NCBI GenBank assembly: GCA_964431515.1
Contig: CAYSKF010000003.1
Coordinates: 164,986-228,985, forward strand
DNA from: an uncultured Bdellovibrio sp.
GTDB lineage: Bacteria > Bdellovibrionota > Bdellovibrionia > Bdellovibrionales > Bdellovibrionaceae
Length of the DNA stretch: 64,000 bases
Reading direction: 5' to 3'
The notes under the pieces are model-generated. The model saw only the letters and a list, made by a program, of their open reading frames with translations. It was not told where the DNA came from and did no database searches. The translations under genes and the position numbers were made by a program. Positions 1-64,000 of the stretch are shown here, piece after piece. Each line of letters starts with the position of its first letter. The stretch's first letter is position 1.

Positions 1-457
1 TGGCATTGATAAGAAATCGATCCGGGTGGGTAGCAGATTCAATAACTTCCTGAGGATACTCTTTATTAAACCACTTGCTGGCTTTCTCGACTGCACCTGC
101 TTGTTCTTTGCGAAGCTTATAATGTTCTGTTCTCGAACAGTTATGCACGATCTCATTGTAAGCCTGTCGAACATCTTTAAAGGGGTCAGAGACATTTTTT
201 GCCTTAAACCATTCCTTCCCAGGAACTCCCTCTAGGGGTTTACATCCATTTCGTTCTAGTTGCCGATGAATATGATGGTCTTGAATGCCCTCTGGTAACT
301 CGCCAATAATCTGATGTTGAGGATTTTCTGGATTAGATGTCCCAAACTGGTTCCAAATCCGATCCTCTCCGATTTCGATTTTGGTATGGCCTACTTTTAT
401 CCAGCCTTCTCTCAAATAGATGTCAGTGGTGTAGGCATAAAGTACAAGTTTTGCCAT
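1..457 (-). CDS. GIY-YIG/T5orf172-type nuclease fused to an SF2 helicase (restriction subunit), 5' part only; runs off the window
   Basis: Not in the ORF track. Manual translation from ATG at 457 is open to base 1: MAKLVLYAYTTDIYLREGWIKVGHTK...DRIWNQFGTS...DHHIHRQL...GKEWFK...YKLRKEQAGAVEKASKWF...DRFLINA. LYAY, IKVGHT and EWF are T5orf172/GIY-YIG motifs; LRKEQ and FLINA lead into a ResIII-type helicase. It starts 3 nt after the MTase stop. Confidence 0.8.
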   Translation of the reverse strand, partial: MAKLVLYAYTTDIYLREGWIKVGHTKIEIGEDRIWNQFGTSNPENPQHQIIGELPEGIQDHHIHRQLERNGCKPLEGVPGKEWFKAKNVSDPFKDVRQAYNEIVHNCSRTEHYKLRKEQAGAVEKASKWFNKEYPQEVIESATHPDRFLINA

Positions 458-460
458 TGG

Positions 461-1915
461 TTACGACCACTCCTGAACTTTCTTTTTGATATGATCCTGT
501 TCTTTTTTTGACATGTTAAATAGTTTGAAGAGGCTTTCATCGGTCCACAGCTTCTTGCCATCTAGTAGCGGCACCCATTTCCAGGTGTCTCTCGAGAGAT
601 TTTGTGTGATCTTTCTAAGGCCAACAAAATATCTTGCAAAATCTGTTTTCAAAAATGCCTCAAATCTCTCAGCCTCGGCTAGAGAATTGAATGAATTGAT
701 AATGCTATATGTTTCACTACAAACCTCATTTGGCTTTAATATAAAGATAACTGATGTCGGTATAGTAGACCGTCTCTTGCCCTTTGAGCCACCAGCAGCT
801 TTTGAAACAACAACTTTGTATTTGTCGATTAAGTCACTACTTTTGGTCACATCAGCTCGACGGAGTTTGCGAACTTGTTTTCTAAGAAAGTAGCATGATA
901 TTTCACCCTGAGCAGTGGCATTAATTGCTGTGTATAAATCGGAGGAAATACCAAATGCATTCCTTGACTTTGCAACATCAGAGACCCATTGCCCCCTATG
1001 AATTGATTTAACTTTCTCATGCAAAAATAAACCAGTTGGGTCGTCGGGAATGATATCACTCTCATTTAGATTAAGTTTGAATTGATTTTGATTTTCAATA
1101 AAAGTTATTTCGTCAAATTGACGATTTTTTTCAAAGTGAAGAAAGCAAACTCCGCCATTAATATCAACTGTTGGAAAAACATGACTGCTGTTTGAGAAGT
1201 TAACAATATTTTTTACATTTTTCGAGCTTATGATCTTGTCTCTGAAGCTATCCAATCCTTTTCCGCCAGCAAACCACCTAGATGGTATCACTAAGACAAA
1301 TTCTTTTATTGCAGAGCTATCAATTAGTTTTTCTGTAAAAAGATTATAGACAGGCATAGCACTCTTGCCAGTGCCACCACCATCTGATTCTTGGTAGGGC
1401 GGGTTACCGACGGCAACAATCTTTTTTCTACCCGATGTTTTTTGAATATACTCAATCATTGTTTCAAACTCCTTCTCAAATTTTTCTTTATCTAAAGTTC
1501 CATCTATTTCAGATAAGTAACGACCATCTCTAATTATGTGGTTGAATTGTTCATTATGTGAATTCGTGTTCCCAAGGAATGTTCGAACACTAAGCCGATG
1601 GTGTCTTTCATCAGGGGAAATTCCATAGTACCGATTAGACTCATATATTTCTTTAATTACTAGATCCATATCTAACAAATTTAATGCACCGTTTGATTTC
1701 GCCCAACAACTATGAAATGCACATGCAAGCAACAGCTCGCCAGCCTTACAAAAGGGATCAAAGAAAATTAACTCATCATTAAGGAAAACCTCACGACCCA
1801 ATAGGCCTACCATTTCAATTGCTTTCTCCATTCGAAGAATTGGCTGATCCCGGCCAATTACATTGGCTAGAACATCAACCACATGAGCTGTAGGTTTAAT
1901 TGCCAAAGCTGACAT
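461..1915 (-). CDS. Eco57I-like N6-adenine DNA methyltransferase with C-terminal target-recognition region
   Basis: Motif I variant FFDPFCKAG, catalytic motif IV GNPPYQ, IPSRWFAGGKGL and FPTVDINGGVCF, typical of this family. Confidence 0.85.
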   Translation of the reverse strand: MSALAIKPTAHVVDVLANVIGRDQPILRMEKAIEMVGLLGREVFLNDELIFFDPFCKAGELLLACAFHSCWAKSNGALNLLDMDLVIKEIYESNRYYGISPDERHHRLSVRTFLGNTNSHNEQFNHIIRDGRYLSEIDGTLDKEKFEKEFETMIEYIQKTSGRKKIVAVGNPPYQESDGGGTGKSAMPVYNLFTEKLIDSSAIKEFVLVIPSRWFAGGKGLDSFRDKIISSKNVKNIVNFSNSSHVFPTVDINGGVCFLHFEKNRQFDEITFIENQNQFKLNLNESDIIPDDPTGLFLHEKVKSIHRGQWVSDVAKSRNAFGISSDLYTAINATAQGEISCYFLRKQVRKLRRADVTKSSDLIDKYKVVVSKAAGGSKGKRRSTIPTSVIFILKPNEVCSETYSIINSFNSLAEAERFEAFLKTDFARYFVGLRKITQNLSRDTWKWVPLLDGKKLWTDESLFKLFNMSKKEQDHIKKKVQEWS

Positions 1916-2707
1916 CTACACTCCGACAGAAACTGATCTGCTCGGCTTGCGAACTTGCTCAGTAGGTTTATTGATTTCAATAACAGCTTTTGCGAACTCG
2001 AAGTCTTCAAAGCCTCTATTTTTTCCCGAAAGAATGGCTTCAATAAATCTGGTCGATCTTTCAAACTCTAGTGGAATTGTTTTGCTGGCTTCACAAGATT
2101 CGAAGAATGCTACCCATGACAAATCAAAATCAAGCTGATGATGGCCGTTTTGGGCAAACCATTTTGACCCAGACTTTGTTAATCCCGCACTTGCTTTGCC
2201 ATGTGCTTCTTCACTTAAAGCCGACAAGGTTTCATTTTCATCAATGTGCCATTTGATTGCTGACATTATGTGAGCAAAGAAGTCTTGCTTCTTCGAAATC
2301 AAAGAGAAATCATTTCTGATTTCTAGTTTAGTTTTTAGGAATTCAAGGGTGGCTGCTAAAACACGAGATCGGCAGTTTTCAACATTCTTACGATCAATAT
2401 CAATTGCCCAAAGAGTATTTAGAGCATTTGCGACTGCATAATAGGCGGCTTCACGAATACCTTGCTGTAGGGCTTTTTTGTAAATAGCTTCAAGTCGTCG
2501 CTTATAGATTGGGAGAACTATATTTCCATGGCCAGCACATGGTTCAAAGAAAGTAACATCCTCATCAGACCACAGGCCTCGCTTGTCTTTGGAGAGCAGA
2601 TTGAGCATGTCTTCGACATACGATTCAGGTGTGAAAACTTCGCCAAGGTCTTTAATTCTGTCTTTGCTGCGATGATATAACTTTTCTAGATCAACAATGT
2701 TGCTCAT
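1916..2707 (-). CDS. SAM-binding DNA methyltransferase-like protein lacking the catalytic NPPY motif
   Basis: RSKDRIKDLGEVFTP (motif X), FFEPCAGHGN (motif I), LWAIDID (motif II); no (N/D/S)PP(Y/F). Likely start ATG 2707 with GAGGAG RBS; the ORF track starts at 2737. Confidence 0.75.
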   Translation of the reverse strand: MSNIVDLEKLYHRSKDRIKDLGEVFTPESYVEDMLNLLSKDKRGLWSDEDVTFFEPCAGHGNIVLPIYKRRLEAIYKKALQQGIREAAYYAVANALNTLWAIDIDRKNVENCRSRVLAATLEFLKTKLEIRNDFSLISKKQDFFAHIMSAIKWHIDENETLSALSEEAHGKASAGLTKSGSKWFAQNGHHQLDFDLSWVAFFESCEASKTIPLEFERSTRFIEAILSGKNRGFEDFEFAKAVIEINKPTEQVRKPSRSVSVGV

Positions 2708-3111
2708 CAGTGGCTCCTCTAGGTGAAACTTTTCCATGTATCACTTCGGAACAATCGCAAAAATAATGAATGGACTTTGATTTAGAATTTTTAGGTACAG
2801 CTTAGACTCATTTGTTCACGACCTTAGTCAAATATCTGAATCACAAATTGGAAGTTTCTAGACCTATCTGAAAACTTTGTTTTGAGACTATATTGGCGAC
2901 CAAGACTAAGACCAAGATCATTGGGGGGACCAGATCACAGTAGGCTAATTCTAATATAGATAAGAAATAGAAATGTAGTTACTGAGAAACTTGTAGTTCG
3001 TAGAAAACTACAAATGCATGCAAATCGAGAAATTTCGGGTAATTTCCGCTAATATCTTTCAAATACCTAGATCAAGCTTCTTCTTCGTATGTATCTGTTT
3101 ATATTAAAAAA

Positions 3112-3141
3112 ATAGAAAAAGCCCACAAGGGGCAGTTCTAT
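3112..3141 (-). terminator. Probable intrinsic terminator after tmRNA
   Basis: Minus strand GCCC-CTTGT-GGGC-TTTTT, flanked by ATAGAA/TTCTAT. Confidence 0.5.
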
Positions 3142-3151
3142 CTTCGAAATT

Positions 3152-3497
3152 TGGTGGAGGCGGGGGGAATTGAACCCCCGTCCGCAAGTGATCCGCGATA
3201 AGGCGCTACATACTTAGTTCTTGTTTTAGATTGATCTGCCAGCTTCCAAGAACAAAATCAGCCAGACCCCACCCCCAGCTTTATTTAAGATTTGCCGCTG
3301 GAGATAACCAGCAAGTCCGAGGTTTCTAAATGACGATCTATCTAAGAACGAAACCAAATCTTAGAAGATCGTGCGGCTAATTAAGCTGCAAGTGCGTAAT
3401 CGTTGCCAATTACAAAATGCACGTTTTTATCGAGGTCCTCATGCGCCCCGGTATGCTCCTTATGTTTCAACACCCACGTCGAAGCCAGTACGCCCCC
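3152..3497 (-). ncRNA. ssrA: tmRNA (transfer-messenger RNA)
   Basis: 5' GGGGGCGTACTGGCTTCGAC and 3' GGGGGTTCAATTCCCCCCGCCTCCACCA form an Ala acceptor stem with G3-U. The tag frame at 3407-3381 encodes GNDYALAA-stop. Confidence 0.97.
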
Positions 3498-3685
3498 GTG
3501 TTGTGATCAACATCTGCTTTTATTATAGCTTTTTCAGCAAAATAAAAACCACACATAGTTCCGATTAATAGGTCGAGTTTCAATTATTAAATTTTTAATG
3601 ACGCGACAATTTGGTCTTGCCTTGGTTACACGACCTTAACGAGATCCTGACTTAAGCAGGGGCCATTTTGTCCCAAAAGTTCGAG

Positions 3686-3739
3686 ATATCCACCATTTAT
3701 GGCCTCTATCCACAGAGTTATCCACATAAGTGTGGCAAA
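3686..3739. promoter_or_regulatory. Cluster of DnaA-box-like 9-mers
   Basis: TTATCCACA 3718-3726 (perfect), CTATCCACA 3706-3714, ATATCCACC 3686-3694, inverted TTTGCCACA 3731-3739. Confidence 0.65.
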
Positions 3740-3761
3740 CTCTGGGAAAAAGTGACCCCAA

Positions 3762-3827
3762 AATTTAAGTTTCTTACATTTAAATGAGTGCTATTCAGGT
3801 TCAGAATTTAAGTATCTTACATCTAAA
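3762..3827. repeat. Two 23-bp direct repeats, each pseudo-palindromic
   Basis: AATTTAAGTTTCTTACATTTAAA (3762-3784) and AATTTAAGTATCTTACATCTAAA (3805-3827), 21/23 identical. Confidence 0.85.
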
Positions 3828-3848
3828 AAAGACGGGATATTTTTGATT

Positions 3849-3879
3849 CAGACCATCCTTCAAAGCGAAAGATGGTCTG
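3849..3879 (-). terminator. Hairpin just downstream of the DUF4423 gene, possible terminator
   Basis: 9-bp stem CAGACCATC/GATGGTCTG. Confidence 0.4.
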
Positions 3880-3888
3880 TGTTTAATA

Positions 3889-4953
3889 CTATCGGAACAG
3901 GTCTGCAACAGATGCTGCAGTTGCTGCAAGTGTACTAACGTTAGAACGCTTTTCTTTCGCTACGACAGGCTCCGCAGGCATTACTGGCTGTGGTGCGACA
4001 ACCGGTTTAGTGCGAATAGGAGTCTTGGCCTTTTCATGCTCTTCAACCGCGTTGGTCACTGGGAACAATTGAAGGTTCAACTGATAAACCCTTTCGCCTT
4101 TTTCTTTCAAACGAGCGATCGAGTTGTCTTTGTGCAAAGCTTTGCGCATCTGACGCAACTTGAATTTAATTTCTTCAAATTCCGCTTTCGTCAAAGACAA
4201 GGTCAATGTCCCAAACTCGCGATCCGTAGGTTGATCTTGGTAAAGAGACTCTAGCCCCAGGTACATCAACTGAGATTGCAACTTTCTGACCAAAGCCACT
4301 GGAATATCTTCTGGTGATTCAATCAAGCTACGGTTCTTTTTTAGCTCGCCCGTAGTTTCATCACGACGAAGTTCGCCGGTGGACAACAAAGTCGCAAGAC
4401 CCGCTTCAATTTCATCTTCAGAAGCTTTGCCACGCAAAAGTTTCTTCAATGCCGAAGTATCAAAAGACACCCCGTCTTGATCGATCATGGCATAGATAAT
4501 CCATGTCACCCAATTAGGAACTTTTTCCCACGTCTTGCGGTCGATCTCGCCAGATTTTAATTTTACAGCAACACGATGTTCACTCAACTTCTTGAGGTAC
4601 ATGTTGCGCTCAGCAGGATCTGTGGCCTGAGTGAACTGCACAAGGAGGCGGAACTCCTCTGTTTGCTCTTTCATGAAGCCAAGAGCTTTTCCAAATTTAC
4701 CTACCATCTCGTCGGAAAGATTTCTTTTTCCTTCGATGATCATCTTCAGGTAATTTGGCGATTTAATATTTGCGGCAGCCGAAAAGACTGCGTAATTGTA
4801 GGCCCGCAAAGAACCCTTGGAAGACTTTCTTTTATACTGATAAAAATCACCAAGATATTGGCGATAATTCATGTAATCAGAAAGATTCGGGGGAACAAGC
4901 GAACCCATTGAAATTTCTTTGCCTTTGGAAAACTCAGGTTGCAAATTTTGCAT
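3889..4953 (-). CDS. TIGR02147/DUF4423 family protein (putative HTH DNA-binding)
   Basis: YMNYRQYLGDFY, FSAAANIKSPNYLKMIIEGKRNLS, REFGTLTLSL and VYQLNLQLFP are family hallmarks; AAGGAG RBS. Confidence 0.85.
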   Translation of the reverse strand: MQNLQPEFSKGKEISMGSLVPPNLSDYMNYRQYLGDFYQYKRKSSKGSLRAYNYAVFSAAANIKSPNYLKMIIEGKRNLSDEMVGKFGKALGFMKEQTEEFRLLVQFTQATDPAERNMYLKKLSEHRVAVKLKSGEIDRKTWEKVPNWVTWIIYAMIDQDGVSFDTSALKKLLRGKASEDEIEAGLATLLSTGELRRDETTGELKKNRSLIESPEDIPVALVRKLQSQLMYLGLESLYQDQPTDREFGTLTLSLTKAEFEEIKFKLRQMRKALHKDNSIARLKEKGERVYQLNLQLFPVTNAVEEHEKAKTPIRTKPVVAPQPVMPAEPVVAKEKRSNVSTLAATAASVADLFR

Positions 4954-5051
4954 AGAAATTTAATCTCCTTTGCACCTGTTTAGTTCACCCGATTAAGCTG
5001 TCCAAAACAAGAGGATTTATGTGCAAAAGATTGAAACATATCGCAAGGCAC

Positions 5052-5080
5052 AAAAAAGGGATCCTTACGACAAGGATCCC
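5052..5080 (-). terminator. Intrinsic terminator
   Basis: GGGATCCTT/AAGGATCCC stem with an A6 tract on + (U tract on -). Confidence 0.75.
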
Positions 5081-5108
5081 CCAACAAAAATGCTTCGACT
5101 GTAATCAA

Positions 5109-6032
5109 CTATCTGCGCGACAAACGCAAAGTCACAGCACGAATATCTAAATCACCACGTGATGCAAGCACGATGCTGTCAGCGCCGTAACCGATCACCG
5201 CATTCATCGGACGCACAACATGACGAGTTCTGTAACGATCGATCTGCAATGTTGGACCTTGATTGAAGCTGTTAATCTGAACATCCAAAAGGGCATTATT
5301 GTATGCCGGAGAAGCATCAATCACGATCTCTTCAATGCGGAAACCACGGTATCGGTACAAATCAACATATTGATTCAAATCCAAACGATCCATTCCAAAC
5401 ATACGGCGGTTCACCGATACAGGAATATCTGTCGTCATGCCTGGACGACCAGGGCGATCGGGACGCTCAGGACGATCATATCTATCGCCCTCGATCAAGT
5501 TGATAGTGATGGAACCAATTTCTGTCTGTCCCCGCACCTCTAACTGAAGAGTACGAATATCTTCACCAATCACAGCGCCAAATCGAGGACGTAATTGCAC
5601 ATATCCTTGCGGAGAATATGCACTTTCCTCCAGCCGACCATCAACTAACAACGCCAATTCGGCACGAGGGCCACTGCGACGAACTTCAACATTTACAGAT
5701 TGAACAGTATAGCCACGGTAATTTTCACCGATCCCGGCAAGTTGACGAAGTGCCAAAGTCTCATTGGCAATTCTTCTGTTTAAATAAACAATCTTATGCT
5801 CTTGACGACCACCACGACCGGGGCCAGGTCCAAAATCATCATGTCCTGGAGGCTGTGGTGGAAATCCTGGATGCCCCGGAAAGCCCGGCTGGCCAGGATA
5901 ATCAGGTCGATCCGGATAAGGAATAGGTGCAGGCCCCGGACGAGGACCACCAGGTACAATGTACGCACCTGCTGTGATTGAAGTTAAAGTAAGCGCAGCA
6001 AAAGCTAATAGAACTGAATTTTTTAGAGTCAT
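5109..6032 (-). CDS. Secreted protein with a Pro/Gly-rich linker and two tandem beta-sandwich-like repeats
   Basis: Likely start MTLKNSVLLAFAAL (ATG 6032, GGGGGA RBS, signal peptide). Internal repeat LNRRIANETLALRQL..YRGYTVQSV / VNRRMFGMDRLDLNQY..YRGFRIEEI. Confidence 0.75.
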   Translation of the reverse strand: MTLKNSVLLAFAALTLTSITAGAYIVPGGPRPGPAPIPYPDRPDYPGQPGFPGHPGFPPQPPGHDDFGPGPGRGGRQEHKIVYLNRRIANETLALRQLAGIGENYRGYTVQSVNVEVRRSGPRAELALLVDGRLEESAYSPQGYVQLRPRFGAVIGEDIRTLQLEVRGQTEIGSITINLIEGDRYDRPERPDRPGRPGMTTDIPVSVNRRMFGMDRLDLNQYVDLYRYRGFRIEEIVIDASPAYNNALLDVQINSFNQGPTLQIDRYRTRHVVRPMNAVIGYGADSIVLASRGDLDIRAVTLRLSRR

Positions 6033-6074
6033 TATGTCCCCCGAAATGGTTTTCGTTTCCCCGCGATAGTCTAT

Positions 6075-6090
6075 AGCAACCACCGTACCA
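6075..6090 (-). promoter_or_regulatory. sigma54 (-24/-12) promoter
   Basis: TGGTAC-GGTGG-TTGCT, about 43 nt upstream of ATG 6032. Confidence 0.65.
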
Positions 6091-6224
6091 ACAAAAAGCA
6101 GGTCAGTTCGACACCGCCCTGAAAGTTGCTGACCATATCGTAAGCGCAATGATTTGGGCAAAAAAAAGGGCCACAGTTTGGAGGCCTGCGACCCGGGGGG
6201 AATTAAAAATTTTCAACGAACTTA

Positions 6225-7547
6225 CTATTTCAAGTTTTCGTCGGACAACTCAACAAGAGGTTTGATCTTACGCATGAAAGTAATCGCAAACTGATCTTGA
6301 GCATAGGAAGCACGCTTTCTCATTTTCAAAGCAATGCGAACTTGTCCCAAACCATTATTAGCAATCATACGTGCATCACCAATCCAGTTGGCATAGTTCA
6401 ATTTATTGTTATTCAAAGAAATAAGATCCAAAGTATCTTCTTTGTCTTTAGCTAATCGAGACAAAGAAATGTTCACGCCCGTTCCCGCCTCTGGAGCCAG
6501 TAAAGGACCTGCAAAAGCTAGCAACTCATTATTCGCGCCTTTCAATGACAACATCACACCAGAGCGTCCGTTAACAACTTCCCAAGAGCTCATACGAACT
6601 TGTTTTACTTTGTTATCGGTTCTTAAACCCTGAATGGTGTTAATAGCGAATTCACGCATGATTAGATATTCTGGATTGTCAGAGTACTCGCCTGGTAAAT
6701 TGAAATACAAATCTGCAGAAGAATTACGGAAGACCAGGTTTAAAATTGCACTCGCCCCAGCGCCACCGATTTTCAGTCGCACAAAAGTCGTCTCGCAACC
6801 GCCGTCAAGATCTAAACATTTTGCAGTTCCTTCTAAAGAACGCGTTCCTGTGCTCACTTCACCGTTTCCAGAACGAACAGATCTAACAGGCGAGGCAGGT
6901 CCTTCACCCAAAGAACCAGCGACGTTGTACACTTTCACATCACGGCCTTCTTGGATTTTTAAAGTGACGGTCACATCATTAGAAAGACTGTCTACGGACA
7001 TTTTTGCAGAAAGAACTGAGGCTGCAGCATCCAAGTTATTACGACGAGTAATCGCATCAACTCTTTCGTTACGACCCCGAAGGTAATTTAAAAGTTCGTC
7101 TGTTGAAGAGGAAGTATAAACCAAACCGTCTTCCGTCACGCCACCCGTCATGCGTTTAGATAAATTGTCTCGTGTCACACCACTGGCATCGTTCGAACGA
7201 TAGTCAGCAGGCAAAACATTCGTACCAGGAATCGGTGCCGGACGAGTGCTCACCACTGGTGGTGGAGTTGTTTTTACTGGTAAAGTTGGAGGGGGTGTTG
7301 AACCTGCTGGCGGCGTTGTCGGCTTCGCAGTTCCATCTGGAATAGGGCCCGGCACAGGAGTCTCTGCTTTTTCATCGTAAGGATTCGGCAAATCCTGACC
7401 TAATTGACCGTTGGTGCTTTCAACCTTGGGTGCAGGCTCTGGAGGTGGCGGAATTATATCATTTTTCTTTTTGCCGCAAGCAGAAAGGGCAAGAGTAGCC
7501 ATAAGGGCCGCGCTGATAACTGTGTGCTTATGAAGCATTGGTAACAT
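6225..7547 (-). CDS. Lipoprotein with a Pro/Thr-rich N-terminal stalk, function unknown
   Basis: Lipobox LALSAC followed by PPPPEPAP and PTTPPAGSTPPPT. Confidence 0.8.
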   Translation of the reverse strand: MLPMLHKHTVISAALMATLALSACGKKKNDIIPPPPEPAPKVESTNGQLGQDLPNPYDEKAETPVPGPIPDGTAKPTTPPAGSTPPPTLPVKTTPPPVVSTRPAPIPGTNVLPADYRSNDASGVTRDNLSKRMTGGVTEDGLVYTSSSTDELLNYLRGRNERVDAITRRNNLDAAASVLSAKMSVDSLSNDVTVTLKIQEGRDVKVYNVAGSLGEGPASPVRSVRSGNGEVSTGTRSLEGTAKCLDLDGGCETTFVRLKIGGAGASAILNLVFRNSSADLYFNLPGEYSDNPEYLIMREFAINTIQGLRTDNKVKQVRMSSWEVVNGRSGVMLSLKGANNELLAFAGPLLAPEAGTGVNISLSRLAKDKEDTLDLISLNNNKLNYANWIGDARMIANNGLGQVRIALKMRKRASYAQDQFAITFMRKIKPLVELSDENLK

Positions 7548-7591
7548 GAAAAACCTCCAAAAAATTTTTCAACCTTGATCCACCCTCCATA

Positions 7592-7607
7592 AGCAAAGTG
7601 CGGGCCA
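7592..7607 (-). promoter_or_regulatory. sigma54 (-24/-12) promoter
   Basis: TGGCCC-GCACT-TTGCT, about 45 nt upstream of the lipoprotein start. Confidence 0.7.
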
Positions 7608-7680
7608 GCTTTCGTCACCCCTCATCAGACCTTGTATTGCAATAGAGTTCTCCGTTACACTCCGGTTTGGAAGGAATTAC

Positions 7681-8373
7681 ATGCCTGTACAACAATTCGG
7701 CGAGCTTTTAAGCGACCCACAAAAACTAACAAAACATCTTTTGAAAGTTATTTTAACTGCCATCTTTGGAACAGCTTTAGCGGCTTATTCTTTAGATCAA
7801 CGACTTGCAACTTTTTTTCGGCAAGAGGAGGTTTACACTCACTGGTATCAGCCTGCACGAAAATTAACAGATCTAGGTCTTTTTGAAGTTTACTTTTTTG
7901 TTGCGCTAGCTTCCTGGGCCTTTGCCAAATGGATCGCTCCACATATGCAGACATTCCTCGAACAACCAGACAAAATCGACTTTCTGCGACGCTGGGGATT
8001 GAATTTTATGGTGGCACTATTCCTGAGCGGAGTTGTCACTCATTTGATTAAATTCTTTGTCGGGCGCCAGCGCCCCCACAAGTCTCCTATTTTTGACCCC
8101 TTCATATTTACACCACTGACGACACACCATCACTGGCACTCCTTTTCATCAGGACATTCTCAAGTCATTTTTACAGCAGCAACCATGCTAAGTGTTGCTA
8201 TGCCTAAATGGCGATGGGGGTGGCTAGCTTTTGCAGTCATCATTGCCTTCACTCGCGTGATGGTCACAGATCACTTCTTAAGTGATATTATTTTTGGTGC
8301 TTGTGTGGGATATGTTGGCACACTCTGCGCTCTTTATTGGATGAAACTCAAAAGTCAGAATCGACTTTTCTAA
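7681..8373 (+). CDS. PAP2-family membrane phosphatase (LpxE/PgpB-like)
   Basis: KFFVGRQRP, SFSSGH and TRVMVTDHFLSD motifs; several TM helices. Confidence 0.9.
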   Translation: MPVQQFGELLSDPQKLTKHLLKVILTAIFGTALAAYSLDQRLATFFRQEEVYTHWYQPARKLTDLGLFEVYFFVALASWAFAKWIAPHMQTFLEQPDKIDFLRRWGLNFMVALFLSGVVTHLIKFFVGRQRPHKSPIFDPFIFTPLTTHHHWHSFSSGHSQVIFTAATMLSVAMPKWRWGWLAFAVIIAFTRVMVTDHFLSDIIFGACVGYVGTLCALYWMKLKSQNRLF

Positions 8374-9125
8374 TTTTGCTCTGATAAAAATTCGACTAAA
8401 TATTGGGACTCTTTCAAAGATCGCACTAGATCGCGATAGTTCCCAATATGCAATTCAACAAGAGACCAAAATCTTTCCGAATGATTCATGTGCGCAAGGT
8501 GCGCCAGCTCATGGACGATCACATAATCAATAATTTCTTTTTTGAAGACAATTAAACGCCAATTCAGATTGATCGATTTACGTGAGGAACAACTTCCCCA
8601 GCGGGTTCTTTGTTCTCTAAAGCGCAGTTGCGCCGGGGTTAGCTGCATCTGCTCTGACCAAAACTGAACCCTTTGAGTTAAATACTGAACGGCCTCGCGT
8701 TTATAGAAATGCCTGATTTCAGTCAAAGCAGTCGGATGTTCTTGTATTTGAGTTTCAGCACTCCATTGGTCGCGTGGAATATGCAAAAGCAAATGTTCAT
8801 CAGAAATCGACACAAATGTTTTCTTGTGCAAAGTAATGACCACTTTTAAATGACGATCCACTCCCATAAAAGGAAAGCGTTCAAAAGCTTTGATTTTTTT
8901 ATCTGGAAATCTATCCGCAATTTTAGAAAATTTGTCGTAGGCTTTTTCAATCCAGTCCTTTTTGGCCAACAGAAAATCAACGATCACTTTCTGAGAAGTG
9001 TTCTTAGCTGCTATCACCTTCAGAGGTTTGTTCGGATAAACGTAAAGGGAAATAGATCGACGGAAAGCACGACGATGAACTTCAACATTCCACTTTGAAA
9101 ACAAAAAGGTTTCTTTGTCACTCAC
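8370..9125 (-). CDS. YgjP/DUF45 family zinc-dependent hydrolase
   Basis: RTRWGSCS, INLNWRL and DYVIVHELAHLAHMNHSERFW. Confidence 0.9.
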   Translation of the reverse strand: MSDKETFLFSKWNVEVHRRAFRRSISLYVYPNKPLKVIAAKNTSQKVIVDFLLAKKDWIEKAYDKFSKIADRFPDKKIKAFERFPFMGVDRHLKVVITLHKKTFVSISDEHLLLHIPRDQWSAETQIQEHPTALTEIRHFYKREAVQYLTQRVQFWSEQMQLTPAQLRFREQRTRWGSCSSRKSINLNWRLIVFKKEIIDYVIVHELAHLAHMNHSERFWSLVELHIGNYRDLVRSLKESQYLVEFLSEQN

Positions 9126-9170
9126 GAGACAGAGAATGACTTACAGACGGAAAAGTGGCAAGATGAGAAA

Positions 9171-10145
9171 ATGAATAAAAGCTCCTCTTTCTTCAGTTTA
9201 GATCCCGCCAAAGTCTTGCTAGCAGCAGAATCTGCCGGGTTTTATCCCACGGGGGAGTTCACGCAGCTCAATTCTTATGAAAATCGCGTTTTTGATATCA
9301 AACTCGAAGAAGGTTTTAAGAACAACTTAGGCAAGAATGTCATTGCGAAGTTTTACCGTCCTCAGCGCTGGAGCAAAGAGGCCATCCTTGAAGAACACGA
9401 GTTTTTATTGTCGCTTCAATCGGAAGGCATTCCAGCCATTGCCCCCTTAATCCAAAATCATGACAGCACTTTGCTTGAAGTCGATGATATGTTTGTCGCT
9501 TTCTTTCCAAAAGTTTTAGGCAGAATGCCGCAGGAGTTTTTATCCGGTGAACTGCAGAAGGTGGGCCGACTGATGGCACAAGTCCACAATATCGGTGCCC
9601 GCAAAGAGGCGCCCCATCGGCCTGTCCTGGATACGAGCTATTACGGTGGTTGGGAAACCTTAGATTTTCTGCAAGACTGGATCACCCCAGAGTTGCGCGA
9701 ACGCTATACCATCGCAGCTGAAGATATTTTGTACGCTATCGATGATCTTTTTGATCCGTCCGAGTTCATTCGTATTCACGGTGATTGCCACAAAGGGAAT
9801 TTACTAAATAACGGCAAGCAATTTTTCTTGGTCGACTTTGATGATTTCGTCAATGGGCCGGTGATTCAAGATTTTTGGATGCTCCTTTCTGGGGATGCAG
9901 ACAGCCTTGATGAAGAAAAGCAGCAAATTATTGAAGGCTACGAAGAATTGCGTGAATTTCCAGATCATCAGTGGGCTTGGGTTCCATTACTTCGCGGCTT
10001 GCGCATAATTATGTATGCGGGCTGGATCGCCAAGCGCTGGGAAGATTCAAGCTTTCCTCGCCTCTTTCCGGAATTTAACACTTTTAGGTATTGGGCAGAA
10101 GAAGTCGAAGCCATTGAGAAAATTGCGTGGCAAATAAACAGCTAA
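9171..10145 (+). CDS. srkA: Stress response kinase A (SrkA/RdoA)
   Basis: LNSYENRVF, AKFYRPQRWS, IHGDCHKGN, VDFDD and RWEDSSFPRLFP. Confidence 0.9.
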   Translation: MNKSSSFFSLDPAKVLLAAESAGFYPTGEFTQLNSYENRVFDIKLEEGFKNNLGKNVIAKFYRPQRWSKEAILEEHEFLLSLQSEGIPAIAPLIQNHDSTLLEVDDMFVAFFPKVLGRMPQEFLSGELQKVGRLMAQVHNIGARKEAPHRPVLDTSYYGGWETLDFLQDWITPELRERYTIAAEDILYAIDDLFDPSEFIRIHGDCHKGNLLNNGKQFFLVDFDDFVNGPVIQDFWMLLSGDADSLDEEKQQIIEGYEELREFPDHQWAWVPLLRGLRIIMYAGWIAKRWEDSSFPRLFPEFNTFRYWAEEVEAIEKIAWQINS

Positions 10146-10157
10146 GGCAGTGTGATT

Positions 10158-10178
10158 GTGGAGTCATGACTCCACTTT
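10158..10178 (+). terminator. Perfect 18-bp palindrome plus TTT: srkA terminator or an operator for icd
   Basis: GTGGAGTCATGACTCCAC at 10158-10175. Confidence 0.45.
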
Positions 10179-10310
10179 AAACACCTTGTCAAAGTGCTTA
10201 AGACTGACTAATTGCCGAATGGCTCACTCTGGAAGAAATTCCTTTGAATTGATCGAGCCTTCATTCTATATTTTCGAAGCTTTAGCAATCACATTCAAAA
10301 GGAACGACTC

Positions 10311-11537
10311 ATGAATAAAATCAAAGTTGCAAATCCCGTCGTTGAGCTCGATGGCGATGAAATGACACGTATCATTTGGAAGTTCATCAAAGATAAATTG
10401 ATCCTTCCTTATCTTGATATCGATATTAAATACTACGACTTGGGCATGGAGCATCGTGATGCTACAAACGACCAAGTAACTGTTGATGCAGCTGAGGCAA
10501 TCAAAAAGTACAACGTGGGTATCAAGTGTGCGACTATCACTCCTGATGAAGCTCGCGTAAAAGAATTCAACTTGAAACAGATGTGGAAATCACCAAACGG
10601 CACTATCCGTAACATTTTGGATGGAACTGTTTTCCGTGAACCAATCATCTGCAAAAACGTTCCTCGTTTGGTTCCTAACTGGACAGCGCCAATCTGCATT
10701 GGCCGTCATGCATTCGGCGATCAATACCGCGCAACTGATTTTGTTACTAAAGGCAAAGGTAAGTTGACGATCACTTTCGAAGGTGAAAACGGCGAAAAGA
10801 TTCAACACGAAGTTTACAACTTCAAAGGTGATGGCGTTGCGATGGCGATGTACAACACTGATGAGTCTATCTCTGGTTTTGCACGTTCTTGCTTCAACCA
10901 AGCTCTTTCTAAAAAATGGCCTTTGTACCTTTCTACAAAGAACACCATTTTGAAAAAGTACGATGGTCGCTTCAAAGATATCTTCGAAGAAATCTACCAA
11001 AAAGAATTCAAAGCGAAGTTTGATGCTGCAGGCATCACTTATGAGCATCGTTTGATCGATGACATGGTTGCTTCTGCTTTGAAATGGAACGGAAACTTCG
11101 TATGGGCTTGTAAGAACTACGATGGTGACGTTCAGTCTGATACAGTTGCACAAGGTTTCGGATCTTTGGGCTTGATGACTTCAGTTCTTATCACTCCAGA
11201 TGGTAAGACAATGGAATCTGAAGCGGCACACGGAACAGTGACTCGTCACTACCGTCAGCACCAACAAGGCAAACCAACTTCTACAAATCCAATCGCATCA
11301 ATCTTTGCATGGACTCGTGGACTTGAGCACCGTGGTAACTTGGACAACAATGCTGAGCTTGTGAAGTTTGCTCAAACTTTGGAAAAAGTTTGCGTAGAGA
11401 CAGTTGAAGCTGGCTTTATGACAAAAGACCTTGCTGTTTGTATTTATGGCGACAAAGTTCCTGCTGATAAATACATGAACACTGAGCCGTTCCTTGAGAA
11501 ATTAGATGAGAACCTTAAAAAGGCTCTTACTCATTAA
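10311..11537 (+). CDS. icd: NADP-dependent isocitrate dehydrogenase (type II, eukaryote-like)
   Basis: [32 protein letters not shown] and [10 protein letters not shown]. Confidence 0.97.
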
Positions 11538-11558
11538 TCAATAGGAAATTTCTTAGTC

Positions 11559-11589
11559 AAAAAGCCTCGCAAATTGCGGGGCTTTTTTT
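11559..11589. terminator. Bidirectional intrinsic terminator
   Basis: AAAAAGCCTCGC...GCGGGGCTTTTTTT between convergent genes. Confidence 0.85.
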
Positions 11590-11606
11590 ATTTCAGAACC
11601 TTGGAT

Positions 11607-11972
11607 TTACTTTACTCGCACTTTTATCTTCGCCTGCGCCTTCGATCTGCAGGTAGACTCCATCGCAACAGTCGCGCACTCCATAGCACCGCAACTCATT
11701 GAAATAACATGGTTTTCTTTATTCAAATCCTTTACTTCTTGTTTCCAATCGGCACAGGCTTTTTTCCAATTATTACGAGCCTCTTTAAGGAGTGGAGCAG
11801 CGTCCCCTTCGATATCATTCTCACTTGAAACGACCTCAAACTCTCTACTTGCGGAACCACCCTTTTTAACTTCGATCGTCGTGGTTTCATCCACTGGAAT
11901 ATCTTTAATTCCCACCGACTGCGCAAAACTGACAAACGGCAAAAAAATGAATAGAACTAAAGTAATTCTCAT
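11607..11972 (-). CDS. Small secreted Cys-containing hypothetical protein
   Basis: Signal peptide ending VSFA; four Cys; GGAGA RBS. Confidence 0.75.
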   Translation of the reverse strand: MRITLVLFIFLPFVSFAQSVGIKDIPVDETTTIEVKKGGSASREFEVVSSENDIEGDAAPLLKEARNNWKKACADWKQEVKDLNKENHVISMSCGAMECATVAMESTCRSKAQAKIKVRVK

Positions 11973-12100
11973 AGTGTTCTCCTTGGTTTATGAACCAAGG
12001 CTAGCACCGGCGGCGATCACCTGCAAAAAAAGAAGGACTACCAGGTGTTTACGCAGAGAGTTATTGAATGTAATACCCCCCGCCATGTTATACATCTGCC

Positions 12101-12202
12101 AGTGGCCGGGTCCCATACAATAGCACTCTTGACGAATCCCGCTAGGTCCGGAAGGAAGCAACGGCACTCGAGGGACTATGTGATATGGGGTGCTCGGCCG
12201 CT
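12101..12202 (+). ncRNA. ffs: Signal recognition particle (4.5S) RNA
   Basis: Conserved helix-8 motif AGGTCCGGAAGGAAGCA; complementary ends AGTGGCCGGG/CTCGGCCGCT; usual position upstream of dnaX. Confidence 0.93.
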
Positions 12203-12239
12203 TTTCGTTTTTACGCAAAAGTTATGTAAGGGGTGTGTT

Positions 12240-14027
12240 TTGTCTTATCAGGTGATTGCACGCAAATGGCGTCCACAATCTTTCTCTGACGTCGTCGGGC
12301 AAAACCATATTACCCAGACTCTGACCAATGCTTTAAATAATTCACGTTTACCTCATGCCTTGCTTTTCACCGGACCACGCGGAACGGGAAAAACATCTTC
12401 AGCGCGAATTTTAGCTAAAGCCTTACGCTGCCCGCACGCGCAAAACTTTGTACCGTGCAATCAATGTGACTCGTGCCTTGAAATTGCCAATGGCTCTAGC
12501 ATTGATGTGATGGAAATCGACGGTGCCTCGAACAACGGCGTCGATGCCATTCGTGAGTTGCGTGACACTGTGGCCTTCATGCCTTCCAGTGGTAAATACA
12601 AGATCTACATTATTGACGAAGTTCACATGCTTTCAACGAGTGCCTTCAATGCTTTATTGAAAACACTCGAAGAGCCGCCTCCGCATATTATTTTCATCAT
12701 GGCCACAACCGAAGTGCACAAGATCCCACAAACGATCTTGTCTCGTTGCCAGCGATTTGACTTTAGACGCATTACAACTCGACAAATCACAGAGCGTTTA
12801 AAATTGATCTGCGATCGCGAAGGTGTGCAAACGGATGAAGATGCCCTGTGGGTGATTGCACGTCAGGGTGATGGCTCCATGCGAGACTCGCAAAGTCTTT
12901 TGGATCAAGTGATCACATTTGCCAATGGACCATTGAATCGCGCAAATGTGGTAGAAATTCTGGGCCTAACAGATCGATCTTTATTGTTTGAGACGCTGAA
13001 TGCTTTGATTGATCGCAATTCAAAAGCGGTCTTGTCTGTTATCGAAAAAATTGCTTCTGCAGGCTTTGAACCTCATTTGTTCTCTCAAGACCTTCTTGAG
13101 ATGATTCGCAACCTGTTGCTAGTCAAAGTTTCTGAGTCACAGGCCGTGCAGATTTTAGAAATGCCGGATTCAGAGCTTCAAGCTCTGAATGATATGGCTC
13201 AGAAGTTACCAGAAGAAGACATTCATATGCTCTTCGACATGGCACTCAAAGGTGGCAACGATATTCCTCGCGCTCAAGATCCGCGCATAGTTTTAGAAGT
13301 GACTTTGCTAAGAATGGCATCGGCACCAAAGCTAGTAGACCTTAAAACTTTGCTTCAAGGCGGAACTTCATCTTCTCACAGCGCAGGTGGGGCCAGGCCC
13401 TACGTTCCACCGGTAGCTCCACCCACTAAAGGACATCAGCGCTTACAAGAAGCCCAAAAAATCGCGGAAGCTCCTTCGGGACTCAACGCCATGAAGGCTG
13501 CGATCGAGAACAAACAAAAAACAGCGACCCCTAATAAACCTGTTGTCACTGCAAATGCGAATACAGCAACGACTGCGGACGCACCTGCAGCGCCAAAACT
13601 TGCGACAGGCACAACGGCGACAGAAAAATGGGTTCACTTCATTGATCTTGTTCGTCAAGACGATGCCCTATTTGCTGCGAAAATTGAAAATCTTCTGTTT
13701 GCAAAAGAGGAAGGGAAGCTTCTTAGCTTGGGTGTTCCAACTAAATTGGCTTTCCTCAAAGAGCAAATGGCCGACGCTCAAATCCGCAAAAAACTGCAAG
13801 GATTTATTGATTCGTATTGGGGTGCTGGGTATTCTTTTGAAGTATTAATGAGTCGTGATCAGGTCGGAGAATCTGCACATGCGTTGCAACAAAAAAAGCA
13901 ACAGCAAGCTGAAGAGGATATTCGTGCCCAGATCACAGAAAACCCTATGGTAAAAGCAGCACAAACTGCTTTTAACGGTAAGATTAAATCCATAGTAGAA
14001 ACTAAGCGCACAAGCGCAGGGAGATAG
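12240..14027 (+). CDS. dnaX: DNA polymerase III subunit gamma/tau
   Basis: True start TTG 12240 (MSYQVIARKWRPQ); GPRGTGKT, zinc Cys cluster, DEVHML and SRC. Confidence 0.96.
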   Translation: MSYQVIARKWRPQSFSDVVGQNHITQTLTNALNNSRLPHALLFTGPRGTGKTSSARILAKALRCPHAQNFVPCNQCDSCLEIANGSSIDVMEIDGASNNGVDAIRELRDTVAFMPSSGKYKIYIIDEVHMLSTSAFNALLKTLEEPPPHIIFIMATTEVHKIPQTILSRCQRFDFRRITTRQITERLKLICDREGVQTDEDALWVIARQGDGSMRDSQSLLDQVITFANGPLNRANVVEILGLTDRSLLFETLNALIDRNSKAVLSVIEKIASAGFEPHLFSQDLLEMIRNLLLVKVSESQAVQILEMPDSELQALNDMAQKLPEEDIHMLFDMALKGGNDIPRAQDPRIVLEVTLLRMASAPKLVDLKTLLQGGTSSSHSAGGARPYVPPVAPPTKGHQRLQEAQKIAEAPSGLNAMKAAIENKQKTATPNKPVVTANANTATTADAPAAPKLATGTTATEKWVHFIDLVRQDDALFAAKIENLLFAKEEGKLLSLGVPTKLAFLKEQMADAQIRKKLQGFIDSYWGAGYSFEVLMSRDQVGESAHALQQKKQQQAEEDIRAQITENPMVKAAQTAFNGKIKSIVETKRTSAGR

Positions 14028-14029
14028 TT

Positions 14030-14353
14030 ATGAAAGGCATGCCTGGCGGAATGGCTCAGCTGATGAAGCAAGCTAATCAAATGCAAATGAAGATGAAAAA
14101 AACTCAAGAGGAGCTTGCTAAGAAAGAATACGAAGCAACTTCTGGTGGTGGCGCTGTTAAAGTAAAAGTTAACGGAGACCACACAATCACTTCTTTGACA
14201 ATCGACCCAGAAGTTCTAAAAGCTGGCGACGTTGAAATGCTTCAAGACATGGTTTTGTCTGCAGCAAATGAAGCTATCAAAATTGCGCGCGACACTTCTG
14301 CCAAAGAAATGGAAAAAGTGACTGGCGGCCTGAACATTCCTGGAATGTTCTAA
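14030..14353 (+). CDS. ybaB: Nucleoid-associated protein YbaB/EbfC
   Basis: MKQANQMQ, SGGGAVKV and DVEMLQD; dnaX-ybaB-recR synteny. Confidence 0.95.
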   Translation: MKGMPGGMAQLMKQANQMQMKMKKTQEELAKKEYEATSGGGAVKVKVNGDHTITSLTIDPEVLKAGDVEMLQDMVLSAANEAIKIARDTSAKEMEKVTGGLNIPGMF

Positions 14354-14383
14354 TAATTGTTTTTGATTTAATCAGGAGTTCTC

Positions 14384-14998
14384 TTGCTACACATATCAGC
14401 TTTAGAAAAGTTAGCCCACGAATTGAGTCGTCTGCCTGGTATCGGGCCCAAGACGGCTCAACGTTTGGCTTATCATATTCTGAAGTCCAGCAGTGAGTAC
14501 CCTGAGCGCCTTGCTGAGGCACTGGTGCGAGTTAAAGCAGAAGTTCACGAATGTCCTCGCTGCTTTAACTTCACCGACACGGAGCTTTGCCGTTACTGCG
14601 AAGATCCACATCGTTCTAATGATTCCTTGTGTATTGTCGAAGAACCCGCCGATATCATGCGGATTGAGTCTTCTGGTGCCTTCCGCGGTCGCTACCATGT
14701 TCTGCATGGAGCGATTTCCCCTCTTGAAGGCGTCGGACCTCAAGACCTTAAAATTCGCGAACTTATTCAGCGTATCGATGAAGGTCTAGAGGGCGAAGGT
14801 CCAGTTATTAAAGAAGTGATTTTGGCACTAGATGCGGATCTCGAGGGAGACACCACTGTTTTATACCTTGCCAAGCAGTTGCAAGGAAAAGGACTTAAAC
14901 TTTCTCGCATCGCCCACGGAGTTCCTATTGGCAGCGACATCGATTTCATAGATGATAGAACTATGGGGCGTGCCCTGCAAAATAGAGTGGAGCTGTAA
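14384..14998 (+). CDS. recR: Recombination mediator RecR
   Basis: LPGIGPKTAQRLA, C4 zinc finger and TOPRIM region (YHVLHGAISPL). Confidence 0.96.
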   Translation: MLHISALEKLAHELSRLPGIGPKTAQRLAYHILKSSSEYPERLAEALVRVKAEVHECPRCFNFTDTELCRYCEDPHRSNDSLCIVEEPADIMRIESSGAFRGRYHVLHGAISPLEGVGPQDLKIRELIQRIDEGLEGEGPVIKEVILALDADLEGDTTVLYLAKQLQGKGLKLSRIAHGVPIGSDIDFIDDRTMGRALQNRVEL

Positions 14999-15591
14999 TG
15001 TCCTTTATTAACTACAATGCCAAAGAGATTCACTGCAAAGTCGTGTATTACGGGCCTTCACTTGGCGGTAAGACGACGAACATTCAGTGGGTTTATCAAA
15101 AAACTGCTGAGGATCAAAAATCCAAACTTGTCGCATTGAATACGGATATTGAGCGCACTCTGTTTTTTGACTTTTTGCCACTGAACATTGGTGACATTCG
15201 CGGTTTCAAAACTCGTTTCCACCTTTACACTGTTCCCGGACAAGTTGTTTACGATGCTTCTCGCAAGCTGATCTTAAAAGGACTTGATGGTGTTATTTTC
15301 GTAGCCGATTCGCAAGTAGAGCGTATGGATGAAAATCTTGAATCTTTACGCAACTTGGAAAGAAACCTTGAACAGCAAGGTTACGATATCCGAGAAATCC
15401 CCTTAATCATGCAATACAACAAAAGAGACCTTCCTAACGTGGCTTCTTTGGCTGAGCTTCGTAGCGCTTTAAACCCCTACAATGCTCCAGAGATTGAAAG
15501 CTGTGCCTCAGAGGGAAAAGGTGTCTTTGAATCACTAAAAACTGTTTCCAAATCCATCATCCATGTCCTTAAGGGTGGCGCCACTTTGTAG
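14998..15591 (+). CDS. mglA: Ras-like GTPase MglA
   Basis: KVVYYGPSLGGKTTN, RTLFFDFLP, YTVPGQV and YNKRDL. Confidence 0.93.
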   Translation: MSFINYNAKEIHCKVVYYGPSLGGKTTNIQWVYQKTAEDQKSKLVALNTDIERTLFFDFLPLNIGDIRGFKTRFHLYTVPGQVVYDASRKLILKGLDGVIFVADSQVERMDENLESLRNLERNLEQQGYDIREIPLIMQYNKRDLPNVASLAELRSALNPYNAPEIESCASEGKGVFESLKTVSKSIIHVLKGGATL

Positions 15592-15642
15592 GTGTTTCCC
15601 ACCCCCTTGCTTTTCCAAAGCAGCATGGTATAGGAAGGCCCT

Positions 15643-16608
15643 ATGACATACGATATTGCTGCTGATATTCAGCGTCTGAAAAAAGAAAAAAACGCCGTTA
15701 TTCTTGCTCACTACTACGAAGATGGAGACATCCAGGACATCGCTGACTATGTTGGCGATAGCTTCTATCTAGCGAAAATGGGCCAACAAGTTCAACAGGA
15801 TGTAATCCTGTTGGCGGGTGTTGTTTTCATGGCAGAAAGCGTGAAGATTCTAAATCCGACAAAAAAAGTTCTAGTCCCAGATTTGGAAGCTAGCTGCTCC
15901 CTTGTTAAAGGGGCTCCTTACGATCAGTACTTGGCTTGGCGTCGACAACATCCAGATGGCATCGCTGTGACCTACATCAATTCTAGCGCGGAAGTGAAGT
16001 CGATCTCTGATGTTATTATTACTTCTTCCAATGCTCAGCAAATCGTAGAGTCTATTCCTAAAGATCGCAAAATTCTTTTTGGGCCCGATCAACACTTGGG
16101 TCGTTGGTTGTCTAAAAAACTCAACCGTGAATTTGTTTTGTGGCCAGGGGCTTGTGAAGTTCATGTGTTGTTTAATGCAAAAAAACTTTACGAGTTGATC
16201 CAGCAAAATCCTGATGCCGTTGTGATTGCACACCCCGAGTGTGACGATTCAGTTTTGCAGTATGCACAAGTCGTAGGATCTACGTCTCGCTTACTAGAGG
16301 AAGTCGAAAAGAATCCTGCAAAGAAATTTATCGTTGCCACTGAGGCTGGTATTTTCCATCAGATGCAAAAAAAGCGTCCTGATGTCACATTGATTCAAGC
16401 ACCCGTGTTGGATGCTGGATGCTCTTGCAATGATTGTCCTTACATGAAAATGAACTCGATGGAGAAGATCAAGCGCGCACTTGAAAACTTCCAACCAGAA
16501 GTGGGTCTTAATGAAGAACTTCGCTTAAAAGCTAAAGTTTCTTTGGATCGTATGATGGACATCACAAGCAACAAACCTGTTTCTTGGCCGACTCGGTTCA
16601 CGGTATAG
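15643..16608 (+). CDS. nadA: Quinolinate synthase
   Basis: ILAHYY, GVVFMAES, YINSSA, GACEVH, AHPEC and CPYMK. Confidence 0.95.
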   Translation: MTYDIAADIQRLKKEKNAVILAHYYEDGDIQDIADYVGDSFYLAKMGQQVQQDVILLAGVVFMAESVKILNPTKKVLVPDLEASCSLVKGAPYDQYLAWRRQHPDGIAVTYINSSAEVKSISDVIITSSNAQQIVESIPKDRKILFGPDQHLGRWLSKKLNREFVLWPGACEVHVLFNAKKLYELIQQNPDAVVIAHPECDDSVLQYAQVVGSTSRLLEEVEKNPAKKFIVATEAGIFHQMQKKRPDVTLIQAPVLDAGCSCNDCPYMKMNSMEKIKRALENFQPEVGLNEELRLKAKVSLDRMMDITSNKPVSWPTRFTV

Positions 16609-16630
16609 AATTGCAATCAGGAACTCGCAG

Positions 16631-17167
16631 ATGATGTTAAATTCAAATCACCTCGAGTTCCTTGAAATCTTCTTTGCTGTCCCACATCTGAAAGTTTTTT
16701 CAAAACCGGAATGGGGTAGTCAAAATCCGGAGCATCGAAATCTTCTGAAAACCGAGCTTGCTCAACAGAATCAAACGAACAGTGCAACACCCTACCACTC
16801 GATCTCTCACTGTCCTGCAGTTGGAGCTCTTGTCCTGTCGTCAAACCCTATTGGTGTAGATGTTGAAAAGTCTGCGCGTGTGGAATTAAAGATCGTCGCG
16901 CGTGTTTCCAACCCAAAAGAGTTGGAGATCATTCCAAGCCCTGCATCACTTTGGTGTGCCAAAGAAGCCGCTTTTAAAGCCCTTCGCCCCTACCAACAGC
17001 CCTCGGTCATTTCTGAAATTTCCATAGGGGGATGGCAAAAAATTGATTCCCAAATTGAGACTTTCCATATGAAAAACCCGTCTGACTTTCAGGCACCTGT
17101 CAAAAATAAAGGCGTTGTTATTCACGCAGAAGAAATCACCTACAGCTTTTTTATTTTTATACCTTAA
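16631..17167 (+). CDS. 4'-phosphopantetheinyl transferase family protein
   Basis: SISH, IGVDVE and WCAKEAAFKA. Confidence 0.85.
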   Translation: MMLNSNHLEFLEIFFAVPHLKVFSKPEWGSQNPEHRNLLKTELAQQNQTNSATPYHSISHCPAVGALVLSSNPIGVDVEKSARVELKIVARVSNPKELEIIPSPASLWCAKEAAFKALRPYQQPSVISEISIGGWQKIDSQIETFHMKNPSDFQAPVKNKGVVIHAEEITYSFFIFIP

Positions 17168-17190
17168 CTTTGGTCGAGTCCTGCCGAAGA
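17164..17190 (+). promoter_or_regulatory. sigma28/FliA-type promoter
   Basis: TTAACTTT-N11-GCCGAAGA upstream of the PilZ gene. Confidence 0.6.
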
Positions 17191-17237
17191 GTTATTAAGT
17201 TTAATTTTCACGCAAAGTTTTTAAGGTAGGTGTTCTA

Positions 17238-17630
17238 ATGGGAATTCAGAAAATCAACCGCAGAGTGGCTCCAAGGAAAGTAGTCTCTCCCATTCGTATT
17301 TCATATCTCACATCTCTAGATGATTTTGCAAAGATCGCAAGAAACTGTGAAGTCGTTGAAGCTTCCGCATCTGGATTATTATTAATGATCAAGCGCGAGG
17401 ATCTTATCCCCGCTGTGCTTCGTAAAAACTTAACCCTTGATGTTTTAGTGGGTGATCGTGTTTTTATGCATCTTGAAGAGATGAATTTAGAAATTTCCGG
17501 AGTTATCGCCAGAACGCAGTTGGTAGGAAAAAAAGGCTTTCAAATTGCAGTCGACTACAGCGACGAAGCCCCGGAATACTGGCGAGAATGCCTGATGGAT
17601 TTACTACCTCAGCCAGGAGAACTGGATTAA
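17238..17630 (+). CDS. PilZ-domain protein
   Basis: RRVAPR (RxxxR) and EASASG (variant of DxSxxG). Confidence 0.75.
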   Translation: MGIQKINRRVAPRKVVSPIRISYLTSLDDFAKIARNCEVVEASASGLLLMIKREDLIPAVLRKNLTLDVLVGDRVFMHLEEMNLEISGVIARTQLVGKKGFQIAVDYSDEAPEYWRECLMDLLPQPGELD

Positions 17631-17639
17631 GGATTTCAC

Positions 17640-17675
17640 ATGTGGCCTCTTTATTTTCAGAGGCCATATTTTTTT
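17640..17675 (+). terminator. Intrinsic terminator
   Basis: ATGTGGCCTCT/AGAGGCCATAT stem plus T run. Confidence 0.75.
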
Positions 17676-18312
17676 ACGCTAAATCCACAAAGTCAGGAAG
17701 ACCGACTTCGGAAACCAAAACCACTGAATAATGTGGTGGCAAGAACCAGCTGATTGCTTCGGCAATTCCTTGATGCTCTTTCGTTGGTGGATTACCCAAC
17801 GACTCCAATGAGAATGCTAAATCATAATGTTTGCGATCTGCACTCATGACAAGAATTCTTGGACGATGCACGCTTTGATCTCGGAAAAACTCTTTTAAAA
17901 TATTACGCACATACTGTGGAAGATATTGCGGAGACGGAGGACCTGCGTGAAGCTTTTGGCCCGTGGGCATTTCCATCGTACCAACGGGTGTTTCTTCAGC
18001 TGTTCGATAAAAAAGACCTGTTTCTTTGAAGTGCCAAAGCATGCCGTAGGTGAAGACATAATCTGGATATTCTTTGCGTGGATTTACAACAAGACCGACG
18101 CCTTTAAGCGCCAGCCACTGCATGATTTTATTGGCAGGCTCTTTCGCATCTTCAGTCACTTCTGCTAAAAGATAAGGCCAGCCGTCTGGACCTTTTTGAG
18201 GGGCTTCATGGATAAGACTTAAAGAGCCCTGAGTGATCGCCATAAAGAAGTCGATTTCCCATTGATGATCACGCTTTTCATCGGGAACATTTACAAGCTC
18301 AGTTAGTGTCAT
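17674..18312 (-). CDS. Conserved hypothetical protein, possibly SseB-like
   Basis: Likely start MTLTELVN at 18312 (AAGGAG RBS). The resemblance to SseB N/C domains is weak. Confidence 0.65.
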   Translation of the reverse strand: MTLTELVNVPDEKRDHQWEIDFFMAITQGSLSLIHEAPQKGPDGWPYLLAEVTEDAKEPANKIMQWLALKGVGLVVNPRKEYPDYVFTYGMLWHFKETGLFYRTAEETPVGTMEMPTGQKLHAGPPSPQYLPQYVRNILKEFFRDQSVHRPRILVMSADRKHYDLAFSLESLGNPPTKEHQGIAEAISWFLPPHYSVVLVSEVGLPDFVDLA

Positions 18313-18385
18313 TGAAAACTCCTTAATCCTGATGCCCCTTGTATGTCCCCTTGAAAAAGAGGTCAAGACAACCTCAGTCGGAAAA

Positions 18386-19126
18386 CTAGTACTCTTCAAC
18401 AATTACGATCGTTTTATAGCCACGCTCGTATCTAACGCGACCATATTCATCAAGTTTAGGTTGGCCGGTCTTTATATCTAAAACTGGAATCTGCCCCTTA
18501 TCTGCACTTACGACTGCACGGTGAATCTGTTGGATGTAGTTTTTATGAACTCGCACACAACCAGAGGATGCCCTTTTACCCAACATCGCTTCACCAGCGG
18601 CCTCACCACCTGAAAGATCTGGCGGAACCTGATGCACTGCCAATCCACGAGACGCATTAAAGAATATAGCGTAAGGCATTTGAAATTTACTTTCGCCAGA
18701 GCGGTAAGAAGCACCTTCAATTCGTTTCACAGTATAGAATCCACGTGTTGTATGTCTCCAATGAGACTCGGTTGTGCCCTTAAAAATTTTGTTTAAAACT
18801 CCACGCATTGGATTGATGTATTCAATATCTTCGCGACCAGTTGATACTTTTGTCGTCAGCATCAATTGACGATTTGTATATAAACGCAATCTCTGCGCAC
18901 CAGTCCCAGATGCTGCTTTATTAATAACAATCACATTCGTGTACTGATTCAAATAAGTTTCACCCGCAAAATACACTTCTTCGTCAAACAATTGCCCACG
19001 CGGAGCTTCGTAAGACTCCTCAACCATCAATCGACTTGAAAGCTCTGAACGAGATTGTGCAAAAGATTGAGGTGAAAAGACTGAGGCAATTAAAAGCAAA
19101 GACAAAACAAAGAAAAGACGACCCAT
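18386..19126 (-). CDS. Secreted L,D-transpeptidase (YkuD family)
   Basis: Signal peptide, VSTGR, MPYAIFF, catalytic AVHQ...ASSGCVRV. Confidence 0.88.
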   Translation of the reverse strand: MGRLFFVLSLLLIASVFSPQSFAQSRSELSSRLMVEESYEAPRGQLFDEEVYFAGETYLNQYTNVIVINKAASGTGAQRLRLYTNRQLMLTTKVSTGREDIEYINPMRGVLNKIFKGTTESHWRHTTRGFYTVKRIEGASYRSGESKFQMPYAIFFNASRGLAVHQVPPDLSGGEAAGEAMLGKRASSGCVRVHKNYIQQIHRAVVSADKGQIPVLDIKTGQPKLDEYGRVRYERGYKTIVIVEEY

Positions 19127-19386
19127 AAAAACTCCCACAATTGAATTTCGTTAATCGCAAACCGTGAGAGCTTTAGCAGAATCAAAACCGAACGTCCCGC
19201 AAGTAATGACTACTGTGTAACAGTTCACCAGTGGTTTCAATTTGGACCAAGAAATTCTAAAAATTGACAAAAAGAAATCGCGCAGTTTTTTCTGCCGGCG
19301 GCAGGAAAAACGCCAACTAGTCTTACGGTCATGGCGGGATTCTTTAGAAAATACTTCGGCTTCGCCGAAGTACATAAGGCACAAAT

Positions 19387-19416
19387 AAAAAAACCGCCAA
19401 AGAGGCGGTTGTTTTA
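19387..19416 (-). terminator. Intrinsic terminator after tRNA-Val, possibly bidirectional
   Basis: AACCGCC/GGCGGTT stem with A and T tracts. Confidence 0.75.
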
Positions 19417-19418
19417 TT

Positions 19419-19494
19419 TGGTAGGGAATGCCGGATTCGAACCGACGACATCCACCTTGTAAGGGTGGCGCTCTACCAACTGAGCTAATTCCCT
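19419..19494 (-). tRNA. tRNA-Val(TAC)
   Basis: AGGGAATTAGCTCAGTTGGTAGAGCG-CCACC-CTTACAA-GGTGG...GGTTCGAATCC...TTCCCTACCA, 76 nt with encoded CCA. Confidence 0.97.
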
Positions 19495-19553
19495 ATCGTT
19501 CTGAGGCACCATTAATAACAGCGGTTTCTGATTAATGGCAACCTCTTTTTTTA

Positions 19554-20129
19554 TTATTTTAACTTTTTTATATCCTCTGAACACATTCTCTGACCAACGA
19601 AGGCAGAAATTTTCGCAATTTGCATGTGATACATATTATCCAAGCCTTGCGCATCCAATGTTCCCATCGACAACACCATCACACTAGGCACTGGAATGTT
19701 GCTGCGTAGCGGTGGGATTGGAGAATCTTTTTCATCAAAAGACGTCAACTGAACTCGATATGTAGTCCCACCCCGGCTTGTCATCTGCGCTAGAACTTTC
19801 TGATTGCGCTCGATACCAACACCAGTGGAAATCACTCGGCAAGTTTCACCGTCATATTGAGTCACTTGGAGTTGTCGGATTCCCGTAGCTTTTTCACGAA
19901 CCACTTTGAAGGCAAAGTAAGATACAAAGTCGTTTTGTTCTACTTTCCAAAATCCTTGAATATCACCCCAAGGGAATGGTTGAGCCAAAGTCCAAGGCCA
20001 TGGAACCCAGCGATCATCACTCGCGGGCATCACATGCTCTTCAACGACCTCACAATTATTTGGCACATTTGCAAAAGCAGACAGGCCAGTCAATGTCACC
20101 AATAACGATATTAAGACATTACGTAACAT
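19554..20129 (-). CDS. Secreted hypothetical protein
   Basis: Signal peptide MLRNVLISLLVTLTGLSAFA; WVPWPW motif; coupled to the upstream regulator gene. Confidence 0.75.
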   Translation of the reverse strand: MLRNVLISLLVTLTGLSAFANVPNNCEVVEEHVMPASDDRWVPWPWTLAQPFPWGDIQGFWKVEQNDFVSYFAFKVVREKATGIRQLQVTQYDGETCRVISTGVGIERNQKVLAQMTSRGGTTYRVQLTSFDEKDSPIPPLRSNIPVPSVMVLSMGTLDAQGLDNMYHMQIAKISAFVGQRMCSEDIKKLK

Positions 20130-20140
20130 GAATCCCCCCA

Positions 20141-21244
20141 TTAGTGCTCAAAATGAACTCGAGCTGCCTTATTCATGTAATAACCATTTTTAGCTCTAAA
20201 AATATATTTAGGCTTGTCATAGTCTGGTTCGATTAACTTACGTAATCTCTTGATGGTCACGTAAATTTTATTGTCATGAATCGCCGGATCATAAGGTTGT
20301 CGCCAAACGTTCTCAACCAAATATTCCTTTGAATAAATTTGTCCCTGATTCTGAACAAAAAGTCGCAATAGATCCAAAAGGATAAACTGATTTTTAAAAT
20401 CGATTTTACCCAATTTTTTCTCAATAACAGAGTGATTAGCTTCATCAAATATGAGGTCAAAATTGGTTTGCGATTCTCCACCAATTTTTTCAGACAGAGC
20501 TTTTACCATACGTCCAAGACGTCGATGGTTCTCGCCATCAACAGAACGCTGAGCCAGCGTGATATAAGTTCGCGCCATATCTTTGTCGCCGATCTCGTAA
20601 TAAGCATCAGCCAAACCACCCATCAGATAGTTAGACATCACCACGTTACGAGTTTCTTTGACAATATCGTAAGCCTTCCAAAGCACTTCAATAGCTTCGT
20701 CGTACTTTTTCATTTGCTTTAAGATGTCCGCATTTAAAAACAAAGACGCCGCTTGCAAATCAGGCATTTGATAGACTTGGAAAAAAACCTGAAGATTGTA
20801 GATCTCTTTCAATGCATCAGAAAAACGACCGATTGTGGGATGAGAATACACCATCGCCAAGCCAAAAATTGCGTGGCAAATGTCCTCTTTACTATCTGAC
20901 GCCAAAGCAATCGCAAGAGCCTTCTGGAGATAGTCCATCGCCGTTTCCATCTGCCCTTTGTAAGAAGCGCAGACTGCCAGCGTATAATAAGTCTTCGAAT
21001 TCAACTCGAAGCCTTCTTTTAATACCAAATCCTGAAGCTTTTCTTTTGCCAGATTGATTTCTTCAAATTGCTCTCGTTCAGCATAAATACGCAAAAGTAG
21101 ATTAATGCACTTCAAATATTGGGAGAAATTTTTCTCTGCAAAATAATCCTTTGAAGCAATCAATAGATGCTCCACCGCGGGAGTGAACTCTCCACGATCA
21201 GAATATAATTTACCGAGCTCAAAAGCGCGATCTACAGGACTCAT
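20141..21244 (-). CDS. TPR-repeat protein with a C-terminal OmpR-type winged-helix DNA-binding domain
   Basis: Helical repeats, then LLRLFVQNQGQIYSKEYLVENVW...IYVTIKRLRKLIEPD...GY. Confidence 0.85.
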   Translation of the reverse strand: MSPVDRAFELGKLYSDRGEFTPAVEHLLIASKDYFAEKNFSQYLKCINLLLRIYAEREQFEEINLAKEKLQDLVLKEGFELNSKTYYTLAVCASYKGQMETAMDYLQKALAIALASDSKEDICHAIFGLAMVYSHPTIGRFSDALKEIYNLQVFFQVYQMPDLQAASLFLNADILKQMKKYDEAIEVLWKAYDIVKETRNVVMSNYLMGGLADAYYEIGDKDMARTYITLAQRSVDGENHRRLGRMVKALSEKIGGESQTNFDLIFDEANHSVIEKKLGKIDFKNQFILLDLLRLFVQNQGQIYSKEYLVENVWRQPYDPAIHDNKIYVTIKRLRKLIEPDYDKPKYIFRAKNGYYMNKAARVHFEH

Positions 21245-21426
21245 AAGATTCTATAACTCCGAAGCAAAAGCTAAAACACTAGCAGGGCTTAAGGTTTTTA
21301 CAGATTGTTAGGATTTCGTCAATGTAAGACACGAGGAATTGCTTTTTATTTGGGCATTCTGAGAATTGATTTCAGCAATGTAATGTTTCGTTAGGTGTAA
21401 TTAGCCATAATGCGGTGAGTTCAAAT

Positions 21427-21457
21427 AAAAAGGCCCTCTGCGTAAGAGGGCCTTTTT
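21427..21457. terminator. Intrinsic terminator of lon (symmetric)
   Basis: AAAAAGGCCCTCT-GCGTA-AGAGGGCCTTTTT. Confidence 0.9.
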
Positions 21458-21496
21458 CACCAGGGAACTGGTTTTTAGAGCGTTATCTAGTTTCGA

Positions 21497-23986
21497 TTAA
21501 TGATGATGGATAGCCTGCCCCGTGTACTGGGCCTTCACACCAAACTCATTTTCCTTCTGAAGCTTGAAGATCTCTTTCGGCGTTTTGATGTCCAAAGCGT
21601 TGATCAAAACCTGATCCACGTGATCCACCAAAATCACTTTCAAATCCTTCATCACATCCTTAGGGATGTCCTTCAGATCTTTTTCATTTTCTTTCGGGCA
21701 GATGATAATTTTAATACCACCGCGATGGGCTGCCAAAATCTTCTCTTTCAACCCACCGATCGCCATCACGCGACCACGTAAAGAAATTTCACCTGTCATA
21801 GCCACAGTACGCTTCACTGGAACCTTCATGATTGCAGACACAATTGAAGTTGTTAGAGCGATACCTGCAGATGGGCCATCTTTTGGCACAGCTCCCTCTG
21901 GCAAATGGATATGCACATCAATATTCGAGAAGTACTCTTTGTCCAAGCCGAACAAAGGTCCTCGAGATCGCACATAACTCATCGCTGCGGCACAAGACTC
22001 TTTCATCACGTCACCCAACTGACCTGTGACTGTGAACTTTCCTTTACCTGGAACCACACTGACTTCAACAGCCAGAAGGTCACCACCCACTTCAGTCCAC
22101 GCCATACCGTTAGTAAGGCCGATTTCGTTGACCGTTTCAATCATACCGAACTTGTACTTATGTGGGCCCAGCAACTCGACAAGCTTCTGCGGAGTGACTA
22201 CGTACCCAGCATTCTTTGCTGGAGCTTTTGCAGTCTTCGCAGCCTTCTTCGAAGTCGCCTTTTTGTCGGCTTTCGCTTCAGCTTTAAAAGTCTCAACCGT
22301 TTCACCCATCACGATATCTTTTGCGACCTTACGGCAAACATTCGCCATCTGTCTTTCAAGATTACGGACACCCGCTTCGCGAGTGTAGTAACGAATGATG
22401 TCGCGAATAGTTTCGTCTTTGATCGACACCTTGTAGTCTTTCAAGCCGTGATTTTCCAACTGCTTCGGAACCAAATAGTTCTTCGCAATGTGGAACTTTT
22501 CCTGCTCGATATAACCTTCAAGATTGATGATTTCCATACGATCCAAAAGCGGTCGCGGAATTGTATGCAACGAGTTCGCAGTTGCAATGAACATCACCTT
22601 CGACAAGTCGTATTCTAACTCCAAGTAGTGATCTTGGAAGTTATGGTTTTGTTCAGGATCTAGAACTTCAAGCATCGCTGAAGCTGGATCACCGCGGAAA
22701 TCGTTGGCCATCTTGTCGATTTCATCAAGCAGGACAAGCGGATTACCCTTATCTACTTTACGCAAAGCCTGAAGGATTTTACCTGGCATCGCTCCTACGT
22801 AAGTCTTTCTATGACCGCGAATTTCCGCTTCATCTCTAACGCCGCCCAAAGAAATTCTGGCAAAAGGACGATTCAAAGATTCAGCAATCGATCTTGCTAA
22901 AGATGTCTTACCCACACCTGGAGGACCCGCCAAGCAAAGGATTGGGCCCTTCATGTCTTTCGCAATTGAAAGAACGGCAAGGTATTCCAAAATACGATCT
23001 TTCACTTTTTCTAGACCCCAGTGGTCATCATCAAGAATGCGTTTTGCGTTCTTAAGGTCATGCTTTTCCTCAGTATAATCAGCCCAAGGCAAAGACAGAA
23101 CCCAGTCAATATAGTTGCGCACAACAGTCGCTTCCGCAGACATAGGTGACATCATTTTGAGCTTTTTAATCTCTTTCATGACCTTGTCTTTGGCTTCTTG
23201 ACTCATTTTTTTATTCTTAGTTTTTACTTCAAGATCTTGAAGCTCAGCTTGATAGTCGTCTTTTTCACCAAGCTCTTTTTGAATCGCCTGCATCTGCTCA
23301 TTGAGATAGTACTCCTTCTGAGAGCGCTCCATCTGTTTCTTCACGCGAGTGCGAATCTTCTTCTCAACCTCAAGAATCTCGATCTCACCCGTCATAAGAT
23401 TCAACAAATGCTCTAAACGCTTAGAAGCATCGATGATCTCAAGAACAGTTTGTTTATCTTCAAGCTTCAAGTTCAATTGAGCGACAATGATATCAGCCAA
23501 TTCACTTGGGTTTTCGATGGTCGATACACGCATCAAAATTTCAGGTGGAATTCGCTTATTCAATTTTACGTAGGTCTCAAATGTCGACTTCACAGAACGC
23601 ACCAGGGCCTGCGCCTCGACGATATTTGTAGAGTCCTCTTCAATTTCTTCACACGCAACAACAAAGAAGTTGTCGTTGTTTACGAAATTCTTAATCTTTA
23701 CGCGACGCTTACCCTCAACCAACACTTTCACAGTTCCATCTGGCAAGCGCAAAAGCTGGATGATAGTACCGACCGTACCGATCGAAAAAATATCTTTAGG
23801 CTCAGGATTGTTAGTCTTTGCATCCCTCTGCGCGGCTAGCACAATGTCAGTTTGTTTACTCATCGCTTCTTCGAGGGCGTTTATACTTTTTTCACGGCCA
23901 ACGAATAAAGGCATCATCATATGCGGAAAAATGATGAGATCTCTTAGGGGCAAAAGTGGTAGTTGTAAGACTTTTCCCTCGCTCAT
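21497..23986 (-). CDS. lon: ATP-dependent Lon protease
   Basis: [17 protein letters not shown] and PKDGPSAG; likely start ATG 23986 after GGAGAGG. Confidence 0.97.
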
Positions 23987-24318
23987 ATCCTCTCCCTCCC
24001 TGTGGGTTAACGAGCTAACTTGTGCATAGGACACAAGCCGGAACAGTGTGGGTTAAAAATCCATATCTAACCTTCCGCCATCCCTACTCTCAGTCTAACT
24101 ATGTGTACGATTACTGTGAAGTAAATATGTATATAAAAAAAAGAGTCCTGGCCCCCTAACCATACCAGCCTCTATGCGCATTTTTAATGCACGCTAAACG
24201 ACAAAAATAAACAAAATTTTATTTCAATTGATGCAAACCCTTAGTTTCTTTCTGATTTGTAATTTCAAAAACTCGAATTTTTGTCCCCTTTTTTTTCGTT
24301 CTGTTTAATAACTGCAAT

Positions 24319-25848
24319 GTGACAAAAAGAATTACCGAGCACTGGCGAAAAAAACGAACCTCTTTATCCCTTAAGTTATTAATACTAACTTGGGCTGTCA
24401 GCTCGCTTGCGACCCTTATATTAACCGCAGTCCAGTTGACCATGGACTACAAAAGGGACCTCGACAAGTTACACAATAATTTTACGATCATTCAAAACAC
24501 TTACCTAGACTCCATGGCAGAGCACCTCTGGTCTTATGACACTCGGCTGCTCGAAATCCAAATGGATGGAATTAGTCGGCTCAATGGGATTAGCTACCTT
24601 CATCTGATTGCAGACAACAAAACGATATATCAGCTGGGTGATTCGAATCCAGGGAAGCAAAGCCATAAACAGTTCGCTATTAAACACAAGGGCACTGACG
24701 AAGTATTGGGGCAACTAGACGTTGAAGTCGACATTCAAACCTTACGCTCCAATTACTTCAAAGAAGCATTTTTGATCTTCGTAAGACAGGCAGCGAAAAC
24801 CCTCGTCGTGGTCTTCGTGCTTTACTATTTCTTTAATAAAATTCTCGTTGTCCACATCATGCACATCGCTGATTACTTAAAAGCCATGGGACGCATGAGA
24901 AACGATGACCTTCATTTGGACCGCCCCAAACAAGCGGCTGAAGACGAGCTGGACACCCTTGTCGCCTCCATCAACCTATTTCGCTCGGACTTGATGTCTG
25001 CAAACAGCAAACTAGAGACTCTTAATCTAGAGCTTGAACAAAAGGTCCGCGAGCGAACGCAGCAATTGACGACAAAGAATGAAAGCCTAGAAAAGGCCAT
25101 GCAGGAAATCAAACGAATGCAGGCCACCCTTGTTGCTCAAGAACGTTTGGCATCGCTCGGCAGTCTCACCGCAAGTGTTGCACATGAAATCCGCAATCCT
25201 CTTAATTTCGTTCTTAATTTCAGCGAACTATTAAATGAAACCGATGACCCTAATGAGGCTCGAACCATGAGTAAAATCATCCTCAAACACAGTCATCGCA
25301 TTGATCAGATCGTTCGTTCGATGCAAATTCTGTCTGGCTGGGAGAGCGATGTTCTTAAAATTACCGACATTAACGAACTCCTGAAGCAGGCGCACTCTGA
25401 AGCAATAAAAGCGCATGCGATTACTGACGAATATACTCCACCAAAAGTCACGTTCAATCTTACGGAGCCACTTGATCTTCCGGTCTATCCAACCTCTTTA
25501 ACAAGAGCACTTTATAATTTGATCGATAACTCGTTAAACTCTCTAGAAGGCAAAGGGAGCCAAATACAAAATTTTACGCCAGAAATTATCCTTACAACAA
25601 AATTGAAAGATAACATGGTGGAAATAAGTGTGCGAGACAATGGACTTGGAGTTGCTCCCTCTCTTGGTGAGAAGATTTTTGAGCCCTTTCTCTCTACCAA
25701 ACCAGCAGGACAAGGTGCTGGCCTTGGGCTGACGGTTGCTGTTAGTATTGCACAAAAACATGGGGGCATGTTGAATTACTCGAGTGACTTTGGTCACTGG
25801 ACTGAATTCATTTTATCAATTCCAATATCCAAGGAGGGGCAAGCCTAA
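24319..25848 (+). CDS. Membrane sensor histidine kinase
   Basis: Two TM helices, HAMP-like region and coiled coil, H-box AHEIRNPL, DNGLG, FEPF and GAGLGL. Confidence 0.92.
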   Translation: MTKRITEHWRKKRTSLSLKLLILTWAVSSLATLILTAVQLTMDYKRDLDKLHNNFTIIQNTYLDSMAEHLWSYDTRLLEIQMDGISRLNGISYLHLIADNKTIYQLGDSNPGKQSHKQFAIKHKGTDEVLGQLDVEVDIQTLRSNYFKEAFLIFVRQAAKTLVVVFVLYYFFNKILVVHIMHIADYLKAMGRMRNDDLHLDRPKQAAEDELDTLVASINLFRSDLMSANSKLETLNLELEQKVRERTQQLTTKNESLEKAMQEIKRMQATLVAQERLASLGSLTASVAHEIRNPLNFVLNFSELLNETDDPNEARTMSKIILKHSHRIDQIVRSMQILSGWESDVLKITDINELLKQAHSEAIKAHAITDEYTPPKVTFNLTEPLDLPVYPTSLTRALYNLIDNSLNSLEGKGSQIQNFTPEIILTTKLKDNMVEISVRDNGLGVAPSLGEKIFEPFLSTKPAGQGAGLGLTVAVSIAQKHGGMLNYSSDFGHWTEFILSIPISKEGQA

Positions 25849-26231
25849 TGCTACATATTCTTATCGTCGATGATGAGCCCGATACTCACCTCCTGTACAA
25901 CTTCAAATTCAAGAAGATATTTCCCAATCCACAGGAATTACAAATCTCCTCGTTTTTAAATGCAACTGATTGCTTTCATTACCTAAAAGAGAATCCGCAC
26001 CTGAAAGTTGATCTAATTCTCACTGATATCAATATGCCTGTTATGGATGGCTTTGAGTTTTTGCAGAAAGTTCACGATCTACATCCCAAGCTGCCGGTTT
26101 ATATGGTCAGCGCGTACGAATCTCCAGAGTTCCGCAATCGCGCTACAAATCTTGGCGCCTCACAGTTTTTAAGCAAACCCGTTGATTTTAATAAGCTTTC
26201 GATTCTCGTAAAAAAAGACCTCGGAATATAA
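25848..26231 (+). CDS. Single-domain response regulator (CheY-like)
   Basis: ILIVDDE, LTDINMPVMDG, VSA and KP; no output domain. Confidence 0.92.
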   Translation: MLHILIVDDEPDTHLLYNFKFKKIFPNPQELQISSFLNATDCFHYLKENPHLKVDLILTDINMPVMDGFEFLQKVHDLHPKLPVYMVSAYESPEFRNRATNLGASQFLSKPVDFNKLSILVKKDLGI

Positions 26232-26260
26232 AAAAAGCCCGGACGCTGGCCGGGCTTTTT
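26230..26260. terminator. Bidirectional terminator between the response regulator and clpX
   Basis: AAAAAAAGCCCGG...CCGGGCTTTTT. Confidence 0.88.
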
Positions 26261-26286
26261 AAATTCATTAAATGTTTTTTTGAAAA

Positions 26287-27579
26287 CTAGGCAGAGCTCT
26301 TCTTTTTTGCTTCTTCTTCTGCCTGAATTTCTTCTTCCGTTTTATAGACAAGAAGTGGCGCAGCTCCTTCGTTGATCACATTATCATCAATAACCACTTC
26401 CTTCACATTTGTTTTAGAAGGAATGTCGTACATGATATCCAACATGGCCGTCTCAAGAACACCGCGTAGACCACGAGCTCCCGTTTTACGTTTTAAAGCC
26501 ATTTGTGCCACAGCTCTTAGAGCTTTGTCTGTGAACTTCAGCTCAACACCTTCAAAGCTAAATAGCTTTTGATATTGCTTAGTGATGGCATTTTTAGGTC
26601 TCACTAAAATATCCATCAAGGCTTCTTCATCAAGCTGACCAAGAACAGCGATTGCTGGCAAACGACCAATAAATTCTGGAATCAATCCAAATTTAGAAAG
26701 ATCGTCTGGCTCCACCTTCGCTAACAGGTTCGAACTTTTTTCCACCTCTTCAGAAGTGCGAATGTCCGCCGCAATACCCATAGTTTTATTTGAAGTTCTA
26801 TTTTCAATGATCTTATCCAAACCAACAAAGGCACCACCAACAATAAATAGAATGTTGGTCGTATCCACTTGAATGAATTCTTGCTGTGGATGCTTACGTC
26901 CTCCTTTGGGTGGAAGATTTGCAACCGTTCCCTCAAGAATTTTCAAGAGCGCCTGCTGAACACCTTCACCGCTCACATCGCGTGTGATGGACGGGTTTTC
27001 AGACTTACGAGAAATCTTATCGATCTCGTCGACATAGATCACTCCGCGCTGAGCTTTCTCGACATCATAATCCGCAGCTTGAAGTAAATTCAACACCACG
27101 TTTTCAACGTCCTCACCCACATAACCGGCTTCGGTTAATGTTGTCGCATCTGCCATCGCAAATGGAACATTTAGGATCTTCGCAATTGTTTGTGCCAACA
27201 AAGTTTTTCCAGAGCCCGTTGGACCGATTAGCAAAATATTTGATTTTTGCATCTCAACGTCAGTGGTCTTTTTACCCTGTGACAAGGCATTCACGCGTTT
27301 ATAGTGATTATGCACCGCTACCGCCAAGGTCTTCTTCGCTTGAACCTGACCGATCACATAATCATCTAGATACGTTTTAATGTCAGCAGGCTTCGGCACT
27401 TTGAAGGTGCCTTTAACCGCCGTCTCACGATCTTTTTCCTCGTCAATAATGTCGTTACAAAGGTCAATACACTCGTCGCAGATATAGACCCCAGGGCCTG
27501 CAATAAGTTTTTTTACTTCTTTTTGACCCTTGCCGCAAAAGCTACATTTTAGTGAGCTGTTTGAGTCTTTTGTCGTCAT
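26287..27579 (-). CDS. clpX: ClpX ATPase
   Basis: CSFCGK zinc domain, GPTGSGKT and [14 protein letters not shown]. Confidence 0.97.
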
Positions 27580-27585
27580 CTGTTG

Positions 27586-28191
27586 TTATCCTTTTTTTGC
27601 CTTACGAGATTCAACCACATGATCAATCAAGCCAAATTCTTTTGCTTGATAAGGATCCATAAAATTATCTCGCTCCATTTGCTCTCTCAAGAATTCGTAT
27701 TCACGTCCTGTATGAGTCTCGTAGATACGAGTCAATTTTTCCTTAGTTTTGATAAGCTCACGAGCATGAATTTCGATGTCTGTCACTTGTCCAGACAACC
27801 CGCCACCAGCCAAAAGCGGTTGGTGAATCATGATGCGCGTGTTCGGCAAACTATAACGTTTACCTTTGGTTCCTGCTGTTAATAGTAAAGATCCCATACT
27901 TGCTGCCATGCCCATGCAATAAGTAGCAACATCACACTTTACGAACTGCATAATGTCATAAATTGCCAAGCCTGCAGACACGCTGCCACCTGGTGAGTTG
28001 ATGTAAAGATGAATATCCTTTTCCGGGTTGTCCACCTCGAGGAAAAGAAATTGGGCTATAATAGCATTCGCAACTTCATCAGTAACTTGTGATCCCAGAA
28101 TCACAATCCGATCTTTGAGAAGGCGGGAATAAATATCATAGGATCTTTCGCCCTTAGATGTTTGCTCGATGACGTATGGAATGAGTGCCAC
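27586..28191 (-). CDS. clpP: ClpP protease subunit
   Basis: [23 protein letters not shown] and MIHQP; GTG start. Confidence 0.97.
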
Positions 28192-28236
28192 TATGCTGTC
28201 TCCTGTGCTTGAGTTGTCGGTGTCATATCGTGATAC

Positions 28237-28263
28237 CTATCGGAATACTTACGTAGGACTTTA
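28237..28263 (-). promoter_or_regulatory. sigma28/FliA-type promoter of clpPX
   Basis: TAAA-N15-TCCGATAG. Confidence 0.65.
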
Positions 28264-28343
28264 TCAAAAAGACTTGGACCCGTAAAACTGCTGTGCTAAA
28301 TGTATTAACGCACAACAAAACCGAATCATTTTAAGGGGTTTTT

Positions 28344-29843
28344 ATGGCTTTCAACTTGTTAAATAAAGAAATCGACACACTTACTTGCCCGGCCTTGGTC
28401 GTGTTTTCTAAATCTTCGGCTCAAAAAGATAAGCTCGCAAAAGTGACTCATTCTGAGTTGCACAAAAAACTTGCAGCATCTTTAGAAGATAAAGCGATCA
28501 CTGGAAAGCACCAAGAAACTGTCGCATTCCGTGAGATGAACTACAAAGGCTTCCGCCACGTCATCGTGGTGGGTCTTGGCAAAGAGGACGAAATTTCTCA
28601 TGAATCTGTTCGCCAAGCTGTTGCTGCTGCCTATGAAGGTGTGAAAGCTTTGGGAGTGAAAGAGGCTGCTCTTCACTTTGATGGTATTAGCAATGGGAAA
28701 AAAGGTCTTGCTGGGGACGCAAAAGCTGTCGCTGAAGGACTTGTACTGACTTCTTATGTTTTCAACGAACTTATGTCTTCTAAAAAAGAAGAAAAAGAAA
28801 TCGATATCCACGTAGCTACTAAATTGGCTGCAGATAAAGCAGTAAAAAATGGCTTTAACGAAGGCGTTATTCTTGGCAATTGTGTGAATTTCGCTCGTCG
28901 CCTAGGTGATATGCCAGGCAACTTGATGACTCCAACAATTCTTGCGAATTCTGCAGTTGAAGCAGCTAAAGGCACGGGCTTGAAAGTCACTGTTTGGGAC
29001 AAAGCTCGCATCAGAAAAGAAAAAATGGGTGGTCTTTTGGGCGTTTCCAATGGATCTGCTGAAGAGCCACGTTTCATCATTATGGAATACAAAGGCGCAG
29101 CCGCTTCTAAAAAGCCTGTCGCTTTTGTCGGTAAAGGTCTGACTTTCGACTGCGGTGGTATTTCAATTAAACCTTCTGCAGGCATGGAAGAGATGAAATA
29201 CGACATGTGCGGTGGCGCCAATGTCATCGGCACGATGCTAGCGATTGCAAAACTTAAATTGAAAGTGAACGTCGTTGGTCTTGTAGCATCAACAGAAAAC
29301 CTTGTAGGTCCTGCGGCAACTAAGCCAGGCGATGTTCACACAGCTCGCAATGGTAAGACTTTCGAAGTGAATAATACAGATGCTGAAGGCCGCTTAATTT
29401 TGGCTGATGCTCTTTCTTACGCTTCAGAATTGCACCCTCAAGTCATTGTAGATGCAGCAACTTTGACTGGTGCTATGGTTGTTGCTTTGGGCAACACACA
29501 CACGGGTTACTTCACTCGCAACACAGCTCTAAAAAATAAAGTTGAAAAAGCAGCTACAGAGTCTGGTGAATGGGTTTGGAACATGCCTCTTTGTGATTTC
29601 CACGTAAAAGACATGAAAGGAACATTCGCTGATCTTTCAAATATGTCTAGCGGAAAAGGTGCCGGTTCTGCTACTGCGGCAGCGTTCTTGGAGCAATTCG
29701 TAGGCGAAGGTATTCCTTGGGCACACTTTGATATCGCAGGTACTGGCTGGGCTATTGGCAATCGCTTGCCTTACTGCCCTAAAAAAGGCGCCTCTGGTGT
29801 CATGGTTCGTACTTTTGTTGAAGTTGCAAAACAGCACGCCTAG
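28344..29843 (+). CDS. pepA: Leucyl aminopeptidase (M17)
   Basis: VGKGLTFDCGG, MKYDM, NTDAEGRL and HFDIAG. Confidence 0.95.
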   Translation: MAFNLLNKEIDTLTCPALVVFSKSSAQKDKLAKVTHSELHKKLAASLEDKAITGKHQETVAFREMNYKGFRHVIVVGLGKEDEISHESVRQAVAAAYEGVKALGVKEAALHFDGISNGKKGLAGDAKAVAEGLVLTSYVFNELMSSKKEEKEIDIHVATKLAADKAVKNGFNEGVILGNCVNFARRLGDMPGNLMTPTILANSAVEAAKGTGLKVTVWDKARIRKEKMGGLLGVSNGSAEEPRFIIMEYKGAAASKKPVAFVGKGLTFDCGGISIKPSAGMEEMKYDMCGGANVIGTMLAIAKLKLKVNVVGLVASTENLVGPAATKPGDVHTARNGKTFEVNNTDAEGRLILADALSYASELHPQVIVDAATLTGAMVVALGNTHTGYFTRNTALKNKVEKAATESGEWVWNMPLCDFHVKDMKGTFADLSNMSSGKGAGSATAAAFLEQFVGEGIPWAHFDIAGTGWAIGNRLPYCPKKGASGVMVRTFVEVAKQHA

Positions 29844-29871
29844 TCACAGTTATTAAAAAATTGTAGCTATC

Positions 29872-29908
29872 AGACCCCTCATGAATGTAAATTTTTGAGG
29901 GGTTTTTT
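29872..29908 (+). terminator. Terminator-like hairpin after pepA
   Basis: ACCCCTCA/TGAGGGGT stem plus T tract. Confidence 0.55.
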
Positions 29909-30538
29909 ATGTCTGGAATAAAACAGTTAGTCGAAGGTTTCCATAAATTTAGAACTAAATATTTTGTTAAAGATACGGAGTTGTTTGAGCATCTCAATGC
30001 TGAGGGGCAAACACCTAAAACTCTCATCATAGGATGCAGTGACTCGCGCGTCGATCCCGCTCTTTTATTACAGGCAAAACCTGGTGATATCTTCGTGATC
30101 CGCAACGTCGCAAATCTAGTTCCCCCTTATGAGGTGGGCGGTGGATTTCACGGGGTCAGCTCAGCGATCGAATTTGCAGTGAACTTTTTAAAAGTCGAAA
30201 ATATTGTTGTCCTAGGCCATGAACATTGCGGCGGGATTCACGCTCTGCTCAGCAATGATCACTCACAGAACAACAGCTTTATCTCCTCCTGGGTAAAGAT
30301 CGCAGCTGAAGCAAAAATAGAAGTACTGAAAGAGCTGCCGAATGCTCCCATAAAAGAACAGCTTGATGCCTGCACTAAAAAGGCAGTTCTTATCTCTATG
30401 GAAAATTTGATGAGCTTTCCATTCATTCAAGAACGCATGAAAAATCATAGCCTCAAGTTGTATGGCTGGTTCTTTGAACTCCAAGCGGGAAAGTTGCTTG
30501 AGTTCAATTACGAAGAAAAGAAATTCCTAGAAATATAG
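29909..30538 (+). CDS. Beta-class carbonic anhydrase
   Basis: GCSDSRV, RNVAN and GHEHCGG. Confidence 0.95.
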   Translation: MSGIKQLVEGFHKFRTKYFVKDTELFEHLNAEGQTPKTLIIGCSDSRVDPALLLQAKPGDIFVIRNVANLVPPYEVGGGFHGVSSAIEFAVNFLKVENIVVLGHEHCGGIHALLSNDHSQNNSFISSWVKIAAEAKIEVLKELPNAPIKEQLDACTKKAVLISMENLMSFPFIQERMKNHSLKLYGWFFELQAGKLLEFNYEEKKFLEI

Positions 30539-30540
30539 AT

Positions 30541-31170
30541 CTACCAAGAAAGTACAACTGGATGGCCAAGCAATTGAGCCACCTCTTCACTTTCAATCAC
30601 GACAGGTGCCTGACTATCCCCTTTTAGCTGAATGCCCTTCAAAAGCCAGGTTTTAGGCCAAGACTCTGCCACGTTCGCAAACCGAATCGTCACACCAGAA
30701 CCTTCATTAAAATGAAACTCTCCATCGCCAGGGGCCTCGCCAACGATCTTTGCAATTGGCAATTGAAGAGGATTGATTCGTGCCATGTCTAAAGAAGACT
30801 CACAACGACCTTCAATTTGCATTTCCGGCTTCTCTCCACCCACAGTCATTCCTTCAGCTTCAAACGTCAAAACGACAGATCCATATGCGTGGCAAGCCAG
30901 CTTCTTTTGCCCTGCCGAATCTAAAAATACAAAGTGCCCCAATGCGATGCTGGCACCTTCAGTCGTTTTGCGTACTTCGAATCCAGTCAAAAGACGTTGT
31001 TTGATCGCCAGATTCAACTTTTCACCCTGTAAATGAGAAATATCAAACTGCCCACGAATGGCAGCAGGATCACGATTGATAAAGTTTTCGGAAGTTTTAT
31101 TTTTTAGGAAAAAGAAACCAATAGCAAAACAGACAACAAACAGACCCATCGCATTGACGAACTTACCCAT
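30541..31170 (-). CDS. Membrane-anchored hypothetical protein
   Basis: N-terminal TM helix followed by RDPAA and a beta-rich domain. Confidence 0.75.
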   Translation of the reverse strand: MGKFVNAMGLFVVCFAIGFFFLKNKTSENFINRDPAAIRGQFDISHLQGEKLNLAIKQRLLTGFEVRKTTEGASIALGHFVFLDSAGQKKLACHAYGSVVLTFEAEGMTVGGEKPEMQIEGRCESSLDMARINPLQLPIAKIVGEAPGDGEFHFNEGSGVTIRFANVAESWPKTWLLKGIQLKGDSQAPVVIESEEVAQLLGHPVVLSW

Positions 31171-31248
31171 GCATCTTTCCCCTTTCGTTCAGAATAGCAT
31201 GGGCCGAAGTTCTCGTTTGTTTTTTTAAATAACAACTGGCCTGAGGTC

Positions 31249-32487
31249 CTAAAGTTGGTAGCCTTTAAATTCGGCACCCAATTCTTTAGCTTCGTATGCG
31301 ATTGCCAGCAAACCGAGCTTAGCCGTCCAACCGTATACATTCTCTAAGGGACATCCAGGTGTGTTGATGGCTAAATCCGAAACGCAAAGACGTTTGTAGA
31401 CTGCTCCCGGACTGTTCAAACTGTCCGTAGAACTTTTTTCAGCGTGAGTTCGCAAGAACCCACCAGCCAACTCGCTTCCGATCATATAGATAACTGGCTC
31501 TGCGCTGGCACCATCGGCCTGAACGATCGATGGAATCCCTTCTTGAATGATAACTTCTTCAACGTCTCGACCGCCTTTAGCGGCTTTCATTTTCTTTCGG
31601 GACTTGTAAGACCATTCTTTGACTTCAGCACCCGAACCAACACGGATGACTGCCAACCCATAAGTTCCGGCGTTATTTTTCACAAAAACAAAAGGCTCTT
31701 GCTTGATACCCCGTTTTTCATACTCAGCTTTCAAGTAGCTGATCATCGCATCCACACGATCTGCCAACGCATTACGGCTGGCTTCGTCGGCAATATCAAA
31801 GTCTGAAAACAATTCAGTTTCAACTCGCAACAAGAACGGATCTATTTGAGTAATGGCCGCAAACTCATTCACAAGCTCATTATAGTATTTAAAATAGGTG
31901 CTTTTCTTACGCTGATACCAACCCAACTCACGTGGCGGATTCATAGCGGACTCAACCACCGTTGCCGCCCATTCTTCGTAAGCTTCTGAAAAGTCATTGT
32001 TACTGATGATTAGGTCTGGTTGAAATACATCCCACAACGGTCCCGGCTTCAGAGCTGAATGCACAATGACCTCATGTCCGCCAGCACTCGTTAGATTTAA
32101 TGGTTCTGGCAACTCACGAGGTATTGCCACTCTAACTTCACGGCCACCGGCTTCAATAAGACCCTTGATGGTATAGACGTTCTCCCAATAGAAAGCATTA
32201 TTTGTGTGTTCTTCCGTCACTAACAAGATCTTTTGGGTCTTGGCGCCGTAATGTTTGTCGATATAATTTTTCATCAACCCAACAGAAGTCTCTTTATCCG
32301 TAGGACAAATATTATTAAATCCTGCCGGAAAAATGTTGGCATCAACGTTTGAAATTTTGTAACCAGAATCACGAACGTCGTAACTGGAATAAATAGGGTA
32401 AGAAAGGTCTGCAGTTTTTGCTTTAAACCAAGCACAAATCTCATTCATATGAGCTAAAGTCTGCTTGTGTAGGACTATTTTCGCCAT
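31249..32487 (-). CDS. gshA: Glutamate--cysteine ligase (divergent ATP-grasp GshA type)
   Basis: YSSYDVRDSGYK, VDANIFPAGFNN, EEHTNNAFY, VKNNAGTYG, AEPVIY and GGFLRTH; start at 32487 with AAGGAG RBS. Confidence 0.88.
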   Translation of the reverse strand: MAKIVLHKQTLAHMNEICAWFKAKTADLSYPIYSSYDVRDSGYKISNVDANIFPAGFNNICPTDKETSVGLMKNYIDKHYGAKTQKILLVTEEHTNNAFYWENVYTIKGLIEAGGREVRVAIPRELPEPLNLTSAGGHEVIVHSALKPGPLWDVFQPDLIISNNDFSEAYEEWAATVVESAMNPPRELGWYQRKKSTYFKYYNELVNEFAAITQIDPFLLRVETELFSDFDIADEASRNALADRVDAMISYLKAEYEKRGIKQEPFVFVKNNAGTYGLAVIRVGSGAEVKEWSYKSRKKMKAAKGGRDVEEVIIQEGIPSIVQADGASAEPVIYMIGSELAGGFLRTHAEKSSTDSLNSPGAVYKRLCVSDLAINTPGCPLENVYGWTAKLGLLAIAYEAKELGAEFKGYQL

Positions 32488-32508
32488 TTGCACTCCTTCG
32501 TACAGCAT

Positions 32509-33630
32509 TTACAGATTAGGATCTTCAGAGGGAACAACTTTCGGAGGAAGAGGTATAAAGGACTTCTCCTCCGGTGGCAAGTAGCTCTCGACATGGACCC
32601 GTCCTGAACGCTTTAAACTATTGAGCTTCTGGGACTCTTCCGTCAGTGTGAGACTCTCTGGGGTGCCAAAAATGATCAGCTCAGCTTTTTTTCTAATCTC
32701 TGGTAAAAATGAATAAAAATCTTTTTCGTAAGAATTCATCTTCTGATCAGCAAGAGGTCTGAATAAATCTGCTTGATCTACCAACTCCAAAAAGGATCCC
32801 CCAGCAACGCTCAGCACTTTTGAATTGTTTTTTGCTAATTCCACTTGCTGCAGCAATGAACGATAGGTTTCCTGGAGCTGCCTAACACTTCGGGCGGACC
32901 AAGTGGGATCATCTTGCTTCAGTGACTTAATTAGATAAATCTGTACAACTTTTTGCGCTCGAACAAAGTCTTCCATTGTCGCCAGTGTCAGTTGATTCGT
33001 CGAAACACTGCCCATTTCAAAGTAGATCTTTGCAAGCCAATCGACGGCCGCTCCTCTGCCTTTTTCAATGATCACTTTTGCAACACCTTTTTCCGCTTCA
33101 TCCAAATAAGCCATCGCTTCAGCTTCACGATTTTGTCGTGCATACAGCATCGCAAGACGTGCTGGAATTTGTGCTTGAAGCACTTCCGAAGGCAAAGACC
33201 CGCCTTTTCTTCTGGCGTCTAATAGGGCAGCGACGGCTTTCAAATCATCCCCTTGCGCCTCAAAAGCAAAGGACATTCTGTACAAAGCTAAACCCGCAAT
33301 CATATTTTGATCTTTTTCTGTCTTAAAGAAAATATCGCGATACAACTGCACGGCTTCTTGGGGATATCCCATTCCTTCAAACGATTGAGCTTCTCCCAAT
33401 CTTGCGGACTCAAAATAGACTGATCTTGGAAAGCGAATTTGAAAGTCTTTGAATAAGATCCGCGCCTCTTCAAAGCGCCCTAAAGCCAAGACTTTTTCTG
33501 CATTAATAATCTCAGAAAGTTCCCGGTTTTTTTCTTCGACGAGGGCTGACTCCGAGGAACGCACGGTGGCCGGCTCCGTATGAGCACAGCCTAAGCAAAA
33601 TAACAGTGCACTCGCTAAAAAAAATCTCAT
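32509..33630 (-). CDS. TPR-repeat lipoprotein
   Basis: Lipobox CLGC; BamD/CpoB-like TPR (FQIRFPRSVYFESARL). Confidence 0.8.
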   Translation of the reverse strand: MRFFLASALLFCLGCAHTEPATVRSSESALVEEKNRELSEIINAEKVLALGRFEEARILFKDFQIRFPRSVYFESARLGEAQSFEGMGYPQEAVQLYRDIFFKTEKDQNMIAGLALYRMSFAFEAQGDDLKAVAALLDARRKGGSLPSEVLQAQIPARLAMLYARQNREAEAMAYLDEAEKGVAKVIIEKGRGAAVDWLAKIYFEMGSVSTNQLTLATMEDFVRAQKVVQIYLIKSLKQDDPTWSARSVRQLQETYRSLLQQVELAKNNSKVLSVAGGSFLELVDQADLFRPLADQKMNSYEKDFYSFLPEIRKKAELIIFGTPESLTLTEESQKLNSLKRSGRVHVESYLPPEEKSFIPLPPKVVPSEDPNL

Positions 33631-34706
33631 GCTTTTGCTTCACCTTCTACAATCAACTGACTCAGTTTTTCCAAGCCCTGAATATCAGAGATGTCTTTCA
33701 CCAGATCAGGAATTCGAAATACGTGGACTTGATTTTTGATCTTAGCCTCAAACTGACGATAAATCAGATCCTTTTGTGAAAAGTAGGACCTCATTTTTTC
33801 GTAGAGTTCCCCCAATTCCTTCTCAGAACCGTCGGTCTTCCAGGCCGAACTTAAGTCTAGCCAATATGGAAAGACCCTGTTCAAGACGACCGCACTAAGA
33901 TGATAACCGCCCTTGTTAATCTCTCTGGCAAAGTACTCAGCCTCTTTGAGTTTTGCTTGATCAAAAGAAGTAACTAAGCAAAATTTTGTCGTTGGTGCCA
34001 CCAACATGCGGTGCACATCCACTGTTCGTTTAAGAAGCTGAGCTTGCCACTTTTCGATATTAACAAAGAAATCACTCAACTCGTGAATAAAGGTAGAGCC
34101 AGTTAACATCTCTAGCACTTTCAAAACTTGGCGAGTACTGGCCTGCAAAATATTGCTAAAAAACCCCGCTTTTTTCCCTTCCGGATCGCGAAACCACTTT
34201 GCAACTCCTTCAGTGAAAAGAGCTGATAATTTTTGTGGTGCATGCAAAAAGTCAATCGCATGCTTTGTCGGTGGAGTATCTAGAATAATTAAATCAAACT
34301 GTTGAGACTCATAACAAGAATACAACTTCTCTAAAGACGTGAATTCCTGTGATCCACTTAAGTTCGTTGAAAGCTGTTGATAAAGTTTGTTGCGATAGAT
34401 CTTTTCAATAGCCTCTGACTTCAAAGCCGCCCGTGCCACAAAATCGTCAAAAGTTTTTTTATGATCAATCACAGAGGCATAAAGCTCACCGGAAAAATTT
34501 TGCCCGGGAGCTTTTGTGATGTCTTTTGCGCCCTCAATACCTAATGTTTGCGCTAGACGCCTTGCCGGATCAATAGTTAAGACAAGAACTTTCTTACCTT
34601 CTTTGGCTGCTAAAACACCCAATGAAGCTGCGACAGTGGTTTTACCAACACCTCCACTGCCAACACAAACAAGAACCTTCACATTTTCAAAAATTGGATT
34701 TGTCAT
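33627..34706 (-). CDS. ArsA/Get3-family ATPase (BagB/Rv3680-like subunit)
   Basis: CVGSGGVGKTT, LTIDPARRLA and ILDTPPT; likely start 34706. Confidence 0.85.
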   Translation of the reverse strand: MTNPIFENVKVLVCVGSGGVGKTTVAASLGVLAAKEGKKVLVLTIDPARRLAQTLGIEGAKDITKAPGQNFSGELYASVIDHKKTFDDFVARAALKSEAIEKIYRNKLYQQLSTNLSGSQEFTSLEKLYSCYESQQFDLIILDTPPTKHAIDFLHAPQKLSALFTEGVAKWFRDPEGKKAGFFSNILQASTRQVLKVLEMLTGSTFIHELSDFFVNIEKWQAQLLKRTVDVHRMLVAPTTKFCLVTSFDQAKLKEAEYFAREINKGGYHLSAVVLNRVFPYWLDLSSAWKTDGSEKELGELYEKMRSYFSQKDLIYRQFEAKIKNQVHVFRIPDLVKDISDIQGLEKLSQLIVEGEAKA

Positions 34707-35572
34707 TGTAGAGCCTCGGCAATCTGCTCCACGAGGGGCCAAGCTTTAGATTCAAACTTCAATGGCAAAGTCTGCACTCTGCTCGTCACAGATTTTACTT
34801 TGCTCAGCATTTCACTTTGGTGACTTAGCTGATAATCAATATAACTTGCGAATCGCCCAAGATCTGAAGTGTCAGTTTGCGCTTGTGCCAAAGTTTCGTG
34901 AGAAATATTAGTTTGCAGAACTTTGTTAACTATAATTTCTGCTGCTATATCGAAATCCAACTGCAATTTTTCTCTGAGCTCCAGCGCTTCCTTTACAGGC
35001 AGTTCTTCTGGTAAAGTCACAATGTGAAATTGACAAAGAGAAGCATCACGAATGCAGGCATCGATACTACGACTCTGCTCTCCCATCGGTCCAAATTGTA
35101 TCGCTTGGGCCATACCACTTGGCGCCCCCAAAAGAGCTAGAAAATGGCCGGTGGCAAAAGCGTCTACGACCAAACAATCGAATGGCAAAGGAGGACCATG
35201 TTTACGCGGGCCACTTGTGACTTTGCCCAGAATCGCCAACTCTGACAAACCGGGAGCAACACTGACAAAAGCTTTCATCACAGCGTTCTCAAAAAATAAT
35301 TTTGCCAAGCTTTCTACTTTGATGAGATGTCGAGCATACTCTTGGAGGCAGGTTTCCCCGGTCCAAAGGGCAACAGATAAATTAGGCTGCAAACTTTTTG
35401 CCTGAAATCCAACGGAATTCAGTTCAAAAAAATCTTGGAAAAAGCTTTGATCACCCAGCTCAACCAGAAGGACTTTTTTCCCTTCTCGTGCCTTTTTTAA
35501 GGCCAGAGCAGCGGCAACCACCGACTTCCCCACCCCACCTTTTCCGGTAACGAAGTGAATTTCTTGTTTCAT
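34703..35572 (-). CDS. ArsA/Get3-family ATPase (BagA/Rv3679-like subunit)
   Basis: VTGKGGVGKS, APGLSEL, VVDAFATGH and VTLPEELPV; likely start 35572. Confidence 0.85.
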   Translation of the reverse strand: MKQEIHFVTGKGGVGKSVVAAALALKKAREGKKVLLVELGDQSFFQDFFELNSVGFQAKSLQPNLSVALWTGETCLQEYARHLIKVESLAKLFFENAVMKAFVSVAPGLSELAILGKVTSGPRKHGPPLPFDCLVVDAFATGHFLALLGAPSGMAQAIQFGPMGEQSRSIDACIRDASLCQFHIVTLPEELPVKEALELREKLQLDFDIAAEIIVNKVLQTNISHETLAQAQTDTSDLGRFASYIDYQLSHQSEMLSKVKSVTSRVQTLPLKFESKAWPLVEQIAEALQ

Positions 35573-35684
35573 AGGTGCCTTGAGTGTCGCCGAGCTGGCA
35601 AATATAGGCATTACGCGATGCGATAGCGTTGCCATCAGACGGGTCCTCCCTTAAAATCCACCAGTTTTATTAGGAGAAACAGAC

Positions 35685-36998
35685 ATGAAAACTAATGTAG
35701 AAAAAGTCTCTAATCTTTCGCGTAAGCTGACTATCGAAGTTCCTGCGGCCTCTGTCCAAACAGCTTTCCAAAAAATCTTTAGCGGACTGCAAAAAGAAGT
35801 AACAATCAAAGGCTTCCGTAAAGGTAAAGCTCCGATCACAACAATCAAAAGTCTTTACGGCGATCGCGTAAAACAAGACGTTGTTCAAGATTTAATTCAA
35901 AAGCATTATTCTGAAGCCTTGAGCGAGCACAAGCTTGAGCCGATCAGCTATCCTGAGTTTGAATTTGCTGATTTGCATGAAAACAAAGATTTCTCTTTCT
36001 CGGCAAATTTTGACATCCGTCCAGAAGTGAACTTGAAAAAATATGAAGGCCTAGAAGTCGAAAAAGAAAAGCTAGAGTTCGACAACTCTAAAGTTGAGCA
36101 AGTATTGGAAAACATCCGCGCTTCTCGCGCAACTTTTGAAACTGTCACTGAAGCTCGCGCTGCGAAACTTGGTGACGTTGCAGTTATCGATTTCGAAGGT
36201 TTCATGAATGGTGCTCCTCTTGAAAATGGTGCTGGCACAAACCACCACTTAGAACTAGGCGCAAAACAGTTCATCGACGGTTTCGAAGACGCAATCGTAG
36301 GCATGAAAACTGGTGAGACAAAAACTGTTTCTTTGAAGTTCCCAGATCCATACCACTCTGCAGAGCTAGCTGGAAAGCCAGTTGAGTTCAAAGTGACTTT
36401 GAACGAAATCAAAGCAAAAGTTCTTCCTGAATTGAATGAAGAGTTTTTGGCAACTTTGGGTGGACCAAAAGATCTTGAAACTTTGAAAGCAAATATCGCT
36501 GAAGATCTACAAAAAACAGAACAAAAGCGTATCGATGATGGTTTCAAAAATCGTTTGTTGAAAACATTGGTTAAAGAAAATCCAGTTGAAGTTCCAGCTT
36601 CTTTGCTAAAAGAGCAAAAAGCTTCTTTGATCGAGGACTTCAAAAAACGTATGACTGATCAAGGTATGGGACCAAATGATTTCGCCTCTTACGTTGAAAA
36701 GTGGGATGGAGATTTCGCCAATACAGCAGCGGAAATGATTCAATCATCATTCTTGGTTGATGCGATTGCAAAGAAACACGATCTATTCTGCAAAAAGGAA
36801 GATCTTGATGCTAAGTTTGCTGAATACGCACAACAAACAGGTATCGAAGAATCACGCATTCGTGAATTCTACGGTCGCCCAGAACAAGCAAGCCGCCTTA
36901 CTTACATGATTACTGAAGAGAAAGTGATCGCTTTCTTGAACAAGTCTGTAAAAGTAAAAGAAGTTCCAGCTGGAACATTCAAAGAAGAAGCTAACTAA
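35685..36998 (+). CDS. tig: Trigger factor
   Basis: GFRKGKAP ribosome-binding motif; FKBP domain (IDFEG, FIDGFE, FPDPYH). Confidence 0.96.
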   Translation: MKTNVEKVSNLSRKLTIEVPAASVQTAFQKIFSGLQKEVTIKGFRKGKAPITTIKSLYGDRVKQDVVQDLIQKHYSEALSEHKLEPISYPEFEFADLHENKDFSFSANFDIRPEVNLKKYEGLEVEKEKLEFDNSKVEQVLENIRASRATFETVTEARAAKLGDVAVIDFEGFMNGAPLENGAGTNHHLELGAKQFIDGFEDAIVGMKTGETKTVSLKFPDPYHSAELAGKPVEFKVTLNEIKAKVLPELNEEFLATLGGPKDLETLKANIAEDLQKTEQKRIDDGFKNRLLKTLVKENPVEVPASLLKEQKASLIEDFKKRMTDQGMGPNDFASYVEKWDGDFANTAAEMIQSSFLVDAIAKKHDLFCKKEDLDAKFAEYAQQTGIEESRIREFYGRPEQASRLTYMITEEKVIAFLNKSVKVKEVPAGTFKEEAN

Positions 36999-37017
36999 AA
37001 TAGCTTCTCATTAGGGC

Positions 37018-37052
37018 AAAAAAAGAGCGGCTTATAAGGTCGCTCTTTTTTT
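37018..37052. terminator. Bidirectional terminator
   Basis: AAAAAAAGAGCG...CGCTCTTTTTTT. Confidence 0.85.
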
Positions 37053-37620
37053 ATCGGCAGTTTCTATACTCTGCAAAATATTTCTGACAAATTGAGTACT
37101 GCGAGTTGCAGTCGTTGACATCCGTTGAGTTGTAATGAGCCAAGGGACAAGAACGTGCGCTTCCGCGCTTCACGGTTACGACAAATTGATCCCCTCTTGA
37201 GGTCTCAGCAGAACGTCCTGAGGCATAAAGTCGATAACGAACAGTATTTCGGCCATATTCCAACAAAGGCTTTTGAAAAATTGTCGAAATCCACAAATTT
37301 AAAGGTGAACGACTTTTTCCGCTTCTTCCGTCATAGTCTTCTGTCTTAGTTCTTGATGATCCATCTTCATGGATTGCCGTCAATTCAACTGTATCAGCAT
37401 AACTATCTTGTGGACCGACAAAAAAATCATAAGCTTGCGGGTCTAATGCGATGTCACGGCAAGTATAAACCGCACTATTATTGCCGTTAAATCCCGCACA
37501 AGTGACTTGCACCTGCCCCTGAATGGGTGTGGCAACCAAATCATTGCCCAAAGAAAAGCCGACTGGTGCTGCATAAGCTGAAGAGCAGGTTGTTAAAACA
37601 AAGATGATACTCTTTAACAT
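37051..37620 (-). CDS. Secreted Cys-rich hypothetical protein
   Basis: Signal peptide MLKSIIFVLTTCSSAYA; six Cys in the mature part. Confidence 0.75.
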   Translation of the reverse strand: MLKSIIFVLTTCSSAYAAPVGFSLGNDLVATPIQGQVQVTCAGFNGNNSAVYTCRDIALDPQAYDFFVGPQDSYADTVELTAIHEDGSSRTKTEDYDGRSGKSRSPLNLWISTIFQKPLLEYGRNTVRYRLYASGRSAETSRGDQFVVTVKRGSARSCPLAHYNSTDVNDCNSQYSICQKYFAEYRNCR

Positions 37621-37680
37621 GAAAGGCCCCCTCTGCCTTAGGCATGGCAGAGTAGGGCGTTCAAATTGCAGAAGCAATAA

Positions 37681-39060
37681 CTAGCGCGTCAAAGTCTTCA
37701 AAGTATCCCAAGCCTTCAGATAGCTAAATGCTTGGTATGCTTGATAATCTGACTTAAAGAGACGCTCACGAGGAGAAAGCTTTTCTTCTTTTTTAGAACC
37801 AATGTCTTTCCACCAAGCCAGGGCACCTTCTTCGGCGTTTTTATTGGCATCTAATTTTTCAGCGGCCTTTTCTTTTTCACTTTTCAAATGCCCTGTAATA
37901 TCGCCTTCTCTAGTGGACTGCGCTTTAATGACGGCTTTAGCAAAAGCTTCAGGATTTACATCTTCGATTTCTATATCTGGATGAATACCTTCAGCTTGAA
38001 TTGACACGCCACTTGGCGTGAAATAGCGAGCGACTGTGAGTTTAAGACCACTGCCATCACCCAGCTTAATAACTGATTGTACGGATCCTTTACCGAATGT
38101 TCTCTGCCCTACAATCAATGCACGCTTATTATCCTGCAAAGCGCCCGATACAATTTCACTCGCACTCGCAGTGTATTCATTCACTAAAATTACAATTGGG
38201 AAGTCTGTGTACGGTCCACGCTTAGTCGCTGTCGCAACTTCTTTTTCATTTTGATTACGGCCAATCGTGCTTACGATAGTTCCTTCCTTAAGAAACATGT
38301 CACTTACTTTGACCGCTTGATCTAAAAGACCACCAGGATTTCGGCGCATATCAATCAACAATCCTGCCATCTTCCCATTGTTGTCTTTAATATGCTTTTC
38401 AATAACTTTTGTTAGATCCTTTGAAGTATTTTCGATGAAGCTCGTGATTTTTACATACGCAAAACCCTCACCAATATCTGTGTACTTAACAGATTTGATT
38501 TTGACGTTTCCGCGCACAACTGTGATATCTCGAGGTTTCTCTTCATTTTCGCGAACTACGCGCAAAATAACTTTTGTTCCCTTTTTCCCGCGCATGAGTT
38601 GCGATGCCTCAACAAGGCTGACTCCTTTTGTGCTATTTCCATCAACGGCAATAACCTTATCACCAGCTTTTATCCCCGCCTCCCATGCAGGAGCATCTTC
38701 AATTGGTGAGATGATCGTCAATATTCCGTTTTGAATCGATATTTCAATACCAAGTCCACCAAACTCTCCACTGGTTTCAGTTTCAAAGTCTTTAAAAATA
38801 TCTGGTGGCATAAAGTTGGTATGTGGGTCTAGCTCTCGAAGCATTCCCTTGATAGCTCCGTACACTAGCTTCTTAGTATTCACTTCTTCTACATAGTACT
38901 GTTGAATTAAATTTAGAACTTTACTGAAATTTTGCAGATCCGCATAGCGCTCTTGTGCAAAAGCACGAACTTGAAAGCCTGTCTCCGCCATAACCAATAA
39001 AGCGAAAATCAGAATGAGGCCAAGGAAATATGTTTTCCAATAGCGTTTAAGTGATTGCAT
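37681..39060 (-). CDS. ctpA: C-terminal processing protease (S41, PDZ)
   Basis: LDPHT, GLGIEI, DMRRNPGG, TASASEI and TFGKGSVQ. Confidence 0.92.
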   Translation of the reverse strand: MQSLKRYWKTYFLGLILIFALLVMAETGFQVRAFAQERYADLQNFSKVLNLIQQYYVEEVNTKKLVYGAIKGMLRELDPHTNFMPPDIFKDFETETSGEFGGLGIEISIQNGILTIISPIEDAPAWEAGIKAGDKVIAVDGNSTKGVSLVEASQLMRGKKGTKVILRVVRENEEKPRDITVVRGNVKIKSVKYTDIGEGFAYVKITSFIENTSKDLTKVIEKHIKDNNGKMAGLLIDMRRNPGGLLDQAVKVSDMFLKEGTIVSTIGRNQNEKEVATATKRGPYTDFPIVILVNEYTASASEIVSGALQDNKRALIVGQRTFGKGSVQSVIKLGDGSGLKLTVARYFTPSGVSIQAEGIHPDIEIEDVNPEAFAKAVIKAQSTREGDITGHLKSEKEKAAEKLDANKNAEEGALAWWKDIGSKKEEKLSPRERLFKSDYQAYQAFSYLKAWDTLKTLTR

Positions 39061-39064
39061 AGTG

Positions 39065-40180
39065 TTAGAGTCCTTTCATCCACTGCTGCGGGTCGTAGGG
39101 TTCGGAAAAATGTCTAATCTCAAAATAGATGCCGTGATTGCGCTCAGCTGCCATCTTGCCAACTGAAGCGATCACGTGATGTTGAAGAACTTCTTCTCCA
39201 ACACTCACTTTAACATTATCTGCGTGGGAATAGACACTATAATAATGATCACCATGATCTAAAATGACTGTCGTACCAAATCCAGGAAGTTCACCAACAT
39301 AAGAAACTCGACCCTCAAACACAGACTTCACTGGTGTGCCTGCTGCTGCTGCGATAAACACACCTTTGTGAGAAATTGTGTAAGGATGATCGTCGCCCTT
39401 AATTAATCCGAACTTCTGGATTACCATCCCCTGCAAAGGAGACGGCAAAGATCCTTTATGATCTGCAAATGAAGGTTTAAATAGGACGTCAAAAAGTCCA
39501 GAATCCTCCATAGAAAACTGCAAGGTCTTTTCTTTCAGGCTGTTGATCTTACTCAATGCGAACATTTTGCTTTTACGAATTCCATCCAAAAGCTTTCCTT
39601 TGACCTCTTGTTCTCGTAAAAATTTCTTTTCCTGAGCGACGATCTTCGACTGCACCTCTTTAAGATTATCGAGACGTGCGGTTAAAGTTTTTCTTTTTTG
39701 CTCCAAGTCTTCCAAGTCTTTTGCATAGTTTTTAATAAGTTCGGCATCTCTAGCCGCTACGATCCCCAAAATTTTCAAATTCGTCTCTAGTGTTGCAGAG
39801 CTCTTTGACGAAAAAACAAACCGGGCCAGAGTATTTCCACCAAGCTTATATATAGCTCGCAATCTTTCAGCCAACATGGCCCTTTGGGTTTTCGTTCTCT
39901 GCTCTGTCTCGTTAATTTTTTGTGTTAAATTTCGAATATTCACTTCCAAAAAAGCTCTCTGCTGAGAATACGCTCCTTTGTCTGTTACAATTTTTTTGAT
40001 TTTTTTATTAATCTGATAGAGTGCTGATAAGACCTGGCGCTGCCTCATCTCGGCAGCCTCAATTTTCTTTTTTGTCGCTTCTACATCTTTTGCAATAACA
40101 TCCACGTCATTGTCGATCGAGGCATTCGCCTCGACTACAAATGAAAGACATAATAGAAAAAAGAGAAGAAGTGCCTTCAA
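39065..40180 (-). CDS. envC: EnvC-like murein hydrolase activator (coiled coil + M23)
   Basis: Signal peptide from TTG 40180, long coiled coil, M23 region (ILDHG, YSH, FEIR); follows ftsX. Confidence 0.8.
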   Translation of the reverse strand: MKALLLFFLLCLSFVVEANASIDNDVDVIAKDVEATKKKIEAAEMRQRQVLSALYQINKKIKKIVTDKGAYSQQRAFLEVNIRNLTQKINETEQRTKTQRAMLAERLRAIYKLGGNTLARFVFSSKSSATLETNLKILGIVAARDAELIKNYAKDLEDLEQKRKTLTARLDNLKEVQSKIVAQEKKFLREQEVKGKLLDGIRKSKMFALSKINSLKEKTLQFSMEDSGLFDVLFKPSFADHKGSLPSPLQGMVIQKFGLIKGDDHPYTISHKGVFIAAAAGTPVKSVFEGRVSYVGELPGFGTTVILDHGDHYYSVYSHADNVKVSVGEEVLQHHVIASVGKMAAERNHGIYFEIRHFSEPYDPQQWMKGL

Positions 40181-40181
40181 A

Positions 40182-41078
40182 TTACGCCCCTTGCGCCCCG
40201 GCAAAACCATCATTGATCCGGCGTACACATAAATAGGATGCCAAAGCACCAAGTAAAGCACCACCAACGATAAAGAGGATGACCATAAGTGGATTCAAAA
40301 AACTTAAGTGCTCACCCAGCTGGACAAAACTGATTCTTTCAATGATCAAATTTTTCAACCCGTGAAATACACCCAAGCAAATCAGAACTGCCAAGACTGC
40401 AGACGTAAATCCAAGAAATGCTCCGTCAATAAGAAAGGGCTTACGAATCATCGCAGGCGTTGCACCTATCATCTCAAGTACAACAATTTCTTCTTTTCTG
40501 TTATGGATGGAAGCTCGCACGACATTTGAGATCACAAAGAGGGCCGCCATCAAAATGACGATACCTAAAAGATTCAGAGTCTTTTCCACAACTCCAACAA
40601 AGGCCGAATACTTTGCAATCCACTCTTGCCCGTAGCTGACATCATCGACACCCTCAAGCTCCTTCACCATCAACGCCAGTTGCTGTAAAACTTGAGACTG
40701 CTCTGCAGGCTGTATATCCTTTGAAAGGCTGACTTGCAGACTTGCGGGAATGAGACGCATCAACTCTTCATCTTTGGTGATATCAGGTGCATAGCTTGCC
40801 AATTGCATACGAAAATCAGTCAGGGCACTTTCTTGATTAATAAACTTGATAGTGCTCACTTTTCCGGAGTTTTTTAATTTCTTTTCAATGCCCTCTCGCC
40901 CCACGCTGGAGATGTCTGGATCTAAATAGACTGTCATCTGCATATCCTCACCCCAAAGAGTCAGGATATTCTTAAAATTCTGCGATATTAAAAGCGCCGC
41001 TCCCATCACCACAAAACAGGCTGTGACGACAACGAGGGTAGAAATTTTGAGGGCAATTTGACTAGGACGAGGTCTCAT
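40182..41078 (-). CDS. ftsX: Cell division permease FtsX
   Basis: Four-TM layout, EIVVLEMIGAT...IRKPFL. Confidence 0.9.
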   Translation of the reverse strand: MRPRPSQIALKISTLVVVTACFVVMGAALLISQNFKNILTLWGEDMQMTVYLDPDISSVGREGIEKKLKNSGKVSTIKFINQESALTDFRMQLASYAPDITKDEELMRLIPASLQVSLSKDIQPAEQSQVLQQLALMVKELEGVDDVSYGQEWIAKYSAFVGVVEKTLNLLGIVILMAALFVISNVVRASIHNRKEEIVVLEMIGATPAMIRKPFLIDGAFLGFTSAVLAVLICLGVFHGLKNLIIERISFVQLGEHLSFLNPLMVILFIVGGALLGALASYLCVRRINDGFAGAQGA

Positions 41079-41737
41079 TTTTTATCCCCAACAATCATTC
41101 CGTCGACCAATTCAAGTGTGCGTTTACGGCGTCTTTGCACCATTTCGTGATCATGTGTTGCAACGAAAACCGTCGTGCCCTGAGCACAAACCCTTTCCAG
41201 CAAATCCATAATTTCTTCACTGAGGCGTGGATCCAAATTCCCCGTGGGCTCATCGGCAATGAGGACACCCGGTTGATGTATAATGGCGCGAGCAATGGCA
41301 GTCCTCTGTTGCTCTCCACCAGATATAAATTCGGGATATTGATCGTGTTTATGCTCTAAACCAACTTGCTCAAGAACTTCATAAACTCTTTTTTGAATCT
41401 GCGCGGGTCTATCACCGCGCACGATCAACGGCATCGCTACGTTTTCATAAATAGTTCTATCTTTCAGTAGTTTGAAATCTTGAAAGATAACCCCAATCTT
41501 TCTGCGAAAGTACGGTATTTGATTTTCATTTAAAGAGATCAGCTGATGTCCTGCCACTTTGACATCACCAGAAGTTGCGACGTCATAGGCGGAAATCATT
41601 TTGAATAATGTCGTTTTACCAGCGCCACTAGGCCCCGTAAGGAAAACAAATTCACCCTTGTCGATTCGCAAATCAACATTCTTGAGTGCATGCACCGGAC
41701 CAGGATATGTCTTATAGACGTGTGAAAATTCGATCAT
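41075..41737 (-). CDS. ftsE: Cell division ATP-binding protein FtsE
   Basis: GPSGAGKT, FQDFKLL, SGGEQQR and DEPTGNLD. Confidence 0.95.
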   Translation of the reverse strand: MIEFSHVYKTYPGPVHALKNVDLRIDKGEFVFLTGPSGAGKTTLFKMISAYDVATSGDVKVAGHQLISLNENQIPYFRRKIGVIFQDFKLLKDRTIYENVAMPLIVRGDRPAQIQKRVYEVLEQVGLEHKHDQYPEFISGGEQQRTAIARAIIHQPGVLIADEPTGNLDPRLSEEIMDLLERVCAQGTTVFVATHDHEMVQRRRKRTLELVDGMIVGDKK

Positions 41738-41819
41738 TCCTCTATCTTAAGGAAGAGGAGTGCAGATGAATACTCGCCTCAGGTCGAGGTTTTCAGATAA
41801 ATATCATTTTTTAGAAAAT

Positions 41820-42074
41820 CTAAGGAGAACCACCCGCCATTAGCGTATCAATAATTGTTGAATGCTGACGTCGAAGAGCTAATTTTATAGCTTCTGTTGA
41901 TTGACTAGACCCCAAGCGAAGAACTGTATCGTAAGGAGTCTTAATCGTCTTTAACACAGCACCATTACAAAAAATACGACTCACAAGATAAGGATTCTGC
42001 ACACCCCAATCTTCTGTTTGTATGTGATATTTTTGTCCGCGAACAGTGATGTCTGAATTAAAACCTTTTTGCAC
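41820..42074 (-). CDS. Small conserved hypothetical protein (84 aa)
   Basis: GFNSDI...YHIQTED...QH motif, which I recall from deltaproteobacterial proteins; GAGG RBS. Confidence 0.7.
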   Translation of the reverse strand: MQKGFNSDITVRGQKYHIQTEDWGVQNPYLVSRIFCNGAVLKTIKTPYDTVLRLGSSQSTEAIKLALRRQHSTIIDTLMAGGSP

Positions 42075-42190
42075 GACTCAAAACCTCAATAACAAAACTA
42101 GCAGAAAAACATCTCATTCACATCAACTTTTTACTGGACTCGTCGGTATTTTTCTTCAGAATAAACTCGTGTTTAAGAAGAGGAGATCTT

Positions 42191-42907
42191 GTGAAATTAG
42201 TTAAGTTTATTTTATCTGTGACGTCAGTTTTATTTTTCTACAATACATCGATTGCAGCAACGGCTATATCTGGTGAAGCAGAAGCTGGGCTTATCACCGT
42301 CAGTGGTGCCAACGAATCCGAAAGCTATAACGCCAAAACAAAAGCGACCTACACTCAAGAAGCAAATATCTATACAGCTGCGGGTCGTTATCTTCGCACA
42401 ACTTCAAGCGGGGTTGAAAGTGCTAAAAACTGGGAAGCTGGATTGCGCTACGAGCGCTCTCTTTACGAACACTTCGGAGTCTTTGTCGGGCAAAAAGCTG
42501 AAAGTGACGTGTTCAACGGATATATTCAAAGGGATTCGACAGATGCCGGTTTGAAATATACATTTATTAAAGAAGAAAAAATGACCTGGTTTGCAGAGGC
42601 CGGTTATCGATATCAAACTGTTCTACCAACCGCTGGTGATCTTACACACGGCAATTTAGGTCGTCTCTATACCGAGGTCAGCAAATCTCTTGAAAGCAAT
42701 TTGACGTTTAAATATTGGGCGGAATTTTTACCCAATTTTTCAAACACAGATGCTTACCTAGCCAACACAGAAGCCTCTGCCAATGTCATGATCAACTCTA
42801 TATTCTCTCTCAAGTTTGCCTACCTTCTGCAATACCAAAACCAACCAGTCGTGGTCGGCAAATACACAACTTCAACAACAACAATAAATCTACTCGCTAA
42901 ATTCTGA
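42191..42907 (+). CDS. DUF481/YdiY-like outer-membrane beta-barrel
   Basis: Signal peptide, alternating beta strands, C-terminal Phe. Confidence 0.8.
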   Translation: MKLVKFILSVTSVLFFYNTSIAATAISGEAEAGLITVSGANESESYNAKTKATYTQEANIYTAAGRYLRTTSSGVESAKNWEAGLRYERSLYEHFGVFVGQKAESDVFNGYIQRDSTDAGLKYTFIKEEKMTWFAEAGYRYQTVLPTAGDLTHGNLGRLYTEVSKSLESNLTFKYWAEFLPNFSNTDAYLANTEASANVMINSIFSLKFAYLLQYQNQPVVVGKYTTSTTTINLLAKF

Positions 42908-42937
42908 AGGTACGCCGTACCTTTTTGCATTGCTGTG
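42903..42937 (-). repeat. REP-like palindromic element, copy 1
   Basis: Reverse complement matches 54970-55004 at 33/35; core AAGGTACG-N-CGTACCTT. Confidence 0.85.
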
Positions 42938-42961
42938 TGACATAAATAAAGGGGGTTCAAA

Positions 42962-43390
42962 ATGTTCAAAGAATTTAAAGCCTTTGTGATGAGAGGAAAT
43001 GTTCTAGATCTTGCCGTGGGGATCATCATTGGGGCCGCCTTCGGAAAAATCGTTTCTTCATTCGTAACCGATATCCTGACTCCTGTAATTGGACTGGGAC
43101 TTGGCAAAGTAGATTTTTCGAATCTTTTTTTGGCTCTGAACGGAGAGTCTTTTGCCACCCTGGATGCTGCTAAAAAGGCAGGTGTCGCAACTCTGAACTA
43201 CGGTTTATTTTTAAATGCAGTGATTGATTTTATCATCGTCGCATTTGCCATTTTCATGATTGTTCGGTTGGCGAATAGACTTAAAACAGCCGAGGCCCCT
43301 GCCCCAGTTAATACGAAAGAATGTCCTGAATGCCTTTCCACAGTGCCACTTAAAGCGCGTAAATGTGCGCACTGTGGAAGTTCAATTTAG
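42962..43390 (+). CDS. mscL: Large-conductance mechanosensitive channel with a C-terminal zinc ribbon
   Basis: [26 protein letters not shown]; tail CPEC...CAHC. Confidence 0.93.
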
Positions 43391-43415
43391 ATCCTACTTA
43401 CTGAGGGTCATCAAA

Positions 43416-43447
43416 CGAAGAGCGTCACCGGATCGGCACGCTCTTCG
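43416..43447. terminator. Hairpin between the convergent mscL and GST genes
   Basis: 10-bp stem CGAAGAGCGT/ACGCTCTTCG. Confidence 0.5.
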
Positions 43448-43460
43448 AAGGTTCCTCACT

Positions 43461-44069
43461 TTAGTGCATTTCACGGTATTTACGGAATGCAGGACGAGTG
43501 CTGATTTTCTCCATCCAGCCAAGAATGGCTTTGTACGGAGTCAGATCAAATTGAATGTGCATAGCAATGCCAACAACTGTTGCCATATTAATATCAGCAA
43601 CTGTGTACTTTCCACCGACCAAGTAGTCTTTGCCAGTTAGAGCTTGATCTAAAATCTTAAGAAGACCTGGAATTTTACCTTGAGCTTTTTCAATGAGCTT
43701 GTGGTCTCTTTTGTCTTCCGGAACAAACACTTTTTGAATCAAAATATCTACCATTGGTGGTTGAAGCTCTGTCATTGCCCAAACACTCCATTGTGATACA
43801 TGACCTTTTTCTTGCGGAGTAGTTCCCAACATTTCTGGTTTATGTTTTTCTGCAAGATACTGATTAATTGCGATAGATTCCCAGATCACAAAATCATTGT
43901 CCTTCAGGCAAGGGATTTTCCCATTAGGATTGATCGCTAGAAAGGCTGGGGACTTATGCTCTCCTTTTTGCATATCAAGGGGCATTCTCTTATACTCAAC
44001 TCCCAACTCTTCAAGCATTAAATAAACTCTTCCTGCACTAGAATGTGGTGAGCCATAAATTTCAATCAT
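43461..44069 (-). CDS. Glutathione S-transferase
   Basis: INPNGKIPCL, WESIAINQYL and YTVADI; start 44069 with GGAGG RBS. Confidence 0.93.
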   Translation of the reverse strand: MIEIYGSPHSSAGRVYLMLEELGVEYKRMPLDMQKGEHKSPAFLAINPNGKIPCLKDNDFVIWESIAINQYLAEKHKPEMLGTTPQEKGHVSQWSVWAMTELQPPMVDILIQKVFVPEDKRDHKLIEKAQGKIPGLLKILDQALTGKDYLVGGKYTVADINMATVVGIAMHIQFDLTPYKAILGWMEKISTRPAFRKYREMH

Positions 44070-44228
44070 TTCAGACCTCCAAAAGACCAACGTAATTCGC
44101 AAACTGCGGACCTGCAAGGGGCGGCGTATCTTGGAATGGTGCGAGCAAACCAGCAGGCAATGAGGTTGAAATATAAAGAGAAATTCTCACGCCATTCTAA
44201 CAATCTAAAAACGTCTCAGTTTAAGATG

Positions 44229-44272
44229 TAAATATTTTTTCATAAATGCCGATAAGTGGCACTCGACTTGCA
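44229..44272 (+). promoter_or_regulatory. Adjacent sigma28 and sigma54 promoters
   Basis: TAAA-N15-GCCGATAA (44229-44255) and TGGCAC-TCGAC-TTGCA (44257-44272), both consensus. Confidence 0.8.
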
Positions 44273-44302
44273 CAATCATCTAGATATCCTGGAGGAGATC
44301 GA

Positions 44303-45736
44303 ATGAAAAAGAATTGGGACAATAAAGAAAAAGCAGTTGTCAAAATTTTGATCAACACATTCACTTCGGTGTGTTTTATTCTTCCGGGAGTTGGACTCGC
44401 ACAAACTCCAACCATTAATACACAAGCAGCCTTAACTCGGGATGATCTAAAAGCCCTGCAGGACCAACAAGATCAGACCAGACTTTGCAACGATGCAAAA
44501 AGCAAATACGACCAAGCTCAGGTTAAAATTGGAGAGGCCTGTAAAAAAGCTGGCCACGACCAGAAGACCTGCCTATCGCAAGCTAAATCCTGTGGCGAAG
44601 CAGCTGAAGAAAGCACCTTTAGCACAGTAGATGCTTTTACTCCCTTGCTTGGTATCCCTCAAGGCACTATCGGAGGTCTCGGAAAAGCATGCCCTCAATA
44701 CAATGGGCGAGACTATTTTGCTGAGAAAGATAAAATATTAAAAGAAATAAAAGACAACGAGAAGGAGTTGGCTGAGCTCAACGATGACAAAGCCAAACTG
44801 CAAGACGAATACAACAAAGAAATGCAAGAGCTGCAAGAAGCATTGACCAAAGCACAAGAAGATCTAAAAAAGAAGAATCTCGAACTTGAGCAGGAAGACC
44901 GCGAGAGAGTTGCCGGTTTTCAACAAAGTCAGAATGAAGCAAAAGAACAGTTGCGTAAAACAGGCTTAGACTTGCTACGCTTAAGAGGAGAACTGGTTAA
45001 ATCTCAGCGAAACAAGGCCAAGGCTATGGCAGAACTGACCGAAGAAACCATTCGTGGTGCATGCATGGCTGAAGTCGAAAAGATGAAACAATCCTACGCA
45101 ACGGCACCAAAGAAAAAAAATGCGAATATCTTCCGTGATACTAAAGAAAAAAACAAAGCCATCACGAATAGATACAATGCGTGTTTGGAAAAGTTTAACC
45201 AAGCCAAAATGGAAGTTAACGAGGCTACACAAACAGAACAGGAGAGATTAAATAAAGAAATTGCAAACACTCAAGATAAGATGGATGAGATTCAAAATTC
45301 ATTAAATCTTGCAGCATCTCAACTTGAAGAAATAAAACAGGCAACGGCAAAAGCGAAGAATGATGCTTTGCAAAGTGTGATTGATCTCGGCACTCTGACT
45401 CAACAAAAGATGCAAGCGGCTTACGTTAAACTACAAGAAAATCTAAAAACGTTAGCAGCCAAAACTGCGAGCTTACAAGCAGCTTTGAATAGAGCGAATA
45501 TGTCTTTGATGAGCCTAGGTCCAGTTCCAAAACGAGGTGCAGAACTCACGATTTCAGAAGCTTCTTCAGATATCGATGCACAGGTTGGCATTCTGCAAAA
45601 CATTGCAAATGATGGCTATATTCAAACAAATTGCCCTGGAGTTGCTGCAAGTGCGGGTAGCAAAGTAGAAGAAATTACTGGAAGTCGCACAAAGGGATCT
45701 AAAGGTTCTGATAGAAATGCAAGAGGCAAACAATAA
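44303..45736 (+). CDS. Exported long coiled-coil hypothetical protein
   Basis: ATG 44303 with GGAGGAG RBS; signal-like segment ending GLA-Q; roughly 300 aa of heptad-rich helix; several Cys. Confidence 0.8.
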   Translation: MKKNWDNKEKAVVKILINTFTSVCFILPGVGLAQTPTINTQAALTRDDLKALQDQQDQTRLCNDAKSKYDQAQVKIGEACKKAGHDQKTCLSQAKSCGEAAEESTFSTVDAFTPLLGIPQGTIGGLGKACPQYNGRDYFAEKDKILKEIKDNEKELAELNDDKAKLQDEYNKEMQELQEALTKAQEDLKKKNLELEQEDRERVAGFQQSQNEAKEQLRKTGLDLLRLRGELVKSQRNKAKAMAELTEETIRGACMAEVEKMKQSYATAPKKKNANIFRDTKEKNKAITNRYNACLEKFNQAKMEVNEATQTEQERLNKEIANTQDKMDEIQNSLNLAASQLEEIKQATAKAKNDALQSVIDLGTLTQQKMQAAYVKLQENLKTLAAKTASLQAALNRANMSLMSLGPVPKRGAELTISEASSDIDAQVGILQNIANDGYIQTNCPGVAASAGSKVEEITGSRTKGSKGSDRNARGKQ

Positions 45737-45862
45737 AGAGGCTTTCATAATCTTTGGGCCACAGTTTACAATGTGGCCTCAAAACCAGCCTTCAGACCAG
45801 TGTCCCTAGACCTAACCTTACCACACTGATACGATGGGCTCTTGTATAAGGAGCCCCTTACA

Positions 45863-48541
45863 GTGTTAAAGAAAATCATCCTGTTTACAGTCGCCCTGGG
45901 CCTAATTGGCATCTTCGGAGTTTATTTAATCATTAAGTCAGTGCAAGGCGGTCTGCCTCAATTGATCACCGTCAAAGACTACAAGCCTCTTTTAGTCAGT
46001 CAAGTTTACGACCGCAACGGAAAGAAAATCGGTGAGTTTTTCCGCGAGAGACGCACTTTAGTCCCCTACGAAAAAATCCCTAAAAACCTAATCAACTCTT
46101 TCTTAGCGGCAGAAGATGATCAGTTTTTTGAGCACAAAGGAATCAATCCACAAGCGATTTTCCGTGCAGCTCTCGCCAACTTAAGAGCGGGTCGCTCCGT
46201 GCAAGGGGGATCAACGATCACGCAACAGGTGGCCAAAACCTTGATGTTAACGTCAGAAAAAACCCTGACAAGGAAACTGCGTGATATTCTATTGGCCATC
46301 GAAATGGAAAAGAATCTAAGTAAGGAAGAGATTCTGTTTCTGTACTTAAACCAAATCTATTTTGGCCAAGGCGCTTACGGTATCGAACAAGCGGCACAAG
46401 TTTACTACCGCAAGCCTGCGAGCAAATTGACTTTACCGGAAATGGCGATCCTAGCAGGCCTTCCGCAAGCACCTAGTCGATACAGCCCCGTCAAAAATCC
46501 ATTACGCGCCAAAGAGAGACAGGTTTACGTCTTAAGACGCATGGCTGATGTCGGCTACATTAGTAAAGAAGAAGCTGAGAAAGCAATCAACGAGCCCGTT
46601 AAAGTCTATGTCCGTGAGACATATCAAGAATTCGCACCCTTTTACCTAGAAACAGTTCGCCAAATTCTTGTTGCCCAGCTAGGTGAAGACACAGTTTTAG
46701 ATAAAGGCGTTCAGATCCACACGAGCTTAGATCTGGATAAACAACTAGCAGCGCAAGAGTCCGTGACTGCGGGATTGAAAGCGCTGGATAAGCGTCAAGG
46801 CTTTCGTGGTCCTTTAAAAAGCATATCTGACGATGAAAAAATTGAAGAGTTTTTAAAAGAGAATCAGAAAAAGCTCATTGCCGATTTCACTCCTGAAAGA
46901 ACTATTCTGCCCGATGGGACATTTGCTGACATTGTGCCAAAACAAAATCCTAAAGATGCACAAGAGCACCCCTTACTACCTGCCTATTTAAGACTAAAAA
47001 ATAGCTACGAAGGTGTGGTAGAAAAAGTCGATGATAAGTTGGGTCTGGTCTATGTCAAGTTGCCAGAAACTCAAGGATTGATAGATATCAGTACAATGAA
47101 CTGGGCGCGCCAGCCTGATACTGAAGTAAGAGCTGATCAAGGGCTTATTAAAAAACCTTCTGACGCCCTTAAAAAAGGAGATGTGATCCTCGTTAAAATA
47201 GCTGCTGACAAATTTTCATCTGATCGTTTAGTCGCACAACAAAAAAAGAAAGTTATAACAGAACCACTTCCAGGATTTGAAAAATACCTTGGGCTTGAGC
47301 TGGATCAAGAACCTCTCGTCGAAGGCGCCTTGATTTCGTTTGATCAACAAACTCAAGACGTTCTAGCTATGGTAGGTGGTTCTAATTTTGCTAAAAGTGA
47401 ATTCAATAGGGCCATTCAAGCTCCGCGACAAACAGGTTCTGCCTTTAAAGTCATTGTCTATGCCGCTGCTTTGGATAAGGGATACACACCGGCAACCCCT
47501 ATAATGGATGCTCCGATTGTTTATGAAGAAGGTGGCATGGCAGCAGATTCTGAAGGTCAAGAGGATCCTAAAGTATGGAAACCTTCAAATCATTCAAAAA
47601 GTTTTGGTGGTGACATTCTATTCAGAAATGCATTGGTTCAGTCGCTCAACATTCCAACAGTAAAAATTATCGAGGATATCGGTGTCCCTTGGTCTATGGA
47701 ATATGCGAAACGACTTGGCATATACAGTCCACTCAATCCTGACTTCACTTTGGCATTAGGATCGAGCAGTGTGACTCTTTATGAAATGACCAAGGTCTTT
47801 GCTGAATTCGGCCGCCTCGGTAAGCGCGTGTCGCCTTTGTTAATCCACAAAGTACAAGATGCAGAGGGAAAACCTCTTGTGCAAAAAGTCAGTCTCGACA
47901 TTCGCTTCGAAAAAGAGATTAAACCTGCAGCTGACGATTTCGAACAAAGAAGAAAAGAGTATTTAGAATCTCTACAGAACCAAGCAAACGACAGTGCAGA
48001 GTCTAATCCCGACAAGAAGAAAGCTAAATTGGACGAGTTTATTTTCTTCAACGATCCAGATCAACTGATTCGCCCCACAACTGCTTATCTCATGACTACA
48101 ATCCTTAAGGGAGTTGTTGAAGACGCTAACGGAACTGGAGGCCGTGCGCGCGCCATTGGTCGAGAAGTTGCGGGTAAAACTGGATCGACCAACAACTACT
48201 ATGACGCGTGGTTTATTGGCTACACTCCACAAATATCTACGGGTGTTTGGGTGGGTTTTGACAAAGAAAAAAGCATCGGAAAAGGTGAAGTTGGTGGACG
48301 TGCGGCGTTACCTATTTGGGTCGACTATATGAAAGCGGCTCATGAGGGTCTTCCTCAGATGACTTTCCCGATTCCCGAAGGTATTGTGTTCGCGAACGTA
48401 GATAGCGAAACCGGAAAGTTGGCAACAGCGGGCACGAAGAAAATTCTTCGACAAGCTTTTGTCGAAGGAACGGAGCCCACAGCCTCTTCGGGAAAAGCAG
48501 AGGAAGCCACAGACTTTTACAAACAGGATCTCTCTGAATGA
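45863..48541 (+). CDS. mrcA: Class A penicillin-binding protein 1A
   Basis: EDDQF, GGSTITQQ, RKLRD, SAFK, SLN and KTG motifs; GTG start after AAGGAG. Confidence 0.92.
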   Translation: MLKKIILFTVALGLIGIFGVYLIIKSVQGGLPQLITVKDYKPLLVSQVYDRNGKKIGEFFRERRTLVPYEKIPKNLINSFLAAEDDQFFEHKGINPQAIFRAALANLRAGRSVQGGSTITQQVAKTLMLTSEKTLTRKLRDILLAIEMEKNLSKEEILFLYLNQIYFGQGAYGIEQAAQVYYRKPASKLTLPEMAILAGLPQAPSRYSPVKNPLRAKERQVYVLRRMADVGYISKEEAEKAINEPVKVYVRETYQEFAPFYLETVRQILVAQLGEDTVLDKGVQIHTSLDLDKQLAAQESVTAGLKALDKRQGFRGPLKSISDDEKIEEFLKENQKKLIADFTPERTILPDGTFADIVPKQNPKDAQEHPLLPAYLRLKNSYEGVVEKVDDKLGLVYVKLPETQGLIDISTMNWARQPDTEVRADQGLIKKPSDALKKGDVILVKIAADKFSSDRLVAQQKKKVITEPLPGFEKYLGLELDQEPLVEGALISFDQQTQDVLAMVGGSNFAKSEFNRAIQAPRQTGSAFKVIVYAAALDKGYTPATPIMDAPIVYEEGGMAADSEGQEDPKVWKPSNHSKSFGGDILFRNALVQSLNIPTVKIIEDIGVPWSMEYAKRLGIYSPLNPDFTLALGSSSVTLYEMTKVFAEFGRLGKRVSPLLIHKVQDAEGKPLVQKVSLDIRFEKEIKPAADDFEQRRKEYLESLQNQANDSAESNPDKKKAKLDEFIFFNDPDQLIRPTTAYLMTTILKGVVEDANGTGGRARAIGREVAGKTGSTNNYYDAWFIGYTPQISTGVWVGFDKEKSIGKGEVGGRAALPIWVDYMKAAHEGLPQMTFPIPEGIVFANVDSETGKLATAGTKKILRQAFVEGTEPTASSGKAEEATDFYKQDLSE

Positions 48542-51489
48542 AAGATATTCACCTCTGGGGAGTTAAGCAGAACAACTTAAAAAACATCGAGGTCAAAATA
48601 CCTGTCGGCTCTATGACAGTCATTTGCGGCCCCAGTGGTTCCGGCAAATCTTCTTTGGCCTTCGAGACACTCTTTGCGGAAGGCCAACGCCGCTTTATTG
48701 AGAGCATGTCGAACTATGCTCGCCAATTTCTTAATAAAGCACCCAAGCCAGACATTGAAGGCATCAACAATATTCCCCCAGCAATTTCAATCGAACAGAA
48801 GAACACTGTTAAAAGTTCAAGATCTACTGTTGGAACAACAACAGAAGTGATTGATTACCTTCGTTTGCTTTATGAAAAAATTGGGCAATCTTATTGTCCA
48901 ACCCATCACTGCCCTACCGAAAAAGAAAGTGTCACCGAGGCTACCGACAAAGTTATTAAGAACTTTGCCGGAAAACGTGGTTACCTGCTTGTTGAAATAA
49001 ATCAGCAAGGCCGAGTCGCGGATGGCAAAAAATTACATTCTCTTCTTTTGCAAGACGGATACCTGCGTATCTATCTGCCAAAAGTATCAGAGGAAAAAAC
49101 AACTGCAAAAACGACCGGTAAAAAAGCAACAACCAAAAAAGCTGGTAAAAAAGCTATCGTTGAAGCGACTACCGAGAATACAACTCGAACAACCACCCAA
49201 GAAGAAATGGGCACTGTGGTTGAAATCGGAGATGCTGCCGCAATAAAAAAAGGTTTGCCAAAAGAGACCTTCTTTTTGGTCATTGACCGAATGAGCTTTA
49301 ATGAAGACGAAAGAGGTCGCATCGCCGACTCTTTGACTCAAGCCTATGAAGCTAGTATCAAATTTAATACTCACTTGCTCACTCGCCGCGCGACAATATT
49401 AACGACCGAAGGGCAGAAACTTCAAGTGAGCGAAGAAGCATCTTGCCCTGTGTGTGGATACACTCCACCACTTCTCAGTTCTCGACTTTTTAGCTTTAAT
49501 TCTCCGATCGGAGCCTGTCAGACATGCAAAGGCTTCGGAAATATTCTAGATGTCGATGAACAGAAGGTCATACCAAATCCAGAGCAAAGTATAGCTCAAG
49601 GGGCCTTGAGTCCGTTTTGGATGCCCAGTGCCGCACATGAAAAAAAGCAACTTCTTACCTATTGTAAGAAAGCAAAAATCGATGTTCACACGCCTTGGAA
49701 AGATTTGCCCAAAGAACATCGAGACACAATCTGGAACGGAAACAAAGAGTTCTTTGGGGTCAAGGGTCTGTTTGAGTTTCTAGATCAAATGAAATATAAA
49801 ATGCACGTCCGTGTTTTTATATCTCGCTTCAGAAGTCCCTTCGTTTGCCCAAGCTGTCACGGAGAGCGCCTTCGCAGCGAAGCTGGGCACGTTCTTATCG
49901 AGAGTACGAACATCAATCAATTGTCGGCAATGACTATTGAAGATCTGAATCAGTTTTTTCAGAAGTTAAAGCTTTCACCACATCAGCAGGACGTCGCAGG
50001 CGAAGTCTTAAAACAAATTCGCTCTCGCTTGGAATTTTTGATACGAGTTGGAGTCCATTATCTTTCACTCAATCGAGAGACTCGAACGCTTTCCGGCGGT
50101 GAGTATCAACGATTGATCCTTGCGAACCAATTGGGAATGGGACTATCCCAGGCCTTGTACGTCTTGGATGAACCCACCGTGGGCTTGCACCCTCGCGACA
50201 ATGATCGACTGATTTCGATCTTGCAAGATCTCAAAGAATTGGGAAACACCCTTGTCATCGTTGAGCATGACCACGACGTTATCAAGGCCAGCGAAAATAT
50301 CATTGAAATGGGCCCAGGCTCAGGATACCTCGGTGGTGAGGTCGTGTACTCTGGCAGTACTTCTGATTTTTATAAGTATGAAAAGTCGAATACTGTTCCT
50401 TACTTAAAAAACAACAAAAGCAAAGCCCCCCTGCGAACACTTCGACCGGTTGATATTGATTCCTACAAAATCAAACTCGAACTGCGAGGAGCTAAAGGTC
50501 ACAATCTTAAAAATCTAGATGTGACAATTCCACTTAACAGACTGGTATCCATCACGGGTGTGAGCGGTTCCGGCAAGTCGACACTGATTTCAAAAACGCT
50601 GTATCCTGCTCTAGCACGAGCTTTAGAAATTGAGTACCTTCCTGCTCAGACCTATGCGGGAATCGATGGGATTGAACATATTAAAAATGTCCTCCTCATC
50701 GATCAGTCACCGATTGGAAAGTCAGCACGGAGCTCGCCGATCACTTACCTAAAGGCCTTCGATGCGATTCGCACGATCATGGCTTCAACCCCCGAAGCAC
50801 AAAGCCGTGGATACACTCCTGGCACATTCAGCCTGAATGTCGACGGAGGACGCTGCCCTGCCTGCAAAGGGACTGGTTTTGAAGAAATTGATATGATGTT
50901 CATGGATAACGTGATCATTCCCTGTGACGTCTGCGATACAAAAAAATATCGTCCAGAAATTCTTGAAATTAAATACAAAGATAAAAACGTCGCAGAAATA
51001 TTGGCTATGACAGTCAATGAAGCGATGAATTTCTTCGTGGCTCATCCCAATATTCGAAAGCCTTTGAGTGTATTAAAAGAGGTGGGTTTGGATTACCTTC
51101 AACTAGGACAACCCGCAAATTCCTTGAGTGGTGGGGAATCACAACGCCTCAAGATTGCCAAAGAATTGTCGCAAGTGCATCAAAAAGCTACTTTATATAT
51201 TTTAGATGAGCCAACAACGGGTCTGCACTTTCGAGAAGTGGATCTCCTCATGAATGTCCTAAATAAACTGATTGAGAGCGGCGGAAGCGTGGTCGTGGTC
51301 GAACACAACCTTGATGTGATCCGAGGCTCTGATTATGTCATTGACCTGGGTCCAGAAGCTGGACATAAAGGCGGATACATCGTTGCCCAGGGATCTCCTG
51401 AAGATGTGATGAACTCCAAAAAGAGTCTCACAGGACAATATTTAAAACGATATATTGAAGGACCCAAAAGTTCTGCAAATAGGAAATAG
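48538..51489 (+). CDS. uvrA: Excinuclease ABC subunit A
   Basis: Two ABC ATPase modules (GPSGSGKS, GVSGSGKS, LSGGE) and zinc fingers. Confidence 0.93.
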   Translation: MKDIHLWGVKQNNLKNIEVKIPVGSMTVICGPSGSGKSSLAFETLFAEGQRRFIESMSNYARQFLNKAPKPDIEGINNIPPAISIEQKNTVKSSRSTVGTTTEVIDYLRLLYEKIGQSYCPTHHCPTEKESVTEATDKVIKNFAGKRGYLLVEINQQGRVADGKKLHSLLLQDGYLRIYLPKVSEEKTTAKTTGKKATTKKAGKKAIVEATTENTTRTTTQEEMGTVVEIGDAAAIKKGLPKETFFLVIDRMSFNEDERGRIADSLTQAYEASIKFNTHLLTRRATILTTEGQKLQVSEEASCPVCGYTPPLLSSRLFSFNSPIGACQTCKGFGNILDVDEQKVIPNPEQSIAQGALSPFWMPSAAHEKKQLLTYCKKAKIDVHTPWKDLPKEHRDTIWNGNKEFFGVKGLFEFLDQMKYKMHVRVFISRFRSPFVCPSCHGERLRSEAGHVLIESTNINQLSAMTIEDLNQFFQKLKLSPHQQDVAGEVLKQIRSRLEFLIRVGVHYLSLNRETRTLSGGEYQRLILANQLGMGLSQALYVLDEPTVGLHPRDNDRLISILQDLKELGNTLVIVEHDHDVIKASENIIEMGPGSGYLGGEVVYSGSTSDFYKYEKSNTVPYLKNNKSKAPLRTLRPVDIDSYKIKLELRGAKGHNLKNLDVTIPLNRLVSITGVSGSGKSTLISKTLYPALARALEIEYLPAQTYAGIDGIEHIKNVLLIDQSPIGKSARSSPITYLKAFDAIRTIMASTPEAQSRGYTPGTFSLNVDGGRCPACKGTGFEEIDMMFMDNVIIPCDVCDTKKYRPEILEIKYKDKNVAEILAMTVNEAMNFFVAHPNIRKPLSVLKEVGLDYLQLGQPANSLSGGESQRLKIAKELSQVHQKATLYILDEPTTGLHFREVDLLMNVLNKLIESGGSVVVVEHNLDVIRGSDYVIDLGPEAGHKGGYIVAQGSPEDVMNSKKSLTGQYLKRYIEGPKSSANRK

Positions 51490-51491
51490 AA

Positions 51492-53210
51492 ATGTTAGTT
51501 GAAATCAAAAAACTTGCGGCGGAACTGAAGCCTTATAAAAAATATATCGCGATTATCGCCGTCACTGGTGTGGCTTATGCATTAGCTTCAGCTCGAATTG
51601 CTTTGCAGACTAAATCTCTGTTTGACGAACTTTCAGCCTCAAATCATGCAGCAATTTTAAAGCTAGTCCCTTTAACTTTGGGGCTTGCCCTGATTACGGC
51701 CGTCAGCCGCTATTATCACATCTTCCTCATGAACTATGTTGCAGAATGTGTCGTGCAAAATATTCGCCAGAAACTACAGCAAAAGTTTATGCGATTGAAT
51801 CTGTCTTTTCATAATAACTATGCAGCGGGTTCTGGGGGACTGATAAGTCGGATTCTAAATGACATTAGAACAATACAAGATGGACTGCGTGTAGTGGCTG
51901 ATATTTTTCTCCATCCTCTTTTGTTCATTTTTCTTTTAGGAAATCTTTTTTATATCGATTGGAAGCTCACTTTGGCGACTTTGATCATGGTTCCAATCAT
52001 CGGCAGCCTGCTTAAGTCGATTGCACGCAGTATGAGAAAATACATCCCGCAAGAGCGAGATGCCATGGAGTACATGACTTCAACGATCAAAGAAAGCTTG
52101 GACGGCGTTCGTATTATTCAGTCTTTCAATCTTGAAAAAGATATGGCCGATCGGCTTATCAATGACTCCAACAAGTACCTGGGAATCCGTAAAACAGTCT
52201 ACGCCAGACAAGAGGCCGCAGGCCCCGCAACCGAATTTCTTGCAACGTTCATTGTCCTCGGAGTTCTCCTTTACACAAGTTATGAAGTGGCTGCAGGAAG
52301 ATCGACACCTGGAACATTCATCGGGTTCATCACTTCACTCCTCATGATCAACCAGCCGATCAAGCGTTTTCAAGAGGCATACATTCGCATCCAAGACGTC
52401 GCTATTTCAGTGCAAAGAATTTTCTCTATCATTGAAAATCCCTCTGAGGTTCCGCAAAAAGCCCAATGCAAACCATTTCCTAAGGATTGGAAAAAAATTA
52501 CCTATAAAAATGTCAGCTTCACCTATGGCAAAGAGATGATTCTTAAAGATATCAATTTAGAGATTCATCGCGGAGAAATAGTGGCCCTTGTCGGAGCCAG
52601 CGGAAGCGGAAAGTCTACGATTGTAAATTTATTAGAGCGATTTTTTGACGCCACTTCAGGTGAAATTCTCATCGACGATATCAATATTCTCGATCTCGAT
52701 TTAAAGGAGTTAAGAAGAAATATTGCATTGGTCACCCAGGACGTTTTTTTATTTAGTGATACGATTGAAAAAAACATCTGGGCTGGGGACTATGAGAGAA
52801 ACCGCGCCGAAATCATGGCTATGGCTAAACTTGCAAACGCTCATGATTTTATCATGAAGATGCCTCAAGGATACGAAAGTCGAGTCGGCGATCGAGGAAA
52901 CCTCTTATCCGGTGGCGAGAAGCAACGAATCAGTATCGCACGCGCCATGTTTAAAAATGCTCCGTTGTTAATCTTGGATGAAGCGACAAGCGCGCTGGAT
53001 ACAGCAAGTGAAATTGAGGTACAAAAAGGTATCGATCACCTTATGGAAGGGCGTACAGCGCTCGTCATCGCACATCGGCTTTCAACAATCCAAAAGGCGC
53101 ATAAGATTGTTGTTCTTAAACAGGGGCACATCGTTGAGATCGGCGACCATCAAAACCTGTTACAACAACAGGGCGAATACTTCCGGTTTCATAGCCTACA
53201 GCACACTTAA
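51492..53210 (+). CDS. msbA: MsbA-like ABC exporter (fused TMD-NBD)
   Basis: TM domain, GASGSGKS, LSGGEKQR and LDEATSALD. Confidence 0.75.
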   Translation: MLVEIKKLAAELKPYKKYIAIIAVTGVAYALASARIALQTKSLFDELSASNHAAILKLVPLTLGLALITAVSRYYHIFLMNYVAECVVQNIRQKLQQKFMRLNLSFHNNYAAGSGGLISRILNDIRTIQDGLRVVADIFLHPLLFIFLLGNLFYIDWKLTLATLIMVPIIGSLLKSIARSMRKYIPQERDAMEYMTSTIKESLDGVRIIQSFNLEKDMADRLINDSNKYLGIRKTVYARQEAAGPATEFLATFIVLGVLLYTSYEVAAGRSTPGTFIGFITSLLMINQPIKRFQEAYIRIQDVAISVQRIFSIIENPSEVPQKAQCKPFPKDWKKITYKNVSFTYGKEMILKDINLEIHRGEIVALVGASGSGKSTIVNLLERFFDATSGEILIDDINILDLDLKELRRNIALVTQDVFLFSDTIEKNIWAGDYERNRAEIMAMAKLANAHDFIMKMPQGYESRVGDRGNLLSGGEKQRISIARAMFKNAPLLILDEATSALDTASEIEVQKGIDHLMEGRTALVIAHRLSTIQKAHKIVVLKQGHIVEIGDHQNLLQQQGEYFRFHSLQHT

Positions 53211-53233
53211 TAAACACCCTTTCAATTTTCAAG

Positions 53234-53263
53234 AAAGGAGGCACCCGAGGCCTCCTTTTGTTT
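53234..53263 (+). terminator. Intrinsic terminator
   Basis: AAAGGAGGC/GCCTCCTTT stem plus TGTTT. Confidence 0.8.
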
Positions 53264-53320
53264 AAAACGACTCAAGCTGAGACTTCTGTCTAGCTTTGCA
53301 CATTTTTTATACATCACCCT

Positions 53321-53347
53321 TAAGTTCGTCTACTTTCTTGACGATAA
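53321..53347 (+). promoter_or_regulatory. sigma28/FliA-type promoter
   Basis: TAAG-N15-GACGATAA. Confidence 0.6.
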
Positions 53348-53387
53348 AAGTTTTGACACTTTTACGTTCACTGAAAGGAACTGATTT

Positions 53388-54944
53388 ATGATTAATTGGG
53401 ATGAGTTTGAACATATACATGTCATTAACAAGCTCAAACAGATCCTCACTGCATGGTGGAATATCGATGTTGTATTTACAGATGAGCGAGGCCAACTGAG
53501 AGGCTATGACTCTGATAAAATAACATTCACCAACCCTGCCATTTCTGCTCTAGTGAAAAAAGAAGCCGGACAATCTAGCATCGTCGAGCTTGTTTCCAAA
53601 TCACTAGATGATTTAAGAACCTCACAAAATCGCTATAGCATTCGTAAATGGGATCTTGCAGGTTTCGATGTAGGCATCTTTCCAATCATGATTGACAACG
53701 ATTGTGTTGGCACCGTTGTCGCGATGGGTTTCTTCCGCGAACCAAATTTTACTGCGCGGATGTCTGAGATTCGTGAGCGTCTCGCCGCATTCGGATTATC
53801 TGGAGAAGTCATCGAAAAATCTCTTGGTAAACTTAAATTTTTAGATGAACACGATCGCAATCACTTCACTGAACTGTGTGAGCTGGTCGCACAAGAGATT
53901 GTGACTCTTCATTTAGAAATCACCTCGCGTGAAGATCGTATCAAAGAACTGAATAAAGAACTGGGCAACCGCTTTAAGTACGACAACATGATCGGTAAAT
54001 CCAAACCGATGCAGTCTTTGTATGCACTCCTTGATAAAATCAAAGGCGCGGACTCAACGGTTCTTGTTCAGGGTGAAAACGGAACTGGTAAGGAATTGAT
54101 TGCAAAGTCTATTCACTACAACTCGCACCGTAAAGATAAGGCCTTCATCATTCAGAACTGCTCGGCTTTCAATGACAACCTTCTTGAATCCGAACTTTTC
54201 GGTCACGTAAAAGGCTCTTTTACTGGTGCACTCAAAGATAAAAAAGGTCTATTCGAAATGGCCGACAAGGGAACTTTCTTCCTTGATGAGATCGGTGACA
54301 CTTCACCACAAATGCAAGTGAAGCTTCTTCGCGTACTGCAAGAAGGCACTTTCACACCAGTTGGTGCGACAGAGTCCCGCAAAGTGGATGTGCGAATTGT
54401 GGCCGCTACAAATCGTAATTTGCGCGAAATGGTAGAACAAGGAACTTTCCGGGAAGACTTGTACTATCGTTTAAATGTTATCAATATTCGTGTCCCACCT
54501 CTTCGTGAACGTAAAGAGGACATCCCTATCCTAGTGGATTTCTTCTTAAACAAAATTCACGATCAACAAGGTGGACCAAAACGTCAGATCACAAAACGTG
54601 CTTTGGAAAAACTGTACGACTATCCATGGCCAGGCAACGTCCGTGAATTGCAGAATGAGATCGAAAGACTTTGTGTTCTTTCTGGCGATGAAACAAAACT
54701 GATGGCAGAACTTTTATCGCCTAAGGTTTTAGAGGCCGGCGAGAAAAACAAGGTTCAAGGCTCTCGCCTTCAAGGGAAACTGAAGGATGCTTTGGAAGAT
54801 CTTGAGCGCGACATGATTCGTGAAGGCTTGCGACGTACAGGCTGGAACAAATCCAAGCTGGCAAAAGAGCTTGGCATCAGTCGGGCCGGACTTATTATGA
54901 AAGTTGAAAAGTACGGACTCGATAAACGAAAGCTAGCTCGTTAA
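53388..54944 (+). CDS. sigma54-dependent activator (PocR/GAF-like sensor, AAA+, Fis HTH)
   Basis: GENGTGKE, ESELFGH, GSFTGA, FLDEIG, FREDLYYRL, WPGNVREL and AKELGISR. Confidence 0.95.
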   Translation: MINWDEFEHIHVINKLKQILTAWWNIDVVFTDERGQLRGYDSDKITFTNPAISALVKKEAGQSSIVELVSKSLDDLRTSQNRYSIRKWDLAGFDVGIFPIMIDNDCVGTVVAMGFFREPNFTARMSEIRERLAAFGLSGEVIEKSLGKLKFLDEHDRNHFTELCELVAQEIVTLHLEITSREDRIKELNKELGNRFKYDNMIGKSKPMQSLYALLDKIKGADSTVLVQGENGTGKELIAKSIHYNSHRKDKAFIIQNCSAFNDNLLESELFGHVKGSFTGALKDKKGLFEMADKGTFFLDEIGDTSPQMQVKLLRVLQEGTFTPVGATESRKVDVRIVAATNRNLREMVEQGTFREDLYYRLNVINIRVPPLRERKEDIPILVDFFLNKIHDQQGGPKRQITKRALEKLYDYPWPGNVRELQNEIERLCVLSGDETKLMAELLSPKVLEAGEKNKVQGSRLQGKLKDALEDLERDMIREGLRRTGWNKSKLAKELGISRAGLIMKVEKYGLDKRKLAR

Positions 54945-54969
54945 GACTAGAAAAGTTGCGAATTTTACG

Positions 54970-55004
54970 CACAACAATGCAAAAAGGTACGGCGTACCTT
55001 CGGA
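54970..55004 (+). repeat. REP-like palindromic element, copy 2
   Basis: CAATGCAAAAAGGTACGGCGTACCTTC (54975-55001) is identical to the reverse complement of 42906-42932. Confidence 0.85.
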
Positions 55005-55006
55005 GC

Positions 55007-55036
55007 AAAACCCCCGGGATTAACGGGGGTTTTTTT
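55007..55036 (+). terminator. Intrinsic terminator
   Basis: AAAACCCCCG...CGGGGGTTTTTTT. Confidence 0.88.
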
Positions 55037-55184
55037 GTGTGCGCAGATGGTCACTACCCTAAATTATTTACCTGAATGATCTAATTCTAGTGGGTTTTTA
55101 CGGCGCTCAATCGCATAAACATAAAGTCATCACTTCTTCTCTATCTATTTGATACCTAAGTGGTATTTTGAATACTTATGAACT

Positions 55185-55200
55185 TGGCACCAGTCTTGTA
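55185..55200 (+). promoter_or_regulatory. sigma54 promoter (one mismatch at -12)
   Basis: TGGCAC-CAGTC-TTGTA. Confidence 0.55.
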
Positions 55201-55231
55201 TAAAAGGGTTTTCGATAAGGGGTGCGTGCTT

Positions 55232-56101
55232 ATGCAAAACTCAACATTGAATAGCTCATTTGTTAATCGCTTGAGACAGATTCTTGAGAGCCGCTATGGG
55301 AAGGGTTTACAGATTCGCCAGTTGATGGATATTGCCGAGCTTCGCTCGGAAGAAGCTTTCACGCGGGGGCGTGATCTTCATATTCCAATCCAAGTGAATG
55401 GTGCCTACTTAGGAACAGCTGTTGTTCCTGGAGCCGATGACCTGAATACAGAGCGCCGCCAAGGCGTTGCCCAATTAGTTCGTATGGTTTTAGAACCGGC
55501 CATGTACAAATGGTACCTTGATCAAAGAGAGTCTAATCTAGAAGAAATCAGCAAGGCACATCTCAACCTTGAAAATGTTCGTTTATTCGGAGAACCTCGC
55601 CCGCCGACCATGGACGAGATTCTGGAAGAACAACTTAAAAATATAAATGAGGGGCCAACAGGGGATTTAATTTCTCATCTCATTCACCTTGCAGGACGCT
55701 CAGAAAATACAAATAAGAAAGTAGCTCTTTATCTTCATGAATTAACAGGGCGCTGGGCCTTTGTTCCCTTTAATGACATAAAAGCTCAGCTTCATTCAGC
55801 ACAAGACATTGCCAAACTGGGGGCCATGACGATTTTCATTGAGAAACTGGATGAACTCAGCAGTTTCGAGCAAAACCTTTTGCTTGAATACGTCGCCGAA
55901 GACCGCGCAGCAGATGAGCCGCTTCTCATTACAAGCTCAACCCTACAGCTCGACGCCCTTGAAAGCTCCAATCTGAATGCAGATTTGATTGACGAGTTGT
56001 CGGTCAATTCTTTTGAAGTGGACAGGGCACCACTTAGTACACAAAGCCTCAAAGAAGTTCTTGAGTTGTTTTTCCTTAAAGAAAAACCTCTCGACGCCTA
56101 A
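55232..56101 (+). CDS. Degenerate paralog of the upstream sigma54 activator (pseudo-AAA+, no HTH)
   Basis: Colinear similarity to 53388-54944 seen by eye, with catalytic motifs lost; start ATG 55232 after AAGGGG. Confidence 0.65.
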   Translation: MQNSTLNSSFVNRLRQILESRYGKGLQIRQLMDIAELRSEEAFTRGRDLHIPIQVNGAYLGTAVVPGADDLNTERRQGVAQLVRMVLEPAMYKWYLDQRESNLEEISKAHLNLENVRLFGEPRPPTMDEILEEQLKNINEGPTGDLISHLIHLAGRSENTNKKVALYLHELTGRWAFVPFNDIKAQLHSAQDIAKLGAMTIFIEKLDELSSFEQNLLLEYVAEDRAADEPLLITSSTLQLDALESSNLNADLIDELSVNSFEVDRAPLSTQSLKEVLELFFLKEKPLDA

Positions 56102-56148
56102 CCGTTTATTTCTTGAAAATCATCCGAGTGTCTGTGAGAATTTTTCTT

Positions 56149-57168
56149 ATGGTCACTCATGATGAATTTCTAACTCCATTTTTAAGCCGGGCTCTAAACT
56201 CTAATTCCTACAAGGTTTTCTCCCTTGCGGGTGATGCTTCCAATAGACGATATTATCGAGTCGTCATGGATCAACAATCCTGGGTTCTCATGCGCTGGGA
56301 ACCATTTCAACCGGATAACTATCCTTTTTTAAGTGTTCTAAATCATTTTGCCAAAAATGGAGTGCATGTCCCTGAAGTGATTGCCATGTCACCCGAAGAA
56401 GGCTTGGTTCTTTTAGAGGACTTAGGGGATCTCACGCTAGAAAGAAAATTCTGGGAAAATCAAAAACAAGACGCCGCGATGGACTTCTATCAAATGGCTG
56501 TCGATGAAATTGTTAAGATTCATCATCCTGCAACACTAGATAAGTCCGATTGCACCGCTTTCAAAATTCAATTTGATACTGAAAAGTTTCTTTGGGAAAT
56601 GAATTACGGAAAAGACAATCTTATCGCAGGGGTCTTAAATTTCAAATTCAGTGATTCTTTAAATAAAGAAATCACCGCGATCTTTACCGATATTGCATCT
56701 CGATTACACAGAGAACCCAAAAGAATTGCACACCGAGACTACCACTCACGCAATTTGATGATCAAATTAGACAAAATGACAGTTATCGATTTTCAAGATG
56801 CAAGACTTGGACCTATTCAATACGACTTAGTTAGCCTCATGAGAGATTCCTACGTCGACATGTCTGATGCCATGGCAAAAAGTCTTATTGATTACTACTT
56901 AGAAAAATCCAAAGAATATTTGCCTACAGACTTCTCGCGAGAACAGTTTGACCACATTTATGAGCTGCAGTCTATTCAGCGCTGTTTTAAGGCTTGTGGC
57001 AGCTTCGCTAGCTTTTATCACCTCAGACAAGATCGACGTTACTTGAAATATCTTTCAGGTACTTTGCGCCGAGTGCTGAAGGCTATCAATGAGTTTCCTG
57101 AATATAAAGTTTTTGCAGATGTCTTAATTGATTCTGGAGCCTTGGAAAGAAAGTACGACTCTTTATGA
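56149..57168 (+). CDS. amgK: Anomeric MurNAc/GlcNAc kinase (APH family)
   Basis: LAGDASNRRYYR, LEDLGD, HRDYHSRNLM, IDFQDA and QRCFKACG; adjacent to a nucleotidyltransferase. Confidence 0.82.
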   Translation: MVTHDEFLTPFLSRALNSNSYKVFSLAGDASNRRYYRVVMDQQSWVLMRWEPFQPDNYPFLSVLNHFAKNGVHVPEVIAMSPEEGLVLLEDLGDLTLERKFWENQKQDAAMDFYQMAVDEIVKIHHPATLDKSDCTAFKIQFDTEKFLWEMNYGKDNLIAGVLNFKFSDSLNKEITAIFTDIASRLHREPKRIAHRDYHSRNLMIKLDKMTVIDFQDARLGPIQYDLVSLMRDSYVDMSDAMAKSLIDYYLEKSKEYLPTDFSREQFDHIYELQSIQRCFKACGSFASFYHLRQDRRYLKYLSGTLRRVLKAINEFPEYKVFADVLIDSGALERKYDSL

Positions 57169-58160
57169 ATGTAATGCTTCTGGCAGCTGGTGAAGGGACT
57201 CGGCTACGACCTTATACAAACATTTTGCCAAAACCTGCGATGCCGTTTCTTACGGTTCCCCTAGCTGCTCATGCATTAAGTTTTCTGCACTCGATTGAAA
57301 TCAATAAGCTCGTCGTAAATACCTTTCACCTTCCGGAAAAAATCCACAAACTTTTCCACACTCTTCCACCTCAATCAAAGGAACTGCATTTTTCTGATGA
57401 ACAAGGTGAGATCCTTGGCAGCGGAGGAGGACTCGGAAAAGCACGCTCCTATTTCACTGGTGGAGGCGACTTCATCATGATGAACGCAGACGAAGTGATT
57501 TTACCCAAAGACTCTGATGTTTTGAAGATGGCCATCGCCACACACAAACAGACGAATGCTTTGGCTACTCTTCTTGTCATGGATCATCCTGAAGTCGGCA
57601 CTCAGTTTGGTGGAGTATGGACTTCAGCTCACGGAGAAATCAAAGGCTTCGGCAAAACCCCTTTTTGTGATGCCACGAAAGCATGGCACTTCGTTGGAGT
57701 ACAAATTCTGTCTGAGCGCATTTTTAACTACATACCTGCATCTGGCGCATCTAATATTTTATACGATGCTGTGACTTTGGGGATTGCTAAAGGAGAATTG
57801 GCGCAAGTCTTTCCGATGGATTGCAACTGGTTTGAAACAGGAAACCCGAAAGACTTCTTAAGCGCTTCCGAAACTTGTGTTCGCTTTTTATTGAATGAGA
57901 AAAAATCTCACCAGAGTGGCTGTTTGCAAAGAACCCTTGAAAAGTTCGCTGGATCAACCTTTAAAATCTTTAATGATAAATTATCTTACGGAATAGTTTC
58001 TTCAGAAGCACATGTCGACACAGGAACGAACATAGAGGGTCTTTTTATTATTGGCTCTGGAAGTTCTGTTGGAGCAAATTGCAATCTAAAAAATGTGATC
58101 ATCGGACCGAGCGTTTGTGTTCCTGAAAACACAAACGCTTCTAATACCATTATCATTTAA
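57165..58160 (+). CDS. murU: Sugar-1-phosphate nucleotidyltransferase (MurU-like)
   Basis: LLAAGEGTRLRPYT...PKP, LGSGGG and NAD; overlaps amgK by 4 nt. Confidence 0.72.
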   Translation: MNVMLLAAGEGTRLRPYTNILPKPAMPFLTVPLAAHALSFLHSIEINKLVVNTFHLPEKIHKLFHTLPPQSKELHFSDEQGEILGSGGGLGKARSYFTGGGDFIMMNADEVILPKDSDVLKMAIATHKQTNALATLLVMDHPEVGTQFGGVWTSAHGEIKGFGKTPFCDATKAWHFVGVQILSERIFNYIPASGASNILYDAVTLGIAKGELAQVFPMDCNWFETGNPKDFLSASETCVRFLLNEKKSHQSGCLQRTLEKFAGSTFKIFNDKLSYGIVSSEAHVDTGTNIEGLFIIGSGSSVGANCNLKNVIIGPSVCVPENTNASNTIII

Positions 58161-58166
58161 AAATAT

Positions 58167-59126
58167 CTATTTCTGCAAAGCCAGCTCAGCGTCACTAAAA
58201 AAGGACTCTTGGCTTTCTTTTACTTTATAGCGGCGATTCATCATATGAAAGATACTGTCAGCAGCGACACCGATCGGTTCGCCATTATAGTTTTTTTGCA
58301 TACCCGCAAGACTGGAAGGATCTCTTGCCAATCCCAAGCCGGCACCAGAGCCTGAAGTCGCAGCCAATGAAGTAGACCCATCATCACTTGAAGATGATGA
58401 AGACGAACCACCGCCACCACCGCCTTCTTCATATCCTGAAGAAGCTGTCATTGCGCCTAGTTTTAGTTTCTCCATTTTTTCAGCTGCTTTTTTCGCCACT
58501 GATTTTTCATAATCACTCAATCCAGCAATTGCACCAGGGGGAAAACCTGCTGAGGCCATTCCATCACGAGATGCAAGATCTGCAATCTTTACGTCTTTTC
58601 CGTTCAACTTAATTGTGCCTTTCTTTTGATTTAAGAGTCCCTGCTTTTCCATATTTTTAAGCTGATTCATAGCCGCTCTCATTGTTGGGTCTTTCAACAA
58701 TGGGCTGTTAGGGTTCCTTGGATCCGTAGGGTCCAAATTACCTGGTCCGCCATCTGCGCCTGTCCCGTCAGTCAATGATCCCGTAAAATTCGCTTGATTC
58801 TGGGTGGCACCGTGAGCGTTACCTTGGGCCATTGACATGATTCCCATGGCAACCTGCAAAACTCCCAAGGCGACCTGTCCATAGTTTTGATCAGCAGATC
58901 CTGTTTTTATATTTATTCCACCTTGCGTGATAGAGATGCCACCCGCAAGAAAAGACATAATCTTTCCCGTCGAATTCGAACCCGACGTCGCACCAGCGCC
59001 CTGATTTACCGAAGGTGTATTGGGAACCGCAACTCTTTTAGTTTCAACGCCCGATTGTGAATAAGCCACCATGGGCGCCAGAGCCATACTGAAAGAGCAA
59101 GTAAAGATCATTAAATTTCTTTTCAT
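58167..59126 (-). CDS. Exported Gly/Ser-rich hypothetical protein
   Basis: Signal peptide, two Gly-rich hydrophobic helices, G/S tract, C-terminal SIFHMMNRRY. Confidence 0.8.
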   Translation of the reverse strand: MKRNLMIFTCSFSMALAPMVAYSQSGVETKRVAVPNTPSVNQGAGATSGSNSTGKIMSFLAGGISITQGGINIKTGSADQNYGQVALGVLQVAMGIMSMAQGNAHGATQNQANFTGSLTDGTGADGGPGNLDPTDPRNPNSPLLKDPTMRAAMNQLKNMEKQGLLNQKKGTIKLNGKDVKIADLASRDGMASAGFPPGAIAGLSDYEKSVAKKAAEKMEKLKLGAMTASSGYEEGGGGGGSSSSSSSDDGSTSLAATSGSGAGLGLARDPSSLAGMQKNYNGEPIGVAADSIFHMMNRRYKVKESQESFFSDAELALQK

Positions 59127-59135
59127 AGAGGACTC

Positions 59136-60719
59136 CTAGTTACTCAATAATGAATTCTTATTATCGCGATAACGGTCTCGCACTTTTTCCCAGTTGGACT
59201 TTCCACCCTGACCCGTTACTTCTCGGGTCCATGACTGTTGCCCCGCCAAACCTCGCGCTGGATCTTTCGCTCCACCAGGAAGGTAGGCACGATAAGCACT
59301 CGCAGCACCCGAACCGCGAACGCCGCTCCAACTTCCACCACCACCTCCGCCGCCGCCACCAGCTGCGCCCAAGATGTTGGCATTAAGACCTTTCTTTTCC
59401 TCAGCTCCCTCTCCTGCTCCCTTTCCAGTGCCAGCAAGACCACCACCACCAAGGCCACCTCCGCCGCTACCACTGCCAAAGGCACCGGCACCATCTGAAT
59501 CAGAGTTGCCAGTAAAAGCTAAATTTTTATCTTCATCACCGCCACCACCTAAAGTGCTAGGACCCGGCCCTTTATTACCAATAGTCGAACCACCACCTGT
59601 GGCCTTGTTACCAGCAATAAGTGAAGCACTTGAATTTTCACCTGGTTTTGTATAACCGTTAGAGCAACCTGGAGTTCGCGGATTCGCCATGCAAATACAT
59701 TCAGGCAATGCTGCATTTTTAGGATCTGCACACTTAGCTTTTTCTTCTTCTGTTGCAACAACACCTGTTCCATTCGTTTGCTCTTCACAATCTTTACTTT
59801 GCTTCAGACTATTCATAACCGAAGCAATACCGACCCCTGCAGAAAGTAACATATTTGCATATTCGTAAGTGCAGGCTTTATTTTTAAGAGCAATCGACTT
59901 CCGAACTGCTAGGTCCGAATCAAGCTTAACCACGTGATTTAATTTTAGCAAAAAGGTTTTCACAGCACTTCTATATTGTCCACAAGCAGGCTCTGCTAGT
60001 GCCAGACCCTCAGGATCTGTTTTTACTCCCGTACATTCAATCAGCTTCGCTTCTGTCGGTAAAATTTTTACTATCCGTTTCAGGTTCGCGTTTACGGTGG
60101 AACACGCCCCCTCACAAGCGGCCCTCGCCGCAGAACAGGCCGCTGTATAAGCAGTTAAACCTGCTTGCCCAATTCGCATAAGTTTGGCCATATTACTACA
60201 GGCATCTTTAACAGCAACACCACCAATCATTCCCATGATTGTATTCATATCATTCAAAGATTTCTGTAAATGAGGACTCGTTTTCTCACGACATAAGCCC
60301 GAAGCAGTGGATTGTGTTTTCACACAGGTTCCGTGTAGATTGGAATAGAAAGAAAATGCTCCAAGCAACTCCTTCATACCAGCCATATCATATTGATGGA
60401 TACTGGGATCTAGGGTACTCATAGCCGTCTTTACAGCTCCAAGCGCGGCTTCAGCTTCCTTGAGTTCCTTTTCATGTCCCTCATCTAGAGCTTCCCCCTG
60501 GGCATCTACAGCACCCTGACTTGAGGCAAGGCCATCAGCTGGGCCTGACCGTGTAGCACCACCTGCCGCACTATGATCGAACTTAACCTGTAGGTGCTCT
60601 GGAGTGGCTCTGATTCCTATCCCGCCTTTAGGGTTTAATGATTGGCCATATGAACAAACAGACCACATCAAAATCGACAGAGTAGTGACAATAAATGACA
60701 ATTTCTTCCATCTAGACAT
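59136..60719 (-). CDS. Exported Cys-rich/Gly-rich hypothetical protein
   Basis: Signal peptide, many Cys, poly-Gly tail, C-terminal SNWEKVRDRY. Confidence 0.8.
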   Translation of the reverse strand: MSRWKKLSFIVTTLSILMWSVCSYGQSLNPKGGIGIRATPEHLQVKFDHSAAGGATRSGPADGLASSQGAVDAQGEALDEGHEKELKEAEAALGAVKTAMSTLDPSIHQYDMAGMKELLGAFSFYSNLHGTCVKTQSTASGLCREKTSPHLQKSLNDMNTIMGMIGGVAVKDACSNMAKLMRIGQAGLTAYTAACSAARAACEGACSTVNANLKRIVKILPTEAKLIECTGVKTDPEGLALAEPACGQYRSAVKTFLLKLNHVVKLDSDLAVRKSIALKNKACTYEYANMLLSAGVGIASVMNSLKQSKDCEEQTNGTGVVATEEEKAKCADPKNAALPECICMANPRTPGCSNGYTKPGENSSASLIAGNKATGGGSTIGNKGPGPSTLGGGGDEDKNLAFTGNSDSDGAGAFGSGSGGGGLGGGGLAGTGKGAGEGAEEKKGLNANILGAAGGGGGGGGGSWSGVRGSGAASAYRAYLPGGAKDPARGLAGQQSWTREVTGQGGKSNWEKVRDRYRDNKNSLLSN

Positions 60720-60739
60720 AATTTTCCCCTGCAGTATTA

Positions 60740-60766
60740 GTTTCGGACAAAAGTCCTAAATACTAA
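60740..60766 (-). promoter_or_regulatory. Possible sigma28/FliA-type promoter
   Basis: TTAG-N15-TCCGAAAC. Confidence 0.45.
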
Positions 60767-60857
60767 AGGACTCTTAGTTATTAGGGTGAAATGTGACTCA
60801 TTATGAAGCGATTCAAAGAAAAAAATTAGATTGTGAAAAAGTATAGAGCTAAAAGGC

Positions 60858-63086
60858 TTAGAAATCTTCGTCTGCCGGAGGGGGATTCAATATGGATCCC
60901 GGCGAAGTGCTTTCCCCACCCAACTTTAATTCATTTGAACGTAAGTAACTCGTAGATACCATCTTAACCGAATATCCACTTGTTCCACCATAAACACAAT
61001 TTCCAGAGGTTGGTGGTTTTGGATCATTCTCAGCTTCACCAACAGGTGTTGCTATACATTTCCCAAGCTTATTAGTATCCAACGAGTAATTGGTCAAACT
61101 GACCGGCGCCCAACCGGTCAACAGGTGCTCCCACTTTTCCGTAATGTAGGTAAACTGCTTATTTATAAGTTCTTTCGTATTAACAGGGTCATAAGGGTCT
61201 TTAATTTTTTCATACAAGTTTTTGACACTAAACTTTGCGTAATCTGGATGCGTCCTGCGATATCCAAGATCTGGCCTAAATACTCGAGTAATGCCCTTTC
61301 CAGGTCCCTGAAGATAACCATTTAAAATTTTCAAATAGTAGTTGTGATAAAAATCAGGTTCGATCGAGTAATAAGTCATATCAAAATTATCAGGCATGAT
61401 GGCAGCCATCTCTAGAAGCCGCATCGTAGAGGGTACTTGATTCATATTATCCCAGGCCAACATGTCACCTGAACCATTCTGCTTGTTAAATTCGTGTGGC
61501 AACTCGGTCCAATGATCATAAGCTGGGGCTGAATTACCTACATAGGGAGTCCCAGCAGGTGGATCAGTTACAGAAGCCCTCCAGCCATCATCTAAATTGA
61601 AAATAGCCTCTCCAAAATACCCAATCATTTTTAAACTTTTCAGGCCGAAATTATCACCGATATAGCGACTGTAATTTGCAGCCATAAACTCAGCATTTGC
61701 AACATCATCGTATACGTTCCCAAACTGTGAAATATCCGTGATACGTGGAGGAAGATTTGGATCTGTGCGCTCATTCAAGCTTCCTGTGGATTTTGTGTTG
61801 GGCCCCCGCAGCCATTGTTTGTAATACCAAGGGCCAATGCGCCCTCCAAAGGGCTTATAAAATGCCCGCGCTTTCAAAGTCACAGCCCCAAAAGGTGAAA
61901 AAGGAATCTTTGGTTTTGCCTCTGCAGAAACTCCGGTATAAGCCATACACCAAGGGTTCTTCTCAACCCCAACTGAAAAATTAAAATTGTCATTCAAGTT
62001 CTGACGAATTCCAAGATACTGAGCAAGCTCATTGACGTTTTGCTCTTGCCCCACCTGATCACGGTACATTGGCAAATCCTGAGTTCTGTTTGTAAGGGGT
62101 CTTATGACAGGTACAAGGTTGTTAGGATCACACTGATTATCAACATACTTAAATCCCGGAATAATGCGAATTGTCTGCAGCCACTTGGCTGGTTGTCCTT
62201 CCGCCAAGCCCTCTGCATTACAGTCAGCTGAACCGAGGGAGTTAAAAACTTTATAACTTCCCGAACCTTCGGTCATCAAACTTTCTCGATTAGCAGCCGT
62301 CAGATTGTTGAGTAATGTTTTTTCAATACCCACTCTTACACTTTGTCCATCCAAATCATAAAAATTATCTTGAGAAAGACTGGTGGCTCGAGACAAGGCT
62401 GCAATAAACTCCATGCGATCACGTTGGTCATAATTAAAGGCCACAACAAAATTCGCTAGCATCAAAAAATTGATCGTGCCCATAGCTTTACATCGATCCA
62501 CCGCAAGATTTTTTAGAGTGTTACTAAGATTGATGACGGAACCCGTAATACCAGACAAATTACTGATAAAGGGGGGAGCTTGCCACAGAATAGTCGTCGT
62601 TGCATTTGCCACATATTTACAGGTGTTCTCGCCTGGAGGAACTTCTTTAAAGGGCATATATGAAATACAAAAAGGCGGAGCTATCTGCCAGTTTTTATAA
62701 TTTTGATTTGTGTGATAATAGTCTTCAATCGCTATAGCGGTATTAATAGTTTTTCTGCTTGGGCCTTGTTTGATATAGGGATGTGCATCAAACTCCCCCG
62801 CCATACCCAGCATTCGATAGCGCCACGCCAGTAGCTTCCAACTTTGCCTGATTTGATAATTGATATGAGCAATGGCATTCATATTTTCAGCCTGTTTCAT
62901 GGCGCCGTAGTAAGCAGCCAAGTCCACCGAGTTCTGTAAATTGACTTTATGATGTACCAACAAGCCAACATTGATCACCATCGCGAAAAATAGAAATAAT
63001 ATCTGAAACGCCAAGGCGATAAAAAGAGCCACTTGGCCCTTTCTGTTTTTGATATTCTGAGTAAAAGTTGATCGCCTATCTAACAT
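60858..63086 (-). CDS. TadG-like (Tad/Flp pilus) pseudopilin/adhesin
   Basis: NRKGQVALFIALAFQILFLFFAMVINVG...LQNSVDLAAYYGA is a Tad N-terminal domain; start uncertain (63086 or 63167). Confidence 0.8.
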   Translation of the reverse strand: MLDRRSTFTQNIKNRKGQVALFIALAFQILFLFFAMVINVGLLVHHKVNLQNSVDLAAYYGAMKQAENMNAIAHINYQIRQSWKLLAWRYRMLGMAGEFDAHPYIKQGPSRKTINTAIAIEDYYHTNQNYKNWQIAPPFCISYMPFKEVPPGENTCKYVANATTTILWQAPPFISNLSGITGSVINLSNTLKNLAVDRCKAMGTINFLMLANFVVAFNYDQRDRMEFIAALSRATSLSQDNFYDLDGQSVRVGIEKTLLNNLTAANRESLMTEGSGSYKVFNSLGSADCNAEGLAEGQPAKWLQTIRIIPGFKYVDNQCDPNNLVPVIRPLTNRTQDLPMYRDQVGQEQNVNELAQYLGIRQNLNDNFNFSVGVEKNPWCMAYTGVSAEAKPKIPFSPFGAVTLKARAFYKPFGGRIGPWYYKQWLRGPNTKSTGSLNERTDPNLPPRITDISQFGNVYDDVANAEFMAANYSRYIGDNFGLKSLKMIGYFGEAIFNLDDGWRASVTDPPAGTPYVGNSAPAYDHWTELPHEFNKQNGSGDMLAWDNMNQVPSTMRLLEMAAIMPDNFDMTYYSIEPDFYHNYYLKILNGYLQGPGKGITRVFRPDLGYRRTHPDYAKFSVKNLYEKIKDPYDPVNTKELINKQFTYITEKWEHLLTGWAPVSLTNYSLDTNKLGKCIATPVGEAENDPKPPTSGNCVYGGTSGYSVKMVSTSYLRSNELKLGGESTSPGSILNPPPADEDF

Positions 63087-63208
63087 ATGTCTTTGAACAT
63101 TCTCACTCAGTAAGGGCAGCAACGCAATAACTCGACCTCGAAAACTTTGACTTAAATGACTTCGCAATGACAGACTTTAGTGCATATCCTCACAAAGGAA
63201 ACTCGACT

Positions 63209-64000
63209 ATGGTCCGAACATTCTTAATTCTACTAAGTCTATTGTTAATAGTTCCACTTGGAGCTTCAGCCGATATTTTATTTGAAGGATATTCAAAAAT
63301 TCTTTCTGGCGATCAACACATCGGTTATGTCATCAGCCGCTACGAATTTGATGCGAAGAAAAAGCAATTCATTTCCACCTATTTTTTAAAAACAGGAAAA
63401 GGTCCCAGCGAGATAACTGAAAGCCTGCGGGCCGTGGCTGACTCAGAACTAGCACCCATCTCTTACTCGTATACAACCTTGACTGGTAAAGACAGCAAAA
63501 CCATCGATGCCAAGTTCAAGGGCGGAACTTTAAATGCAACGATTAATTCCAATGGCAAATTAGAACGAATAGACAAAAAGATTCCAAAGGGCACATTTCT
63601 TTCGACGTTCTTAGTTTACCTTATGCTTAAGAGCAAAGATGGCCTGCGCTCAGAAACAAATTATGAATACCAAGCTGTGGCAGAAGAAGATGCCGCGATT
63701 CATAAAGGTCAGGCTTTGGTCGGAAAAGAAGAAGTTTTTAATGGATTTAAAGTATTCAAAATTCTGAACACCTTCAAAGATGTTAAATTCCTTAGTTACA
63801 TAAATGAACGCGGCGAAGTTTTAGGGACGAATGCTCTTGGCCAGGGAATCACTACGGAACTTGTCACCCATCCGAACGAAGCTACGAGCAATCTTCCATA
63901 CAGCGCAAGTATTCTAAAAACAATTTTTGGCGGCATCCCCGAAGGGAAGGCCAATATCAAATCCAGGTCCCAACAGTTAAAAGAAGCTGAAACTAACCAG
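63209..64000 (+). CDS. Secreted hypothetical protein, 3' end outside the window
   Basis: Not in the ORF track. ATG 63209 after AAAGGA; MVRTFLILLSLLLIVPLGASA-DILFEGYSKI... is open to the window end. Confidence 0.8.
   Translation, partial: MVRTFLILLSLLLIVPLGASADILFEGYSKILSGDQHIGYVISRYEFDAKKKQFISTYFLKTGKGPSEITESLRAVADSELAPISYSYTTLTGKDSKTIDAKFKGGTLNATINSNGKLERIDKKIPKGTFLSTFLVYLMLKSKDGLRSETNYEYQAVAEEDAAIHKGQALVGKEEVFNGFKVFKILNTFKDVKFLSYINERGEVLGTNALGQGITTELVTHPNEATSNLPYSASILKTIFGGIPEGKANIKSRSQQLKEAETNQ

Follow-up and report, generated by a model that had tools for sequence, protein, structure and literature searches.

A catalytically dead homologue of a σ54 activator in Bdellovibrio, probably derived from the activator encoded upstream

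The second of two adjacent ORFs in an uncultured Bdellovibrio sp. (contig CAYSKF010000003.1; the window, meaning the whole stretch of DNA analysed, is 64,000 nucleotides long) codes for a degenerate σ54 activator of 289 aa composed of a GAF-like domain and an AAA+ core. This ORF, named here the twin, is likely a duplicate of the intact activator gene found upstream. Our tentative reading is that it encodes a dead homologue maintained by selection, likely induced by the activator at prey entry, which would then bind and damp that activator and so end the pulse of expression. For the brief burst of gene expression with which Bdellovibrio enters prey, the locus offers a candidate activator, a promoter class carried by genes of entry-type enzymes, and a candidate for the switch that turns the burst off. 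If the reading is correct, an inhibitor was made from a σ54 activator itself, living intermediates show in what succession it shed its parts, and the brake provides a testable off-switch for prey-invasion genes.

Organization of the locus and its promoters

Both ORFs lie where the first-pass annotation had placed them. The features of the region are the following:

53320..53346, + strand: σ28 (FliA)-type promoter of the activator, TTAAG-N16-ACGATA
53328-53342: palindrome GTC-N9-GAC overlapping the σ28 site, found in 52/79 loci
53388..54944, + strand: activator gene, 518 aa
55007..55033, + strand: intrinsic terminator-like hairpin 3′ of the activator, 10-pair stem and T run
55056..55090, no strand assigned: genus-conserved element, ~95-130 nt 5′ of the -24 GG, from the alignment of 25 intergenic regions
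55142..55154, - strand: sequence resembling an IHF site, located between the candidate enhancer and the σ54 promoter
55185..55199, + strand: σ54 -24/-12 promoter of the twin, TGGCAC-N5-TTGT
55232..56101, + strand: twin gene, 289 aa
55232..55555, + strand: N-terminal part of the twin (aa 1-108), modelled as a stripped GAF-like domain and a long helix
56113..56141, + strand: σ70-type promoter of amgK-murU, TTGAAA-17-GAGAAT, stopping 7 nt short of the likely start codon
56149..58160, + strand: amgK-like and murU-like genes, the likely ATG of the first at 56149

A start of the twin at 55178 was rejected as the longer ORF would run over its σ54 promoter; close homologues measure 288-291 aa. The likely orthologues in published datasets are Bd0156 for the activator and Bd0155 for the twin.

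The σ28-like promoter and terminator of the activator and the σ54-like promoter of the twin, all proposed in the first-pass annotation, are present, and the two promoters are conserved far beyond shuffled sequences. The Bdellovibrio σ28 consensus is TTAAG-N16-CCGATA (PMC3627812), and a site with at least 9 of 11 matches precedes the activator in 21/21 loci of the genus and in 48/58 of the family and order (1.65 and 5.0 in shuffles). This site is a motif prediction: the activator is absent among 140 mapped attack-phase promoters and is assigned to the genes active in both phases. The palindrome that overlaps it is possibly an autoregulatory site of the activator. In the alignment of 25 intergenic regions, a hairpin with a T run is seen in the majority, at variable position. 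The search of Rfam over the region gave nothing near the gathering score. The sequence GG[CT]A[CT]-N5-TTG occurs in 76 of 80 regions upstream of the twin (shuffles: mean 1.5, maximum 5) and in none of 114 upstream of the activator. As motif evidence of the same kind, a σ54 site also precedes 8/8 of the longer relatives of the twin found in distant families (long forms; see below). The conserved element at 55056..55090 is a candidate enhancer. It stays near the twin promoter in two loci (L001/L002) in which the activator is 1.3 kb off. No second strong copy was found when the genome was scanned with it, and nothing convincing emerged from a search for an enhancer motif common to the twin and other σ54-like promoters (39 compared). 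The TA..TGA columns at the IHF-like site are conserved in the intergenic alignment.

The twin was detected in 81/102 genomes of the order. The order activator-twin is kept in 28 of 40 loci at this level (L031-L070) and in distant families; in the other 12 loci the activator lies more than 650 nt upstream or elsewhere, and the σ54 site of the twin is still there. Linkage to amgK is tighter, as this gene is directly 3′ of the twin in 39/40 of the same loci, although twins of distant families have no amgK alongside. The twin was not found in several large families that possess the activator. The search for long forms covered 401 genomes with four candidates scored per genome, so that failure to find them in five large families (f14, f16, f20, f23 and f24) does not amount to absence. 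RNA contigs from four runs at one locus (L008) break at the activator end in 4/4 and between twin and amgK in 3/4, with one low-depth contig spanning the twin-amgK gap, a weak hint that activator, twin and amgK form three transcription units.

Fold, lost motifs and origin of the twin

The activator is built of a PocR/GAF-like sensor, a long helix, AAA+, lid and Fis HTH (Pfam). Its AAA+ motifs are intact (GENGTGKE, GSFTGA, FFLDEIG) and it displays every tested attribute of an active σ54 enhancer-binding protein (motifs, loop, lid, HTH and sensor). The N-terminal domain, present in 379/401 genomes of the phylum, was modelled with a pLDDT of 88.6 and has GAF-type structural matches, DhaR(N) matching its fold with Z 8.9. 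The label “NifA” is unsupported, no NCBIfam equivalog cut-off being reached. The genome carries rpoN and 12 activator-like genes.

GAF-like and AAA+ folds were recovered for the twin, as the first-pass annotation had expected. The AAA+ alpha/beta core (aa 144-285) has neither catalytic nor σ54-contact motifs, nor lid or HTH. The protein matches Pfam Sigma54_activ_2 with 27.3 bits (cut-off 25) and the best Foldseek matches of its model are the AAA+ domains of the σ54 activators DmpR, NtrC1, NtrX and PspF; comparisons of the AAA+ model gave Z 10.6-10.8 and rmsd 3.5-4.3 over 116-124 residues. NCBIfam has no family for it. The N-terminal model has middling similarity to GAF structures (Z 8.0-8.2) and appears to retain the GAF core and long helix while both helical insertions of the activator sensor (activator residues 50-78 and 121-146) are gone. 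In profile comparison, this part matches the hairpin of the activator N-domain with E 6.7e-5 (score 29, compared to at most 18 in 40 column permutations). Its residues are poorly conserved.

The reported loss of Walker A, Walker B, GAFTGA, arginine fingers and HTH was confirmed in the twin sequence. GRSENTNK stands at the Walker A position (GxxxxGK expected) and TIFIEKLD at that of Walker B (hhhhDE expected). The GSFTGA loop is deleted, as it is in every one of the other 17 twin rows in one alignment. LNADLIDEL occupies the arginine-finger segment, and the protein has no arginine finger, sensor II, lid or HTH. None of the 185 homologues in a deep alignment retains the Walker A, Walker B or GAFTGA motifs, and [FL][FL]DE[IV] is likewise found in 0/185. 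The gene is nonetheless under purifying selection, as the first-pass annotation had anticipated, with a median dN/dS of 0.038 (7 unsaturated pairs). A pseudogene was thus rejected (dN/dS ~0.04) and the term “dead” covers catalysis only.

All seven blocks that had been named as collinear between the two proteins were reproduced. Profile alignment joins twin residues 47-285 to activator residues 94-391 in one collinear block (probability 87%, E 3.9e-6), and the first helix aligns as a weak separate block. The pairwise statistics are significant for profiles but not for single sequences (BLASTP, best E 0.40). The longer relatives retain lid and HTH in 15/15 cases, with the sensor II arginine lost in all. 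In each of the 15, the lid and HTH part has its best score with this activator, all 11 paralogues of which score lower. The long-form profile gives 233 bits with the activator and 157 with the next paralogue, and finds the short twin with E 1e-16. Descent of the twin from the upstream activator is accordingly likely, because its long relatives score nearer to this activator than to the 11 paralogues; this and the profile alignment bear out the earlier view of a degenerate paralogue of a σ54 activator, probably the upstream one. The profile of the short twin has no preference for the upstream activator among the 12 activator-like proteins, two other paralogues scoring higher. With the HMM of the activator N-domain, no twin match is individually significant, while 16 of the top 50 among 6223 sequences are twins. 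A tree of the lid and HTH part, which left out 3 of 11 paralogues in which the motif used for cutting was not found, groups the activator with the long forms, along with two foreign proteins, at a support of 92/57 (an unstarred grouping); a single clade of activator and long forms was neither rejected nor established (p 0.295).

In distant families the dead gene lies directly 3′ of the activator and shares a near-identical recognition helix with it (ISRSGLIQKVEKY vs ISRAGLIMKVEKY). These long forms match the short twin weakly (E 0.0017) and may come from a separate duplication; Walker A survives in some of them. Three architectures are found: dead AAA+ with lid and HTH, GAF with dead core, and GAF with helix only. 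The last includes N-terminal parts of 134-139 aa that stand alone in three genomes (L083-L085). The N-terminal domain of the twin is kept across the order; the GAF part is missing from some distant long forms.

Expression of the likely orthologues and σ54-like sites in the genome

The pulse at prey entry put forward in the first-pass annotation agrees with published transcript and protein tables. The Bd0155 transcript is in the predatosome list, increased 1.4 times at 30 min, and falls to 0.12-0.29 times in host-independent growth, in which Bd0156 is down too. Bd0155 protein peaks at 45-60 min with a modest amplitude (1.8-fold over attack phase, 4.9-fold range), the time at which two entry genes, bd0816 and bd3459, are turned off. 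Bd0156 is enriched and abundant in attack phase, and both its mRNA and its protein drop while the twin orthologue climbs. The proteome signal of the twin is far below that of the activator, values that are not strictly comparable between proteins. In pooled Tn-seq of a host-independent strain, insertions in the likely twin orthologue were near-neutral (W 0.80-1.38) and caused no defect in predation.

In the genome studied here 40 ORFs are preceded by a strong σ54-like site, compared to 6 in shuffles. Starts resembling signal peptides are enriched among the σ54-site ORFs (23/33, compared to 877/2811). The set includes a divergent DacB, an L,D-transpeptidase, a lytic transglycosylase and a subtilase. 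At 10 of 12 L,D-transpeptidase matches and one deacetylase, no σ54 site reached a score of 12 and two scored 9-10. Passages of a 2026 review name FliA and never mention RpoN, and full-text searches returned no paper in which Bd0155 or Bd0156 is named or σ54 is tied to prey invasion.

A candidate brake on the activator and its alternatives

In the mechanism that we tentatively favour, σ28 would stock the hunting cell with activator beforehand. On sensing a prey cue through its PocR/GAF domain, the activator would then fire σ54 promoters, those of the twin and of entry enzymes that are secreted. The twin would build up with a lag and enter activator oligomers through the GAF domain and long helix and one AAA+ face; lacking lid, arginine finger and GAFTGA loop, it would close off the ring or make it defective, and the pulse would end. 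Surfaces that likely serve self-association persist in all three architectures, and a catalytic motif set in none, the pattern that a dominant-negative partner would show. Complete motif loss in 185 homologues combined with strong selection counts for such a pseudo-activator brake. It counts against the brake that σ28 shut-off alone can explain the fall of the activator. The long forms could, by virtue of the HTH, act as DNA-binding competitors. It is doubtful that the activator is the master switch of prey entry, governing a σ54 regulon of wall-remodelling enzymes for secretion, with its dead duplicate a pseudo-ATPase timer that closes the programme after ~1 h, is kept across Bdellovibrionota and has been trimmed to three architectures.

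Several anti-activators inhibit a σ54 activator in trans, PspA among them. NifL and HrpV do so too (HrpV: PMC9542535), as proposed for the twin. All three are unrelated in sequence to their targets, whereas the twin likely derives from its own. Its action is best read as resembling that of TrlR on TraR (Agrobacterium) and CerN on CerM (Cereibacter), described in PMC11655674 as paralogues without DNA-binding domain that antagonise the full-length regulator through heterodimers. The twin is likewise a homologue of its presumed target without DNA-binding domain, and CerN is also strongly diverged (31%). TrlR and CerN belong to the LuxR family, not to AAA+, and keep ligand binding, whereas the losses in the twin concern the ATPase, σ54 contact and ring closure, and its antagonism is putative. 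No comparable truncated-paralogue antagonist was found among σ54 activators. TyrR, DhaR, HupR and VpsR are other activator-derived AAA+ proteins with a damaged GAFTGA, which differ from the HTH-less twin as DNA-binding σ70 regulators (PMC3162934).

A rather unlikely alternative is that the twin is a σ54-regulated entry protein driven by another activator and/or aimed at another target (a different activator, σ54-RNA polymerase or an unrelated partner), adjacency being a relic of duplication. The 12 activator-like genes, the 12/40 loci that keep the σ54 site with the activator not within 650 nt, the fall of activator mRNA and protein as the twin rises, and the indifference of the short-twin profile to the upstream activator speak for it. 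It is countered by the order kept in 28/40 loci and distant families, by the activator's recognition helix retained in long forms, and by the joint drop of both genes in host-independent growth.

It is unlikely that the twin, once induced by the activator, works as a co-factor in a mixed oligomer that shifts promoter choice or sustains a second wave of genes. The wiring from FleQ to fleT in Rhodobacter/Cereibacter sphaeroides is a precedent: an activator induces an HTH-less paralogue from a σ54 operon and then forms hetero-oligomers with it (PMC7277832, PMC11655674), and the HTH of long forms could retune DNA binding. FleT is listed as an activator, co-activates and has no sensor domain, whereas the twin keeps a sensor-like domain and no activator motifs; σ28 comes last in the Fle cascade and first at the twin locus. 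Paralogous σ54 activators also act together in HrpR/HrpS and VnfA1/VnfA3 (PMC9542535) and in RedR1/RedR2; both partners are described as activators and none is a pseudo-ATPase, unlike the twin. The twin has in common with FleQ/FleT and HrpR/HrpS the σ54 promoter (as a motif) on the second paralogue, and is not an activator-type subunit. Without GAFTGA, Walker A/B, arginine finger and lid it can supply neither hydrolysis nor σ54 contact, and some lineages keep just the N-terminal part of 134-139 aa.

That the GAF-like domain is a sink for a small molecule switching on the activator, the sequestration suggested earlier, is very improbable. The N-terminal domain is indeed kept across the order, and alone in three genomes, but the model has no helices equivalent to activator residues 50-78 and 121-146, which in GAF domains would close a ligand pocket, the residues of the domain are poorly conserved and some distant long forms do without it.

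Equally improbable is that the twin heads or controls an amgK-murU wall-recycling unit, given the separate promoter of these genes, their distinct expression and their absence beside distant-family twins, despite amgK lying directly 3′ in 39/40 loci. The first-pass suggestion that the activator co-induces them was rejected on the same promoter and expression grounds, which place them as neighbours outside the regulon of the twin. Their best NCBIfam matches are AmgK and MurU, both below cut-offs. The σ70-type promoter is present here and conserved in 20/20 loci of the genus. At entry the transcripts of Bd0154 and Bd0153 do not change, and in host-independent growth they go up where that of the twin falls; Bd0154 protein is flat, with a 1.3-fold range.

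Structure and conservation of a degenerate sigma54 activator

The genes of the locus are ordered pbp1A-like, uvrA-like, msbA-like, activator, twin, amgK-like and murU-like (the first two names are assigned from the sequences). The two genes under study are:

53388-54944, plus strand: activator, an intact sigma54 activator gene (518 aa)
55232-56101, plus strand: twin, a degenerate activator-like gene (289 aa)

The twin is a real, conserved feature. The first-pass annotation described it as collinear with the activator and expected GAF and AAA+ folds. BLASTP of the pair is not significant (E 0.40), but profile-profile comparison of 50 paired loci aligns twin residues 47-285 with activator residues 94-391 in a single collinear stretch, at 87% probability and E 3.9e-6 and with the registers that had been proposed; the first helix of the twin matches the activator as a separate weak block in another profile alignment. 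The twin passes the Pfam Sigma54_activ_2 cut-off, and its structure model (pLDDT 78.8) matches both expected folds, the AAA+ domains of sigma54 activators and, at residues 1-109, GAF domains with middling scores (Z 8.0-8.2). The modelled N-domain of the activator is also GAF-type, with core elements ordered as in the twin, which lacks the helices matching activator residues 50-78 and 121-146. The reported loss of Walker A, Walker B, the GSFTGA loop, the arginine finger and the HTH is accurate, the lid is missing as well, and GxxxxGK, G[AS][FY]TG and [FL][FL]DE[IV] each occur in 0 of 185 homologs. The gene is not decaying and is kept by selection: the dN/dS comparison proposed with the annotation indicates purifying selection, with a median of 0.038 for the twin (7 unsaturated pairs from 20 genus genomes) and 0.046 for the activator (138 pairs).

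A search of 401 phylum genomes with a profile of 88 close homologs detects the twin in 86, of which 81 belong to the same order (102 genomes); 2 distant matches may be other activators. Of 19 further genomes scored negative at first, a deeper profile shows 10 to have it near the activator. The activator N-domain is present in 379 of the 401 genomes, almost always as one match each. The named relatives of the locus are Bdellovibrio. In published tables for B. bacteriovorus HD100, Bd0159 is uvrA, Bd0156 'NifA', Bd0155 a hypothetical of 870 bp (exactly the twin's length), Bd0154 an APH-domain protein and Bd0153 a nucleotidyltransferase (PMC3627812, PMC12546842). From order, names and length, Bd0156 and Bd0155 are taken as the likely orthologs of activator and twin.

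Several variants were observed. Three further genomes carry the N-terminal form alone (134-139 aa; L083:3921-4340, L084:3344-3748, L085:2061-2471), a GAF-like domain plus helix, each with a sigma54 site. P0113, a 514 aa homolog found on one contig, joins the twin's first 200 residues to a membrane histidine-kinase-like ATPase domain and is possibly a chimeric assembly. The activator is split into two ORFs at L106:5957-7556 and L115:1526-3104, by frameshift or assembly error. On the minus strand of the window (58167-63167) a TadG-like gene and two ORFs rich in glycine run towards murU, an arrangement conserved in order-level loci.

Promoters and descent of the twin

Both promoter motifs of the proposed sigma28-to-sigma54 cascade are conserved. 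GG[CT]A[CT]-N5-TTG stands upstream of 76 of the 80 twins, compared with an average of 1.5 and at most 5 in shuffles, and upstream of 0 of 114 activators. Three of the other four twins do have a sigma54 site, missed by misplacement of the search window, and so do 8 of 8 distant forms. An element 95-130 nt upstream of the twin's site is conserved in the genus, with an IHF-like site between the two; this is the usual sigma54 layout. The own genome encodes rpoN. Upstream of the activator, the Bdellovibrio FliA consensus (PMC3627812) is matched at ≥9 of 11 positions in 21/21 genus, 48/58 family/order and 13/35 distant loci (shuffles 1.65, 5.0 and 3.05). A GTC-N9-GAC palindrome (53328-53342) overlaps this promoter, occurs in 52 of 79 order-level loci, and is a candidate site for autorepression or for another regulator.

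In all 20 genus loci (L131-L150) amgK has its own sigma70-type promoter, whose -10 hexamer ends 7 nt before the ATG (about 8 in L146; window 56113-56151), and no Shine-Dalgarno sequence, which together suggest a leaderless amgK-murU mRNA. The true amgK start is likely 56149 rather than the TTG at 56113.

The short twin alone cannot tell parentage, since two other paralogs in the own genome outscore the upstream activator with its profile. The top scorers are activator-like genes at G000:C1:324071-324916 and G000:C8:73790-75202; the product of the former (281 aa) lacks a GAFTGA-type motif and may be a second degenerate activator. The parentage is clearer in long forms that retain lid and HTH. 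Those of the twin family (L066, located before amgK, P0254 and P0270-P0275; 411-418 aa) yield a profile that finds 182/182 short twins. In other classes, 8 of 35 activator loci hold, directly 3' of the activator, a second, dead one in which lid and HTH are retained, and five more genomes with distant long forms came from an extended search and were then checked. The lid and HTH of 15/15 long forms score higher with the window's activator than with its 11 paralogs, although those of the seven order-level forms score equally high against some foreign activators. The profile of the 15 gives 233 bits to the activator, 157 to the next paralog and 59 to the short twin, which distant long forms match weakly (E 0.0017). 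The recognition helix of the distant forms is nearly identical to the activator's. In a tree of long forms and activators (54 rows, 160 columns, 3 paralogs dropped) the long forms group with the activator at 92/57, two foreign rows included, and a single clade is not rejected (p 0.295). On balance, the twin probably descended from the upstream activator, by one or two duplications.

Expression of the likely orthologs and proposed role of the twin

Published datasets provide expression values. By RNA-seq (PMC3627812), attack-phase and 3 h levels are 671 and 96 RPKM for Bd0156, 13.9 and 4.7 for Bd0155 (under the expression threshold), and 2.0 and 59 for Bd0154. On arrays (PMC2797640), changes at 30 min and in host-independent growth are x1.44/1.41 (p 0.011, predatosome sheet) and x0.29/0.12 for Bd0155, x0.59/0.53 and x0.38/0.32 for Bd0156, x0.89 and x2.7 for Bd0154, and x0.98 and x1.7 for Bd0153. 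In the proteome (PMC12546842), Bd0155 passes from log2 3.42 in attack phase through 3.24, 3.96 and 4.25 to 4.30 at 1 h and falls to 2.02 at 5 h (sheet 'EntryPeak'); Bd0156 drops from 8.98 at 15 min to 7.53 at 3 h and then returns, and Bd0154 is flat. The entry genes bd0816 and bd3459 are maximal at 15 min and undetectable after 45-60 min (PMC3276566). The array rise and 'EntryPeak' assignment of Bd0155 support the predicted pulse at prey entry. Co-induction of amgK-murU, also predicted, is contradicted by the differing expression of Bd0154 and Bd0153 and by amgK's own promoter. In Tn-seq data for a host-independent strain (PMC6561027; genes matched by gene order), the twin has W of 0.80, 1.38, 0.93 and 1.17 and is dispensable for predation in that assay. 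The activator is 'ND' in every condition, yet absent from the essential list; murU insertions reduce predation fitness (0.28-0.63) and amgK insertions do not (supplement rows for activator and murU: EP01_RS12560, EP01_RS12545).

To function, activators must form a ring with nucleotide sites between lid and core, and they depend on GAFTGA and on an arginine finger that acts in trans (PMC7175178). We tentatively favour the twin as a putative negative-feedback subunit that ends a sigma54 pulse, a reading we hold at slightly under even chances. Having core and N-terminal helices, it could join the activator oligomer on one face and, contributing no catalytic parts, cap or spoil it; long forms could additionally compete for the enhancer. 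A delayed, sigma54-dependent rise would then close a negative feedback on the activator. Such antagonism would resemble that of the truncated paralogs TrlR and CerN (PMC11655674).

There is perhaps one chance in a few that another activator drives the twin or that its target is not the upstream one: the twin's sigma54 site persists where the activator stands elsewhere. Against this, the activator lies ≤650 nt upstream in 28 of 40 loci chosen by twin (L031-L070). A FleT-like co-factor is somewhat less probable still; the wiring resembles FleQ/FleT (PMC7277832, PMC11655674), but unlike active or heteromeric sigma54 activators the twin misses every catalytic motif. A ligand sink, by way of the GAF-like domain, and an amgK regulator are both very improbable. 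In 39 of the same 40 loci amgK stands directly 3' of the twin. We class the negative-feedback subunit as a variant of truncated-paralog regulators, its inhibition putative and the variant itself new. Literature searches, in which subscription papers are thinly covered, returned no description for the Bd0155/Bd0156 tags, for Bdellovibrio with sigma54, or for dead or truncated sigma54-activator paralogs.

A possible sigma54 regulon

A matrix built from twin promoters (score ≥12) selects 40 of 3331 own-genome ORFs, against 6 in shuffles. By a crude rule, signal-peptide-like starts are found in 23 of 33 ORFs with well-placed sites compared to 877 of 2811 (p 1e-5). Among 20 sigma54-site ORFs scanned with Pfam are a lytic transglycosylase, an L,D-transpeptidase, a divergent DacB, a subtilase, two Bdellovibrio beta-sandwich proteins, an ECF sigma factor and three others, ten having no family; canonical DacB has no site. 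This enrichment before ORFs for secreted proteins and wall enzymes suggests that sigma54 serves prey-entry genes as a regulon. Twelve activator-like proteins of the own genome are candidate drivers, and no enhancer common to its sigma54-like promoters was found.

Sigma54-like promoters of this genome (e.g. L215, L221, L226, L229), whose -12 box is often TTGT or TTGA, stand ahead of numerous genes for secreted proteins and for enzymes that modify the wall. A strong sigma54-like site also lies 145 nt ahead of L214 (G000:C35:15726-16346), an ECF-type sigma factor gene that is possibly the next step of the cascade.
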